From assembly GCA_027317865.1 (NCBI GenBank), contig DAHVQG010000004.1, forward strand, positions 128,001 through 192,000: 64,000 nt of DNA, given 5' to 3'. A program made the translations under genes and the position numbers. Position 1 is the first letter of the stretch; every line of letters starts with the position of its first letter. The notes under the pieces are model-generated. The model saw only the letters and a list, made by a program, of their open reading frames with translations. It was not told where the DNA came from and did not search any database. Below are positions 1 through 64,000 of the stretch, one piece after another. The DNA is from Bdellovibrionales bacterium. GTDB taxonomy: Bacteria; Bdellovibrionota; Bdellovibrionia; Bdellovibrionales; UBA1609.

Positions 1-56
1 CCCCCCTTACCCTCCAGGTCGCTTTTTTTTTGCCCAAAATCGTTTAACCTGAATGT

Positions 57-815
57 ATGCTTTCGTTTTTTGGGCTTTTATTTTTTCTGCCGGCCGCGTT
101 TGCGTTTCAAGTGTTTTTAGATGCGGGACATGGCGGTCAAGATCGAGGCGCCAGTTACGGAAAAATCGTCGAAAAAACGATTGCTTTAAGCGTCACCAAA
201 CGGGTCGGCCAATTGTTGGAACAGCACTCGGGGATTCAAGTCACGTACAGCCGAACAACGGACGTGTACCGGTCGCTTCAGCAAAGAGTCAGTATGGCAA
301 ACAAGGATCACCCAAATCTTTTTTTGAGTATTCATGTAAACGCATCGCCCGATCGCCGGGCTTGTGGACCCGATATTTATTTTCAGAACGTTTTAGATCC
401 TGACCAAGAAACTTTGTTTTTGGCTAACCTCGAAAATCAAAATCTTCGTGACGCGAGCAATTCTCGCCCCTCTGAACACTATGTCAAAGATCCCGATGTA
501 AACGCTATCATCGATGATCTGGAACGCGACCATCGCATACAGTTGAGCAGTATTTTTTCAGAGGATCTCCGCAAATATTGGGACGGCGATTACGCTGTTA
601 GCAGTAGCCAAGATATCCGGCAAGCCCCGTTTTATGTGATTAGCAACGTCAATGCTCCAGCCGCATTGCTCGAACTCGGCTATTTGACCAACCCGATCGA
701 AGGTCCCTTGCTCACTAAAGCCGCGTACCAAAACAAAATTGCCAAAGGTATAGTCAACGCCATAATCAAATACAAAGATGTCGTGGACAAGCGCTCACAA
801 CAAAGCCTAGATTAA
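57..815 (+). CDS. N-acetylmuramoyl-L-alanine amidase (Amidase_3), signal peptide, no AMIN domain
   Basis: Zinc-amidase motifs VFLDAGHGGQD, EK, SIHVNA and LLELGY; N-terminal signal peptide ending AFA. Confidence 0.9.
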   Translation: MLSFFGLLFFLPAAFAFQVFLDAGHGGQDRGASYGKIVEKTIALSVTKRVGQLLEQHSGIQVTYSRTTDVYRSLQQRVSMANKDHPNLFLSIHVNASPDRRACGPDIYFQNVLDPDQETLFLANLENQNLRDASNSRPSEHYVKDPDVNAIIDDLERDHRIQLSSIFSEDLRKYWDGDYAVSSSQDIRQAPFYVISNVNAPAALLELGYLTNPIEGPLLTKAAYQNKIAKGIVNAIIKYKDVVDKRSQQSLD

Positions 816-819
816 CGAC

Positions 820-1548
820 ATGCGCGCCGAAAATCGCCCTTACAATTCAATTCGAAAACTTGAAATAATCCCTCATGTCCTTCGTTATGCAGAAGGAAGC
901 GTGCGGATTCATTTAGGGGAAACCCAATTAATCTGCTCAGCCACAGTGGAACCTAATATACCTAAGTGGTTAATGGGTCAGGGCAGCGGCTGGATTACGG
1001 CCGAATACGGCATGTTGCCGCGTTCGACCCACACGCGAATCCAACGCGAAAAAGCGATGGCTGGCGGGCGAGCGCAAGAAATTTCACGGCTAATTGGGCG
1101 CGCACTTCGCGCCGGTTTTGATCTCAAGGCTCTAGGCGAAAGACAAATCACGGTTGATTGTGATGTATTACAGGCCGACGGCGGTACGCGAACTGCCGCC
1201 GTATCAGGTGGGTTTGTGGCCGTATGTCTTGCGCTCCAGTTTTTGATGCAGCAAAACCAACTCAAACAACTCCCGATCAAAAGTTATATCGCGGCAATCA
1301 GCGCCGGGATTGGCCACGACGGATGTCTTCTCGATCTCGATTATGATGAAGATTCTAGCATTAAGACCGACATGAATTTTGTGATGAACGATCACAACGA
1401 ACTCGTTGAAATTCAAGGGACTGCCGAGGGTGGTACTTTTAGTTTGTCTCAGCTCAATCAGCTCCTTGAGCTTGCACAGCAGGGTTGCCAGCAAGTTTTT
1501 CGCGCTCAACAAAAAATTATTGGCGAGTTCTTCCCACTAAAACAGTAA
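820..1548 (+). CDS. rph: Ribonuclease PH
   Basis: GWITAEYGMLP, EISRLIGRALR, DCDVLQADGGTRTA. Confidence 0.97.
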   Translation: MRAENRPYNSIRKLEIIPHVLRYAEGSVRIHLGETQLICSATVEPNIPKWLMGQGSGWITAEYGMLPRSTHTRIQREKAMAGGRAQEISRLIGRALRAGFDLKALGERQITVDCDVLQADGGTRTAAVSGGFVAVCLALQFLMQQNQLKQLPIKSYIAAISAGIGHDGCLLDLDYDEDSSIKTDMNFVMNDHNELVEIQGTAEGGTFSLSQLNQLLELAQQGCQQVFRAQQKIIGEFFPLKQ

Positions 1549-1570
1549 AAACTTAATCTTAAAAACGGGA

Positions 1571-2155
1571 ATGGCACTTATGGAACTATGGCTCGCCTCA
1601 AACAACCGCGGCAAACTCATTGAGTTTAAAACTCTGCTGCCAACACTCGACATTCATGCACAAAATGAATTGCCGGTATACAGTGCCCCCGTAGAAAACG
1701 GTAAAACGTTTGAAGACAACGCGCGAATCAAAGCTCGATCACTCAAATCTGTTAAAACTGGCGTTTGGGTTGTAGGTGAAGACTCTGGGCTTGAGGTCAG
1801 CGGTTTAAACAATTTCCCGGGCATTTATTCAGCCCGTTATGCAGGCGACCATGCGAGCGATGCGGAAAATGTCGCAAAGCTTTTAAAAATGCTCAACTTG
1901 CGTTCCCCTCACAACCGAGCGGCACGATTTGTTTGCACAATTGTCGCTTATTCGCCCGAGGGGCAGGAATTCGTGATGACCGGAACTTTTGATGGCCAAA
2001 TTTCTGAAAAGGTCAGGGGTAACGCCGGTTTTGGCTACGACCCGATTTTCATCCCCAATAATGAAACCCAAACACTGGCTGAACTGGGCATAACTCGCAA
2101 AAACCAAATTTCACATCGCGCAGCCGCGATTCGAAAACTGGCCGAGCTATTTTAG
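1571..2155 (+). CDS. rdgB: Non-canonical purine NTP pyrophosphatase (RdgB/HAM1); start may be 1580
   Basis: ASNNRGK, EDSGLEV, PGIYSARY, GFGYDPIF, SHR; follows rph as usual. Confidence 0.95.
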   Translation: MALMELWLASNNRGKLIEFKTLLPTLDIHAQNELPVYSAPVENGKTFEDNARIKARSLKSVKTGVWVVGEDSGLEVSGLNNFPGIYSARYAGDHASDAENVAKLLKMLNLRSPHNRAARFVCTIVAYSPEGQEFVMTGTFDGQISEKVRGNAGFGYDPIFIPNNETQTLAELGITRKNQISHRAAAIRKLAELF

Positions 2156-2460
2156 CCCTCGAACTCCTTAAACCCGTCTACTGTCACGCACACAAACGGA
2201 TCGAGCGAAGCATAGATCAAAAATTGGCGTTTGATTTTTTCTGAGGCCCCAACCAGAGCAAATCGCCCACCGCGTTGCCCCAGTTCAACTGCCGTCTTGT
2301 ACAGCAATTGAATCATCGGCAAGGACATAAACTGTAGGCCTGAAACGTCATAGGCCACCTGATTGACATCAGCCACCGCAGATACCAGCTCAGCCTTCGC
2401 TTCAGCGAAATTAAATGCATCTATCCGCCCAGGAGCGGTCAAATAACTCCAACCCGCCAT
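2152..2460 (-). CDS. STAS-domain protein (anti-sigma factor antagonist-like)
   Basis: GRID, DVSGLQFM and GGRFALVG pattern of the STAS fold; TATAAT 6 nt before the ATG. Confidence 0.7.
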   Translation of the reverse strand: MAGWSYLTAPGRIDAFNFAEAKAELVSAVADVNQVAYDVSGLQFMSLPMIQLLYKTAVELGQRGGRFALVGASEKIKRQFLIYASLDPFVCVTVDGFKEFEG

Positions 2461-2510
2461 GAGCAGATTATATAGACAAATTTTTAGTTTTTCAGTACAA
2501 AAACGAACCT

Positions 2511-3455
2511 ATGGCCGACCTCAAAATATTTTCTGGAAATACCAATCATCAATTTGCCGAGCGCGTTGCGGCTTGCGCCGGCGTTGAGCTCGGCCACTGC
2601 AAATTTGGGCGCTTTGCTGACGGTGAAATCCAAATCGAAATTCATGAGAGCGTACGCGGGTCAAATGTCTTTGTCATTCAAAGCACTTGCCCGCCGGTTA
2701 ACGAAAGTTATATGGAGCTTTTTCTGATTCTCGATTCATTGCGTAGGGCCTCAGCCGAAAACATCTCAGCTGTTTTACCGTACTACGGTTATGCCCGCCA
2801 AGACCGAAAGGTCGCGCCAAGGGCGCCGATTTCGGCAAAATGTGTGGCAACGCTTCTTAAAACGGCTGGAGCTGATCGGTTGATCGCCGTTGACTTGCAT
2901 TCGTCACAGATTCAAGGGTTTTTCGATGGCCCTGTGGATCACTTGTTTGCCACGCCCACATTTGCGCGAGAATGGCGCTCGCGATATGGCTCAGGCGATG
3001 AATTCGTTACAGTTAGCCCAGACGCCGGTGGTGTGGAGCGCACACGCGCGTTTGCAAAGCGCATTGGTTGCTCGATTGCGATTATTGATAAGCGCCGGGC
3101 CGGTCCAAATCAGGTCGAATCGGTTAATCTTGTGGGTGAAGTCCGTGGCAAAACCGCAATTATTTTGGACGATATGATCGATACCGCCGGGACTTTGACT
3201 CAGGCTGTTGACAGTCTTCTCAAGAATGGTGCAAAAAGGGTGTTTGCTGTTGCCACCCATCCCGTACTTTCGGGTCCGGCTGTTGCACGTTTGAAAGAAA
3301 GCGGCGTGGAAAAGGTATGGGTAACGGACACGATACCGTTAAGGCCCGAAGCTGTTGCAAGTGGCAAATTTGAAGTAATTTCGGTGGCCCCGGTCGTTGC
3401 TGAGGCCATCAAACGAATCAACACGCACGACAGTGTCAGCGCGTTGTTTGATTAG
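2511..3455 (+). CDS. prs: Ribose-phosphate pyrophosphokinase
   Basis: FADGEI, PYYGYARQDRK, DLHSSQIQGFF, VSPDAGG, DDMIDTAGT. Confidence 0.97.
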   Translation: MADLKIFSGNTNHQFAERVAACAGVELGHCKFGRFADGEIQIEIHESVRGSNVFVIQSTCPPVNESYMELFLILDSLRRASAENISAVLPYYGYARQDRKVAPRAPISAKCVATLLKTAGADRLIAVDLHSSQIQGFFDGPVDHLFATPTFAREWRSRYGSGDEFVTVSPDAGGVERTRAFAKRIGCSIAIIDKRRAGPNQVESVNLVGEVRGKTAIILDDMIDTAGTLTQAVDSLLKNGAKRVFAVATHPVLSGPAVARLKESGVEKVWVTDTIPLRPEAVASGKFEVISVAPVVAEAIKRINTHDSVSALFD

Positions 3456-3489
3456 AATACGGACTGTACAGAAGAAAGCGAGAGCGAAA

Positions 3490-4227
3490 ATGGCAGAAAA
3501 TTTTGAATTTAACGTTGAACTGAGAAAAACTGGTAAACACAATTCACGCCGTTTACGTCGAGAAGGGCATGTCCCGGCTGTTGTTTATGGGCCGAGCCTG
3601 AAAAACGTATCACTGTATGTATCTGAAAAGGAAGTTGTTCGATTTGCCAAGCAACAATACGAAAATACGATTTTTGTATTTAAATCCGCTGACAAATCGC
3701 TCAACAATTTAAAAGTGCTTAAAAAAGCCACCACTCTCCATCCCGTTTCTCGACGGCCCGTGCATCTTGATTTTTTCGCAATTGATTTAAACAAAGCCAT
3801 TCGCGTTTCGGTCGAAGTCCGCTACGAAGGTCGCGCCGCCGGAGTAAAAGATGGCGGTATTCTTAATACGGTTCGCCGCGACGTCGAAGTCGAATGCTTA
3901 CCCGCTCAAATCCCACAGTTTTTAGCCATCGATGTTACCCCGCTTGGAATTGGCAATTCGTTACACGTCTCAGATTTACAAATGCCCGAAGGAATCCGCT
4001 TGATCACGCTCCCGACCGAAACTCTTTGCACAGTCACTATGGTTGAAGAAATCGTGGCTGAGGTGGCTCCGGCCGCTGCTGCGACTGCCGAAGGTGCTGC
4101 TGCGGGAGCCGCTGCCGGTGCTGCTGCGGGAGCCGCTGCGGGCGCTGCCGGTGCTGCGGGTGCGACACCAGCCGCTGGTGCCGATGCGAAAAAAGCTGAA
4201 GCCGGCGGAAAAGACGCGAAAAAATAA
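3490..4227 (+). CDS. rplY: 50S ribosomal protein bL25 / general stress protein Ctc form
   Basis: SRRLRREGHVPAVVYG, HLDF, GVKDGG; prs-rplY-pth-ychF order; start moved to ATG 3490. Confidence 0.95.
   Translation: MAENFEFNVELRKTGKHNSRRLRREGHVPAVVYGPSLKNVSLYVSEKEVVRFAKQQYENTIFVFKSADKSLNNLKVLKKATTLHPVSRRPVHLDFFAIDLNKAIRVSVEVRYEGRAAGVKDGGILNTVRRDVEVECLPAQIPQFLAIDVTPLGIGNSLHVSDLQMPEGIRLITLPTETLCTVTMVEEIVAEVAPAAAATAEGAAAGAAAGAAAGAAAGAAGAAGATPAAGADAKKAEAGGKDAKK
4093..4139 (+). repeat. 24-bp tandem repeat in the Ala/Gly tail of rplY
   Basis: GGTGCTGCTGCGGGAGCCGCTGC at 4093 and 4117, encoding (GAAA)n. Confidence 0.8.
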
Positions 4228-4250
4228 TTCACGCGGACGTGCTATATTCG

Positions 4251-4868
4251 ATGAACGATATTCGCGGGCCAGTTCTTATTGTTGGGCTAGGGAATCCAGG
4301 GTACCGCTATCAGCTCACTCGGCATAATGTTGGTTTTTTGGTCCTCGATGCAATTTCACGTCATTTAGAAGCGGCGAATCCTGCTGAACAGTTCAAAAGC
4401 TTGGTCTCGAAAGTCAAACACGCGGGCCACGACGTCATTTTTGCTAAACCGCAAACGTTTATGAATTTGTCCGGCGAAGCCGTTCAACCTTTGATCGCGT
4501 TTTACAAAATTCCATTAGAAAATTTGCTCGTTATTCACGACGATATCGATCAACCGTTCGGACAAATGAAATTTCAAAAAAATCGCGGTACAGGCGGCCA
4601 CAATGGAATTCGCAACATTCATGAAAAATTGGGTACTGCCGATTACGCGCGTCTGAAAATTGGAGTTGGCCGGCCAGCCGAGCCGAAGATGGCCATCGAC
4701 AAATATGTTTTGCAAAATTTCGCCCCCGATCAAGAGGACCAACTGCGTGAAGTGATTCAGCGGGCCGGTGAAGCAACCTTGACATTTATCGAAGCCGGCT
4801 TTCAGCGCGCCCAAAACGAATACAATACGGGAGCGGTCCGTGAACAAAACGAAGAAGATTCGGAGTAG
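4251..4868 (+). CDS. pth: Peptidyl-tRNA hydrolase (start 4239 or 4251)
   Basis: LIVGLGNPG, TRHNVGF, KPQTFMNLSG, HDDID, GGHNG. Confidence 0.96.
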   Translation: MNDIRGPVLIVGLGNPGYRYQLTRHNVGFLVLDAISRHLEAANPAEQFKSLVSKVKHAGHDVIFAKPQTFMNLSGEAVQPLIAFYKIPLENLLVIHDDIDQPFGQMKFQKNRGTGGHNGIRNIHEKLGTADYARLKIGVGRPAEPKMAIDKYVLQNFAPDQEDQLREVIQRAGEATLTFIEAGFQRAQNEYNTGAVREQNEEDSE

Positions 4869-4873
4869 ATGAT

Positions 4874-5986
4874 ATGAGTTTAAAAGCCGGGATAGTCGGT
4901 CTACCCAACGTTGGCAAAAGCACTTTATTTAATGCTCTAACCGCGGCAAAGGCCGAAGCGGCCAATTACCCGTTCTGTACAATTGATCCGAATGTGGGGG
5001 TTGTGACGGTGCCGGACGAACGGCTCGACAAAATCGCACAGTTAGTGAAACCACAAAAAGTTGTCCCCACGGTAATGGAGTTTGTTGACATTGCGGGCCT
5101 AGTTGCTGGAGCGAGCAAGGGTGAAGGACTTGGTAACCAATTTCTCGCAAACATTCGTGAAACCGACGCCATATTGCACGTAGTCCGCTGTTTTGAGGAC
5201 TCAAACGTCGTTCACGTCGCCGGGTCTGTTGATCCGCAACGCGATATAGGCACGATTAACACCGAACTCGTTCTCGCTGATCTCGATAGCGTCGATAAGC
5301 GTTTGAAACGCATTGAAAAGGCGGCACAAAGTTCGAAGGACGTAAACCTCAAACTTGAATACGGCTTAGTAAAAAAAGTTTGGACGGCATTGAACGAAGG
5401 GCAACCCGCACGGTCGATTACAATTGACGAAGGTGAAGAACCTTTTTTGCACGAACTTCATCTGCTCACGACAAAACCCGTACTTTACGTATGCAACGTT
5501 GCGGAAGGTGATTACACTTCTTTGGGCACCGGCAATAAAAGCCAGTGGATCAAACAAGTTGAAGATCACGCCACGCGCGAAGGCAATCAAAGTGTTGCGA
5601 TTTGTTCGGCCATTGAAGCGGAGATCGCACAACTCCCCGAAGAAGAGCGGCTGGAGTTCATTCAATCGCTAGGCATGAAAGAACCTGGGCTGCATCGGCT
5701 CATTCGCGAGTCGTACAAATTGTTGAACTTAATTACGTACTTCACGGCCGGGCCGAAAGAAGTTCGTGCATGGACCATACGCAAAGGCACAAAAGCGCCA
5801 CAAGCGGCTGGGGTGATTCACTCTGATTTCGAACGCGGGTTCATTCGCGCCGAGACATATCACTGTGACGATTTATTCGAACTCAAAAACGAAGCGGCAG
5901 TAAAAGAGGCAGGCAAATACCGATCTGAGGGTAAAGACTACGTCGTTCGTGACGGTGATGTGATGCTATTTCGTTTTAACGTTTAG
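4874..5986 (+). CDS. ychF: Ribosome-binding ATPase YchF
   Basis: [30 protein letters not shown]-terminal FRFNV. Confidence 0.98.
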
Positions 5987-6013
5987 TTTGCGAGTAGCGA
6001 ACAAGACAAAATA

Positions 6014-7063
6014 CTATTCTTTTTTCGTTTGCGGATCCCAGGCGTCGCGAAGGCCGTCACCGAAAATATTGAATGCCATCATAGTTAAAAATAACGCAAG
6101 CCCTGGTGCTATAATAAGGTGCGGGTAAGTTCTAATTGTCTTCCATCCATCGTTGGCGAGCACTCCCCAACTGGAATACGGTGGCTGCAACCCAAGGCCA
6201 ATAAAGCTCAAAAAACTCTCAAACATAATGTTGGAGACAATCTGCGCAGTTACGACCACTATAATCGGCCCGGTGATGTTAGGAATAATGTGGCGAAAGA
6301 TAATCCGCCGGTCGCTTGCACCCATCGAACGTGCCGACTCAACATAAAGAGTTTGTTTCGCCTTTAAAACCTCGCCGCGCACAACACGCGAAAGCATGAG
6401 CCAGCCAAAAACGCTGAGTGCGAGAAGCACCCCCGCCACGGCCCTCACTTCCGGATTCATCCCTTGATCAATGGAATCGAACATGATTTTAACTAGAATA
6501 AGTAGCACAAGTGTCGGAATTGAATCTAATGTGTCCACAATTCGCATCATAAGGGCGTCAACGCGTCCTCCGATCCATCCCGAAATTGCACCATAGACCG
6601 TACCCATCACGAGCGAGACGAGGGCCGTTAAAACTCCAACCGCCATTGAAACTTGTGCGCCATAAATGAGTCGCGATAATAGATCACGCCCCAGATCGTC
6701 CGTTCCAAGCCAGTGCGACCACGATGGCGGCGCTAAAACCTCATTCGCATTCTGAGCTGCAAAACTGTAAGGTGCGATGTGCTGCGCGAATATCGCAATA
6801 AGGCTTACAAAACCAATAAAGATGAGCGAGATAAACGCCATACGGTTGCGCTTTAGCCGGCGCCACGTATCACGCCATAGAGAGCTACCTTTTGTTCGTT
6901 CCGCAGCACGCTCCAAAAAATCGACCCCTTGTACTGTTGGAGTAAAACTCGCGTTTTCTTCAAACTTGTGCGCGTGTGCATTCTCTCGCGATACAATCGC
7001 GGCATCTGACTCGCGCCTTACTTTCTGGCCGTTATCGCCGGCTCCAACAAAATCTGTGCTCAT
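6014..7063 (-). CDS. oppC: Oligopeptide ABC transporter permease (OppC/DppC)
   Basis: HWLGTDDLGRD, EAA-like loop YVESARSMGAS, GDGLRDAWDP. Confidence 0.92.
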   Translation of the reverse strand: MSTDFVGAGDNGQKVRRESDAAIVSRENAHAHKFEENASFTPTVQGVDFLERAAERTKGSSLWRDTWRRLKRNRMAFISLIFIGFVSLIAIFAQHIAPYSFAAQNANEVLAPPSWSHWLGTDDLGRDLLSRLIYGAQVSMAVGVLTALVSLVMGTVYGAISGWIGGRVDALMMRIVDTLDSIPTLVLLILVKIMFDSIDQGMNPEVRAVAGVLLALSVFGWLMLSRVVRGEVLKAKQTLYVESARSMGASDRRIIFRHIIPNITGPIIVVVTAQIVSNIMFESFLSFIGLGLQPPYSSWGVLANDGWKTIRTYPHLIIAPGLALFLTMMAFNIFGDGLRDAWDPQTKKE

Positions 7064-8175
7064 GTCAGTCTAATCTTTGGATCAAAATAGGTGTAGAGAA
7101 TATCGACAATAAAATTCGCTAAAATTAACATTGTGGCAAACACAAGCGTGACGCCAAGAACCATTGGGTAATCGCGATTGGTCACGCTCATTATGAAGTG
7201 CTTACCAATGCCGGGAATGTTAAAAATGTCTTCGACTACAAACGAACCCGAGAGAACGTACGCGGTGACGGGGCCAACGTAGGCCAAAACCGGAATGAGA
7301 GAATTTTTAAGCATATGCTTAAACAATATCGTTCGCTGTTTGAGGCCTTTGGCCTTGGCAGTTCGAACAAAATCCGATCGTGAGACTTCAAGAACACTTG
7401 ACCGCGTCAGACGAGCGATAACCGCGGCGGGTTGCATACCTAAAACTATAACAGGCAAAATATAAAAAGTGGTGCCATTCCACAACGCCACGGGCAGAAG
7501 ATTCCAGCCAAAACAAAAAATCGTAATGAGTATCGGCGCGGCTAAAAAACTGGGAATTGAAATAAACGAGGTAGCCGCGATCATGGTGACGTTGTCCTTC
7601 CAGGTGCCGTGATTGGCGGCCGCAAAAACTCCAGCTGGAATGCCCACCATTAATGCCAGAATCATCGCAAAAATCCCAAGCTGCATTGAAGCCGGTAAAC
7701 TCTCGGCAATAATGGATGAAACTTCACGACCAACGTAGGTATAGGAATAACCGAGATGACCAGTAGCAATTCCTTCGATGTAGCTAACATATTGCTTATA
7801 GATGGGCGCGTTTAAATCGTATTTCGCATCGATTGCCGCTTTCACCTGTGGCGGCAATGCTTTATTTTCATCAAATGGCCCGCCTGGGATGACCCGCAAC
7901 AAGAAAAATGTGATCGAAGCAATCGTGAAAATAACAAATAACGTCTGCATGAGACGTTTCAGAACATAGCCGGTCAATCCGTGAGTCGTTGCGTGAAAAA
8001 CAAGAAATACAATAACAAGAACAACGTCGCCGATAATGACACTGTTGGGGATTAAAAATCCGGCAAAGCTCCATATAGCGGTGAAGACAATTCCGGCGAG
8101 TGCCGCAATCGGCAAAATGATCCCGAGTTGGCGGATGACGGGATGACTCGCGCGACGTATGTCTTCGGCTGTCAC
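7060..8175 (-). CDS. oppB: Oligopeptide ABC transporter permease (OppB/DppB) with N-terminal hydrophobic extension
   Basis: PGGPFD, DFVRTAKAKGL, RDYPMVLG, DPKIR. Confidence 0.92.
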   Translation of the reverse strand: MTAEDIRRASHPVIRQLGIILPIAALAGIVFTAIWSFAGFLIPNSVIIGDVVLVIVFLVFHATTHGLTGYVLKRLMQTLFVIFTIASITFFLLRVIPGGPFDENKALPPQVKAAIDAKYDLNAPIYKQYVSYIEGIATGHLGYSYTYVGREVSSIIAESLPASMQLGIFAMILALMVGIPAGVFAAANHGTWKDNVTMIAATSFISIPSFLAAPILITIFCFGWNLLPVALWNGTTFYILPVIVLGMQPAAVIARLTRSSVLEVSRSDFVRTAKAKGLKQRTILFKHMLKNSLIPVLAYVGPVTAYVLSGSFVVEDIFNIPGIGKHFIMSVTNRDYPMVLGVTLVFATMLILANFIVDILYTYFDPKIRLT

Positions 8176-9794
8176 TTCACAATCTCCATTTTCTGCGGAT
8201 AAAATTTCATAAGCGAATTCAACGGATAATTTTTGATTCGCGAACTCACGAGATACTGAGACCGGTAAAAGTAAATCGGCACGACAACAGAGTCTTTGTC
8301 GAGCAATAGCTCTTGTGCCTCGTCGTAAAGTTTTTGGCGCTTTTGTTCACTAAACACAGTCGCCGCTTCTCGAACGAGATGATCGTATTTTTTATTGGCC
8401 CAATTCGTGTCATTGTTGGCGTTATCTGACTCGAACAAATTCATAAACGTATTGGCGTCTGGATAATCCGCGATCCATCCGAATCGAAACATCGGATAAG
8501 CTTTCGCCTGCATTGTGCGAAGATACGTTTTCCATTCTTCATTGGTAAGTTCGACTTTGATGCCGAGATTGGTTTTCAATTGCTCCTGGATAATCTCCGC
8601 TATGCGTTCATGATTTTCATCCGTATTGAACGCAATTTTAAGCCGCGGAAATTTCGACCGGTCTTTGTATCCGGCCTCGTCGAGTAATTTTCGCGCTTTC
8701 GCCGGATCGTATTTCGGTCCGATATTCGGATTGTATCCCACGAGTCCCGGTGGAATGAGCGTCGTTGCGGGCATTTCACTTCCGCCCATAATTTTATTAA
8801 TTTGGTCGCGGTTAATGGCCATGTTAATCGCCTGGCGGACTTTCACATTATTAAGCGGCGGCATTTTCACGTTAAGGCCGAAATAATAAACGCCAAGTGT
8901 TGTAACAATTCGATATTGCGGCATCGTCCGCACCGTACGAATGTCATCGCTCGGAATTTCGTCAAGAGCATCGAGCTGGCCGCGATTAAACATGCTAAGC
9001 GCGGTCGATTGATCTTGAACGATAAGCCCCAAAATATATTTAATTTTTGGTTTACGGCCGAAATATCCGTCATTGCGTTGAAGCACGACGGCTTTGCCGT
9101 GATCCCACTTTATTAACTTGTACGCTCCCAGAGTTTGGATGTGACTCGGATCCGTCCAGTGATTTCCCCACTTTGCGATAATATCTTTGCGAATCGGAAA
9201 GGTGCACTCGTTACCCAAAATCGCGGGGAAGAAACTTTCGGGCCGCGCAAGATTGACGACAAGTTCACCTTTTTTGTTGAGTCTGACGCCCACTTTACTG
9301 AAATTTTTAATTTTGCCTTCGAAATAGGCTTTGGCGTTTTTAATTATAAACAAATAATTTGCGTACAAAGCAGCCGTTTTGGGGTTTAGCAATCGCTGCC
9401 AGCTATCAATGATTTGTTGGCCGGTAAATGGAACGCCGTCCGTCCATTTAACATCTTGCCGCAACGTGAACGTCCAAGTTTTCATGTGGTTGGACGACCG
9501 CCAAGAAGCCGCCAAATCAGGCAATACTTGAACTTTACCGTTTTTGAATCCGTAACGAACAAGCCCGTCCATCATCGCATCGGCAATGCGGGAAGAAGTC
9601 GTGTCACTCATTAACGTCCAGTCAAGAGTCGGCGGCTCGGTTATGATGTTCCAACGCAGGGTTTGGTTCAACGGCAGGCCGTAGTCCACCTGGTTTCTGC
9701 GCGTACACGCGGTGATGAAAAAAGCATTGATGATTAAAAACGTGCCGGCCAACAAAGCGGCCGACCGTGCAGATACACGTTGAAAACGGCTCAT
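8172..9794 (-). CDS. oppA: Peptide ABC transporter substrate-binding lipoprotein (OppA family)
   Basis: Lipobox ITAC, EPPTLD, WTFTLR..KWTDG, VRQAINMAINR, GWIADYPD; SD GGAGG. Confidence 0.92.
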   Translation of the reverse strand: MSRFQRVSARSAALLAGTFLIINAFFITACTRRNQVDYGLPLNQTLRWNIITEPPTLDWTLMSDTTSSRIADAMMDGLVRYGFKNGKVQVLPDLAASWRSSNHMKTWTFTLRQDVKWTDGVPFTGQQIIDSWQRLLNPKTAALYANYLFIIKNAKAYFEGKIKNFSKVGVRLNKKGELVVNLARPESFFPAILGNECTFPIRKDIIAKWGNHWTDPSHIQTLGAYKLIKWDHGKAVVLQRNDGYFGRKPKIKYILGLIVQDQSTALSMFNRGQLDALDEIPSDDIRTVRTMPQYRIVTTLGVYYFGLNVKMPPLNNVKVRQAINMAINRDQINKIMGGSEMPATTLIPPGLVGYNPNIGPKYDPAKARKLLDEAGYKDRSKFPRLKIAFNTDENHERIAEIIQEQLKTNLGIKVELTNEEWKTYLRTMQAKAYPMFRFGWIADYPDANTFMNLFESDNANNDTNWANKKYDHLVREAATVFSEQKRQKLYDEAQELLLDKDSVVVPIYFYRSQYLVSSRIKNYPLNSLMKFYPQKMEIVK

Positions 9795-9865
9795 TTTACC
9801 CTCCCCCGGTCCTCATTCGTCGGCAATTTTGCCATCGATGTCAATTGTTTTACCTTAAAATATGC

Positions 9866-12385
9866 TCATTCGATACTTTGCCAATTTTCGCGCGGCGACG
9901 GTTTTCGATCGATTTTGACAGGAATGGTGCTGGTCAGCCAAACGGGGCCTACGACGCTATTTTTTCGGGTTTGGCGCGTGTTATGATAGATCTCTGAATA
10001 TAAGATGTAGTTGCGTACGACTTTTTTGACATATTCTCGCGTCTCGACAAACGGAATATGCTCGACAAATTCATCCATATCGAGATTGCCGAACGAGTGT
10101 AGCCACGAATACACGCGCTGTGGCCCTGCATTGTAAGCGGCAGCGACAAGCGGCACGTATCCGTCAAACTGCTTTAAAAGTCGCGCCAAATAGCGCGTAC
10201 CAAGCTCAATGTTATTTTGCGGTTCGATAAGCTGTGCCGCGCTGATCGGCGGATGATGCATTAACTTTTCTAGTTGTTCGGCGGTATAAGGCATCAATTG
10301 AACAAGCCCGCGGGCGCCAACGGCTGAAATCGCATTCGGATTAAATCGGCTTTCGGCCCGCATAATCGCCCATACCATCTGCTCCGGCACTCCAAACCTT
10401 TTGCAATTCTTTTTCACGAATTTCGCATAGGCTCTTGGAAAGGCAAACTGCCAAATGCCCCGTGCCCCGCTCAATCCGCCAACTTGCCGTTCATGTTCAA
10501 AAATACCGTCTTGCGCTATATCAACGGCGCGACCATACGAACCCGCTTCTACATAAGCCGCCATTAGCATATGTAAATATGTTTTATTTCGCGTCCGCCG
10601 TTCGATATCAAACAGTTCGCCATTGGCCCAATCAGATAAACCAAGTTTCATCAGTTCGCTGGCACGTGTAAAACGAAGCCGCAATTTCGGGTCTTTAAAG
10701 GTGCTCACTTGGATGGGCTCACCATTTATATCGACATTGTCGCCGCTGCCGCTCCCATCATTTTCCGAGTTCGCACTGCCATTTGCGTTGGTATCGTCAC
10801 TATCGTCTAACCCTGCTCCCGGCGATAAATCGGGATCATCAGGTGAACTGTTTGCAGCAACTGTTGCCGTCGGGTCACCGGTAATATTCGTTTGCGGCGT
10901 CGGCGCGGATTGCGCTCCTGCAGGTGATTGAGGGGTTTGGGCCAATATTTGTTTGGCCGAAGGCTTCTGCCCGGCAATTTGTGATAAACGTTTTTTGGCT
11001 AGAAAGCTATAGTAGGTCAGACCTGGCTCTTTAGCTAATTGTGAAAATAAAGTGCGGGCTTGGCGGTATTTTTTCTGCCGAAAAAATGACATGGCCAGCC
11101 AGTACCGCGTCCGTTCGTCGCGATACGGATAGCGCACCCACCAATGTTTACGGTGATGCCACCAACTCCAGTAAACAATGCGCTTTTGATAAAGCGCGCG
11201 AAAGGCGTCCTCGGCGCTTTTGTAATGGCCTTTTAAATAATCGATCCATGCCAGCTGCCAGCGCGCTTGTTGGGCGAAATAGGAACCAGGTTCGTGTCGA
11301 ATTATGCTCATGAACCGTTGATCAGCGCCATCATAATCTTGAATTTGGTAGCTCAAATAGGCGGCGCTAAAGTCAGCCCACCGCCCCTCGCTTGAATAGG
11401 GACTGAGCCGGTATGCTTTATCAAATGCCCCGATGGCCGACTGAAATTCGTCGGCTTGTGCCGCGACTCTGCCCAATTGTTCTTGATATTTTAAATTATA
11501 TTTCTTTTGCGCGTAATACTTCACAAGAATTTGGAGCGCTTCGTAGGGATATCCCTGCATTTCATAATACTGAACTAAAAGCATATTGGCCCGTATTTTA
11601 GCTTGCGGGCTGCCAGTTGCATCCGCTTCGGCACGCAATTTGTCTATTTCGCGCTTCGCTTTGTCAGCATGGCCCGCAAGTTGCAGCCGCTCCATCCGCG
11701 TCTCGATGTCTCGTTGCGACGGCGGACAACCGACTTTCATATTGTCCAACTTGTCTTCAACAAGATCGACCCCCCAAGATGCAATTTGCGGATGGGCGGG
11801 GAATCGCGCATACAATTCGCGCGCCCATCGGCATGCGAAATATCGTCGATTCTCTTTTAGTTCCACCTTTAAGAGCGTCACTAATATGTCCGGATATTTT
11901 GGAGAAAATCGCGACCGCCACTGTAAGAACCGCAGATTGTAAAGCGCCGGGCGGAACTGTCCTAATTTAAGCTCAAGTTTACTCATAGAAAAGCGCGCTT
12001 CAATACTGACGTTGCGATTCGGTTTTTCATTCAATGTATTTTGCAAGTCTTCAAGAGCCGCTTGCATATTTTTGCGGCTCTTTGCTTTGCCGTCGTGATC
12101 TTCCGCCTCGGCCATCTTCTCATATATTTCAGCGGACAAAATCGAGCCGCCTTTCAAAGCCGTGTTAAAATCGGTTTTGGCGGCGGCCCAATTCTTGGCC
12201 TTTAATGCTTTTAAACCCAGCGCAAAATTTTGAACGGATTTGTTTTGGACTGATTTATTTTGGGCCCTTTGCTGTTGAAGCGTTTTACTCGGCGCTTGTT
12301 TTGGATTCGCATAGGCCGACGCCGCCGCAATTAAGAGTAGTGACCACAGCAAAACAATAGGTTGCTTAAACGGCGCGAAACGCAT
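9866..12385 (-). CDS. Soluble lytic murein transglycosylase with TPR region (Slt family)
   Basis: SLT motifs AIMRAES, GARGLVQLMP, AAYNAGP, ETREYVKKV; signal peptide; SD GGAGG before ATG 12385. Confidence 0.9.
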   Translation of the reverse strand: MRFAPFKQPIVLLWSLLLIAAASAYANPKQAPSKTLQQQRAQNKSVQNKSVQNFALGLKALKAKNWAAAKTDFNTALKGGSILSAEIYEKMAEAEDHDGKAKSRKNMQAALEDLQNTLNEKPNRNVSIEARFSMSKLELKLGQFRPALYNLRFLQWRSRFSPKYPDILVTLLKVELKENRRYFACRWARELYARFPAHPQIASWGVDLVEDKLDNMKVGCPPSQRDIETRMERLQLAGHADKAKREIDKLRAEADATGSPQAKIRANMLLVQYYEMQGYPYEALQILVKYYAQKKYNLKYQEQLGRVAAQADEFQSAIGAFDKAYRLSPYSSEGRWADFSAAYLSYQIQDYDGADQRFMSIIRHEPGSYFAQQARWQLAWIDYLKGHYKSAEDAFRALYQKRIVYWSWWHHRKHWWVRYPYRDERTRYWLAMSFFRQKKYRQARTLFSQLAKEPGLTYYSFLAKKRLSQIAGQKPSAKQILAQTPQSPAGAQSAPTPQTNITGDPTATVAANSSPDDPDLSPGAGLDDSDDTNANGSANSENDGSGSGDNVDINGEPIQVSTFKDPKLRLRFTRASELMKLGLSDWANGELFDIERRTRNKTYLHMLMAAYVEAGSYGRAVDIAQDGIFEHERQVGGLSGARGIWQFAFPRAYAKFVKKNCKRFGVPEQMVWAIMRAESRFNPNAISAVGARGLVQLMPYTAEQLEKLMHHPPISAAQLIEPQNNIELGTRYLARLLKQFDGYVPLVAAAYNAGPQRVYSWLHSFGNLDMDEFVEHIPFVETREYVKKVVRNYILYSEIYHNTRQTRKNSVVGPVWLTSTIPVKIDRKPSPRENWQSIE

Positions 12386-12457
12386 GGGCAAATCGCCTCC
12401 CTTACGGTATGCGCAATAGGTAAAAAAAAATTTTAGGCGATGTGGGGCCATTAAACA

Positions 12458-13852
12458 ATGAAAACAAAGTCCATTTTTGTGTGTCAAAATTGCGGCGCCG
12501 AACGGCCCAAGTGGGAGGGTCAATGTCGCGACTGCGGCGCATGGAATTCATTAGTCGAAGAAACTGTCACAAATGCTCCCAAAGGAGCGAGATCGTGGTC
12601 CGTTGGTTCGTCTGCTGGCAATACTTCAGACACCCGCATCGCCGCTTTGCAGCTGGACTCCGTCATTGAAATTAAAGACTCCCGACGATGGTCAACCGGC
12701 ATGAAAGAACTGGACCGTGTTTTAGGGAGCGGACTCGTACCCGGAAGTTATGTGTTACTCGGCGGCGATCCAGGAATTGGCAAAAGCACGCTGCTTATGC
12801 AAATGGCCGGACAATTGGCGCGCGAAGACCGGCGTGTTTTGTACGTTTCGGGCGAAGAAAGTGTGGAGCAAACCGCGCTGCGCGCGCAACGCCTGGGAGT
12901 TCGCACTGCGCAGGTTAAAGTTGCGAGCGAAAGCCGTTTAACTAATATTTTGAATTTGGTGGACAAAGAAAAACCGAACGTGTTGATTGTCGATTCGATT
13001 CAAACGATTTATGTGGAAGAAATTCCATCGGCGCCTGGTACAGTCTCACAAGTGCGCGAATGCGCAGGCCGTTTAATGGCTGTGGCGAAAAGTCAAAACG
13101 TTGCGGTTTTTTTGGTCGGACACATCACAAAAGACGGCTCAATCGCCGGCCCGAAAACCCTCGAACATATGGTCGATACGGTTCTGTCTTTTGAGGGCGA
13201 TGCAAACTATCAATACCGGCTTTTGCGCGCGCAAAAAAATCGTTTTGGCCCGACAAATGAGCTTGGCGTTTTTCAAATGGCAAGCGAAGGACTTATCGAA
13301 GTTGAAAATCCCTCCGAAATGTTTTTGGCCGAACGTGGTAAAAGTCTAATCGGCTCAACTGTTTTTGCGGCAATCGAAGGTTCGAGACCTCTTCTGTGCG
13401 AAGTGCAAGCTCTCACCTCTTCAACTTACATGGCGACCCCACGGCGGACAGCGATCGGTGTCGACGTCAACCGCGTTCACCTGCTTGCCGCCGTACTTGA
13501 TAAACACCTCGACCGCGATTTTTCTCGTAACGACGTATTCGTCAACGTCGTAGGAGGGCTACGACTCACTGAACCGGCCGCAGACCTCGCGATTGCCGCG
13601 GCGATGCTTTCAACGTTAGGTTCAAAGCCACTCCCCGCGAATACGGCGCTATTTGGAGAAATCGGCCTGACCGGCGAAGTGCGGGCCGTCACCTTCGCTG
13701 CCGAACGTTTGCGCGAAGCCGAAAAATTGGGTTTTCAATCGGTGATTCTGCCGAAAAACTGCGAGCGCTTAATTAAAGCAAATCACGCAAAAACGCTCAC
13801 AACTAAAATGAATTTACGTTTTATCCGGCACGTGGACGAGCTAGTGAATTAA
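12458..13852 (+). CDS. radA: DNA repair protein RadA/Sms
   Basis: C4 zinc finger, GGDPGIGKST, KNRFG, Lon-like C-terminus. Confidence 0.97.
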   Translation: MKTKSIFVCQNCGAERPKWEGQCRDCGAWNSLVEETVTNAPKGARSWSVGSSAGNTSDTRIAALQLDSVIEIKDSRRWSTGMKELDRVLGSGLVPGSYVLLGGDPGIGKSTLLMQMAGQLAREDRRVLYVSGEESVEQTALRAQRLGVRTAQVKVASESRLTNILNLVDKEKPNVLIVDSIQTIYVEEIPSAPGTVSQVRECAGRLMAVAKSQNVAVFLVGHITKDGSIAGPKTLEHMVDTVLSFEGDANYQYRLLRAQKNRFGPTNELGVFQMASEGLIEVENPSEMFLAERGKSLIGSTVFAAIEGSRPLLCEVQALTSSTYMATPRRTAIGVDVNRVHLLAAVLDKHLDRDFSRNDVFVNVVGGLRLTEPAADLAIAAAMLSTLGSKPLPANTALFGEIGLTGEVRAVTFAAERLREAEKLGFQSVILPKNCERLIKANHAKTLTTKMNLRFIRHVDELVN

Positions 13853-14066
13853 TACGCCACCTCGAATTCAAGCCAAGCTCACGATAAGGCCCTAATTCCG
13901 CATATAAGAAAATGTTTGAGCATTGTGGCCGAATCACGAAAAAATTTCTCGAAAGCAAAAACCTGCGGCACAATTTATTGTTTAACAGTAGCCACCTATA
14001 GATTGTTTATGCCATAAATCTGTTCGGGTTACCATATTGCCAATACGGTGTTGGCTATGGTTTTGG

Positions 14067-14101
14067 GGTCGACGTTTCGCGAGCGTTCGGCCTTTTTTTT
14101 T
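14067..14101 (+). terminator. Probable intrinsic terminator
   Basis: GGTCGA...TCGGCC hairpin followed by T9. Confidence 0.6.
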
Positions 14102-14128
14102 GGGGAGTTGGGGCCGCGCCGGCAGCAG

Positions 14129-15628
14129 TTACAAGGCCCCACGCGCCCGATCAATTGCGCGGTGCCATTGATCAACTCGCTTTGCCTGCTCTTTTTTCAA
14201 CATTTTCGGTTCAAAACGCTGATCGAGATGCCATGCTGATTTTAAATCGTTTTTGTTCTTCCACAAACCAACGCCGAGGCCCGCAAGAAAGGCGGCGCCA
14301 ATAGCTGTCGTTTCGATCATGCGCGGCCGTTCAATCGCCTGCCCCAAATAATCGGCTTGCAACTGCATCAATAAATTATTGGCGGTCGCCCCGCCATCGA
14401 CTCGCAATGAGCGCAGTTTGTGACCTAAATCTTTTTGCATCGCACGCAAAATGTCGAGGTTTTGCATGGCCATGGCGTCGAGAGTGGCCCGCGCAAGATG
14501 AGCGCTCGTCGAACCGCGCGTAAGACCAGTAATAATTCCTCGCGCTTCGGGGTCCCAATATGGAGCACCGAGCCCCGTGAGAGCCGGTACAAAATCCACC
14601 CCAGCCGAATCCGAAACTTGGCGCGCAAGATCTTCGATTTCCGAGCTGCGGGTGATGAGTTTTAATCCGTCGCGTAGCCATTGTACGGCGGCTCCGCAGA
14701 TAAACGCCCCACCCTCAAGCGCATAAGTCATTTTTGTTTCGCCTTGCAGACGCCAAGCGATCGTCGTGAGAATGCCCGACTTCGACGCGACTCGTTTCGC
14801 GCCGGTATTCATGAGCAAAAAACTGCCTGTTCCAAACGTGCATTTCGCGTCGCCGCTGCCAAAACAAGTCTGGCCAAAAAGCGCCGCCTGTTGATCTCCA
14901 GCCATTCCCGCGATCGGAATGCCGTCAGGTAAACCGGGGACCGATTTGGTTTTGGCAATCTCGCCGGATGAATTCACAATTTCAGGTAGCAACGCACGCG
15001 GCACGCCGCCAAAAAGTTTCAAAAGTTCGTCGTCCCATTCACCGGTTTCAATATTCATGAGTTGCGTGCGAGACGCATTTGAAACATCGGTTACGTGTTT
15101 TTTGCCGCCTGACAAACGCCAAACCAAAAACGAATCGATCGTGCCGGCGGCAAGCTCGCCTCGTCGTGCACGCGCCTCTGCACCATCGACGTTTTTAAGA
15201 AGCCAACGGATTTTACTCGCAGAAAAATACGGATCGATGACGAGACCTGTTTTTTTCGCGATTTTTTTAGCTTGACCGGCCTTTTTTAGCTTTTCACAAA
15301 AATCAGTGGTGCGCCGGCATTGCCAAACAATGGCATTATGAACCGGTCGGTTCGTTTCACGACTCCATATCGTTACTGTTTCGCGCTGATTGGTAATACC
15401 GATCGCGGCAATATCATGCGGATTGACCCCCGCTTTCGCTATAACGAGACCGATCGTCTCAGTAACAGATTGCCAAATGTCTTCGGGATCGTGTTCAACC
15501 CACCCCGGCTTTGGAAATATCTGCGGAAACTCTTTATTCACCTTGGCGACCGCAAAACCACCGTGATCGATTAACATCGACGTCGTGCCGGTTGTACCTT
15601 GGTCGATCGCTAGGATATATTGGGACAT
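14129..15628 (-). CDS. glpK: Glycerol kinase
   Basis: AIDQGTTGT, GITNQRET, TDVSNASRT, GDQQAALFGQ, VDGG. Confidence 0.97.
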   Translation of the reverse strand: MSQYILAIDQGTTGTTSMLIDHGGFAVAKVNKEFPQIFPKPGWVEHDPEDIWQSVTETIGLVIAKAGVNPHDIAAIGITNQRETVTIWSRETNRPVHNAIVWQCRRTTDFCEKLKKAGQAKKIAKKTGLVIDPYFSASKIRWLLKNVDGAEARARRGELAAGTIDSFLVWRLSGGKKHVTDVSNASRTQLMNIETGEWDDELLKLFGGVPRALLPEIVNSSGEIAKTKSVPGLPDGIPIAGMAGDQQAALFGQTCFGSGDAKCTFGTGSFLLMNTGAKRVASKSGILTTIAWRLQGETKMTYALEGGAFICGAAVQWLRDGLKLITRSSEIEDLARQVSDSAGVDFVPALTGLGAPYWDPEARGIITGLTRGSTSAHLARATLDAMAMQNLDILRAMQKDLGHKLRSLRVDGGATANNLLMQLQADYLGQAIERPRMIETTAIGAAFLAGLGVGLWKNKNDLKSAWHLDQRFEPKMLKKEQAKRVDQWHRAIDRARGAL

Positions 15629-15629
15629 A

Positions 15630-16352
15630 ATGGACTCCGTTGAAAAACTCGTATTTCAAAAAATGCCGCGCTTTCTACTCGAAATTATGCGGAAATACTT
15701 TCGCGTGCAAGTAGAGGGGCTAGAGCATTTGCCCCGAACGGGTCCGTTCATCGTCGCGCCCAACCATTCTGGTTTTTCGGGTCTCGATGCCATGATTTTG
15801 ATGCACGAAATTCACCGCTCGACGGGGCGACTCCCGAAAGTTCTCGCGCACCGCTTTTGGTTTCTGACCAAAGCGACGGCCGTGCCGGCTAAGCGGCTCG
15901 GTTTCGTTCAAGCTTCGATGTCGAACGGCGTTCGGGAACTTAAGAAAAATCATATCATCATCATCTTCCCCGAAGGCGAACAAGGCAACTTCAAACCGAC
16001 CAGCCGAGCCTATCAACTCCAAGAGTTTAAACGCGGCTTTGTGCGTATGGCCGTACAAACCGGCGCACCAATTATTCCAACTATGATCATTGGTGCCGAA
16101 GAAACGAGCATTAACCTGGATCAGCTCAAACTACCGCGAGTTTTAAAAGGAGCTATATTGCCGCTCCCGCTCAACTTGCTGCCGCTCCCCGCAAAATGGA
16201 AGATTAAATTTTTGCCGCCAATTGTACTACCCTACAAGGTAGAATCGGCACGCGACAATGATCTCATGCACGAGATCGCCGAAGATATTCAGGACCAAGT
16301 ACAAGACCACCTGCGCGCCGAGGTGCGCGCGCGCAAGTCTATTTTTCGATGA
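15630..16352 (+). CDS. Lysophospholipid acyltransferase (PlsC-like)
   Basis: APNHSG...D and IFPEG acyltransferase motifs; start moved to ATG 15630. Confidence 0.85.
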   Translation: MDSVEKLVFQKMPRFLLEIMRKYFRVQVEGLEHLPRTGPFIVAPNHSGFSGLDAMILMHEIHRSTGRLPKVLAHRFWFLTKATAVPAKRLGFVQASMSNGVRELKKNHIIIIFPEGEQGNFKPTSRAYQLQEFKRGFVRMAVQTGAPIIPTMIIGAEETSINLDQLKLPRVLKGAILPLPLNLLPLPAKWKIKFLPPIVLPYKVESARDNDLMHEIAEDIQDQVQDHLRAEVRARKSIFR

Positions 16353-16360
16353 CGGCAAGC

Positions 16361-18148
16361 TCATTTTTGACAGTTGAAGGTGTCCAGCGTATATGCGCCA
16401 TCCGAAGTTGGAAAACCTATGGCACCCTGATCCCAATAATATCGGCCGCTAAATTTTTGTAATTTTTGACTTCGATTAAAAGTTACATAATAGAATCTTC
16501 CATCTTTAGGTAATTTGACAACCGATCCATCGACCGCTTCAAATTTTTGGCCGTCACCCTTAAAAGTAGCGGCGGCAACTGTCCCAGATTTGTAAAACCA
16601 AGTTTGCAAGTTCACTTTGGCCGTTTTACCGCCCCCCGCGCTGAAGCACGCAATCGTTTGCGGAGAGATTTTTTTGCCATTGATAGTGACGGTCTGGCCC
16701 GGAGCTAAATATCCGATTCTGACACTTCCGTTCGGATAAAAGGACATGCGTCGAACTGGACTATGATTGATCCAAAAGCTATTATGTTGTGGAAAATTTG
16801 TCGTAAATTTCAGCCTTTGATTGCCGACTAGAAAAGTGCCGTCGGCAGCAAGAAAACCGCGCTTAATCGAGCTATTTTTATATAAACTAATATTGCCTAT
16901 AAAACTTCGATAACCGTTTCGGGTAGCAACCACAGCCGGCTTTTGCAAATCTAGATAACGGATTGTGCCGTCGGGATAGTATTCTATTTTCCCCTCATCA
17001 GGTACAGCAAACGACGCTCCGAAAGCGTGGATAGTTTGCGCCCCATCTAAAGTGACTGACTCAATTTGCCCATTCGGATAAACCATTACCGGGTCGCCGC
17101 TTGGGTTTCCTAGCCAAACATTTAAACCCGCGATCTTAGCCTTGTAACGTTGCGATAAGTATAATTCCAGTCCCGGCGGATAGGTTACGCTCCCGCGGGT
17201 TCCGCGGTATCCACTATCATATGCCTGTTTGGGATCATCGTCGTACACTGCCGATTTAACATGCTCAATGGTTTGCCCACTCCGTAGCGCAAAAGTCGGT
17301 AAAGCTATCTCACTAGGTGAAATATATGTTCTTCCATTGTTATAAACGTTTGGATCAGGAACCGTATATTCTGAATAGATAAGAGTTTTTGAATTATCGA
17401 GGCGCACTCTAAATTTTTGCCCAATACACCACGCAAGTCCCTTGGCCTTAACTGAAAACTTACAAACTCTGGGGCTTGGTACTTCTAAACCAGTTGCTTG
17501 AAGTGCCCTCACGTATTCGGCGGGGGTCATATTTTGCATGGCCGCCGAGCTGATGACAAAATTATAGTAGCGAGACCCATCAGATGATTGTTTGCCAATG
17601 CTCATAGCATACCGATAAATTACTTCATGCAATATGATGCCAGCCCGCGTGTGATTGGGCGCGTGAGCCCACACATCTTCGTTAACGAGATACCTTTTTT
17701 CGAGCGGCATGGGATTTCGAATTTGATAAACGAATTGCTCAAGCGAACATCCAGCCGGCGGATTGATCGCTTCATGATGATCCGTCGCAATAGTTTTAAT
17801 CATGGCTCTTGGCAGAAATTGAGCTTCACTCATAAAATGATTTGCGCCATTACTGATCCACTTTGCCGCCACAGGGTCAATTTTGGCGAGTCTTCGAAGC
17901 ACATAATGAACTTGGGTCATATAACCAACGTTATCGGGGAGCATCGCAAGAGGTAATCCCGTCAACGTTTCACCCTCAACATAATCAAGAAGTTCAACCG
18001 ATCTACCGGTATGGCAAACAAATGCGTCACCTCCACCACCTTCTTTGCCTGCGACGGCACCGCTCGCAAATGCCCGCGAGGCGATCAGAGCGCTCGTTGC
18101 AATGATCGCAAGTCCACTAAATAAGAAGCTATTTTTTATAACGCTCAT
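16361..18148 (-). CDS. Secreted protein with GGGGD N-terminal motif, HExxY motif and C-terminal Y-P-N/D-G repeats
   Basis: 595-aa ORF with signal peptide (..RAFA), KEGGGGD, LHEVIY and about 6 repeats; SD GGAGG. Confidence 0.8.
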   Translation of the reverse strand: MSVIKNSFLFSGLAIIATSALIASRAFASGAVAGKEGGGGDAFVCHTGRSVELLDYVEGETLTGLPLAMLPDNVGYMTQVHYVLRRLAKIDPVAAKWISNGANHFMSEAQFLPRAMIKTIATDHHEAINPPAGCSLEQFVYQIRNPMPLEKRYLVNEDVWAHAPNHTRAGIILHEVIYRYAMSIGKQSSDGSRYYNFVISSAAMQNMTPAEYVRALQATGLEVPSPRVCKFSVKAKGLAWCIGQKFRVRLDNSKTLIYSEYTVPDPNVYNNGRTYISPSEIALPTFALRSGQTIEHVKSAVYDDDPKQAYDSGYRGTRGSVTYPPGLELYLSQRYKAKIAGLNVWLGNPSGDPVMVYPNGQIESVTLDGAQTIHAFGASFAVPDEGKIEYYPDGTIRYLDLQKPAVVATRNGYRSFIGNISLYKNSSIKRGFLAADGTFLVGNQRLKFTTNFPQHNSFWINHSPVRRMSFYPNGSVRIGYLAPGQTVTINGKKISPQTIACFSAGGGKTAKVNLQTWFYKSGTVAAATFKGDGQKFEAVDGSVVKLPKDGRFYYVTFNRSQKLQKFSGRYYWDQGAIGFPTSDGAYTLDTFNCQK

Positions 18149-18149
18149 C

Positions 18150-18914
18150 TTAGTTCTCCTCCCTTGTCACGGGATAAAGTGAAATGGCCAAATTATAAAC
18201 TTGGGTTGGATTTTTATTTTTCTCTAAAAAGTGGCAAAGTTCGCGGCGAAATTTTTTAATTTTATCTATCGCTTGCGGTAAATCTTCTGGATGTGCCGCC
18301 ATGGTGATGGAGGTATGGTTACGAATATCAATGGGTAGTTCTTCAAGGGCGCGAATCGACATTTCAAGAATTTGCTTCTGAAGTTTCTTTGAGGCGCCAC
18401 TTGTGAGGTTGTCTGAAATATTGGTGGCAAGACCGGCGGCAGTTGTATCGCGCCACCGACCTCGCTTATCAATTTCAAGAAAACCGACTCGCATCAACCG
18501 GTCTATTGCAATCTGCGTTTCGGTCGGACTGATCCCGAGCGTTTTTGCGATACGGGCAATATTAGCCTTAAAACCCTTTGTTTTGATCAATTCAAGAATG
18601 GCATAGTGGTACCAATCCGAAATGATCGCATAAGTGTCGAGTGTAATTTGTTGAAATTCGTGGTGGTCAGAACCGTCACTCGGCCGACCGCTATGTTTAT
18701 TTTGAAACTTCTGTATTTTATCAAGCGACAAGCCCAGCGCGAGGCCCAAGCGTTCGCACATTTTAACCGTGAGCGGTCTTTTACCGCGTAAAATGCTCGA
18801 AAGCGGTGAGGCTTCGACGCCTAACGATCGAGCATAAGCCCGAAGTGAATACTTCGGGTTCTTACGACAGCGCTCAACAAAAGTCTCTTGAAGGAGGTCA
18901 CGAAAGGTTTGCAT
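18150..18914 (-). CDS. TIGR02147/DUF4423-family protein with N-terminal XRE-like HTH
   Basis: KNPKYSLRAYARSLG..LSSILRGKR HTH; ISDWYHYAILEL; C-terminal VYNLAISLYPVT. Confidence 0.88.
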   Translation of the reverse strand: MQTFRDLLQETFVERCRKNPKYSLRAYARSLGVEASPLSSILRGKRPLTVKMCERLGLALGLSLDKIQKFQNKHSGRPSDGSDHHEFQQITLDTYAIISDWYHYAILELIKTKGFKANIARIAKTLGISPTETQIAIDRLMRVGFLEIDKRGRWRDTTAAGLATNISDNLTSGASKKLQKQILEMSIRALEELPIDIRNHTSITMAAHPEDLPQAIDKIKKFRRELCHFLEKNKNPTQVYNLAISLYPVTREEN

Positions 18915-18950
18915 GGAGCGAACAGTACTACAGTTACTAAAATCTCCATA

Positions 18951-19001
18951 AATAATTTGTCACAAACTGTGACAAATTATTGTCACGGGTAAAATGTTCA
19001 A
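18951..19001 (-). promoter_or_regulatory. Nested palindromic operator candidate over a sigma70-like promoter
   Basis: AATAATTTGTCACA-AAC-TGTGACAAATTATT (18951-18981) and GTGACAA-ATTA-TTGTCAC (18969-18986); minus strand TTGAAC-N16-TAATTT. Confidence 0.65.
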
Positions 19002-19069
19002 GGTGGGCAGACGGATTCCGGCCAAGTTCGGCACATGAAGGCGGTACCTAATCGCGGTGAGGAGCAAAT

Positions 19070-19303
19070 CTATTTTTCGATAATATCGTGACCTATAACC
19101 CGCACGATTTTTTGCCATCTATCTATGACAAATCCTGGATTGCTGGGATTACGCGATACCATAGTGTTCGCGATCAAAATGTAAATTCCAAGCCCTACAA
19201 GCAAAAGTAGAACATATTCCACCGCAATTTGACCCGATTGACCGAGCCGCCTCGGACGTTCGCTTTTGACATTCGCCCCTCGCATGTCTACAGTCGCGCG
19301 CAT
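19070..19303 (-). CDS. Small pilin-like protein with class III (prepilin) signal; start uncertain (19285, 19303 or 19348)
   Basis: Basic leader, then GQIAVEYVLLLLVGL (G/Q..E+5 Y+6 as in Flp/TadE-type pilins) and one TM helix. Confidence 0.7.
   Translation of the reverse strand: MRATVDMRGANVKSERPRRLGQSGQIAVEYVLLLLVGLGIYILIANTMVSRNPSNPGFVIDRWQKIVRVIGHDIIEK
19266..19294 (+). promoter_or_regulatory. Sigma70 promoter of the TlpA-family gene (leaderless layout)
   Basis: TTGACA-N17-TACAGT-N7-ATG(19302). Confidence 0.7.
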
Positions 19304-19889
19304 GAAACGTGTTCTCACCATCATGAAAATTTCAGCAACTTTGCTCATCGTTCTTATTCTCGGTCTTTTATACTACAGTTCTAAAAAAGAAACCGCACAG
19401 CTTCATATGGTTATCAGGACGAACATCCCGAACGCGAGCCCGCCTTCAATGCGACATAAAGCTCTTGATATACCTCTGCCCATTGTTGGCCCGCATGGTC
19501 ACGTACACGAAATAAAAACCACAAAATGGCTCGGTAAAGTAGTTCATTTGGTTTTTTGGGCGCAGTGGTGCGAACCGTGCCGGATCGAGTTACCTGTGCT
19601 TGAAAAGGAGCAAGTTGAACATCGAAAAGACGTCCAAGTCGTCCTCATTGACGTCGACTCCCACGCCTCGGGCCGGATTGCCGCTGCCGAGCTTGCAAAA
19701 CAAGAAGCACCGGATATTCCGCTCGCCTTTGATAAAAGTGGAAGGCTTGAAATCACCTACAATATTCACGCCCTCCCCCTTCATGTGCTCATTGATCGCA
19801 AAGGTCGAATTGTAACGATGTTCACAAGCACAATTTATCATCGCCCGCAGTTTGAGCGGTTGCTTGATGAGCTCATTAGTGAAAAATAG
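19302..19889 (+). CDS. TlpA/ResA-like membrane-anchored thiol-disulfide oxidoreductase
   Basis: N-terminal TM helix, FWAQWCEPC, LP..LIDRKG. Confidence 0.88.
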   Translation: MKRVLTIMKISATLLIVLILGLLYYSSKKETAQLHMVIRTNIPNASPPSMRHKALDIPLPIVGPHGHVHEIKTTKWLGKVVHLVFWAQWCEPCRIELPVLEKEQVEHRKDVQVVLIDVDSHASGRIAAAELAKQEAPDIPLAFDKSGRLEITYNIHALPLHVLIDRKGRIVTMFTSTIYHRPQFERLLDELISEK

Positions 19890-19903
19890 TGACTAAAATT
19901 AAA

Positions 19904-20365
19904 TCAAATTTCAGCATCTGACGCCGAAACCAATTCCGTTTCATCGGCAATTTCGGCGACGATTTTATCCGATTGTTCCGCCAAAACGCGCGCGATCGAT
20001 TCAATGTGCGAATAAACGCGGTCCACATCGGCGTCCGTCAACGGTCCACGCACGCCGATCACATAATCAACCCCGAGCCGATCCACTCGCACCGATTCAG
20101 AATTTACCGTGTCGCTAAATGACATCGAAAATGCTTCGGCGGAGGGGTAAAGCATGACAAAAATATTCACGCCGGTGCGCCTGAATTTCTCGCGAATTTT
20201 TGCGTACAATTCTTGTAGCCTCTGTTGCGCGACAAAATATATTTTGAGCGCTTGAGGTTCTTGAAACTGCGCAAAGTAGATGCGAAGCGGTCCATCAAAG
20301 ATGGCGGCATTAAACGCGGGTGAATAAAATCGTGATTGAGCAAGAAAAGAAATTTGCGGTCGCAT
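19904..20365 (-). CDS. Hypothetical protein
   Basis: 153-aa ORF filling the gap; SD AGGAG upstream. Confidence 0.7.
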   Translation of the reverse strand: MRPQISFLAQSRFYSPAFNAAIFDGPLRIYFAQFQEPQALKIYFVAQQRLQELYAKIREKFRRTGVNIFVMLYPSAEAFSMSFSDTVNSESVRVDRLGVDYVIGVRGPLTDADVDRVYSHIESIARVLAEQSDKIVAEIADETELVSASDAEI

Positions 20366-20473
20366 GTTGGGCTCCTAGTTATTGAACGACGATGCCGTGA
20401 AACAATGAAGTCTCCCCACAGCCATAGCCTAGAAAACCTTTTTCACAGTTTGCAACAAAAATCTTTTAGCGGG

Positions 20474-21772
20474 CTAGAACCGTATTGGTTTGCCCTTACA
20501 ATATGTCTGTTTAACGGGGTGGTATCCCACTTCGTAAAATAAACGGCGCCAATTTTCGTTTAAAACAACGAAGTCAGCGCTGAAATCTGACATTAGAGCC
20601 CCGATTTGATGATGAAGACCCAGCGCGCGAGCCGCATTGTAGGTCCAAGCCGATAAAACTTCGGGTTGAGACATGCGCATTTCAAGTCGCGCCAGCACGC
20701 CGATGAGCGAAAGATCGAGCGTGGGTGACGTCCCAGGATTATAATCAGTCGCCAAAGCAACCCGAGCCCCAGCATCGATAAGCATACGCGCCGAAGGGTA
20801 TTTCATCTTTAAATAAAAGTCGCTGGAGGGCAACAGTACGCTCACGGCGTCCGATTGTGCCAAATCTTGGACGTCGGCATTCGAGATTTGTACACAGTGA
20901 TCCACAGACTGCGCGCCGAGCTTAGCCAGTTCGCGGCTTGCGCCGGTTCGGGTTAGTTGATCGGCGTGGGCCGAAACAGCAAAACCTAATTCTTGGGCTC
21001 GTTTGACGTACTCGCGCGCTTCGGTAAGTGAATAATAATTCTCTTCAACGAAAATATCCACGCGCTCAGCCAATTTTTTCGCTTTAACTTTAAGGAGAGT
21101 ACTGGTGACGATTTCACGAAAGTACTCGTCTTTATTCATCCCCGGCGGCGGCGCATGCGGGCCCAAATAGGTGGCAATGATTCGAGCCGTTGTCTTGGCC
21201 TTTAGGCGCTTGATGACTTCTAATATTCGAATCTCGTCATGTTCACAAAGACCGTACCCACTTTTTATTTCAACAGTTGTCACACCTTGAACCAAATGCC
21301 GGCGCAATCGTTCTTCAGCGAGCTTAACAAGCTGTTTGGTCGAGGTTTCACGGGTTTGTTGAACAGTGTAACGAATGCCCCCGCCTTTAGCGGCAATTTC
21401 CTGATAAGTCGCACCTTGGTTTCGAAGTTCAAATTCATGAGCGCGATCGCCAGCAAAAACAAGGTGCGTGTGGCAGTCAATAAAGGCTGGCATGACCGTT
21501 GGGGCATGCAGTTTGACTTCACGAACTTTGGACGTTGTATGCGTTTTCGCAAGGGTTCTTAGTGCCGATCGGACTTGACGGCGTGGCCCGACCCATAAAA
21601 TTTGGCTGTCACCGCTCCGGCGCGATTCGCCTTTCGTAAAACTGTTGCGATTCCCGGCAATCATCGCAGCATCGCGAATTATGCCCAAATCTTCTTCACG
21701 AGGGCGGCGTCCGTCTTTTGCCACCACCCCCGAAAAAGTGAGTAGTTCTTCAATGTGCGTGTAAAGGGTCAC
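20474..21772 (-). CDS. hutI: Imidazolonepropionase
   Basis: IDCHTHLVFAGDR, EIKSGYGL, HADQL, ALATDYNPGTS. Confidence 0.95.
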   Translation of the reverse strand: MTLYTHIEELLTFSGVVAKDGRRPREEDLGIIRDAAMIAGNRNSFTKGESRRSGDSQILWVGPRRQVRSALRTLAKTHTTSKVREVKLHAPTVMPAFIDCHTHLVFAGDRAHEFELRNQGATYQEIAAKGGGIRYTVQQTRETSTKQLVKLAEERLRRHLVQGVTTVEIKSGYGLCEHDEIRILEVIKRLKAKTTARIIATYLGPHAPPPGMNKDEYFREIVTSTLLKVKAKKLAERVDIFVEENYYSLTEAREYVKRAQELGFAVSAHADQLTRTGASRELAKLGAQSVDHCVQISNADVQDLAQSDAVSVLLPSSDFYLKMKYPSARMLIDAGARVALATDYNPGTSPTLDLSLIGVLARLEMRMSQPEVLSAWTYNAARALGLHHQIGALMSDFSADFVVLNENWRRLFYEVGYHPVKQTYCKGKPIRF

Positions 21773-21786
21773 GTTCTCACCTCGTT

Positions 21787-22770
21787 TTATTCGATGACGG
21801 CGCCGCTCTTATCCGTTTCTTGGCTTCGATAAAATTCATAAATAATCCCGGCATAAAAGCTTTGGTTTTGTATGGAGCGCATAAGAGGGCTTCTACGATT
21901 AGCGGAGCCGGCAAAAAACGAACTATCAACGCCGCAAAAATAGAGAAATCGACTTTTTGACGAAGGCGCATGATGATAAGTGAATCCGACGTAATCATAC
22001 ATATAACCAGGCTCAGCCGAATAAGCTGGCCGACTCGGAGTCGCATACTGAGGTTCTACATCGTAAAAATAACGAGTCAGCTCGCTCGTCCCCCAAAGTG
22101 CTCCGTAATAGGCGACAATTGTTCCGTGTGGATCAAATCCTAAACCATGCGAAAAAACCAATTCAGGATTAAAATCAAATCCGCGGCCATCAATTTGCGT
22201 AAAATCCGTCGACATCACCCATCGCACTGGTAACGAAAAATTGAGGGTCATTCGAGGTTTGTGAATGAGGTGAATCAAAACACGCGGACCAAATTCGCCC
22301 ATCCAATCGAGATTGGGCATGCCTTGACGAGCCTGATCATCAGCGCTGTTAACCGGAAAAGACCCCGCAACGCTGGCATCGATATCAAGTTCCGTACTGT
22401 TCAAAAATACACCGCGAAGATTTCCGTTTTGGTCCGCACGTAAAAAATTACCGCGATATATGAAATACGGGACGGGTAACCACACGTAGTGCATTTGATC
22501 GGCGCCAGGATAATCATCGAGTAGCGCGCTTGAAACTCCGACACCCATTTCAAGCTTCGGTAGCGGCTTTTGCCCCCCGCTTCTGGCCCGGATGTTTGCC
22601 AAACTCAAACCCGTCATTGCGTCTTGGGTACTCGCGGTCAATCGGCTCGGGGCCTGGGCGTTAGCGTAACAGCAATAGCCGATATTTATTGCCAATAGTA
22701 CAACTGCTGCGATTAGACCCAATATTTTTTTCGCAACCTTGACCTGAGCGCAATCCATGCGCACCGCCAT
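21787..22770 (-). CDS. MipA/OmpV-family outer membrane protein
   Basis: Signal peptide; DYPGADQ..PVPYFIYRG, RQGMPNLD..EFGP, YFYDV...ATPSRPAY. Confidence 0.75.
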   Translation of the reverse strand: MAVRMDCAQVKVAKKILGLIAAVVLLAINIGYCCYANAQAPSRLTASTQDAMTGLSLANIRARSGGQKPLPKLEMGVGVSSALLDDYPGADQMHYVWLPVPYFIYRGNFLRADQNGNLRGVFLNSTELDIDASVAGSFPVNSADDQARQGMPNLDWMGEFGPRVLIHLIHKPRMTLNFSLPVRWVMSTDFTQIDGRGFDFNPELVFSHGLGFDPHGTIVAYYGALWGTSELTRYFYDVEPQYATPSRPAYSAEPGYMYDYVGFTYHHAPSSKSRFLYFCGVDSSFFAGSANRRSPLMRSIQNQSFYAGIIYEFYRSQETDKSGAVIE

Positions 22771-22803
22771 TTATCCCCCAAGCTCAATCGAAATCAAATT
22801 TTA

Positions 22804-24513
22804 TTAAATCCATGGAGATTTTACGCCGCGTTCACGCCCTACTTGTATTGCTTTTTCATATCCCGCATCAATATGACGAAATAATCCCGTCGCCGGGTCA
22901 GCTGTCAGCACACGATCGAGTCGCGCATCAGCTGCTTTCGATCCGTCCGCAACTATCACCTGCCCCGCGTGAAGACTGTATCCAATACCCACACCGCCAC
23001 CGTGATGAAAACTCACCCATGAAGCTCCACACGCCGTATTTACAAGTGCATTGAGAATGGGCCAATCGGCAACGGCATCGGTACCGTCTTTCATAGCTTC
23101 TGTCTCACGATACGGAGAGGCCACCGACCCGCAGTCAAGATGATCACGACCGATCACGATTGGGGCCTTCACTTTTTTTGTTCGCACAAGTTCGTTGAAT
23201 TTTAAACCCGCTTTGGTACGTTCGCCGTATTCAAGCCAACAAATCCGTGCCGGCAAACCTTGAAATGCAATCCGTTTCTCGGCGTTATCGAGCCAAGTAA
23301 GCAATGCTTTTTTCTGCGGAAAAAGCTCGCGAAGCGCATCGTCTGTCACTTGTATGTCATGCGGATCGCCCGAAAGCGCCACCCAACGGAAAGGGCCGCT
23401 CCCTAAGCAAAAAAGCGGACGAATGTACTCCGGCACAAATCCAGGAATATCAAAGGCCTTGACCACTCCTTCTTCTTTAGCGACCGCGCGTATGTTATTG
23501 CCATAGTCAAAAGTCACGGCTCCCGCGTTTTGCATGGCGAGCATACCTTCAACGTGTTTAGCAATACTCGCGCGAGACTTCTTCAGATAAGATTTGGGAT
23601 CATCTGTGCGCAGTTTAGCCGCTTCGGCCATCGAATAACCTTCAGGAATATACCCACGAAGTGGGTCATGCGCCGAAGTCTGATCGGTGAGCAAATCGGG
23701 GTGAAATCCACGCTTGTAAAGCTCGTGAATGACGGTGGCCATATTGCCAAGAAGGGCCACCGATCGCGGCGTTTTCGTTTTTTTATAATTTTCAACACGG
23801 GCAATGGCATCGTCGATATTTTCGGCCACTTCATCAACGTATTTTGTTTCAACCCGGCGGCGAATACGCTCTGGGTCAACTTCAACCGCTAACACCGCCG
23901 CGCCCGCAAAAACTCCGGCCAATGGTTGCGCACCACCCATTCCACCAAGGCCTGCCGTTAAAATACTACGCCCAAGAAGCGTGCGGCCGTCGCTTGCACT
24001 GTTTGAACTTTCGCCCGCTGTATTGGTGGCGCCAAAGTGCTTACGCCCAGCTTCGGCAAAGGTTTCGTATGTGCCTTGAATGATTCCTTGAGTGCCAATG
24101 TAAATCCAGGAGCCCGCTGTCATTTGTCCGAACATCATGAGCCCGCGCCGGTCGAGTTCATCAAAATGTTCCCAAGTAGCCCATTTACCAACGAGATTCG
24201 AATTGGCGATGAGAACCCGCGGCGCATCGGGGTGAGTTTTTACCACTCCCACCGGTTTACCCGACTGAATCAGAAGAGTTTCATCGTCGTTCAACTCTTG
24301 CAACGTTTCTAATATTTTATCAAAACAAGGCCAGTTGCGCGCCGCTTTGCCGCGTCCACCATACACAATCAATTCTTCGGGGTGCTCAGCCACATTCGGA
24401 TCGAGATTATTTTGAATCATCCGAAACGCCGCTTCTTGAATCCAGCCTTTGCAATGTAGATCCGTGCCGGTCGGCGCCCGAACAATGCGCGCGCGGCCCT
24501 TTTCTTTTACCAT
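22804..24513 (-). CDS. hutU: Urocanate hydratase
   Basis: [43 protein letters not shown]. Confidence 0.97.
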
Positions 24514-26072
24514 TCGAGTTCCCCTATTTTTTGTGTCGCAAGAGTCAGTAATTCGCCGGATGCAATATGATGGCGGATGGTTTCGACGTCTTTTGCGAAC
24601 ACACGATCGACTTTGGCGAGTGGCACGTACCGCTCCAACCGGTCAAACGCGACCGCGACGGCGCCTGACGGGCGTAATGGCTTCAGCAGCGAAAGTGCTT
24701 GCATGGAACACAACATTTCCATCGCCAAAATATTTTCGAGATTATCGACGACCTTGCGAAGTTTTCGTGCGGCAATCGTCCCCATGCTGACGTGGTCTTC
24801 TTTATCAACAGATGTTGGGATGCTATCAACCGACGCCGGATGCGTGTGAATTTTATTTTCACTGACTAACGCGGCGGCTGCGACTTGCACGATCATCATT
24901 CCCGAATTTAAACCGCCGTCGACCGCCAAAAACGCAGGCAAACGGCTGAAGTTGGGATTGATAAGCTTAGAAATTCGGCACTCGCTCATGCTGCCGATCG
25001 CGGCCAGAGCGATCGCAAGGTAATCAAGTTGAAAAGCAACCGGTTCGCCATGAAAATTCCCACATGAGAGCACCTTGCCATCTTTGGCAAACACAAGCGG
25101 ATTATCGGTGCTCGAATTGGCTTCGATTTCTAGGGTTTCAATCGCGCGGCGAAGGCTGTCTTTCACCGCTCCATGAACAGCCGGCATGCAGCGAAGTGAG
25201 TACGCATCTTGCACGCGATCACAGTTTTCGTGGCTCTTTGAGATTTCTGAAGTTTCGCCGAGTATACGCAAGAGGTTGCGGGCGGTTTTGCGCTCACCGG
25301 CATGCGGCCTTGTTTCAGAAATGAGCGGATCAAATGCAGACCGCGAACCACGTAAAGCTTCAAGACTCATGGCCCCTGAAACATCGGCTTGCAAGACAAG
25401 ATTGCGCGCCCGATGAGCGGCAAGTAATCCCACTGCCGTCATAACCTGACAGCCATTAATGAGCGACAAGCCCTCTTTGGCTTTAAGTTTAAGCGGCTCT
25501 AAGTTATGCGACTTCAAAACTTCGAGCGTATTTTGACGAGTGCCGCTCGGTGACCACACTTCACCTTCGCCAATTAACGACAACGCCAAATGCGCGAGCG
25601 GAGCAAGGTCACCGCTAGCTCCCACACTGCCTTGCGATGGAATCACGGGAATAATATCATGATTTAAAAACTCGATAATTTTTCCGACGACCTCAACTCT
25701 CACGCCACTATGGCCGCGCGCAAGCGTATTGGCCCGCAAAAACATTATGGCCCGGCTTTCAGCGCGCGTAAACGGCTCGCCCACCCCGACGCAGTGAGAG
25801 TGTATTAAATTTTTTTGTAAATTTTCAATATCCGCGTCCGAAATGCGCACCGAACTGAATGCGCCAAATCCCGTGTTCACTCCATAAATGATTTCGCCCT
25901 TTGTAATCGCTTTTTCAATGAAATCACGAGAGGTCTGCATGCGCGCACGGGCGCTGTCTGAAAGTTGCACGTGCTCGCCCCGCCACGCGGCCACCGCTTC
26001 GCCCGCAGCTTCAGCACCAGCCACCTTCCAAACTTCATCAATTGTTACACCTTCGCCCGTAATTTCGATCAT
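24507..26072 (-). CDS. hutH: Histidine ammonia-lyase
   Basis: [11 protein letters not shown] motif [25 protein letters not shown]. Confidence 0.97.
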
Positions 26073-26082
26073 AAAATTTCGA

Positions 26083-26748
26083 TCACAATTCTTGCTTTGC
26101 CGCCTTTAGCTTTGCAATCGCCTCTCTATAGTCGCGGCTAAATATATAATGTCCGGCTACCAGCACATCCGCCAAGCGACATTGCGTAGCGGTGTCAGCG
26201 TTGATACCGCCGTCGACCTCGATTAGGGCCTTCGAGCCGATTCGGTTTAACTCCGCTCGAATCGCCGCAATCTTACCCACCTGTTCAAACATAAAAGTTT
26301 GCCCGCCAAAACCGGGGTTCACCGTCATAATGAGAATTAAATCCGTTTTTGACAGGTATGGAAAAATCTTTTCAACCGCTGTCGCAGGACGCAAAGTCAG
26401 ACCAGCTTTGCACCCAGCGGCGCGAATGGTTTCAAGGCAACCGTCAACCTCGTCGGTCGATTCAACATGGATGGTAATAAGGTCACTGCCCGCATTTATG
26501 AACTCTTTTAGCCATTTTTCAGGGCGTTCGATCATCAAATGGACGTCCAACGGCTTCTTTGTGCAGGACCGCAAACTTTTGATCACGGGCGCGCCAATAG
26601 TTAAATTGGGCACGAAATGACCGTCCATCACGTCGATATGCAGCCAATCAGCGCCCGCGTTTTCAACGGCACTAATTTCTTCGGAGAGCCGCGAAAAATC
26701 GGCCGATAATAAACTTGGAGCAATCAAAAATTCATTCAACTCGATCAC
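26083..26748 (-). CDS. rpe: Ribulose-phosphate 3-epimerase
   Basis: IAPSLLSADF, HIDVMDGHFVPN, MTVNPGFGGQ, VDGGI. Confidence 0.96.
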   Translation of the reverse strand: MIELNEFLIAPSLLSADFSRLSEEISAVENAGADWLHIDVMDGHFVPNLTIGAPVIKSLRSCTKKPLDVHLMIERPEKWLKEFINAGSDLITIHVESTDEVDGCLETIRAAGCKAGLTLRPATAVEKIFPYLSKTDLILIMTVNPGFGGQTFMFEQVGKIAAIRAELNRIGSKALIEVDGGINADTATQCRLADVLVAGHYIFSRDYREAIAKLKAAKQEL

Positions 26749-27688
26749 CTACTTTGAGCTTATAGCCTAACAAAAAATCATGGGCCGACATTGGTGATTT
26801 CGACTCCGGTTGCACGCGTGTAATACGTAACGCTCCCTCGCGGCAAGCCACAGTAAAACTGTCGTTACCCACGGCTACAATATTCCCCGGCGTATTCCGA
26901 GCAGAAGTATCTGTCAAATGAACGACCTCGCCGCTGAGTATTTTAAGCGCACGACCGTTTAAATTCGTCGCCGAACCGGGGCCCAAAATCATGGCACGAA
27001 TATGATTACGTATTTGCGTGGCCGTTTTATTGTTCCAATCGATCTGTGCTTCTGATTTTTCAATTTTGTGCGCATACGTCACGAGTTTCTCGTCTTGGGG
27101 AGTCGGCACCAAATCTCCGCGCAAATATTTGAGAAAATCCACTCGTAAAAGCCGCACGCCGAGCGGCATTAGTTCATCGTGAAGGCGTTGAGCATCCCAC
27201 GACTCGTCGATTTTGACACGATAGCTCGCAATTACATCACCAGCATCGAGCTTTTTAACCATTAGTTGCAGCGACACACCAGTTTCAATATCGCCAGCCT
27301 CAATGGCGCGCTGAATAGGCGCGGCCCCCCTCCAGCGCGGCAAGAGACTCGCATGTACATTGACCACTTTGCCAGGAAATATATCTAAAAAAGTTTGCGG
27401 CAAAATCTGACCGTACGCTACAACAATGGCGGCATCTGCGCCCCAACTTTTAATCTCACGTAAAGTCTCTTCATTTTTAATGGTTTCAGGCGTGATGACG
27501 CGCAAACCCCGATCAAGAGCTAATTGTTTAACCGGGCTCGGCGTGAGGTGCATTTTACGGCCGCTGGGGCGGTCAGGTTGGCTAATTACTCCGACGACTG
27601 AATACTGGGGATCATCAATAAGACTCGCAAGATGATGACGCGAAAAATCTGGAGTGCCCAGAAAAACAACACGAATGGTTGAACTCAA
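26732..27688 (-). CDS. fmt: Methionyl-tRNA formyltransferase
   Basis: FLGTPDF, NVHASLLPRWRGAAPIQRA, LDAGD. Confidence 0.97.
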   Translation of the reverse strand: MSSTIRVVFLGTPDFSRHHLASLIDDPQYSVVGVISQPDRPSGRKMHLTPSPVKQLALDRGLRVITPETIKNEETLREIKSWGADAAIVVAYGQILPQTFLDIFPGKVVNVHASLLPRWRGAAPIQRAIEAGDIETGVSLQLMVKKLDAGDVIASYRVKIDESWDAQRLHDELMPLGVRLLRVDFLKYLRGDLVPTPQDEKLVTYAHKIEKSEAQIDWNNKTATQIRNHIRAMILGPGSATNLNGRALKILSGEVVHLTDTSARNTPGNIVAVGNDSFTVACREGALRITRVQPESKSPMSAHDFLLGYKLKVGDRVE

Positions 27689-28362
27689 AGCCGATGTTCC
27701 GAAGGTGTTTTAGATTCTTCGCCTTTATCGGACTCGTCATCGTCTTTTTGATCCGTAGAATATCCAAATTTGCGAATTTTCGCCTTAATTCTCGCCGATT
27801 TAATTGGGCTGAGACGATCGATAAAAAGCTTGCCGTCCAAATGGTCTATTTCGTGTTGAATACAAATAGCAAGCAGACCGTCGGTTTTAAATTCAATTTT
27901 CTTACCTTCTATATTGAGAGCTTCGACTTCAATGATTCGTGCCCGCTCCACCACTTCAAAATAGGTGGGAACACTCAAACAACCTTCATTATAAGTAATC
28001 TTGCCTTCTTTTTTTTTCACGACCGGATTGAACAAAATGAGCGGCTGAGCGATGTTCTTTTCGAATACTGGTTCGCCCAATTCGTCCCGAAGCTCGCGTT
28101 CGTTGACTTCGTCTTCGGGGCCCTCACGACTGTCGTCTTCGGGGCCCTCACGACTGTCGTCTTCGGGTCGACGCGTATCAATTACGATCAAGCGGATTTG
28201 CCGATTCACTTGCGCTGCCGCAAGGCCGATCCCGCGGTGGGCATACATTGTTTCCAGCATATCGTTGGCAAATTGGGCAAGCTCGTCGGTGACTTTATCA
28301 ACCGGCTTACATTTTTTGCGTAAATTCGGATCTGGAAATTTTAGAATTTCTAACTTCGCCAC
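27685..28362 (-). CDS. def: Peptide deformylase with acidic repeat insertion
   Basis: GIGLAAAQ, EGCLS, QHEIDHLDG. Confidence 0.96.
   Translation of the reverse strand: MAKLEILKFPDPNLRKKCKPVDKVTDELAQFANDMLETMYAHRGIGLAAAQVNRQIRLIVIDTRRPEDDSREGPEDDSREGPEDEVNERELRDELGEPVFEKNIAQPLILFNPVVKKKEGKITYNEGCLSVPTYFEVVERARIIEVEALNIEGKKIEFKTDGLLAICIQHEIDHLDGKLFIDRLSPIKSARIKAKIRKFGYSTDQKDDDESDKGEESKTPSEHRL
28109..28167. repeat. 24-bp tandem repeat (about 2.5 copies) inside def
   Basis: TCGTCTTCGGGGCCCTCACGACTG twice plus a partial copy; encodes PEDDSREG. Confidence 0.9.
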
Positions 28363-28368
28363 AAAATA

Positions 28369-28397
28369 ACAATACCAAATTCATTAGAGGCGGTCAA
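28369..28397 (-). promoter_or_regulatory. Sigma70 promoter of the def operon (leaderless layout)
   Basis: TTGACC-N17-TATTGT with TGn extension, 6 nt before the GTG start; no SD. Confidence 0.7.
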
Positions 28398-28409
28398 AAT
28401 TGCCCGTTT

Positions 28410-29489
28410 TCACTGCTTTAAATTGACGAGCGCGGCCGTCGCCGCCCCGCCCATGATAAAATTCGGCCCCCAAGCCGCTAACATGGGATCAATCACTCCG
28501 TGTTTACCCATCGCCAATGAGGCACTGTAAAACACCCAATAAATGAAGCCGATAGCAACACTCAACCCGATATTTACCATATTACCACCGGCGCGCGCGC
28601 GCTTAATGGTGAACGGGATCCCCATCAACGACAATACAAGGCCGGCAAACGCGTACGACATTTTGGAATAAAGATCTACCTCATAGCCGAGCGTATTAAG
28701 GCCGGCCGCCTTGTTTCTTTCGATAAAATGGCGCAACTGTTCCGTCGTGAGAGTGTCGCTTGATGGCCTTACAGCAGCAAAATCGGCTAAGTCTTCACTT
28801 ACAGTCAGAGTTTTTCTTTGAAATGTTTTAGTTAACGGAAAACTCGATTCGTTAGTGAACAAAGTCACCGAGCCATCGCGCAAATGCCAAGTTTTTTTGT
28901 TCATGAATACCGTTTTAGCTTTAATAAGCTGCACAAGGTTCCAGGCATTATCGAAATAATAAAGAGTGATGCCTTGTGCCGTCTTTTTTTCGGCGTTTAA
29001 ATAAGAAATATTAAAAATCGTATTATGCGATCGATACCAAATTTTGTTTCGTTCAACCGTCGAATATAGTCCAGGGTCTTTTTCTAGGTCGACGTAATAA
29101 ACATAGTTTTTCTTTTGTGCCGCAACGGGCAGAACATGATCGCCGAACCAATACGTGAATAAACAAATAAGGCTCAGAACCATCAATACCGGCAAACACA
29201 CGCGCGCCAAACTGTACCCCAAACTATAAAGCGCGGTGAGTTCGTTGTTACGGTTGAGCGCTGAGAGCGTGAACATCGTCCCCACCATGCCGCCAATAGG
29301 CATCAGGCGATATAGGATACGGATTATGTCATACTTATAATATTCAACTAAAACGTGCGTGGGAGCGTGAAACTGCATCGACACCGACGTGTAATCGATT
29401 GCAAGGTAGATCGCTGCAAACACAATAAGTCCGCCTAAAAAATAAAAGAAAAAATTTTTCGCTAAATAGCGGTCGATACTAGTAAACAG
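28410..29489 (-). CDS. lptG: LPS export ABC permease (LptG/LptF family); probable CTG start
   Basis: IDRYL N-terminus, NNELTALYSLGYSLAR, C-terminal PMLAAWGPN; frame is open to CTG 29489 behind SD GAGGTG. Confidence 0.85.
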   Translation of the reverse strand: MFTSIDRYLAKNFFFYFLGGLIVFAAIYLAIDYTSVSMQFHAPTHVLVEYYKYDIIRILYRLMPIGGMVGTMFTLSALNRNNELTALYSLGYSLARVCLPVLMVLSLICLFTYWFGDHVLPVAAQKKNYVYYVDLEKDPGLYSTVERNKIWYRSHNTIFNISYLNAEKKTAQGITLYYFDNAWNLVQLIKAKTVFMNKKTWHLRDGSVTLFTNESSFPLTKTFQRKTLTVSEDLADFAAVRPSSDTLTTEQLRHFIERNKAAGLNTLGYEVDLYSKMSYAFAGLVLSLMGIPFTIKRARAGGNMVNIGLSVAIGFIYWVFYSASLAMGKHGVIDPMLAAWGPNFIMGGAATAALVNLKQ

Positions 29490-29534
29490 CTATCACCTCG
29501 TTGTCTGCCCTATCTTGACTCTACACTGGATTCG

Positions 29535-30521
29535 ATGTTGACTCGAATCATGGCTTTGCGCGTCTTACTTGCTGATGAAAGTGTCACTATAAAAAAGGTT
29601 TTTCAAGTAGCCTTGCAAGACTTTGGTGTCGAGGTCACACCCGTCACCATTGGCAGTGATGTTGTCGCGGTGGCCGAACGCGTTCATCCCGATATCGTCT
29701 TCGTGGACGTACTTTTACAAAAGAAAAACGGCTATGACGTTTGCCGGGACTTAAAAAAGACGCCGTCACTGGCCGCCACACCGGTCGTCCTTATTTGGAG
29801 TGGTTTCATGGAACTAGATCAACAAAAATATCGAAACTCGGGTGCAAACGACCATTTAGAAAAGCCATTTGACGCACAGAAATTGCGCTCCATTATCACC
29901 GATTTGGTTCCAAAAACAAAAACTCAACCCGTCGCGCCTTTTGTTACACTTCCAAAACTTCCGGAATTTGACGAAGGCCCGCAATCGGTCCCGCTCGAAG
30001 CGAGCGGCTCTTCGTCTAAAGATAATTGGTCAATGGAAAGTTTTGAACCGCCGGCTATTCCAATATCTGCCGACGCCGATGAATTCACGAATGTTCCAAT
30101 TGCGTCACGCTCGAATTTAAACCGGGCGTTGCAAAATAAAAACCCCAGCACGGCAAACAAGCACGCTGTATCTAAATCCGACGATGAATTGGTAACTGCC
30201 GAAGATGACGGGCTCTGGGTACAAAAATCGTTATCGCGATTTCAACTCGAACCCGATAAGCAAGAGGATTCTGGTTTAGTTGAGCTAAATTTAGATATAC
30301 ATAAAGGCGAAAGCGCCAATCTTATGCCGCCTGAAACACCGAAAGAAGTCGCGCATAAACCAAAAGCTGAAATCCCGCAATTATCGGAAGAGCAGCTTAT
30401 ACAAATAGTTCGTGCGCAATCCAAAGAAGTCATTGAAAAAGTGGTATGGCAAATCTTGCCAGAAATTGCAGCTCAAGTTGTGGAACGCGAACTCAGCAAG
30501 TTATTAGATGAACGCAAATGA
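29535..30521 (+). CDS. romR: RomR-like polarity response regulator (start 29535 or 29550)
   Basis: Receiver VLLADESVTIKKV, Pro/acidic linker, C-terminal SKEVIEKVVWQILPEIAAQVVEREL matching the RomR C-domain pattern. Confidence 0.8.
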   Translation: MLTRIMALRVLLADESVTIKKVFQVALQDFGVEVTPVTIGSDVVAVAERVHPDIVFVDVLLQKKNGYDVCRDLKKTPSLAATPVVLIWSGFMELDQQKYRNSGANDHLEKPFDAQKLRSIITDLVPKTKTQPVAPFVTLPKLPEFDEGPQSVPLEASGSSSKDNWSMESFEPPAIPISADADEFTNVPIASRSNLNRALQNKNPSTANKHAVSKSDDELVTAEDDGLWVQKSLSRFQLEPDKQEDSGLVELNLDIHKGESANLMPPETPKEVAHKPKAEIPQLSEEQLIQIVRAQSKEVIEKVVWQILPEIAAQVVERELSKLLDERK

Positions 30522-31357
30522 CCGAAAATTCGCTCTCGCGCCTGATACAAATCGCATTGCAAGAAGATATCCCGACGGTCGACGTGACCACCGACAGTTT
30601 ACACCTCGATTCACTCCAAGGTCTTGCACGTGTTATTGCTAAAGAGGATCTCGTTCTTTCAGGAACCGACCCTTTTACCGAAACACTAAAAGCCATCGAC
30701 TCATCGGTGACCGTGGACTGGCAATTCCAGGACGGGGCATTTATATTAAATCAGCAAAACATTTGCGTCATCCGCGGCCCCATCGCATCGATTTTAAAAG
30801 GTGAGCGCGTGGCCCTTAATTTTCTTGGCCATCTTTCGGGCATCGCAACTCTTACCCGCTGTTACGCCGAACAAATTAAACATACCAAAACGAAAATTTT
30901 GGATACGCGTAAAACGCTGCCGGGTTTGCGAGCGCTCGAAAAAATGGCGGTCGTTCATGGGGGTGGATGCAATCACCGAATGAGTCTAAGTGATGGCGTT
31001 CTTATTAAAGAAAACCATATTGAATTTGCCGGCGGACTCGCTATAGCGGTTAATTCGATTCAGAAAGAAAGTCGGCTGCCCGTTGAAGTTGAAGTGCGAA
31101 ATCTTGATGAAGTCCGCAAGGCTGTGAGTCTCGGTGTTTGGCGAATTTTACTTGATAACATGTCCATTGACGATATGCGCGAAGCGCTAAGAAATATCCC
31201 GGCACCTATCGAAACAGAAGCGTCTGGCAATATGACACTTGAACGCGTACGTGAAGTGGCCGAACTGGGAGTCGATTTTATCAGCGTCGGCGCACTCACC
31301 CACTCTGCCCCTTGTGCCGATATCAGCTTATTACTTGAACAAAGGACCTCGACGTGA
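30518..31357 (+). CDS. nadC: Nicotinate-nucleotide pyrophosphorylase (quinolinate phosphoribosyltransferase)
   Basis: ERVALNFL, DTRKTLPG, IKENHI, EVEV, LLDN, EASG, ISVGALTHS. Confidence 0.96.
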   Translation: MTENSLSRLIQIALQEDIPTVDVTTDSLHLDSLQGLARVIAKEDLVLSGTDPFTETLKAIDSSVTVDWQFQDGAFILNQQNICVIRGPIASILKGERVALNFLGHLSGIATLTRCYAEQIKHTKTKILDTRKTLPGLRALEKMAVVHGGGCNHRMSLSDGVLIKENHIEFAGGLAIAVNSIQKESRLPVEVEVRNLDEVRKAVSLGVWRILLDNMSIDDMREALRNIPAPIETEASGNMTLERVREVAELGVDFISVGALTHSAPCADISLLLEQRTST

Positions 31358-32142
31358 CGGTACCTCGACCTTTTCACGTCTATGATGTCACGAAAGAATG
31401 GCTCAACAGCAAAATCCAAACCGACTCTTCGCAATTCAAGTTTACCGCTTCACGAATTATTGAAAGCACTAACGATCTCGCTAAAAACGAAGCCTTTAGT
31501 AAGTCGATACCTGGCGAGAAAATATATTTGGCTGATATTCAAACTAAAGGACGCGGCCGCGGCGCAAACGCCTGGATCGCACCCCCCTCCGGTGATGCGC
31601 TTTTGATGACTTGGTCATGGGAACTTGAAAATGCCGCGCAACCGATCACGGCACCCCTCATGGGACTTCACATTTATCGCGCGCTAAATCAGACCTTTTC
31701 AAACGCGGGGTTAAGCCTCAAGCCACCCAATGATATTTATTTTTTAAACAATAAAATCTTAGGAATTCTTGCCGAAGCCTTACAGCAAGGCCCGCGCCAC
31801 CGCCTAATTGTAGGCTTTGGGTTAAACGTATTTTCTGCGCCATCAGGTGTGCCAATTGCCGGATGCTTAAGCGCACTCGAACAAAAAAACGGCGAACCAG
31901 ACCGCAACGAAAATGAACAATATCTGACGGCACCGATTTGGCTGAAGTTTCTTGATGACCTCGCAACGGAACTTCGTACGGCAGTTAAAAAATCACAATT
32001 GAATGAGATGCCCCAAAAGGATTGCGAAGATTTGTTAGCCGCGATCCGCCGACATCCAGCAGGTCTTCGCTACACGCGCGTTTTTCCGAATGGCGATCTT
32101 GAAACCGCCCAAAATGATATGTTATCGTGGCGAAATCTTTGA
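31354..32142 (+). CDS. birA: Biotin-protein ligase lacking the N-terminal HTH
   Basis: STND, QTKGRGR, LKPPND, KILGIL.E, GFGLNV. Confidence 0.85.
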   Translation: MTVPRPFHVYDVTKEWLNSKIQTDSSQFKFTASRIIESTNDLAKNEAFSKSIPGEKIYLADIQTKGRGRGANAWIAPPSGDALLMTWSWELENAAQPITAPLMGLHIYRALNQTFSNAGLSLKPPNDIYFLNNKILGILAEALQQGPRHRLIVGFGLNVFSAPSGVPIAGCLSALEQKNGEPDRNENEQYLTAPIWLKFLDDLATELRTAVKKSQLNEMPQKDCEDLLAAIRRHPAGLRYTRVFPNGDLETAQNDMLSWRNL

Positions 32143-32161
32143 AGCGTAGGAGAAATTTGCC

Positions 32162-32710
32162 ATGTCGCTTTTATACACCCCAGAAGTTGCTCTAGGCGCA
32201 GAAATGCCTAAATTTAAACTTAAGACGGTTGACGAGCGAAATTGGTCATCGGATCAAATCGCGAAAGCTCCGGCCAAAGTGATCGTGTTTATGTGCAATC
32301 ACTGCCCATATGTAAAAGCAGTTGAATCGAGAATCATCACTCTTGCGCGCGCACTTGCGGTTCAAGGCGTGCCGCTGGTTGGGATTTGCTCTAATGACCC
32401 GACCGATTATCCCGAAGACGCCCCCGCTGAACTTCTCAAACGTTGGCGAGAACGCGAGTACGGTTTTGATTACCTCATTGATGACACTCAAGACGTGGCT
32501 CGCGCATTTGGAGCCGTTTGCACGCCCGATTTTTTTGCTTACGATAAACAAAATCGCTTGTCGTATCGGGGTCGGCTTGACGACTCGTGGAAGGACCCAA
32601 GCAAAGTAAAGCGAAATGAGCTAAAAGTCGCCGTCGACAAAATTTTAAAAGGCGAGTCAATCGCCGAACAAAGCCCCTCAATGGGCTGCTCCATTAAATG
32701 GCGCGAATGA
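32162..32710 (+). CDS. Thioredoxin/AhpC-TSA family protein
   Basis: FMCNHCPYV, GAVCTPDFF, YRGRLDD, PSMGCSIKW. Confidence 0.9.
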   Translation: MSLLYTPEVALGAEMPKFKLKTVDERNWSSDQIAKAPAKVIVFMCNHCPYVKAVESRIITLARALAVQGVPLVGICSNDPTDYPEDAPAELLKRWREREYGFDYLIDDTQDVARAFGAVCTPDFFAYDKQNRLSYRGRLDDSWKDPSKVKRNELKVAVDKILKGESIAEQSPSMGCSIKWRE

Positions 32711-32745
32711 TTGGCATAAGCGCAAATCCGCGTTGCGAAAAATTT

Positions 32746-33354
32746 TTATTGCTTAGCCGTTGAACTTTTTTTAGCTGACGGGACTGGTGCGGCATCTGCC
32801 GCGGACTGAATCGCGATGTAATAATCCGTCGTCATCGATTGGGGACCTTGTACTGTATACACCTCAAGCGACGCCACAGCCGTTTTCAAATGATGAACAC
32901 GCGCGTATTTGCGCATTCGCGGATAAACTTTGAACGGACCGATCGAGGGCGACCCGTCAAATGATGCCCAAAGGTATCGTCCCGGTAAGCGCCTTTCTAT
33001 TTTGTACGGTCCCGTCGCGACAATTTTATCTAAATCTTTGGGGGCAAACCTTGAGTCAACCACGCATCCCACTCGGCTTTGCAACCGGCGCTGATCCGTC
33101 GTTTCAGGATTATCCAGGTATTCTCCAAAAGTCTTCTCGCACGTCAAGTTATGTTCCGTGGCCCACTGTTGAACTTTATCCATGAGTGGAGCGACTTCAT
33201 TGTACGGCCCGACGTGGGTTGTATATAGAAGAGTCATCGCCGGCGCCATCTTCATTCCGACCTTCGGAACTTTATACGCTCCCAAATGCACGTAAACGGC
33301 AATGGCAAATGTGACGATCATTGCGACGAAAACAAGAAAAATTGTTTTTATCAA
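32746..33354 (-). CDS. Membrane-anchored GyrI-like small-molecule-binding protein
   Basis: N-terminal TM helix; HVGPY, FGEYLDNP, LEVY. Confidence 0.7.
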   Translation of the reverse strand: MIKTIFLVFVAMIVTFAIAVYVHLGAYKVPKVGMKMAPAMTLLYTTHVGPYNEVAPLMDKVQQWATEHNLTCEKTFGEYLDNPETTDQRRLQSRVGCVVDSRFAPKDLDKIVATGPYKIERRLPGRYLWASFDGSPSIGPFKVYPRMRKYARVHHLKTAVASLEVYTVQGPQSMTTDYYIAIQSAADAAPVPSAKKSSTAKQ

Positions 33355-33384
33355 AGCGGCCCCTTGCGCTGTTTGAGTCGCAAA

Positions 33385-35817
33385 CTAATGCTTTTGTTCA
33401 GCACGTAGCAAATTTAACGCCGATCCCGCCTTGAACCATTTGATTTGTTCCGCATTGAATGTGTGACTGAGTTTCACACGTTCGTTGCTGCCGTCAACAT
33501 GGTGAATAACGAGCGTCAGCTGCTCACCGGGCGCAAAACGTTTTAAACCTTCAATGGTCACGCGATCATCTTCACGGATTCTATCGTAGTCGTTCGGGTT
33601 GACGAATGTAAGCGCCAGCATCCCCTGTTTTTTCAAATTTGTTTCATGAATGCGCGCAAAGCTCTTAGCGATTACGGCACGCCCGCCCAAAAAACGCGGA
33701 CTCATCGCTGCGTGCTCACGGCTCGAACCTTCGCCGTAATTATCGTCGCCGATAATAACCCAATTTTGCTTCTTAGCTTTGTAGTCGCGCGCAATTTTTG
33801 CGAACTCAACATCGTGATCGCCAGTTAAAATGTTCGTACCTTTGCCAATCGCACCGCCAAACGCGTTAGTCGCCCCTAAAAGCATGTTGTCTGATATGTT
33901 ATCGAGGTGCCCGCGATACGTGAGCCATTTACCCGCCGGGCTGATGTGATCCGTTGTACATTTGCCTTTGGCTTTACAAAGTACGAGTGCCTCTTTTACG
34001 TCCTCACCATCCCATTTCGCAAAAGGATCAAGTAACTGTAGCCGGTTCGAAGCCGGATTCACTTTCACTTCGACGCTCGAACCTTTTGGCGCCTGATAAC
34101 CGGTCGGATCAGAAACAAACCCGCGATCAGGAAGTTCAGGAGCTGACGGAGGCTCGAACTTTACAGATTTTCCGGATGGTGTGGTGAGTTCATCGGTCAC
34201 GGGGTTAAAATCAAGACGGCCGGCAATTCCGAGCGCCATTGTAGTTTCTGGCGAGGCGATAAAAGATAGCGTTTCGGGATTGGCATCGTTTCTACCACGA
34301 AAATTGCGGTTAAAACTGTTCACAATTGTATTTACCTGTCCTTTGGCGATGTCTTTACGTTGCCACTGCCCGATGCACGGGCCGCACGCATTGGCGAGCA
34401 CAGTCGCACCCGCGTCGGCGAGCACTTTCATTTGGCCGTCGCGCTCGATGGTCTTTTTGATCTGCGACGAACCCGGAGAAACCATAAATTGTTGGGGCAT
34501 ATTAAAACCATACCGAAGCGCCTGCCGTGCCACATGCGTCGCGCGTCCAATATCTTCGTATGAAGAATTCGTGCACGAGCCAATCAGCGCCGCCGATAGC
34601 CGCACCGGCCAATTATTTTTTTCAGCCGCCGCTTTCATTTCTGAAATCGAGTGCGCGGCATCGGGCGAGTGGGGGCCGACAATTTGCGGTTCAAGAGTCG
34701 AAAGATCGATTTCTACAACTTCGTCGTAAAACCGGTGAGGGTCGCTCCAAACTTCCTTGTCGGCCGTCAAAAGTTCACGATTTTTTTCTGCCAAAGAGGC
34801 CAGCTCCGAGCGCTTCGTAGCCCTTAAATAAGTCGCCATGCGCGAATCAAACGGAAACACCGAACAGGTCGCCCCGAGTTCAGCGCCCATATTGGTGATT
34901 GTCCCTTTACCAGTACAACTAATCGACTCACATCCTTCGCCAAAATATTCGATTATTTTATTCGTTCCGCCTTTTACAGTCAGAATCCCGCAAAGTTTCA
35001 AAATCACATCTTTGGCCGATGTCCAGCCCTGCAGTTTTCCGGTAAGATGAACGCCAACAATATTTGGATTTTTTACTTCCCACGGCAAACCCGCCATGAC
35101 GTCTGATGCATCAGCACCACCAACACCACAGGCGCACATGCCAAGGCCACCGGCGTTGGGAGTATGTGAATCGGTCCCAATCATCAACCCACCCGGAAAC
35201 GCGTAATTTTCAAGCACGACCTGATGGATGATTCCCGCGCCGGGCCTCCAAAATCCAATGTTGTAATGAGATGCCACCGATTGCAAAAAGTCGTAAACTT
35301 CTTTATTTTCTTGCATCGCGGCCTTCATGTCCGGCTCCATGCCTTCGTAGGCGCGAATTAAGTGATCGCAGTGAACCGTGCTCGGCACGGCCGCTTCGTT
35401 TCGGCCAGCCAACATAAACTGTAGAAGCGCCATTTGCGCAGTTGCATCTTGCATTGCCACGCGATCCGGTTCGAGAAGCAAAAAACTTTTACCGCGCGTA
35501 AGGTCTTGCTCCTTAGGATTGGCCAGGTGCCCAAAAAGAATTTTTTCGGTCAACGTCATCGGGCGATCAAGCCGGGCGCGCACGATCCCAAGCTGTTCTC
35601 TCGTCTTATGGTAAACATTGGATACCATTTCGGGGGTGGTATCGATATTTGATGTTTTTCGCGCCAACTTCTTTTTTTGCGCCTTTTTCTTCGTTACATT
35701 TCTTTTCGCAGATTTTCTTGCAACTTTTTTTATAGTCTTTTTAGCGGCCTTTTTAGTGGCCATTTTGGCGGCTTTTTTCGGTGTTCTTTTTTTTGTCGAT
35801 TTTTTCCGTTTTGCCAT
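33385..35817 (-). CDS. Aconitate hydratase (mitochondrial-type) with Lys-rich N-terminal extension
   Basis: [63 protein letters not shown] before ATG 35817. Confidence 0.96.
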
Positions 35818-36030
35818 AGTACGGCTCCTTAATTGAGTTTGAACGGCCCTATGTTAGGCCCTGGTTGACTAATCCGCAAGCCGAAGAGGCCCGTTGCAAC
35901 GCGCACGCGAGGTCTATCGGCAAAAGAGCGCTGCATGGCGACCAGGCCTAAGGTCAGTTGGATTCATGAAACTGGACATGTAAACTGGTCGCAATTCTAA
36001 AATATGACATGGTTATAGAAAGGGAAAATT

Positions 36031-36582
36031 ATGAAATTGAAAATGGCAACCGCAGTTATTGTGGGTCTGACATTCGCTGGCTCGCTATTCGCGACTCAGG
36101 CGAAGGCGGATTTGCTTGTTGAACCGTTTGCCGGTTACGAGTTCGGCAATATTAAACAGGGCAATTCGTCAGACGGTCTCAGTGGCGCTAACTACGGGGC
36201 GCGTCTTGGTTATGAAAGCCTCGGCTTTATGATTGGCGGCGAATATGCATTGGGCGCATTACGGGGCAGCCCGAGTGGCGGGTCTAACTACAATGTGTCT
36301 ACAACAGATGTAGGAATTTTCGCGGGTTATAACTTCCCCGTTCTTTTGCGCGTTTACGGCACTTACTATCCGCTTTCTACGGCGACCGACGATAACATTC
36401 CCGGAGGTGATCTCAATGGCACGGGTTACCGGGTTGGTATTGGTTTTACGCCTCTACCTTTTATTACGGTTGCCGTCGAAGTGGTTGATCGCGACTATAC
36501 GAAACAAGGCAGTAGCAGTTTAACACATAACGTGAAAACGAATTCGACGCTTATTACTGTCACGTTGCCGTTCACGCTTTGA
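36031..36582 (+). CDS. Small outer-membrane beta-barrel protein
   Basis: Signal peptide (AKA/D), alternating beta pattern GARLGY, GIFAGY, GYRVGIGF, aromatic near the C-terminus. Confidence 0.8.
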   Translation: MKLKMATAVIVGLTFAGSLFATQAKADLLVEPFAGYEFGNIKQGNSSDGLSGANYGARLGYESLGFMIGGEYALGALRGSPSGGSNYNVSTTDVGIFAGYNFPVLLRVYGTYYPLSTATDDNIPGGDLNGTGYRVGIGFTPLPFITVAVEVVDRDYTKQGSSSLTHNVKTNSTLITVTLPFTL

Positions 36583-36643
36583 ATGAACGTTGACGTTAGG
36601 GGAAAATATACTTTTAATATTGTTTAACAATACAAAGATTTTT

Positions 36644-36682
36644 GAGGCCTGCTACCTAGGATTGGTTCAGGCCTCTTTTTTT
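36644..36682 (+). terminator. Intrinsic terminator after the beta-barrel gene
   Basis: GAGGCCTG...CAGGCCTC followed by T7. Confidence 0.7.
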
Positions 36683-36710
36683 ATCATTTTAAATTTTTCG
36701 TAAATTCTTA

Positions 36711-37463
36711 CTATCCGCCAATTTGCGAAGATGGCGTCGCGTTTGAAGGCGCGGTCAAAATCGGCGCCTGCGCTTGGGTCTGCAGCGATTTGTCGACATC
36801 TAATCTGTACCCCGTGCCGATTACCGCCTCGATTGTTACACCGGTTCCGGCTAATTTTTTTCGCAAATTTGAAATGTGAACGTCAACGACTCGATCGGTA
36901 ACCGAAATCGAGTGGCCCCAAACTCGATCCAAAATTTCAGGTCGGGAGAAAATCTTATTTTGGGCTCCCGCGAGAAGTCTGAAAATGCGAAACTCCAAAA
37001 AAGTTAGGTCGATCATCTGCCCGGTGTCGTTTTTAAATACCCGTTGCTCCTGCAAATTACAGACAAGGCGACCAAGACGCATGATCGAAAGCTGATTGGC
37101 ATTAGCCGCAAATTTTCTAAGTTTTGCATCGACGCGCAATTTCAGTTCGTGGGCATCAAACGGTTTAACTACATAATCATCGGCGCCGAGCGAAAACGCG
37201 CTGGCTTTGCTGGCAAGATCGCTGCGGCCGGTGAGAAATATAATCTGGGCACCGCGAAATTTATCTGAATTGCTCGCCATAAATTCAAATGCGTTGCCAT
37301 CTGGTAATTCAACATCCAACAATACCAGCGAAAATTGAGTTCGAGCTAACAGGTCTTGGGCTTGTTTTAAAGTCGTCGCAAACAAGTAATCGTACCCCTG
37401 CAATATGCTTTCAAGTATTAGCAGGATTTCGGGAGCGTCTTCCACGCAAAGTATCTTATACAT
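36711..37463 (-). CDS. OmpR/PhoB-family response regulator
   Basis: VED, LLDVELPDG, GADDYVVKPF, winged helix DRVVDVHISNLRKKL..VIGTGY. Confidence 0.93.
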   Translation of the reverse strand: MYKILCVEDAPEILLILESILQGYDYLFATTLKQAQDLLARTQFSLVLLDVELPDGNAFEFMASNSDKFRGAQIIFLTGRSDLASKASAFSLGADDYVVKPFDAHELKLRVDAKLRKFAANANQLSIMRLGRLVCNLQEQRVFKNDTGQMIDLTFLEFRIFRLLAGAQNKIFSRPEILDRVWGHSISVTDRVVDVHISNLRKKLAGTGVTIEAVIGTGYRLDVDKSLQTQAQAPILTAPSNATPSSQIGG

Positions 37464-37639
37464 AGTTGTCTTATTATCCGATTACGATTCGTCGGCCAAT
37501 ATTGGGCTCCAAAAATGCCGAGAATTGTCACTGGCATTAAGGTTTCTTGATCTCCGGTTTATAGTCCCTTTACTGCGCTATGAAAAACTCTAAAAAAAAC
37601 GCTAATTGTCCATCAAAATGCTGGGGGCTTTAGTCTACA

Positions 37640-40207
37640 ATGTGGCCGAGATTTTTAAACGAATCATCTCCAAAAAAGTCCGTTTTTAAGTTTAATCACC
37701 CGGCCAAGTTTGCTCAGTCGATGATTGAAAAAACATCGACGACACGAGGGCAGTTAGAAGTCGGCTTTGTGTTGATTTGCGTTTGGGCGACAATAACTGC
37801 CGGCATTTACTATACGACCGGTTATTATTTTCCGTCACTTACCGTTATTTTTGTTTTGCTGTTCGGGATTGCATCCAATTTTGTCACCGCCGTGAGTCTC
37901 AGCCTTTTTATAAGTTTCTTTTACGATCGCATGCATCTCATGTCTTTTTTGACTTCGTCTGATTTTTTGCCGTTTGATGTCGCAACATTCGATCATATTT
38001 TGGTGATCATTATGACCGCCTGTGTGGCGGGCATTCTCGGGAGTCTCATGCGGCGCGCTCTTGTGGAGCAAACAAAGTTACGCCGGGACGCCGAAACGGC
38101 CTGGCGTGCGGCCGTAAAACAAACAAATTTACTTGCGGCAAGTGAAAGCCGTTTGCGAACACTTAACCTGACACTCGAAACCCGAGTCGCGCAGCGAACC
38201 GCCGAACTACGCGGAATTATCCGCCACTCCCCACTTGCCATTTTCACCCGAACCCTCGACGGGAGAATTAAAATTGCCAACGAAGAATTCGAGCGATTTA
38301 TCGGCAAAAACCGCGCCGAGATCATTGGCCGCATTGACAGTGAAATTTTGCCGCCTGATTTGCTCAGATTTGTTCGCGATCTCGACACCAAAGTTAAGAT
38401 GTCAAAGACTGCGTATCGATTCGAACACACGATCGAGTATATAAAAGGCGACCGGGTATTTTATTTTATCGGTTTTCCAATATTTAATCCCGCACTTGAA
38501 GTGGAAGCAATCGGCGGAATCATAAAAGACATGACGGACACACGCCGCATCGAAAAGGAAAAATCGGAACTCGTCATGCGGGAGCGCCTTGCAAATGAAG
38601 CTTCACGCTTGAAATCGGAATTTTTGGCAAACATGAGCCATGAAATTCGCACTCCTATCAATGGTATTATCGGCATGGCAAAACTTTTGTCCGAGACGGA
38701 ACTCAGCATTGAACAAAAACGCCTTCTTCGGACCGTCGAATCGTCGTCAAGTCTGTTACTTTCAATTATAAATGACATATTGGATCTTTCGAAAATCGAA
38801 GCCGGGCGGATTGAACTTGAAAATGTCACCTTTCGGCTCAAAGACCTCATTTCTGACGTCATCGAGTGCTACGAGCCGCTCATTTTCGCCAAGGGTTTGG
38901 CATTTCAAAAACCCGGTGAACTTTTTGAGAATACGTGGCTTGAGGGCGATCCCGGACGGATCCGCCAGATTCTCAATAATCTATTGAGTAATGCGCTGAA
39001 ATTTACGAGCACCGGTTCCATTATGCTTGGAGTTCAAACAGTCAAATGCGATGACGGCCAGGTCGATTTAAGATTCTCTATAACGGATACTGGAATTGGG
39101 ATTTCTCCCGAAGTACGCACTAAATTGTTTCAAAAATTCTATCAGGGTGATACTTCAACGGCTCGCAAGTTCGGCGGCACTGGTCTTGGATTAGCGATTT
39201 GTAAGCGCCTTGTGGATCTCATGGGCGGACAAATCGACGTGGCAAGTCAACCCGGTACTGGCACAACGTTTTCGTTTTTTGTCCGGGTTAAAAATATCGA
39301 AAAGTCGCAAACTGCGAGCTTTGGTGAAACTGCCAACCATGTGTTGCGTGCGTTCGATCCATCACTCCGCAAAACAAAACGAGTTTTGATCGCTGAAGAC
39401 AATCCTATTAATCAAGAAATTACGCTGCGAATGCTTGAAAAGGCGGGATATCAAGCACAAGCGGTAGCGAACGGATGCGAAGTACTCGAGTTGATCAACA
39501 ATACCCGTTTTGACCTCATTTTAATGGATTGCCAAATGCCTGAAATGGATGGCTACGATGCAACCCGCGAAATCAGGCGCAAAGGCATAAAGCTGCCCGT
39601 CATCGCGCTAACCGCATGCGCATTTAAATATGATCGCGAGAAGTGTCTAGATGCCGGCATGACTGATTTTGTCGCCAAACCGGTTACAAAAGAAGAACTC
39701 ATTCGCGTTGTGGACCGGTGGATTGCCACAAGCGCGCCGGCCGACGGACCAAATTTAAACACCGGTGAAAAAAGTTTTTCAGCGCCCCAGTTTAGCGAAA
39801 TTGAAATCTTAGATGTTTCTATGATCAGCCGACTTGAACAACTCGATAAAGAAGGCAAAAACGGTTTAGTTAAAAAGCTAATTCAAATGTATTTAACAAT
39901 GACTCCCAAAGCGGTTAATGAAATCAGAGAAGCGGTCGATAAGCCCGGACCGCAGTTACGTAAGCTCGCCCACACGTTAAAATCGAGTAGCGCGAATCTC
40001 GGAGCACGCCGAGTGGCAACGCTCCTGCAAAAAATTGAAAGCGGCGAGTTTCAAGATCACGAGTTAGCGAAAATTGTTGATACGCTCGAACGTGAAGTCG
40101 AACTTGCACAAAAAAGTCTCTTGGATGTACTCGACGGCAAGTTGGCTAACAATGCCAATGACCATACCGGCGACGACACACTTCAATGGATGGAGATCGT
40201 CCATTAG
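37640..40207 (+). CDS. Hybrid sensor histidine kinase (TM-PAS-HisKA-HATPase-REC-Hpt); start uncertain
   Basis: [45 protein letters not shown]. Confidence 0.95.
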
Positions 40208-40339
40208 TCGAATTTATATTAGCTCAAAAAAGTAATCGCAAAGCCCCATCCAATTTCAGGAATTATTAACGACCACCTTATTCCCCGCTGACACCAACCA
40301 GATAAGCGTTACGGACAAACAATTTAACCGGGAGGAATC

Positions 40340-40777
40340 ATGAACGTCATTGGCTACATTTTAATCTGCTTATCGTTGGTACCATTGCTCATCGGCATGG
40401 TGTTATTAATCGCGATCCCATTGGGCGCGCTTGCTGGCGGAATTGTTGCGGCTCCATTTGCGATTCAGCATGCATTAAAAACGAAACGCAAGCGTGTTCT
40501 TATCGTCGAAGGCGATCGCGGAGCGAAAGTGCTCCTAAAACAAATTGTGCGGTCTGCAGACCCACGAGCAATAATAACGGAATCGAATTCAAAAGAAGAA
40601 GCAACGCGTATAATTTACGAGCGCGCGAAATTGCGGGATGGTTTTGACTTCGTTATTGCCGACATCCGCTCGGCACATCATTGGCCGGATATTGTTGAAC
40701 CGCCCCAAATTTTGCAAAAACCCTTGGACTTGGTTGCCAGTAGTTACGCGTTACGAAATGCAATCGTGAACGCCTAG
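40340..40777 (+). CDS. Membrane-anchored truncated receiver-like protein
   Basis: SD GGAGG; hydrophobic N-terminus; RVLIVEGD, FDFVIAD, LQKPLD. Confidence 0.65.
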   Translation: MNVIGYILICLSLVPLLIGMVLLIAIPLGALAGGIVAAPFAIQHALKTKRKRVLIVEGDRGAKVLLKQIVRSADPRAIITESNSKEEATRIIYERAKLRDGFDFVIADIRSAHHWPDIVEPPQILQKPLDLVASSYALRNAIVNA

Positions 40778-40781
40778 ATCG

Positions 40782-41807
40782 TCAATGATGAATACTTAGA
40801 TTGGCCGTTTGCCTAAACATTGCGACGTAAGCCGCGCCTAAAAGACCGGCTTCGTCGCAAAATTTTGAAATTTTAAGCTTTGGTAGCATATCCACACCAG
40901 CGCGATGCATCTTGAGAAGATCTGATAGTCGCTTTTCTGTAATTGGCAAAAATAGATCGTGTGCATTCGAAAAACCACCGCTCATCACAACCACTTCGGG
41001 AGCAAACAGCATAACTGTCGAATAAATAAATGTGGCAAGCTTTTCTCCGTATAACTGAAACGCTTGAACGGCATGGGATTCACCCGAGCGCGCTTCAACC
41101 ACGATGTCTTCCCCACGCAAATTCGGTCGCCCCCAAATTCGGCCTACGTTTTTTGTAAAATTGGTGCCGGATAAATACGCCTCAGCACAACCGTAATTAC
41201 CACACCCGCATTGCCAGTCTTTTTCAAGGTAGTTCATCGTTACATGACCGCCTTCAGTGTGCAGATGCTGACCGGCGCGTAACAGTTCGCCATTCGCGAT
41301 CACGCCAAGCCCGAGGCCCGTACCAAGCGTTACCATAACTGAATTCTGATATTTTTTACTTTGACCAACCCATGATTCGGCGAGTGCTGCCGCGGCCGCA
41401 TCATTTTCGAGTTGTACCGGAATTTTAAGTGCACGGGAAATATCGCGAGCAATCGGAACCACTCCCCAAAATTCGTGATCAATTTTCAGATTGGTCGGGT
41501 TAAGAAGCTGCCCGCTAACCGGATCGAGCGGACCGGCCGCCGCGATCGCCCCGTGAGAAATTTCATGTTTTTCAATCAGCGGCTTTGCCAGGCGAACAAT
41601 TTGACGCAATAGTCCCGGATAACCGTCCGCGAGATCAACGCGCTCACGAGTGACGTCTTTCATTTTGCCTAACCGGTCGATCGCCGCCAAAAGAATTTTT
41701 GTGCCGCCCAAGTCAATGGCAAGTACACGTCCTGAGTTATGCCTTGAACGCGGTCTACCCGATTTTCGCTGATTCCTGGAGCTTTGCCTTTGTGATTTTT
41801 TTGCCAA
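40782..41807 (-). CDS. ROK-family sugar kinase (glucokinase-like)
   Basis: AIDLGGTK, ENDAAAAALAE, LGTGLG, EGGH, CGCGNYGCAE; TTG start at 41807 overlapping pgi. Confidence 0.9.
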   Translation of the reverse strand: MAKKSQRQSSRNQRKSGRPRSRHNSGRVLAIDLGGTKILLAAIDRLGKMKDVTRERVDLADGYPGLLRQIVRLAKPLIEKHEISHGAIAAAGPLDPVSGQLLNPTNLKIDHEFWGVVPIARDISRALKIPVQLENDAAAAALAESWVGQSKKYQNSVMVTLGTGLGLGVIANGELLRAGQHLHTEGGHVTMNYLEKDWQCGCGNYGCAEAYLSGTNFTKNVGRIWGRPNLRGEDIVVEARSGESHAVQAFQLYGEKLATFIYSTVMLFAPEVVVMSGGFSNAHDLFLPITEKRLSDLLKMHRAGVDMLPKLKISKFCDEAGLLGAAYVAMFRQTANLSIHH

Positions 41808-42960
41808 GTTCGACCCCCGGTTGATTGAACACATCAATTTCTAACAGTTCCCCGATGGTTCCGACAACCAATTCGAAAGCCATGATCAATCGTCCCAAAA
41901 CCTGAGTTGAAATTTGATCGAACTCGATATCAATTGCGGTTCGGCCCACTTCACAAAGCGCTTTCTCCGTCGCGTGTGACTGCGTGTCGAACACTTCACC
42001 GAGGCGGTACGATTTTAAGTACTTAAAACCATCCATCGTATCGCCGGTCAATTTCGCCCCTAGCGTTTTCTTGCCTTTGTCGCGAAAAAAAACGACCGCA
42101 GTCGGAACAAGCCCATCCATAAGTTGTTGCAAAACAGAATGTTGATCGCAGGTTCCTTGATAGATCACAGGCACACTGGTAGCCGTCGCTTTCTCGCCAT
42201 TGCGACGACTTGATTTGCCGAGCGACTCCGCCCATAATTGCTGAAGCCAAGGCAAAAATGCGGCGAGCTCTTCAACATAACTCCAAAACGCCGTTACCGC
42301 TTCGCCTCGCTTAAAACTGGCCACAAATTGTGCAGCCAAATCTTCTACGAATTTGCGCTCGCGCAAAACCATTCTTGCCCCTTCGCGCAGTTCCATTATA
42401 TCGACGCCAGAAAACGCCGCGGGAATAAGCCCTACTGGAGTGAACGCTGAAAATCGGCCACCCACATCTAGCGGATGGTCAACAACTCGCAGTGAATTCG
42501 CTTCCGCAAAACGTCGCAAGGGATTTTTTACGCGTTCGCGCTCAGGCTCCGTTATAATTGAAATCCGCTTATTTAAATCCGCATTTCGCTCGTGAAGTTT
42601 AGATGTCAAAACGTCGAGCATGCAGGCTACTTCAAGGGTCGTTCCACTTTTTGAAATTGCTAAGAAATGTGCCGACTCGATTTGATTTTCATTTTCAAAT
42701 ACGCGGGCAAAACTGGTCGGATCGGTATTATTTAAAAATGTCACATGCTTCCGGTTCTGATGCGAGGCTAGACATTCAACTAAACAGCGTCCGCCGAGGG
42801 AACTGCCCCCCATCCCAAGAACCACCAGATGATCTGAAAGATTATGCAATTCGCGGGCAATTTCAATAGAGCTTCGCCAAATCTCGTTGCGTTCAGGGAG
42901 CTGCCAAAAACCAAGATCACGGCGCTCTAAAATTTTATCTAAGGCAAGTTTACTGTTCAT
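41755..42960 (-). CDS. pgi: Glucose-6-phosphate isomerase (short form)
   Basis: GMGGSSLG, ISKSGTTLE, VGGRFS, QQLWAESLGK, DQHS, FNQPGVELGK. Confidence 0.93.
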   Translation of the reverse strand: MNSKLALDKILERRDLGFWQLPERNEIWRSSIEIARELHNLSDHLVVLGMGGSSLGGRCLVECLASHQNRKHVTFLNNTDPTSFARVFENENQIESAHFLAISKSGTTLEVACMLDVLTSKLHERNADLNKRISIITEPERERVKNPLRRFAEANSLRVVDHPLDVGGRFSAFTPVGLIPAAFSGVDIMELREGARMVLRERKFVEDLAAQFVASFKRGEAVTAFWSYVEELAAFLPWLQQLWAESLGKSSRRNGEKATATSVPVIYQGTCDQHSVLQQLMDGLVPTAVVFFRDKGKKTLGAKLTGDTMDGFKYLKSYRLGEVFDTQSHATEKALCEVGRTAIDIEFDQISTQVLGRLIMAFELVVGTIGELLEIDVFNQPGVELGKKITKAKLQESAKIG

Positions 42961-42995
42961 AATTAAGAACTATCTATGCCCAGTCTGCGCCTTCA

Positions 42996-44381
42996 TCAAG
43001 CGCGATTGTAATCATCTTCAATGCGAACGATATCATCTTCACCAAAGTATTCGCCGGTTTGGACCTCGATGATGACAAGTGGAGTCTGCCCACGGTTGCG
43101 AATGCGATGTTTTTGTTCGCGCCGCGCAACAAACTGATCACCGATCTCTAAAATTTTTGTTTCATTTTCGAGCTGAATTTCGGCTTCGCCACGAACCACG
43201 ACCCAGTGTTCATCGCGTTTAGAGTGAACCTGGTACGACATTTGCGCCGAAGCGTCGATTGTTAACCGTTTAACCTTGTATGCGTCGTCGTCATCCAAAA
43301 TTTCAAAATCTCCCCATGGGCGAATTTCAAAACGATGTTCGTCGACCACAGGCAACTCTTGTTCGCGCAGTTGCTCGACAAGTTCTTTTACCTTTTGCGA
43401 AGACCCACGGCGGACAACCAGTAGCGCATCGGAAGTGTCCACGATAATCACATTTTCAACATCGCAAAGGGCTATGATTTTTGGTTGGGCCGAATAAACA
43501 AAATTATGGAGTGAATTCAAACTATGAACTTTGGCTTTCGAATCAATAGGAGCCTTTTCATCTTGCAATCGCGCGAGTTCATCCCACGAACCGACATCAC
43601 TCCAGCCGAAATCCGCGGGAAGGCAAACCAGCGAATCGGTCAATTTTTCAAGTAGCGCATGATCGATGCTTATGGATTCAATATTAGCATATAGGTGTTT
43701 AAGATGGTCCAAGTCGGAGCGAATTGCGCCGATCTTTTTCGATAATTCAGGTGTATACTTTGCGAAAAGCTCGCGAAGATGATCCAGGCGAAAAAAGAAA
43801 ATCCCGGAGTTCCAAAAAAATCGCGAAGATTGAAAAAATTTTTCGGCGCGCACGGGGTCCGGCTTTTCATAAAAATGCCGAACATTGAACGCGCCGTTTT
43901 GACGTGGTTCATTATCGAGTTCAAGATAACCGTAACCGGTTGACGCGCTTGTAGGGCGAATTCCGAAAGTAACAACTTGTCGCGCCTGCGCCAATTGCTC
44001 GGCAAGACGGGCAGCCTTGGTAAATGCCGATTCATTAGCAATCAAATGATCCGCCGGGAATACACCCACAACTGTTTGACCCGGCATTTTTTCGAGATTG
44101 AGTAAATGGGCCATTAGGCAAACGGCGGGAGCGGTATTTTTGCCGTACGGTTCCGTAATCACTGCGGTGCGGGGTAGCCCAGTTTCAACCAGCGCTCGCT
44201 CCGTCAAAGCGCGCATCGATTCGAGCGTCACTACTCGCGGATCACCAAAAACCTTCACACGTTCAAGTGTCTGGCGCAAAAAGGAGCGGTCAAAAAACTC
44301 CGCGAACTGTTTGGGATAAGATTCGCGCGACACGGGCCATAGGCGTGTGCCGCTCCCCCCTGATAGAACAATTGGCACCAT
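42996..44381 (-). CDS. manC: Mannose-1-phosphate guanylyltransferase / mannose-6-phosphate isomerase
   Basis: LSGGSGTRLWPVSR..PKQF, NTAPA, WNSGIF, GWSDVGSW, C-terminal cupin RPWG..EDDIVR. Confidence 0.95.
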   Translation of the reverse strand: MVPIVLSGGSGTRLWPVSRESYPKQFAEFFDRSFLRQTLERVKVFGDPRVVTLESMRALTERALVETGLPRTAVITEPYGKNTAPAVCLMAHLLNLEKMPGQTVVGVFPADHLIANESAFTKAARLAEQLAQARQVVTFGIRPTSASTGYGYLELDNEPRQNGAFNVRHFYEKPDPVRAEKFFQSSRFFWNSGIFFFRLDHLRELFAKYTPELSKKIGAIRSDLDHLKHLYANIESISIDHALLEKLTDSLVCLPADFGWSDVGSWDELARLQDEKAPIDSKAKVHSLNSLHNFVYSAQPKIIALCDVENVIIVDTSDALLVVRRGSSQKVKELVEQLREQELPVVDEHRFEIRPWGDFEILDDDDAYKVKRLTIDASAQMSYQVHSKRDEHWVVVRGEAEIQLENETKILEIGDQFVARREQKHRIRNRGQTPLVIIEVQTGEYFGEDDIVRIEDDYNRA

Positions 44382-44535
44382 AAATACGCGTTAGCACAAA
44401 TTCAGCTTACGCCTCCTGCTCTAAAATTAGGCGCGGTTGCGCAAATTCACAACAAGATCGTGACAACAGCGTTAAAATTAACCACTATAGGACTCCAAGA
44501 AGAGGCGTTGGCGAGATTTACGCGAACGTGAGACT

Positions 44536-45645
44536 ATGAAAATACCTTTTATTGATCTTAAAACTCAGTACCAAGCGCTTAAAAACGACATCGATGAACG
44601 CATTCATCGCGTCTTAGAGCACGGCCAATTCATCATGGGGCCTGAAGTTAAAGAATGTGAAGAAGAACTAAAAAAATTAGTCGGCAGTAAACATGCGATT
44701 GTCTGTTCAAACGGTACGATTGCACTTCAAATGGCGCTTATGGCGCTGGGGATCGGTCCTGGCGACGAAGTCATCACAACGTCGTTTTCATTTATTGCCA
44801 CCGCCGAAGTTTTGCTTTTGGTCGGAGCAGTTCCGGTTTTTGTCGATATAGATCCTCAAACGTACAATATTGATCCTAAAAAAATCGCAGCGGCCATCAC
44901 TCCAAAAACAAAGGCCATTTTGCCCGTTTCGCTTTATGGGCAACCGGCGGATATGGACGAAATCAATCTCATCGCGAAAAAACATAATTTGTACGTAATT
45001 GAAGATGCCGCCCAAAGTTTCGGCGCTCCGTACAAAAAGCTTCGTAGCGGAAATTTAAGTGATGTTGGTTGCACAAGCTTTTTCCCGGCTAAACCATTGG
45101 GCTGCTATGGCGACGGCGGAGCGGTTTTCACCAACGACTCCGATTTAGCTGAAAAATTAAATTCGATCCGGATGCACGGGATGGGAACGCATCGCTATCA
45201 ACACTCTTGCGTCGGACTCAACGGGCGTCTTGATAGTATTCAATGTGCTGTCTTAACTGTAAAGCTTCGACGATACCCTTGGGAGATTGAACGCCGTAAT
45301 TTTATTGCCGCCCGATACTCGCAAGCGTTTTCTGAACTCTCAAACCACGGTGTTCGAACGCCGAAAATCGCGGCAGAACGAACTTCCGTCTGGGCTCAAT
45401 ACACACTTTGGGTACCCGACCGATCCACATTTCAGACAAAACTCCAAGAAAAAGGAGTTCCGACAGCCATTCACTACCCGATGGCAATGCCCGATCAAGA
45501 TGCATATAAAAACGCCGGCCGGGTTCTTGATATTCAAAATGCGCGAACCTCAGCTGAACACGTCATTAGTTTACCGATGTTTCCCGACATGACGACTGAC
45601 ATTCAAGATCAAATAATTGAAGCCGTACGTTCCGTTTATATTTAA
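44536..45645 (+). CDS. DegT/DnrJ/EryC1/StrS sugar aminotransferase (WbpE/GnnB-like)
   Basis: FIDLKTQ, IEDAAQSFGA, PLP-lysine motif SFFPAKPLGCYGDGG. Confidence 0.92.
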   Translation: MKIPFIDLKTQYQALKNDIDERIHRVLEHGQFIMGPEVKECEEELKKLVGSKHAIVCSNGTIALQMALMALGIGPGDEVITTSFSFIATAEVLLLVGAVPVFVDIDPQTYNIDPKKIAAAITPKTKAILPVSLYGQPADMDEINLIAKKHNLYVIEDAAQSFGAPYKKLRSGNLSDVGCTSFFPAKPLGCYGDGGAVFTNDSDLAEKLNSIRMHGMGTHRYQHSCVGLNGRLDSIQCAVLTVKLRRYPWEIERRNFIAARYSQAFSELSNHGVRTPKIAAERTSVWAQYTLWVPDRSTFQTKLQEKGVPTAIHYPMAMPDQDAYKNAGRVLDIQNARTSAEHVISLPMFPDMTTDIQDQIIEAVRSVYI

Positions 45646-45667
45646 TTGAACCGCAAAGGGCAGAGCC

Positions 45668-46195
45668 GTGACGTTACTCCTCAAACAAATATTTGGATTC
45701 GTCAAACTTCTCAATTCTGAAACCGGTACTAATCAAATTGCCGCCGGCATTGCTGCTGGATTTGTTCTTGGCATGACCCCGTTTTTTAGCCTGCAATCGA
45801 TTCTCATCTTTCTTTGTTTATTTCTTTTTCGCGTTCAAATTGGCGCCGCATTTATCGCGGCATTCTTTTTTAAATTTGTAGCTTACTTGTTTGACCCTGC
45901 GTTTGATTCGATCGGCGGTATGATCCTGCAAATGCATTCGCTTAGCGGCGTGTTTACAGATATGTACAACATGCCAATTGTGCCACTGACCCGGTTTAAT
46001 AATACAATTGTCATGGGTTCGGGAGTTGTCTCGCTGATCCTAGCGCCATTTGTTTACCTCGGCAGCCGGATTGGCGTTATCAAATACCGAGCTACTGTAG
46101 TTGCCCGCATCAAAGGTTCAAAGCTTTGGCATGCATTGAAAGCCACTTCACTTTTTAAATGGTACTACAAATATGACCAACTCACCCATCGATGA
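45668..46195 (+). CDS. TIGR03546-family membrane protein
   Basis: LLNSETGTNQIA.G, P.FDSIG, PIVPLTRFNNTIVMGS; paired with the next gene. Confidence 0.8.
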   Translation: MTLLLKQIFGFVKLLNSETGTNQIAAGIAAGFVLGMTPFFSLQSILIFLCLFLFRVQIGAAFIAAFFFKFVAYLFDPAFDSIGGMILQMHSLSGVFTDMYNMPIVPLTRFNNTIVMGSGVVSLILAPFVYLGSRIGVIKYRATVVARIKGSKLWHALKATSLFKWYYKYDQLTHR

Positions 46196-48134
46196 CGCTA
46201 CCCCAACGAACACATTGCCTAAGCCTAAGGGTCCAATTCGAACCGGAGCCGTGATCCCCACTGTCATTTTGCTCCTCATTTGTTTTGTTTTTTTTCATTT
46301 TTTTTTCGACTGGAGCTTTAAACGGGCTCTCACATGGACCGGCTCTCATTTTTACGGTGCTGAAGTCGACATTCATTCGCTTAAAACCAGTTTTTGGCAT
46401 GGATCAATTCAAATTCGCGGCATTGAACTCACGGACAAACAAAATCCAGCCCTTGATTTTCTTCGCATCGGTGAAATTCATTTCGGTTTTCTTTGGGACG
46501 CGCTTTTGCGTCTGAAATTTGTTGTCAACAATGCGGGGGTTGACGGAATCGCTCTTTACGCCCCACGAGTTCACCCGGGGTGGTTAAAACCTTCTCCAAA
46601 ACCATCTTCTGGTAAAACTTTGAAATCAAACACATCCGCTGAAAGTATTGGCAATTCGGTTGTCAGTCAGGTCAAAAAACTTTCACCCGGCGATACGCTC
46701 AGCGGACTTGCCGGCCTTTTGCAAGGAACAAAGCAAGAGGCGCTCGTTAAAGACCTTCAAGGAGGCTTAAAGTCCGAAGCGCGCATCAAAGAACTGCAAA
46801 CCGAAATCAAGCAAAAACAAAAGGAGTGGCAGCAGAAATTTGCAGCACTCCCGCAAAAAAAGGATTTTATAAATCTCATTAATCGTGCAAAAGCGTTAAA
46901 ATTTAACCCGCGAAACCCGAAACAGTTCGCCGAAAATCTCCAACAGGCAGCTGAGATAAAAAGTGAACTCGATCAAAAACTCAAACAAATCAAGGGCACA
47001 ACTGACGCGTTTCAATATGATGTTCGAAACTTAACCGCACAGTACAAAGGCATAGACCAACTGGTGCAACAAGACATAGCCGACACCGAAGCGAGTTTGC
47101 ATATTGGCAACCTTGACGCAAAAACACTTACCCAGGCACTTTTCATGAATTGGCTAGCGCAAAAGCTCGGCGCATACGCCAAGTACATGTCGCTCGCGCG
47201 CGAGTATATGCCGGCAGTTAAAAAATCGAGCTCAAAAAAATCCAGCAAATCTTCAAGTTTCTTTATGGCACACGCGCGAAGCCACGGTCGCACATTCCGA
47301 TTTCCAATTACGACAGGTTATCCACTTTTTTGGCTAAAACGAGCGGATATAAGCTCTAAAGCGACTGCCTCCGGATTTTCTGGCAATATTACCGGGTCCC
47401 TCACCAACGTTACCACCGATCCCGCAATTGTTGGGCAACCGGCGGTGCTCGATGTGAAGGGTGACTTCCCTAAAGCGGATGTTTACAAAATCCATCTCAA
47501 TGTCACAATCAATCATGTGCATAAGCCGCTCGATACCATGAAGTTATCCGTCGGCTCGTATCCAGTTTCGGCAATGAAACTTGTCAACAGTTCGAGTTTA
47601 CACCTCGGTTTGAAAAATGCCGAAGGTAACTCCCTTATTCGCGCAGCCTACAACGATCAAACCTTAAATTTTAACTTACAAAATACCTATACAAACGTTA
47701 TTTACAATATTCGCTCACCCTCGACGCAGGTAAAGCAAATTTTAGACCAGATTCTAACGGGCATCACGACTGTAACTCTTGATGCTTCAGCAACGGGATC
47801 TCTTGATCATTTAAATATCGGGATGAATTCAAATATGGGCAGCGCTTTGGCCAACGGGTTACGTCGTTACGTTCAACAGCAATTGAATGAATTGCAAGCG
47901 AAAATCAAATCCACAATTGAAAATCGCATAGCCGGATCTAAGGAGCAACTCGCTAAACAAATGGGCGCCGCTCAAAATCAATTCGAAAAACTATTAAACT
48001 CTAAAAATAGTGAAGTTCGATCGGCACAGAATACAATTTTGCACCAAACTACTGGCCGTGGTTCATCCCTCAACAACGCTGCCAATCAGCTCAAAAAAGC
48101 GGCCCAACACCTCCTTAAGGGCCTGCATTTTTGA
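46173..48134 (+). CDS. TIGR03545-family membrane-anchored protein
   Basis: IR..A.IP plus TM helix, GAEVDI, coiled-coil middle, G..FRFP...YP.FWLKRA; overlaps the TIGR03546-like gene. Confidence 0.78.
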   Translation: MTNSPIDDATPTNTLPKPKGPIRTGAVIPTVILLLICFVFFHFFFDWSFKRALTWTGSHFYGAEVDIHSLKTSFWHGSIQIRGIELTDKQNPALDFLRIGEIHFGFLWDALLRLKFVVNNAGVDGIALYAPRVHPGWLKPSPKPSSGKTLKSNTSAESIGNSVVSQVKKLSPGDTLSGLAGLLQGTKQEALVKDLQGGLKSEARIKELQTEIKQKQKEWQQKFAALPQKKDFINLINRAKALKFNPRNPKQFAENLQQAAEIKSELDQKLKQIKGTTDAFQYDVRNLTAQYKGIDQLVQQDIADTEASLHIGNLDAKTLTQALFMNWLAQKLGAYAKYMSLAREYMPAVKKSSSKKSSKSSSFFMAHARSHGRTFRFPITTGYPLFWLKRADISSKATASGFSGNITGSLTNVTTDPAIVGQPAVLDVKGDFPKADVYKIHLNVTINHVHKPLDTMKLSVGSYPVSAMKLVNSSSLHLGLKNAEGNSLIRAAYNDQTLNFNLQNTYTNVIYNIRSPSTQVKQILDQILTGITTVTLDASATGSLDHLNIGMNSNMGSALANGLRRYVQQQLNELQAKIKSTIENRIAGSKEQLAKQMGAAQNQFEKLLNSKNSEVRSAQNTILHQTTGRGSSLNNAANQLKKAAQHLLKGLHF

Positions 48135-48781
48135 ACCTGTCAGAGCTTGAATCTTTAACACTTCCGCCACATTTGAATCGAATGGCGCCGCCTGACTTTT
48201 CGGCTTTGAATTTTACGAATTGGCGAAATACGAGTGCTCCATTTGCAATCGAAATCGGGTGTGGCGTCGGATACCACCCCATTCAATGGGCAAAACAAAA
48301 TGTAAATTGCCAAATTCTCGCTATAGAAAGAACGAAAATAAAATTTGAAAAATTCTGCCGGCGGCTATCTCAGCATGCTAGTTTAGAACAACAGATTTTT
48401 GCGGCCCACGCCGACGCCAATCGCCTGCTGCCCCATCTTTTAACTTTAAATTCAGTTGATAATTATTTTTTGCTTTATCCAAATCCAGAGCCGAAGCGTC
48501 GCAATCATCGCATCGCCTTTTCAACTCTGACAAAAATTGTGGTCGCAACTTTAAAACCACACGGCCGGTTGACTATAGCCACAAATATTGAAAATTACGC
48601 AAACGAAGTCCGTCATTGGTTGCCGCTTAAATTTTCGCTTATTCTTGAGCGCGAAGCAAAAATAATCAAAGATGATCTTTTATCCGGGCGACACCGTTTT
48701 CGATCTCATTTTGAAAAGAAATATCTCGATCGAGGTGATTGTTGCTACAATTTCGAATTCCGAAAAACAAACCCGTATTAG
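48131..48781 (+). CDS. TrmB-like SAM-dependent methyltransferase (tRNA m7G46)
   Basis: IEIGCGVG, LAIER, LYPNP.PK, ATN, SHFEKKY. Confidence 0.75.
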   Translation: MNLSELESLTLPPHLNRMAPPDFSALNFTNWRNTSAPFAIEIGCGVGYHPIQWAKQNVNCQILAIERTKIKFEKFCRRLSQHASLEQQIFAAHADANRLLPHLLTLNSVDNYFLLYPNPEPKRRNHRIAFSTLTKIVVATLKPHGRLTIATNIENYANEVRHWLPLKFSLILEREAKIIKDDLLSGRHRFRSHFEKKYLDRGDCCYNFEFRKTNPY

Positions 48782-48793
48782 TAATACCGACGT

Positions 48794-49996
48794 TTAGTAT
48801 CTCGGACATTCGTAAGAGAACGTTACTTGCACGCCAAGCGGAATATTTGAAAAAGTCACTCGATTCTGACTATCAATGGAATAACTAATTTGACTCATAT
48901 ATTGAGCAGGGCTTGTCGATATTGATATTGTTTTTGGGTCGGGTGTGCACGCAAGTTGAATGGGATTATTTTGCGTGTGCTGAGCCACCAGTGAGCCGAT
49001 ATTTGAAAGTTGTTGTGAATAGCTTTGATAATACGGCGACGAATCCAAACAAATATCACCGACGTCTCCGGGTACAATGTTTCCAAGAGATGTAAGTGAC
49101 GAGTTCGCTTGAGACAGGTCCATATAAGTGGTGCCGATAATTCCCCACGTTTCGATACCATTAGGATTCGTCACGGTGTTTGCTTGCACACACTGCACAT
49201 TCGGAACCACAATCGAATTTACACTAAATGATTGGGTCGGAAATTTTGATGCCATATTCTGCACAAGCGTTGCCGGTTCATCATTAAGATAATCGGAGCC
49301 ACAGTTCTCAGGTGATACGCCGTTTTCACATTCGTCGGAGTCAGATACAACAACCACGGCAAGAGGCGCCCCCGGTCGAAAGAAATTGTTTTGATCACGG
49401 TTAATGGCATCATTTACCGCATAAATTCCGCGCGGAACATCCGATGGACAGTCGTTCGGGCTAAAATCACTATTTTCACAGTTCAACGTTTCTTGCCGTT
49501 GAATCGTACCTGCAAACAAATCATTTGCATTTGGTGTGCTTGGGGTTAGCACATAATCTCCAGACGGGTTTCCACTTGTATCAGTGAACTCAAGAAACTT
49601 GCCATCTTGAAAGGCCCCATTTCCGTTAGCTGCATTAAGCGGATCGACCTGCCCCGTTACCGGATTAATACTCGTTGAAATATCCGTCGTAACTACGGCG
49701 ATCTGATAGTTAAGATTAGAGATACTCGCCAAAAAGTTTGAAAAAGCCGAGGCAATCCCAGTTTGGATTTTGTACATCGACCCGGAGTTGTCATCGACAA
49801 ATAAGATGTCAACGTCGCCAGTTTGAAAGGTAAATGAGTAATTAAGATTTTGTCCCTGAACCGTACAGCTAGTACCGCTCGAGTAATTGCCTGAACTACA
49901 AGACTGTTTCGGAATACTTTGAAATCCGACATTGGAACATCCGACTATTGCAATCGGAGCAGTAAATAATAATAAAAGAGTGCGGAAGTATTTCAT
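48794..49996 (-). CDS. Cys-rich lipoprotein with vWA domain
   Basis: Lipobox IVGC; MIDAS-like DILFVDDNSGSM; FFRPGAPLAVVVVSDSDE. Confidence 0.8.
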   Translation of the reverse strand: MKYFRTLLLLFTAPIAIVGCSNVGFQSIPKQSCSSGNYSSGTSCTVQGQNLNYSFTFQTGDVDILFVDDNSGSMYKIQTGIASAFSNFLASISNLNYQIAVVTTDISTSINPVTGQVDPLNAANGNGAFQDGKFLEFTDTSGNPSGDYVLTPSTPNANDLFAGTIQRQETLNCENSDFSPNDCPSDVPRGIYAVNDAINRDQNNFFRPGAPLAVVVVSDSDECENGVSPENCGSDYLNDEPATLVQNMASKFPTQSFSVNSIVVPNVQCVQANTVTNPNGIETWGIIGTTYMDLSQANSSLTSLGNIVPGDVGDICLDSSPYYQSYSQQLSNIGSLVAQHTQNNPIQLACTPDPKTISISTSPAQYMSQISYSIDSQNRVTFSNIPLGVQVTFSYECPRY

Positions 49997-50022
49997 TTTA
50001 ACTCCAACCTAATCCACACTCA

Positions 50023-50040
50023 CTTCAATTGCTGTGCCAG
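50023..50040 (-). promoter_or_regulatory. Sigma54-like -24/-12 promoter
   Basis: CTGGCACAGCAATTGAA (TGGCAC-N5-TTGA, one mismatch to TTGC) upstream of the vWA lipoprotein. Confidence 0.5.
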
Positions 50041-50285
50041 AAAAACCTTGTGCTAATCTGTTGGAATTGCTTGAGAAATCTCACGTAATCAAAAATAAGT
50101 TACAGGCCCTAAATGTCGATTATTTCGACATAGAAATCGCAAAAGAATAAAAACCACATGTAATATTCGCTAGTTACGATTTATATATAGAATTGTCTTT
50201 GGCAATTTTTGTCACCGCCAAAATTATTTAATTTATCAGTTCCGTTGCTAGCATTAGACTAGAATTCGATTCGGAGACTTATAAT

Positions 50286-50702
50286 ATGGATGCGCTCAAA
50301 CGTTTTTTTTCGCTCATCTTTCTTTTGGCCTCACTCGCACTAATAATTTATGCCATTGGGATAGTTGGCAAAAAGTTTCGATTTTCATCTACCACGCGGT
50401 TAGAAAGATTGTGGACTGCCGATTTAATTAACCTTGCAAAGGATGGCAAGCTGCCCGCACAGTGGAGTGAAATTCGTGAAATAGACAAGATCGCCGCAAC
50501 GGGAGATAAACTTGCCGCGCGGTGGGTAAGCGACGTGAACGTGCCGATCAGAGTGAATCCGTCTGGCGATTACAAGCTTCAGATTTTATATCTATCACAA
50601 AGCAAACCGCCACATCTGAGAGCACTTATTCAATTAACACTCGTCCACATAAAGACGGGCAATTCGATATGGGAACTCGATCGCACCTATAACCTTAAAT
50701 AA
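50286..50702 (+). CDS. Hypothetical membrane-anchored protein
   Basis: 138-aa ORF, SD GGAG, N-terminal TM helix, C-terminal WELDRTY. Confidence 0.7.
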   Translation: MDALKRFFSLIFLLASLALIIYAIGIVGKKFRFSSTTRLERLWTADLINLAKDGKLPAQWSEIREIDKIAATGDKLAARWVSDVNVPIRVNPSGDYKLQILYLSQSKPPHLRALIQLTLVHIKTGNSIWELDRTYNLK

Positions 50703-50715
50703 AAACTCTATCGTT

Positions 50716-50752
50716 AAAAAATAAAAAACCCGGCTTGCAAAAACAAGCCGGG
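50716..50752 (-). terminator. rRNA operon terminator (possibly bidirectional)
   Basis: CCCGGCTTG-N6-CAAGCCGGG followed by a U-tract on the minus strand. Confidence 0.85.
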
Positions 50753-50765
50753 CGTAAAAGAAAAA

Positions 50766-50882
50766 GCTGGCATCGTGCTACTCTCCCACACGGTTACCCG
50801 TGCACTACCATCGCCGCTGACGGACTTTACTTCTGAGTTCGGAATGGGATCAGGTGTTGCCCCGTCGCTATAGACACCAGCA
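50766..50882 (-). rRNA. rrf: 5S rRNA (ends approximate)
   Basis: Conserved CCCATTCCGAAC and GTGGGAGAGTAG; paired termini. Confidence 0.95.
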
Positions 50883-50972
50883 AATTTTTAAAGATCAAAA
50901 AACTAAAATTTTGGGTGGTCAATTTTCTGACCAACTCAAGTCATTCTTAGCAGGAGTAGAAATCCATTTTTT

Positions 50973-53968
<2,996 letters not shown>

Positions 53969-54090
53969 ATTGGATTTTATACCCTGCTAAGAATCACTTG
54001 AATTGATGTCCGATTTTGCAATGGACATCTACCCAAAATCTTAGTTTTTCTATCTTTCAGTTAATTTGCAAAATGCAAAAAAATAAATAC

Positions 54091-54108
54091 CTATTCAGTT
54101 TTCAAAGA
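54091..54108 (-). promoter_or_regulatory. boxA-like antitermination element in the spacer
   Basis: TCTTTGAAAACTGAATAG, identical to the leader copy at 55953-55970. Confidence 0.75.
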
Positions 54109-54141
54109 ACAATGCGTGACCGCAACCTCAACTCAGTCGGT

Positions 54142-54218
<77 letters not shown>

Positions 54219-54314
54219 CTAGTCACACTGAAGGGCTTCACTCCTTCAAAACTAAACAGCTAGTCCTGATTTTGGGTTTGACCACAGAGTTCGATTCACA
54301 TTGCTGTGAACCAA

Positions 54315-55828
<1,514 letters not shown>

Positions 55829-55952
55829 ATTAAAAAAGTTTGTTTTAGCTCAAATCATTTTATCTCAAATATTTTGACCTTTGCTTGCATTTGCGCCGCT
55901 CATTCGAGCGGACAAAAATGCGCTAAGGACCCAAAATCTTTTTTTGGACTAG

Positions 55953-55972
55953 CTATTCAGTTTTCAAAGAGC
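55953..55972 (-). promoter_or_regulatory. boxA-like element in the rRNA leader
   Basis: GCTCTTTGAAAACTGAATAG; also complementary to the post-16S spacer near 54244-54266 (processing stem). Confidence 0.75.
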
Positions 55973-55991
55973 GAATTTCCGAAGACATGCA

Positions 55992-56020
55992 GGTATATGT
56001 GAAACGCTCTAGCTGGTCAA
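55992..56020 (-). promoter_or_regulatory. Candidate rRNA promoter
   Basis: TTGACC-N17-TATACC with an AT-rich upstream tract; the -10 is imperfect. Confidence 0.45.
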
Positions 56021-56136
56021 GACTTTGACAAAAATATTTTTATAGGAATTTTTAGTATTCTTAGACAGTTGGCAATTTACACAAAAATGCCCAGCCTGTT
56101 GAGGATTTGGCCCGGTGGCTAGAATTACCGACCGGC

Positions 56137-57429
56137 TTACTGTTGGCGATTTAAGCCGGCATGAAACGCGCGAACTTCAGGAGCTACACGAATTGATTTG
56201 GCGCTCCAACCTGTCAAATATAGACCTTGAGCCGACCGTATACGGCTCAGCGCCACATAAGCTTGCCCCGCTTCAAAGACTCGCGAAAGGTCCACCACCG
56301 CCGAATTTAAAGTCATGCCCTGGCACTTGTGAATCGTCGTCGCCCAAGCAAGATTGACCGGAAAATTTGTTGCCGAAGCAACGACTTCACCTTCCGGGTC
56401 TAAATATGAAAACGTCTCACGCTCAAGTTCAACTTCTTGGGGCGCAATTTGCTTGTCATCTCCCGCACCGTTTCGGTCCGAGATCAATTCTATTTTCAAA
56501 ATATGCGAATCAAGTTTTTTAATTTTACCGAGCGTACCGTTTACGAAACGCAAGCGCGGATCATTTTTTCTAATCATGACTAGTGCGCCCTCTTTCAAGC
56601 ACAAAACCTCAGGTACGGGCGCTGTTCTTCGGATTTGATCGATGTATTTTTCAGCTCCGCTATAAGCTGTTTCAAATTCACAAGATGTACCATTCAACTT
56701 TTTTAGGTGATCCAGATTGAAACGCTCCACGGAATGTCGATGGGGGAAGATATGAGTGCCGGAAAAATCGGGATGGATCTCGCGCATACGCGAATTTAAA
56801 AAATCCGTCACTTGCGCATTGATCTCACCATTACGAACATAATTGAGAACTTCTAAAAAATTGCCGTCGACAGTACGAACCAATGTTTTGAGATAGGCCA
56901 CTTTAAAATGACTTAAATTCCACGCATCCGATTGAAAAGCCCAATCTTTTTCGGCGCCATAAGCATTCACTGGCGGGAGTTGACCAAAATCACCTACCGC
57001 AATGATTTTTATGCCGCCCCATGGGACGGATTTACTGCGCAGATTTCGGCAAATCATTTCAGCGGCAACCATTGCTTTACCGGAAATCATGCTAATTTCA
57101 TCAATGACAACGAGTTGTGTGCGCTCGAGGCGCTTTTTTAAGCGTTTATCCTTTAACGCACGTGAAACGGTTTTTTCTAGGCCGCCTTCGAGAATCCCGA
57201 GGCCAAAAAAGCTGTGAAAAGTAACTCCCCCAACCAGTACCGCCGCAGCGCCTGTGCTCGCCACAACCGCGTGAGTTTTTCGATTTTTTTCTTTCAAAAA
57301 TTCTTGAAGTAAAAATGATTTACCTGAGCCGGCGGCTCCAGTTAAAAACACATTTTCAGGGCCATTTAAAACAGTAAGTGCCCGCTTTTGGCATTCCGTG
57401 AATTGCGTTTCGCGATTATTTTGAGTCAG
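56137..57429 (-). CDS. Pif1-family 5-prime to 3-prime DNA helicase; probable CTG start
   Basis: Q motif FTECQKRAL, TGAAGSGKS, IDEISM, GDFGQLPPV, VNG, AWATTIHKCQG.T, GQAYVALSR. Confidence 0.9.
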   Translation of the reverse strand: MTQNNRETQFTECQKRALTVLNGPENVFLTGAAGSGKSFLLQEFLKEKNRKTHAVVASTGAAAVLVGGVTFHSFFGLGILEGGLEKTVSRALKDKRLKKRLERTQLVVIDEISMISGKAMVAAEMICRNLRSKSVPWGGIKIIAVGDFGQLPPVNAYGAEKDWAFQSDAWNLSHFKVAYLKTLVRTVDGNFLEVLNYVRNGEINAQVTDFLNSRMREIHPDFSGTHIFPHRHSVERFNLDHLKKLNGTSCEFETAYSGAEKYIDQIRRTAPVPEVLCLKEGALVMIRKNDPRLRFVNGTLGKIKKLDSHILKIELISDRNGAGDDKQIAPQEVELERETFSYLDPEGEVVASATNFPVNLAWATTIHKCQGMTLNSAVVDLSRVFEAGQAYVALSRIRSAQGLYLTGWSAKSIRVAPEVRAFHAGLNRQQ

Positions 57430-57937
57430 CGCTTAGACCCTTCATCCAAATGCTTTCGGCCTTTGGCGGCAACTGACGCATGTGACTTAAAAATGCGGCA
57501 AGTGTCCAAATTTGTTTGTCTGTCAAAATTGACTTCCACGACGGCATACCCGTCCATCTTGTGCCGTGCTTGATGACGACAAAATTTTCGTTGTCGGGCA
57601 TATCCGGCGCGTGTTCTACAAATTGGGGCGCGGGCGGATATAGTCCTCGGCCAAACTTGCTAACAGGATTTTGATGATCACCGTGGCAACCGGCACAATC
57701 GCTCATGTACATTTTCGTACCCGTGACGAGATTTGCCGACGTTGGTGGAACCGGGTTGGGAATATTATGTTTAGTTCGTGCGATCCACATATCGACTACT
57801 TTATGTGCGAAGAAGGCTTCGATTCGAGTTGGTTTAATGTCGGCTCCCATATAGAGATGTCCGCCAAAAACGAAAATAGCGGCGGCCAAAGCGACGATAA
57901 TACATAGCGCGGTTATTGTTGCATTAAATTTTGCCAT
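57416..57937 (-). CDS. Membrane-anchored monoheme cytochrome c
   Basis: CAGCH heme motif, IKHG.RWTGMP axial Met; SD AGGAGG. Confidence 0.88.
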   Translation of the reverse strand: MAKFNATITALCIIVALAAAIFVFGGHLYMGADIKPTRIEAFFAHKVVDMWIARTKHNIPNPVPPTSANLVTGTKMYMSDCAGCHGDHQNPVSKFGRGLYPPAPQFVEHAPDMPDNENFVVIKHGTRWTGMPSWKSILTDKQIWTLAAFLSHMRQLPPKAESIWMKGLSADSK

Positions 57938-58004
57938 AAACCCTCCTGCACCTATTGAAATTACGATACTCGCTCCGTTAGAAAAGGCAAACTATAGGCG
58001 ATGC

Positions 58005-58439
58005 TTAACGCCCAACTTCAGCATAACAATTTGCAGTTTCGTAAAGCCGGACCTTTGTAACCTCAATCTCTGTTCCGCGTAAACACGTGGGGCAAATTTC
58101 ATCAAGCAGGTACGCGGCAAGATTTTCAGCCGTGGGATTGAAATCGCATACAAACACTGGCTTGTGTGATGGACATTTCTTAATGAACGAAAGAGCTGGG
58201 TCATCTTTAAAAAGCAGCATTGTGTGATCCCAATGCTCTTCGATCCATGAACCAACACTCTCTTTGATGGCCGCAAAATCGATCACACGACCAAGTTGAT
58301 CGAGTTTCGCGGATTCACAAAATATATGAACTTCGTAACTATGGCCGTGTAGTGTCGCGCATTTTGATTCGTGATGGACAAGCCGATGTCCCGCTTCAAA
58401 TCTTAAAACTCTTACCGCCTGAATTTTCATTTCGTGCAT
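58005..58439 (-). CDS. queD: 6-carboxytetrahydropterin synthase (QueD/PTPS)
   Basis: FEAGH, C..LHGHSY, IDF, DH, PTAENLA, YET. Confidence 0.88.
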   Translation of the reverse strand: MHEMKIQAVRVLRFEAGHRLVHHESKCATLHGHSYEVHIFCESAKLDQLGRVIDFAAIKESVGSWIEEHWDHTMLLFKDDPALSFIKKCPSHKPVFVCDFNPTAENLAAYLLDEICPTCLRGTEIEVTKVRLYETANCYAEVGR

Positions 58440-58475
58440 GCTATTGAATACTCAACCAAACGCAAGGGCTTAATT

Positions 58476-58551
<76 letters not shown>

Positions 58552-58620
58552 AAATTGTCGGTACAGAGGATGAGATAACTGGCCTGACTCGGTCAAGTGA
58601 ATTCGTGCGCTAAATTGCGA

Positions 58621-59031
58621 TTACGCCGACGCCTTTTGTTTCAGATTTGCGATCATATTTAGCCATGTCTTTTCGGCCTGAAGTTCAAATCCAACAGCTT
58701 CTGCCCCGTTTAGCACGGCATCAAATACCCGGCGGAGAACATCGACTTCTTCTGGAGCTGAGCCTTTGACGTTTAGACTCTCTTCGATCGCCTCTACGAC
58801 ACTGATCAGGTCTGGAGTCGTGACAACTTTCGGCAATTTTTTAAGATCGAGGCCGGCCGTTTCGGCCGGCTTAAATCCAACAAGACGATCCGTAATTAGT
58901 ATTTTTTTGCCGTCAATAAAATTCACTTGCAAAAAATCCTGACCTTCGGAGTCCTGCCGTTCAAGCACCTCTTCGATGGCCTCGCACGAAAATCGTATTG
59001 TTTTACCGTCAGCCCGCTGAAAAATCGACAT
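58621..59031 (-). CDS. Hypothetical protein (start uncertain, 59031 or slightly upstream)
   Basis: Globular-looking C-terminal 136 aa of the 296-aa ORF; the upstream part overlaps the cupin gene. Confidence 0.65.
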   Translation of the reverse strand: MSIFQRADGKTIRFSCEAIEEVLERQDSEGQDFLQVNFIDGKKILITDRLVGFKPAETAGLDLKKLPKVVTTPDLISVVEAIEESLNVKGSAPEEVDVLRRVFDAVLNGAEAVGFELQAEKTWLNMIANLKQKASA

Positions 59032-59270
59032 TATGCTGAGCTGGTCAGAGTTGTTGTTTAAAGGGCGCAGCTCTAATCCTTGAGATCGCTCAATGTAACT
59101 GACAATTATGTTTTGTGGCCGATATTCAACCGGCTTATGAGAGTGATCCAATAGACTCCCCCCAAAATGTTGTTCTGACTTTCTTTTCGACCTCGCGAAT
59201 AAATACTTGAGAAAACGGCGTAATTTTGGGTTATTGTCCTGCATAGGAATGAGACAAAAAGGAGCTTTTA

Positions 59271-59576
59271 ATGCTCGTAATTCGTTGGCAAGCCCCCGTG
59301 GTACCTGAAAAAAAACAAATCCGTGCTCTTTTTGAAGCAGAAGGTTTGACCCCGACTGAAGAAGCGTTCCCTCCTGGTACGTTTGTGGATTGGCACAGGC
59401 ACCGCTTTGATGAAGTCCGTACTGTTGTTGAAGGCGAGATTCTATTTGATGTCGCCGGCAATAAACTCTTACTACGACCTGGAGATAAAATCGTTGTGCC
59501 GTCAAATACAAAGCACAGCTTTCGAGTTCAAGGCGAGGTTCCGTGTCTGTGTATTGTAGCTAATAAGGCACTTTAG
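59271..59576 (+). CDS. Cupin-domain protein
   Basis: WHRHRFDE...V.EGE and PGD.IVVPSNTKH cupin motifs; SD AAGGAG. Confidence 0.85.
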   Translation: MLVIRWQAPVVPEKKQIRALFEAEGLTPTEEAFPPGTFVDWHRHRFDEVRTVVEGEILFDVAGNKLLLRPGDKIVVPSNTKHSFRVQGEVPCLCIVANKAL

Positions 59577-59588
59577 AAGGCGACTGTG

Positions 59589-60947
59589 TCAGTCTGACAC
59601 GGGGTCGTCGCCGTGCAACCAATCCAAATAGGCGCGAATGTTTTTTTCAAACCCGTGGCCCGTCGGTTCATAGAATTTCTGCCCCCGCGCCGTTTCAGGT
59701 AAAAATTCTTGTCTGATATATCCGGTAGCCGAATCGTGAGAATATTTATAATCAGCTCCATAACCCATACGTTTGTTCAATTCAGTTTTAGATGAGCGCA
59801 ATGCAAGCGGGATCGGCAAAGGACCAGTCTTTTGCACAAATTGACTTGCCGTATCGATTGCTAAATAAGCACGGTTGGATTTCGGCGCCGAAGCCAGATA
59901 AGTCGTAACCTGCGAAAGTGTAATTCGACATTCGGGAAGGCCGATCAGCTCAACCGCGTGAAGACCAGCCACAGCAACCGACAAACCGCGCGGATCCGCA
60001 TTACCTATATCTTCGGAGGCCAGAATCACAAGACGACGCGCGATAAAAACCGGATCTTCGCCGCCTTCAAGCATGCGAGCCAAATAATAAACGGCTGCAT
60101 CGGGATCGCTACCGCGTACTGATTTGATAAAAGCCGAAATGACGTCATAATGCTGCTCTCCGCTTTTGTCATACCGTAATCGGCGCTCGCCCAATAGTGC
60201 TCGCAACTCTTCAACCTTGTATAATACTCGCTCATTTTGATTCAAACGAAAATAATTTTGCAAAACGATTTCAACCGAATTGAGCAATCGTCGTGCATCA
60301 CCATGCGCCGATTCAACAATAAAAGTTTGAGCTTCGGCATCTAATATTTCATTTACTTTGATACCGTTCTTATCAGTTGCCCGCTGAAGTATCGATTGCA
60401 ATTCTTCTGCTGCAAAGGGTTCAAAAACCAATACCTGGGAGCGGCTCAAAAGTGCGGCGTTAATTTCATAGCTCGGATTTTCAGTTGTGGCGCCAATCAG
60501 TGTAATATCCCCTGCCTCGGTAAACGGCAAAAGCACGTCCTGTTGGGCGCGGTTAAGGCGATGAATTTCATCAATAAAAATGAGGGTTCGCTCGCGAAAT
60601 TGCACGCGCCGGTCGTGGGCTGAAAGGCCGATTTGGCGGAGTTCTTTCGCCCCGGTATCAACCGCACTACAACTAACAAATTGCGCCTTCATTTCTCGAC
60701 TCAAAAGACGCGCAAATGTTGTTTTACCGGTTCCGGGCGGCCCCCACAAAATGAGGTTTGGTAAAAAATTGTGCTCCCGTAGCTGCTTTAAAAGCAATTG
60801 TTGTCTTTTCGCAAAATCTTTTGAAACGATAAATTCGTCAAAATTTGAGGGCCGCAGCAGCTCAGCCATTGGTATCAAACTTGAATTTTGCGAATTTTCT
60901 GCCGATTCCGGTGTTATAGCTTGCGAGGCTGACTCAAAAAGATCCAT
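59589..60947 (-). CDS. rarA: Replication-associated recombination protein A (RarA/MgsA)
   Basis: LWGPPGTGKTT, FIDEIHR, GATTENP, GDARR, SAFIKSVRGSDPDAA, ASEDIGNADP. Confidence 0.95.
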   Translation of the reverse strand: MDLFESASQAITPESAENSQNSSLIPMAELLRPSNFDEFIVSKDFAKRQQLLLKQLREHNFLPNLILWGPPGTGKTTFARLLSREMKAQFVSCSAVDTGAKELRQIGLSAHDRRVQFRERTLIFIDEIHRLNRAQQDVLLPFTEAGDITLIGATTENPSYEINAALLSRSQVLVFEPFAAEELQSILQRATDKNGIKVNEILDAEAQTFIVESAHGDARRLLNSVEIVLQNYFRLNQNERVLYKVEELRALLGERRLRYDKSGEQHYDVISAFIKSVRGSDPDAAVYYLARMLEGGEDPVFIARRLVILASEDIGNADPRGLSVAVAGLHAVELIGLPECRITLSQVTTYLASAPKSNRAYLAIDTASQFVQKTGPLPIPLALRSSKTELNKRMGYGADYKYSHDSATGYIRQEFLPETARGQKFYEPTGHGFEKNIRAYLDWLHGDDPVSD

Positions 60948-61095
60948 TTGCAGTCGTTTTAAACCGGTTTGATTAAAATCACAACTCAACCCGTTTCAAT
61001 TTGAGAATCATAATGCGACAAGTGAAGAACTAGACCTAAGAATCATGGCGGATTGATCCGATAAGAATCTTAAGAGAAATCGAGGAATTTAGCGT

Positions 61096-61773
61096 ATGGC
61101 TCAAAAAGGGACACACGTGCTTTCTAAATTTTGGCTGCGCGCGCCGATTTTAGTGCTTGTATTATTGAGTGTTGTTCAATGCGCCAGCGGGAACGCCGAT
61201 TCAGCGAAAGTCGACATTCAGCTTTTGCCAACGTTACCCATTGTTATTCTGGCAAACGACACACTCACCTACACCGACCCCACCACGAACACGCCATCGA
61301 CTTATACAATTACAGCGCCTTGGTACATGATGGAGTTGAATATAGCCAATAATTCCACGAAGTATCTAACGCTCGACGGGTTTACCTACGACGTAAATTA
61401 TCTGAAAAGCGGGCAAATTCAAACTTCAACCGGTAATTCGTTTAGCGTTCAAAACCTTGATCCGCGTTATCAGTGCACATCAACCACAAGCGGAACATCT
61501 CGCGCTGCTATCGTTGAAGGTTTAGCTCCGGGTGAAACTTACACCGGCTTAAGTGACGAATGCGACGATTTTAGTTCATCAAGTATCACTACTACAAAAA
61601 GCGATATCTATTATATCCAGTCGCTGCCGGCACAAGACAATAACAGCACCAATTACTTTCTCGAGTTTACCGCTGAAGGATGGTTTGAGGATCTGCCGAG
61701 AAATTCGGACGGATCACCGCAAGGCCCGCCTACCGAGCGGTTTGTATGGCAAGGATTCATGGCCACGCAATAA
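61096..61773 (+). CDS. Hypothetical lipoprotein (Thr/Ser-rich, beta-rich)
   Basis: SD GAGG; lipobox-like VVQC; two internal Cys. Confidence 0.7.
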   Translation: MAQKGTHVLSKFWLRAPILVLVLLSVVQCASGNADSAKVDIQLLPTLPIVILANDTLTYTDPTTNTPSTYTITAPWYMMELNIANNSTKYLTLDGFTYDVNYLKSGQIQTSTGNSFSVQNLDPRYQCTSTTSGTSRAAIVEGLAPGETYTGLSDECDDFSSSSITTTKSDIYYIQSLPAQDNNSTNYFLEFTAEGWFEDLPRNSDGSPQGPPTERFVWQGFMATQ

Positions 61774-61779
61774 CGGAAC

Positions 61780-63990
61780 CTACGTCGCTGCCGTCTGTGA
61801 CTGCGGATTTAAAATCCGTGGCGTGAGAAACAATAGGAGTTCCGTTTTCTGGCTATCCGTGGATTTATTTTTAAATAACCACCCCAAACCGGGAATGTGA
61901 TCGAGCCAAGGTACCCCCTGGGTCGTTTTTGTTGTGTCATCTTCGTAAATTCCACCTATGACCGCCGTTTGCCCATTTGGCACAAGAACTTCAGTATCCG
62001 CCTCGCGCGTATTGATTGGGCGCGCGCCGGACGTTGGGTCAACAACCGCGCCTGCAAATTGCCGAATCAAGTGGACATTTAATATCACGCTACCGGCAGC
62101 CGTAATTTGTGGCGTAACTTTTAAACTCAAACTGACATTCTTTGCGACCGGTTGCGACGTTTGAGTTTGGGTTGTGTTATCTAAAATGTGTGTCACGTAA
62201 ATCACCTGGCCTTTTTGGATAATTTGGGCGGTGTGTTTGTTCATTGTGACAATTCGTGGAGACGAAATGATTCGCACCAGTTGATCTGTTTCAGCCAAGT
62301 TGAGAAGTGCACTCAAATTACCCACAAAATCAAGAACCCCGACGTTGAGGTGCGCAATAGCTCCAGTTGAACCTTGAGTCGTGTCAACTGGCGAAACCGA
62401 TAAAGACGAACTATACGTAATCGGGCTGTGATCAAAGCCACCTGAGCTTGAAAGTTGAGATTGGGTGCCCCCGAAACCCCAATTTACACCAATGCTTCGT
62501 GAAAAGTTGTTTTGTGCTTCGACGACTTTGCCTTCGATCTCCACCTGAGCTGGTGGAATATCGAGAGCTTTGATCAATTTTGTCACTCTGGCCAGCACAT
62601 CAGCCGTGTCGGTGATAATCAGCGAACTCGTGCGCGGGTCACTTACGACTTTACCTCGGCTCGGAGTTAAAAACGGTTGAATTTGGTTAACGAGGTCTTT
62701 TACGTTGGCATAGCTGACGGGAATGACTTTCACCTTCAATGGCGTCAGGTTCTTTTGCGACTCGATGATGGTCTTTTCTTGTTTGGCTTGGGCCTCAAGA
62801 GCAGAAAGTTTCATAATTCGCAAAACATTACCCTGGCGAATGTACCCAAGACCTTCGGAATCCATGACAATAACCAAAGCTTGATCCCAGGGAACTTGTC
62901 GGAGTTTTAACGAGATTTTTCCTTTAACGTCGTCGTCCATGACGATGTTGACGCCACTTTGGTCGGCAATAAAATTGATCACGTCGCGTACGTTGGCATT
63001 GTTGGTTTCAATAGAAATCGGCCGGCCAAAAAACTTATTGCTCCCCATGAGAAACTGTTCGAGAGTTCGTGCGCCCAAAATTTGTCGTGATTTTTCAGCC
63101 TTTTCGACATTGTAGGACGCCTTGTCGCCTGCGCTGTAGCCGACGGCTCCGCCTGTACCGCTACCGGTCTGCGCACCCCCGCCTGAAGACGCAAGGGGTG
63201 TTCCGCTACTTGCTGGCGTTAACAAAATCGCATTACCCACCTGCGAAACAACAGGTTGATCCGCATTATTCTTCATTTGCACTACGATTCGCGCGGAACT
63301 GCTCCCCGGGTTTTGATAGGCGTTAATCTCTCCAAACGGCGAATTGAAATCGTTCATTATGTAAGGTCGTTGCAAACTTGCGGGTAAGGTCGAGTTCGGA
63401 ATTTTAATGACCGTCTGATTTGTGTCTGGATTGGTGCGGACTGAATAAGTCGTTGGCTGATCTGTTTTGATTTCTACCGACCCACCATCCGCTGATGAAA
63501 TAAATCGAATACTTTTAACAGTTGTTTGCGGCGCCGCAGATGTACTCTCCGACGAACTTTGAGTTGAGCCCTGAGACGCGGTTTGATTTTCGGCACTGCC
63601 TTGTTCGGGTGGAGGGGTCATAAGCTCGCTTAGCGAACTTGAAGATGAGCCCGATGGAGAAGAGCTAGATGACGATGATCCTAAGCTTGTTGGAGATGAA
63701 ACCGTCGATTGTGAAGATGTCGATTGGGTAGACGTCGAAGATTGAGACGCGGTTGCCGATGGAGATGAAGTTGACGGCTGCGACGACATTAAAGCTTCAA
63801 GATCAGACGTATCGCTTTGATTGCCACTCGAAGATTGCGACGGACTTGAAGACGGTTGCTGATTACTTGAAAGTTCGTTCACCGCAGCCATTAAATCTTG
63901 ATCATTAGATGCCTTTGGTTTTGAGGCACACCGGCTGAGGGCAATAATCGCGATTGCCGCAAAAATGAGTTTTAATTTCGTGTTCGACAT
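61780..63990 (-). CDS. pilQ: Type IV pilus secretin PilQ (lipoprotein, AMIN domain, Ser-rich linker)
   Basis: ISLKLRQVPWDQAL, DPRTSSLII.D, QVEIEGKVVEA, GQTAVIGGIY, GVPWL.HIP.LGWLF, ELLLFLTPRI. Confidence 0.93.
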   Translation of the reverse strand: MSNTKLKLIFAAIAIIALSRCASKPKASNDQDLMAAVNELSSNQQPSSSPSQSSSGNQSDTSDLEALMSSQPSTSSPSATASQSSTSTQSTSSQSTVSSPTSLGSSSSSSSPSGSSSSSLSELMTPPPEQGSAENQTASQGSTQSSSESTSAAPQTTVKSIRFISSADGGSVEIKTDQPTTYSVRTNPDTNQTVIKIPNSTLPASLQRPYIMNDFNSPFGEINAYQNPGSSSARIVVQMKNNADQPVVSQVGNAILLTPASSGTPLASSGGGAQTGSGTGGAVGYSAGDKASYNVEKAEKSRQILGARTLEQFLMGSNKFFGRPISIETNNANVRDVINFIADQSGVNIVMDDDVKGKISLKLRQVPWDQALVIVMDSEGLGYIRQGNVLRIMKLSALEAQAKQEKTIIESQKNLTPLKVKVIPVSYANVKDLVNQIQPFLTPSRGKVVSDPRTSSLIITDTADVLARVTKLIKALDIPPAQVEIEGKVVEAQNNFSRSIGVNWGFGGTQSQLSSSGGFDHSPITYSSSLSVSPVDTTQGSTGAIAHLNVGVLDFVGNLSALLNLAETDQLVRIISSPRIVTMNKHTAQIIQKGQVIYVTHILDNTTQTQTSQPVAKNVSLSLKVTPQITAAGSVILNVHLIRQFAGAVVDPTSGARPINTREADTEVLVPNGQTAVIGGIYEDDTTKTTQGVPWLDHIPGLGWLFKNKSTDSQKTELLLFLTPRILNPQSQTAAT

Positions 63991-64000
63991 AATCGTATAA

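Follow-up and report, generated by a model that had tools for sequence, protein, structure and literature searches.

A lysine-rich, predicted disordered N-terminal tail on the sole, mitochondrial-type aconitase of a Bdellovibrionales bacterium: a candidate electrostatic tether

Among chromatin and granule proteins, disordered tails rich in lysine are known to serve as tethers. Several aconitases also act on nucleic acids: IRP1, AcnA and AcnB of E. coli and CitB of B. subtilis act on mRNA and yeast Aco1 on mitochondrial DNA. In these nucleic-acid-binding aconitases the enzyme body itself binds, mostly in its apo form. We know of no lysine-rich tail of this kind on a core Fe-S enzyme of the TCA cycle. 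The initial annotation of the locus studied here had likewise known of no described case, and in the literature searched we found no published description of an aconitase carrying such a tail. For AlgP and PhaF of Pseudomonas a disordered Lys/Ala-rich domain built of KPAA repeats is described as binding DNA; AlgP places polyphosphate granules and PhaF polyhydroxyalkanoate (PHA) granules relative to the nucleoid, and the number of repeats varies, as set out in PMC9239181. Lysine-rich disordered regions of the E. coli proteins YihI and RNase R are described as binding polyphosphate (PMC12345225).

The gene analyzed here lies in a 64-kb stretch of DNA from a Bdellovibrionales bacterium, referred to as the window, and its features are listed in Table 1. 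The core had been annotated as a mitochondrial-type aconitase with intact catalytic and Fe-S cysteine motifs, and this assignment was confirmed. The profile TIGR01340 (aconitase_mito) matches residues 69–804 over its full length (model positions 1–745 of 745) with 1077.1 bits (cut-off 825.35), and PF00330 and PF00694 occur together in one chain, which is the aconitase architecture. Residues 72–807 align with positions 21–751 of the solved mitochondrial aconitase 1aco (E 2.7e-293), and the motif GEGSSREH as well as the motifs of the cysteine region are identical to 1aco. C415, C478, C481, H149, D151, H152, D216, H218, S698, S699 and R700 are invariant in an alignment of 49 sequences (alignment A1) and identical in 1aco; we take the three cysteines to ligate the 4Fe-4S cluster and the conserved Ser/His/Asp motifs to be catalytic. 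I58, T60 and T61 are almost invariant in the same alignment. The AcnA profile TIGR01341 reaches only 282.5 bits (cut-off 945) and the AcnB profile TIGR00117 48 bits (cut-off 1287), while IRP1 (2b3x) matches residues 151–397 only (E 2.8e-53). By these scores the protein falls outside the AcnA/IRP subfamily. PF00330 matches no other protein in the genome, which is 99% complete. Judged by profile and alignment, the core is a complete aconitase of the mitochondrial type and the sole aconitase of this genome.

Table 1. Position of the aconitase gene and its features in the window.
Feature	Position	Strand	Basis
Whole CDS, 810 aa, polycationic tail and mitochondrial-type aconitase	33385..35817	minus	ORF list, TIGR01340
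Shine-Dalgarno motif AAGGAG, 7 nt 5' of tail ATG (35815..35817)	35825..35830	minus	anti-SD CCTCCT in 16S rRNA
Codons 1–57, lysine-rich tail, predicted disordered	35647..35817	minus	composition, pLDDT
12-nt unit repeated in tandem 3.5 times within the tail, coding (A-A-K-K)n	35737..35778	minus	Tandem Repeats Finder
Codons 58–63, I-D-T-T-P-E, core N-terminus at the tail/core junction	35629..35646	minus	tail-less relatives, alignment A1
ATG of Met64, rival internal start	35626..35628	minus	without SD upstream
Aconitase family domain, residues 91–533	34219..35547	minus	PF00330, E 1.5e-139, profile 1–463 of 463
Aconitase C-terminal (swivel) domain, residues 612–740	33598..33984	minus	PF00694, E 6.6e-40

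The tail had been considered probably translated, starting from an ATG with a strong Shine-Dalgarno (SD) motif, and both points are borne out. The 16S rRNA encoded in the window ends at its 3' end in ...GGATCACCTCCTTTCT and therefore contains the anti-SD CCTCCT matching AAGGAG. An SD-like motif 7–9 nt upstream of the tail ATG was present in all six loci of the genus that carry the aconitase gene (G000, G001, G002, G003, G004 and G006); all six keep an open lysine-rich frame from this ATG, and in none of them did we find an internal start with an SD at usable distance. The further claim that no start codon is located at the junction holds only in part: codon 51, located 7 codons upstream of the junction, is a TTG, and Met64 offers an ATG close by, but neither has a usable SD, the latter having none in the preceding accacccccgaa. 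Met64 also lies 6 codons inside the conserved N-terminus of the core. In all eight tail-less relatives examined an SD and ATG are located exactly 3 codons upstream of I-E-T-T-P. The N-terminus of tail-less relatives reads M-A-(K/Q/N/M)-I-E-T-T-P-E, and since they start with MAK or MAQ followed by IETTPE, the conserved N-terminus of the core begins upstream of Met64. A stop or frameshift separating a small histone-like gene from aconitase had been named as a refuting outcome; two contigs assembled from further samples of that study (X3 and X4) read through the whole tail with 0 indels, while contigs X5 and X7 cover the stretch only partially, all contigs compared being DNA. A promoter scan of the 213-nt region upstream of the gene found no sigma-70-like site on the minus strand, and an Rfam search of the whole window gave no match near the gene. 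From the arrangement of start sites the tail is almost certainly translated as part of the enzyme. In two close relatives (P0002 and P0010) the annotated start lies within the tail or beyond it. The tail is thus missing from two public annotations at least, and such tails are probably under-counted.

Residues 1–54 comprise 23 Lys, 5 Arg, 10 Ala and 5 Thr and no Asp or Glu, a recount that agrees exactly with the lysine, arginine and acidic residues first reported. Over codons 1–57 lysine accounts for 40% and alanine for 18%, Asp and Glu are absent, a single proline occurs and the net charge is +28. Windows of 54 residues with at least 28 Lys/Arg and no Asp or Glu were found in only two open frames when all six frames of the 2.65-Mb genome were searched, so that the feature exceeds chance; the second frame encodes a protein of 199 aa on contig C8, with the window at its C-terminus. 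In the AlphaFold model residues 1–55 show a pLDDT of about 30 and no secondary structure. The pLDDT is 96 from residue 61 onwards, and the I-D-T-T-P-E stretch runs into a helix (residues 62–83, pLDDT 96). The tail is predicted to be intrinsically disordered.

Tails were present in 20 of the best 120 database matches; the remaining 100 were called without a tail, at least two of these calls being start-call artefacts. All 20 tails begin with MAK or MAR, in P0011 behind a longer called leader, and join the core at one common place. We compared 23 distinct tails of 33–109 aa with a total of 1498 residues. The frame is open in all of them, and their composition is 39% Lys, 17% Ala, 9% Ser, 8% Thr, 3% Pro and 1.7% Asn, with net charges of +15 to +56. 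Asp and Glu together account for only 4 of the 1498 residues. Glutamate is one transition away from lysine. Median pairwise identity is 0.44 versus 0.39 for shuffled tails; the tails have a common composition, not a common sequence. The aconitase cores of the tailed clade have diverged to about 75% identity, and the near absence of acidic residues together with the high lysine content despite this divergence amounts to strong purifying selection on charge. Selection keeps the tail open, about 40% lysine and nearly acid-free, whereas length and sequence vary freely within the clade.

The tailed sequences fall mainly into a clade of 28 rows (SH-like support 99), of which 24 are tailed and 4 were called without a tail; for 2 of these 4 the DNA revealed start-call artefacts. 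The tail label changes seven times on a FastTree tree with raw labels and three times on an IQ-TREE quick tree after correction of the artefacts. AU tests did not reject joining L015 (p = 0.306) or P0107 (p = 0.348) to the main clade, and the number of tail gains is one to three. Of 30 aconitase loci, 4 without the anchor motif (L025–L028) were left out of the start-site reading, and the tree left out 6 of the 120 proteins and the 4 loci without anchor. A survey of aconitase homologues for basic extensions, as first proposed, gave a divided result: in addition to the 20 tails reported above, no lysine-rich overhang was found outside the order among 74 representatives with an N-terminal part (clustered at 50% identity, from the best 150 of 16315 matches). 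Overhangs of at least 15 residues do occur in 23 of these 74 representatives and are rich in Arg, Ser and Leu. Among AcnA-type aconitases of order-level relatives a lysine-rich N-terminus was found in 0 of 10. Since the nearest aconitases are mostly called without a tail and these ten AcnA-type enzymes lack one as well, the tail is dispensable for aconitase function.

The initial annotation had described the protein as an aconitase fused to a histone-H1-like basic tail, and a fusion in the sense of a joined H1-like gene or domain we do not uphold. On its N-terminal side the tail borders the ancestral Met-Ala-Lys, and on its C-terminal side the ancestral I-E/D-T-T-P-E of the enzyme, a position that indicates an in-frame low-complexity expansion. 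Among 134 candidates in a search with residues 1–60 the sole match was the cluster of the protein itself, no Pfam family matched the tail at E ≤ 1, and three longer tails (P0018, P0020 and P0023) gave no match to H1 or Hc2 (PF07382). A search of the genome for the histone-fold family PF00808 found none. In the ESM Atlas residues 1–57 scored at best 0.82, to clusters of 21–29 aa without a name; the best-scoring cluster with an assigned family, in which 20% of the members carry Hc2, reached 0.78, a weak lead that stays below the level from which the tool rates a match as more than a lead. By these searches the tail belongs to no DNA- or RNA-binding family, which counts against a tether. Fusion with a small histone-like gene upstream was considered as well and discarded, since the SD and ATG of tail-less relatives stand 3 codons before the junction and the tailed proteins retain Met-Ala-Lys. 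The 12-nt repeat coding for A-A-K-K (80% matches, score 56 in Tandem Repeats Finder) fits a tail that has lengthened by slippage. On this evidence the tail is best described as an in-frame low-complexity expansion, made up in part of this repeat, and not as a fused gene.

Similar lysine-rich tails are found in this genome on the peroxiredoxin Bcp, NadD-RsfS, SWIB, the ribosomal protein L21, and L17. Those of Bcp and NadD also occur in relatives, in scattered genera, in a survey without the loci that lacked anchors (14 of 30 for Bcp, 2 of 30 for NadD). The tails on Bcp, NadD-RsfS, SWIB and L21 therefore speak for a trait common to the lineage and against a device specific to aconitase. This suggests that the lineage as a whole uses such tails to place proteins on polyanions, and not an aconitase-specific switch. 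The genome also encodes Ppk1 and Ppk2.

We propose that the tail would act as a non-specific electrostatic tether, as do the K/A-rich tails of histone H1, AlgP, PhaF and HupB, and that a fully active TCA enzyme would thereby be kept on polyanions such as the DNA of the nucleoid, RNA or ribosomes, or granules of polyphosphate. That the sole aconitase carries a translated, clade-conserved and charge-selected disordered tail is, in our judgement, highly probable; the statement as a whole, including the function of the tail as a polyanion tether, we favor by a modest degree of belief. If the enzyme is tethered, nucleic acid would be a somewhat better candidate for the partner than polyphosphate. 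By our own reasoning, an oxidant-labile Fe-S enzyme held on DNA could promote Fenton damage there, which argues against DNA and for RNA or polyphosphate as the partner.

The occurrence of tails on unrelated proteins suits a generic physico-chemical role equally well. A translated tail without any specific partner would be a tolerated or mildly useful low-complexity expansion, at most a solubility or "entropic bristle" element, of the kind that arises readily by slippage in A-rich lysine codons near the start. The 12-nt repeat and A-runs of up to 8 nt agree with such an origin, as do the wide variation of length and sequence, the scattering of tails over unrelated proteins and genera, the absence of a tail from most related aconitases and the three label changes on the tree, though a single clade was not rejected (AU p 0.31 and 0.35). 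However, a bristle needs no such charge and drift would erode it, while lysine stays near 39% clade-wide and 1498 residues contain only four acidic ones. We consider this explanation unlikely.

The selected feature could also be the mRNA, if an A-rich, weakly structured 5' coding region lifts initiation, or if AAA runs slow ribosomes or let them slip, and the output of aconitase is tuned in this way. GC content is indeed 0.36 in the tail versus 0.51 in the core, lysine codons in the tail are AAA over AAG in a ratio of 17:6, and A-runs of 5–8 nt occur in its coding DNA. The core, however, shows an equal ratio (34:12), GC-rich alanine codons make up 17% of tail residues, and the equally A-rich Glu (GAA) is nearly absent and Asn (AAT/AAC) reaches 1.7%. 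Moreover, some tails comprise 100 codons or more, far beyond what any effect on initiation needs, and an explanation at the mRNA level is quite improbable. The same applies with greater force to the idea that the tail is a pro-sequence, targeting or cleavable, by which the enzyme would be exported, delivered into prey or sent to a membrane. The extreme N-terminal site recalls the presequences of eukaryotic aconitases, and by the source names of the matches the lineage is related to predatory bacteria, but the tail contains K, A, S and T without a hydrophobic core, twin-arginine motif or amphipathic pattern, the protein is the sole aconitase of the cell, and L21 and RsfS, which are bound to stay cytoplasmic, bear similar tails; we give this reading hardly any credence. 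An untranslated tail, with a start at Met64 or another internal codon or with two distinct genes that an error of assembly or sequencing has joined, is suggested by the two shorter annotations of relatives, yet it is highly improbable given 23 of 23 frames open over 33–109 codons, SD-like motifs at all six genus loci with no usable SD at internal starts, a core N-terminus (IETTPE) upstream of Met64 and contigs from two other samples without indels.

Returning to the electrostatic tether, a wider version of it can be envisaged. The polycationic tails would then serve as an address label that gathers a set of redox-sensitive and housekeeping enzymes (aconitase, Bcp and NadD-RsfS) on polyphosphate or on the compact nucleoid/ribosome mass. 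A compartment without membranes, metabolic and redox-protective in nature, would arise in this way, and polyphosphate synthesis and nucleoid compaction, as the state of the scaffold, would control place and activity of aconitase. We regard this version as speculative and doubtful. If such tails localise enzymes, they would provide a simple and evolvable spatial order of bacterial metabolism without membranes, and the aconitase described here would lend itself to testing the old proposal of a link, through aconitases, between the iron and redox state and nucleic acids.

In comparison with known systems, the core matches the mitochondrial aconitases of pig and bovine origin (1aco, 7acn) end to end, with both Pfam domains in common. 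Where eukaryotic aconitases carry a cleaved presequence rich in Arg, Ser and Leu, a lysine-rich tail of 57 aa is located here. Among the aconitases that bind nucleic acids, yeast Aco1 is of the mitochondrial type as is the present protein, whereas IRP1, AcnA, AcnB and CitB belong to other subfamilies; in contrast to all of these the binding part would here be a tail appended to the enzyme and separate from its body. The C-terminal domain of histone H1 and chlamydial Hc1/Hc2 resemble the tail in their K, A and S/T content, disorder and positive charge, and the Lys/Ala-rich, acid-free, disordered composition characteristic of them is found in it. Unlike these proteins the tail has neither a globular H1 domain nor a match to Hc2, and the likeness to H1 is one of composition only. 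YihI and RNase R share with it lysine-rich, disordered, terminal regions, but theirs also hold acidic and serine residues and are located on ribosome-linked proteins, while the tail here is purely cationic. As in AlgP and PhaF, a disordered Lys/Ala-rich low-complexity segment is attached to a folded part. The homologue and Pfam searches found no sequence relationship to AlgP or PhaF, and a long tandem array of the KPAA type is absent, with one 12-nt unit in 3.5 copies and a proline content of 3% over the 23 tails. The domains of AlgP and PhaF are C-terminal, proline-rich and regular KPAA tandems, whereas the present segment is N-terminal and located on a metabolic enzyme.

The aconitase in the window consists of an enzyme core that starts at I58 and a preceding Lys-rich tail of 57 codons. 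As the initial annotation had described, the core is of the mitochondrial type with intact motifs: it scores 1077 bits against the NCBIfam equivalog TIGR01340 (cut-off 825) and far under the AcnA and AcnB cut-offs, and residues 72-807 align at E 2.7e-293 to solved structures of mitochondrial aconitases such as 1aco, with identical motifs at the cysteines and the serine. Since PF00330 has no second match in a genome estimated to be 99% complete, the tailed protein must be the working TCA-cycle aconitase of the cell.

Recounting the first 54 residues gave the composition reported initially, 23 Lys and 5 Arg with no acidic residue, as well as 10 Ala. The tail ends at residue 57 and is followed by the conserved enzyme start I58-D-T-T-P-E. 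Its GC content is 0.36 compared to 0.51 in the core; the AAA:AAG ratio is equal in tail (17:6) and core (34:12). When the 2.65-Mb genome was scanned in six frames, only one further open frame contained a 54-residue window that is equally basic and acid-free. In an AlphaFold2 model based on a 49-sequence alignment residues 1-55 have a pLDDT of about 30 and lack secondary structure, and from the helix 62-83 onward the pLDDT is 96. At codon 20 (window 35758-35760) the window encodes Ala and its near-identical database representative P0001 Thr (MATKK vs MTTKK), a difference of one residue inside the tail. At the tail/core junction the mRNA contains a 7-bp perfect inverted repeat (GATACCA ... TGGTATC, window 35621-35643), whose 3' arm includes the ATG of Met64 and which was scored as terminator-like on the opposite strand. 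This repeat may be due to chance, because the flanking residues differ among relatives.

Several independent lines agree in predicting that the tail is translated, which had initially been considered probable. The ATG is preceded at 7 nt by AAGGAG, the strong Shine-Dalgarno (SD) sequence noted before, which matches the 3' end of the 16S rRNA in the window (CCTCCT). A whole-genome search of seven genomes of the genus found the aconitase gene in six, with no match in G005 (76% complete). In all six an open Lys-rich frame lies 5' of the core, with an SD-like motif 7-9 nt 5' of the tail-opening ATG, and in none of these loci does an internal start codon have an SD-like motif at a usable distance. 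Translation from Met64, six codons inside the core, had been named as an alternative; it is an unlikely start, because in relatives the conserved core N-terminus sits upstream of it. A frameshift separating the tail from the enzyme is contradicted by two additional samples of the study that yielded the genome: their contigs span the tail with no inserted or deleted letters.

Among the 120 best database matches 100 are called tail-less and mostly start with M-A-(K/Q/N/M)-I-E-T-T-P-E. The remaining 20 begin with MAK or MAR, continue with 30-105 Lys-rich residues and then enter I-E/D-T-T-P-E; in P0011 the MAK/MAR comes after a longer called leader. All eight tail-less relatives examined have SD and ATG exactly 3 codons 5' of I-E-T-T-P. 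Two matches, P0002 and P0010, are annotated as tail-less, yet their DNA (L002 and L005) has an open Lys-rich frame, and these short forms are start-call artefacts. Lys-rich tails may be systematically under-reported by gene callers.

Outside this group the survey of homologues for basic extensions, suggested initially, gave none: no Lys-rich tail was found in the best 150 representatives (50% identity), 74 of which extend to the N-terminal part. An overhang of at least 15 residues occurs in 23 of the 74, in every case Arg/Ser/Leu-rich and presequence-like or unrelated. The tail is likewise found in none of the AcnA-type aconitases of 10 order-level relatives. In a tree of 136 aconitase cores one clade (28 rows, support 99) unites 24 tailed sequences with four called tail-less, namely the two start-call artefacts and two N-terminally short calls. 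Tailed rows outside it are L015, a gene cut at a contig end, and P0107. The tail label needs 3 changes on an IQ-TREE quick tree, and moving L015 or P0107 into the clade was compatible with the AU tests (p 0.31 and 0.35); one to three gains of the tail are possible.

The most plausible origin of the tail is an in-frame low-complexity expansion. It is flanked on one side by the ancestral Met-Ala-Lys and on the other by the ancestral core, and 3.5 tandem copies of a 12-nt unit coding for AAKK lie within it. The initial annotation had proposed a fusion of aconitase to a histone-H1-like basic tail; a fusion with a histone-like gene is argued against by this position within the ancestral N-terminus, by the tandem repeat, and by the tail having no relative in a sequence search and no matching Pfam family.

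Comparing 23 distinct tails (1498 residues in total) we found 39% Lys, 17% Ala, 9% Ser and 8% Thr, and as acidic residues 3 Asp and 1 Glu. Their net charge ranges from +15 to +56 and their length from 33 to 109 residues. Median pairwise identity is 0.44, barely above the 0.39 of shuffled tails; what is conserved is the composition and not the sequence. Since Glu codons are one transition away from Lys codons, the near absence of Glu means selection against negative charge. GC-rich Ala codons are frequent and A-rich Glu and Asn codons scarce, which places the constraint on the peptide and not on an A-rich mRNA.

A genome scan for Lys-rich terminal tails revealed several other proteins, which are listed in the table together with the neighborhood of the aconitase gene. 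Counted as open frames with predicted starts, a long Lys/Arg-rich stretch precedes the Bcp core in 10 of 16 relatives' loci read (5 in the same genus, 5 in other genera, some frames >100 residues), and Lys-rich N-termini of NadD occur in 7 of 28 loci read, among them two other genera whose tails measure 70 and 107 residues. The NadD-RsfS open frame is found in most of the order, the tail being limited to some genera. Because Bcp and NadD frames are Lys-rich across genera, polycationic tails appear to be a recurrent device in the order, carried by different proteins in different lineages. The genome also encodes a charge-dipole ORF with a K/R/S/T-rich, strongly basic N-terminal half and a D/E-rich, strongly acidic C-terminal half.

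Coordinates of the aconitase gene, its neighbors and further loci (G, genomes, G000 being the source genome; C, contigs; L, loci)
Feature	Location	Strand	Remark
Aconitase gene, 810 aa	window 33385..35817	-	ORF; initial annotation covered its 5' end
Aconitase domain	residues 91-533		Pfam
Aconitase_C domain	residues 612-740		Pfam
GyrI-like small-molecule-binding protein	window 32746-33354	-	31 nt downstream of aconitase
Divergent 183-aa protein	window 36031-36582	+	signal-peptide-like start; no Pfam match
OmpR-type response regulator	window 36711-37463	-	
Hybrid histidine kinase	window 37640-40207	+	PAS, HisKA, HATPase, receiver, Hpt domains
Complete rRNA operon (16S, spacer tRNA, 23S, 5S) and further tRNA	window 50765-55827, 54145-54218, 58479-58551	all -	
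Relatives' aconitase loci	L002 (G006), L005 (G001)		annotated start inside or after Lys-rich frame, tail lost
Bcp-type peroxiredoxin	G000 C7:38291-38866; L032:501-1076	-	AhpC-TSA residues 42-169; N-terminal Lys-rich tail ~40 aa
NadD-RsfS protein, single 369-aa ORF	G000 C41:54275-55384; L031:501-1610	-	N-terminal Lys-rich tail ~40 aa
NadD-like nucleotidyltransferase domain	residues 41-224		PF01467
Ribosomal silencing factor RsfS domain	residues 265-360		PF02410
SWIB/MDM2-domain protein	G000 C3:14172-14510; L033	-	N-terminal Lys-rich tail
Ribosomal protein L21	G000 C41:56731-57321	-	Pfam match; Lys/Ala-rich C-terminal extension
Putative ribosomal protein L17	G000 C11:196518-197021	+	read from sequence; Lys/Ala-rich C-terminal extension
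Charge-dipole ORF, 147 aa	G000 C22:35260-35703; L034:501-944	+	no Pfam match

Functional considerations start from a disordered, acid-free polycation (+28) on an otherwise ordinary and sole aconitase. Such a tail would bind polyanions non-specifically, and binding would hold the enzyme on DNA, on RNA or ribosomes, or on polyphosphate (polyP). The presence of similar tails on L21, L17 and RsfS favors RNA or ribosomes as the partner. A polyP scaffold would also fit the tails of two proteins linked to oxidative stress, aconitase and Bcp; Ppk1 and Ppk2 are encoded in the genome. In our view, bringing an Fe-S enzyme to DNA would be hazardous.

In line with the initial statement that no described fusion of this kind was known, a full-text search of the literature outside subscription journals (mostly abstracts) gave no description of an aconitase with a basic tail, nor, within the same scope, of enzymes from Bdellovibrionales with Lys-rich tails. 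Those aconitases that are known to bind RNA fall into subfamilies other than that of the tailed mitochondrial-type enzyme. Yeast Aco1 is the sole known nucleic-acid-binding aconitase of the same type. Two precedents support a putative polyanion tether. AlgP and PhaF have tails rich in Lys and Ala that attach to DNA and determine where polyP or PHA granules are placed (PMC9239181), and in E. coli the disordered Lys-rich regions of YihI and RNase R are polyP-binding (PMC12345225). We rate the aconitase tail, for which selection is supported and a tether function is what we infer, as a probable case of a known tether type on an unexpected cargo.
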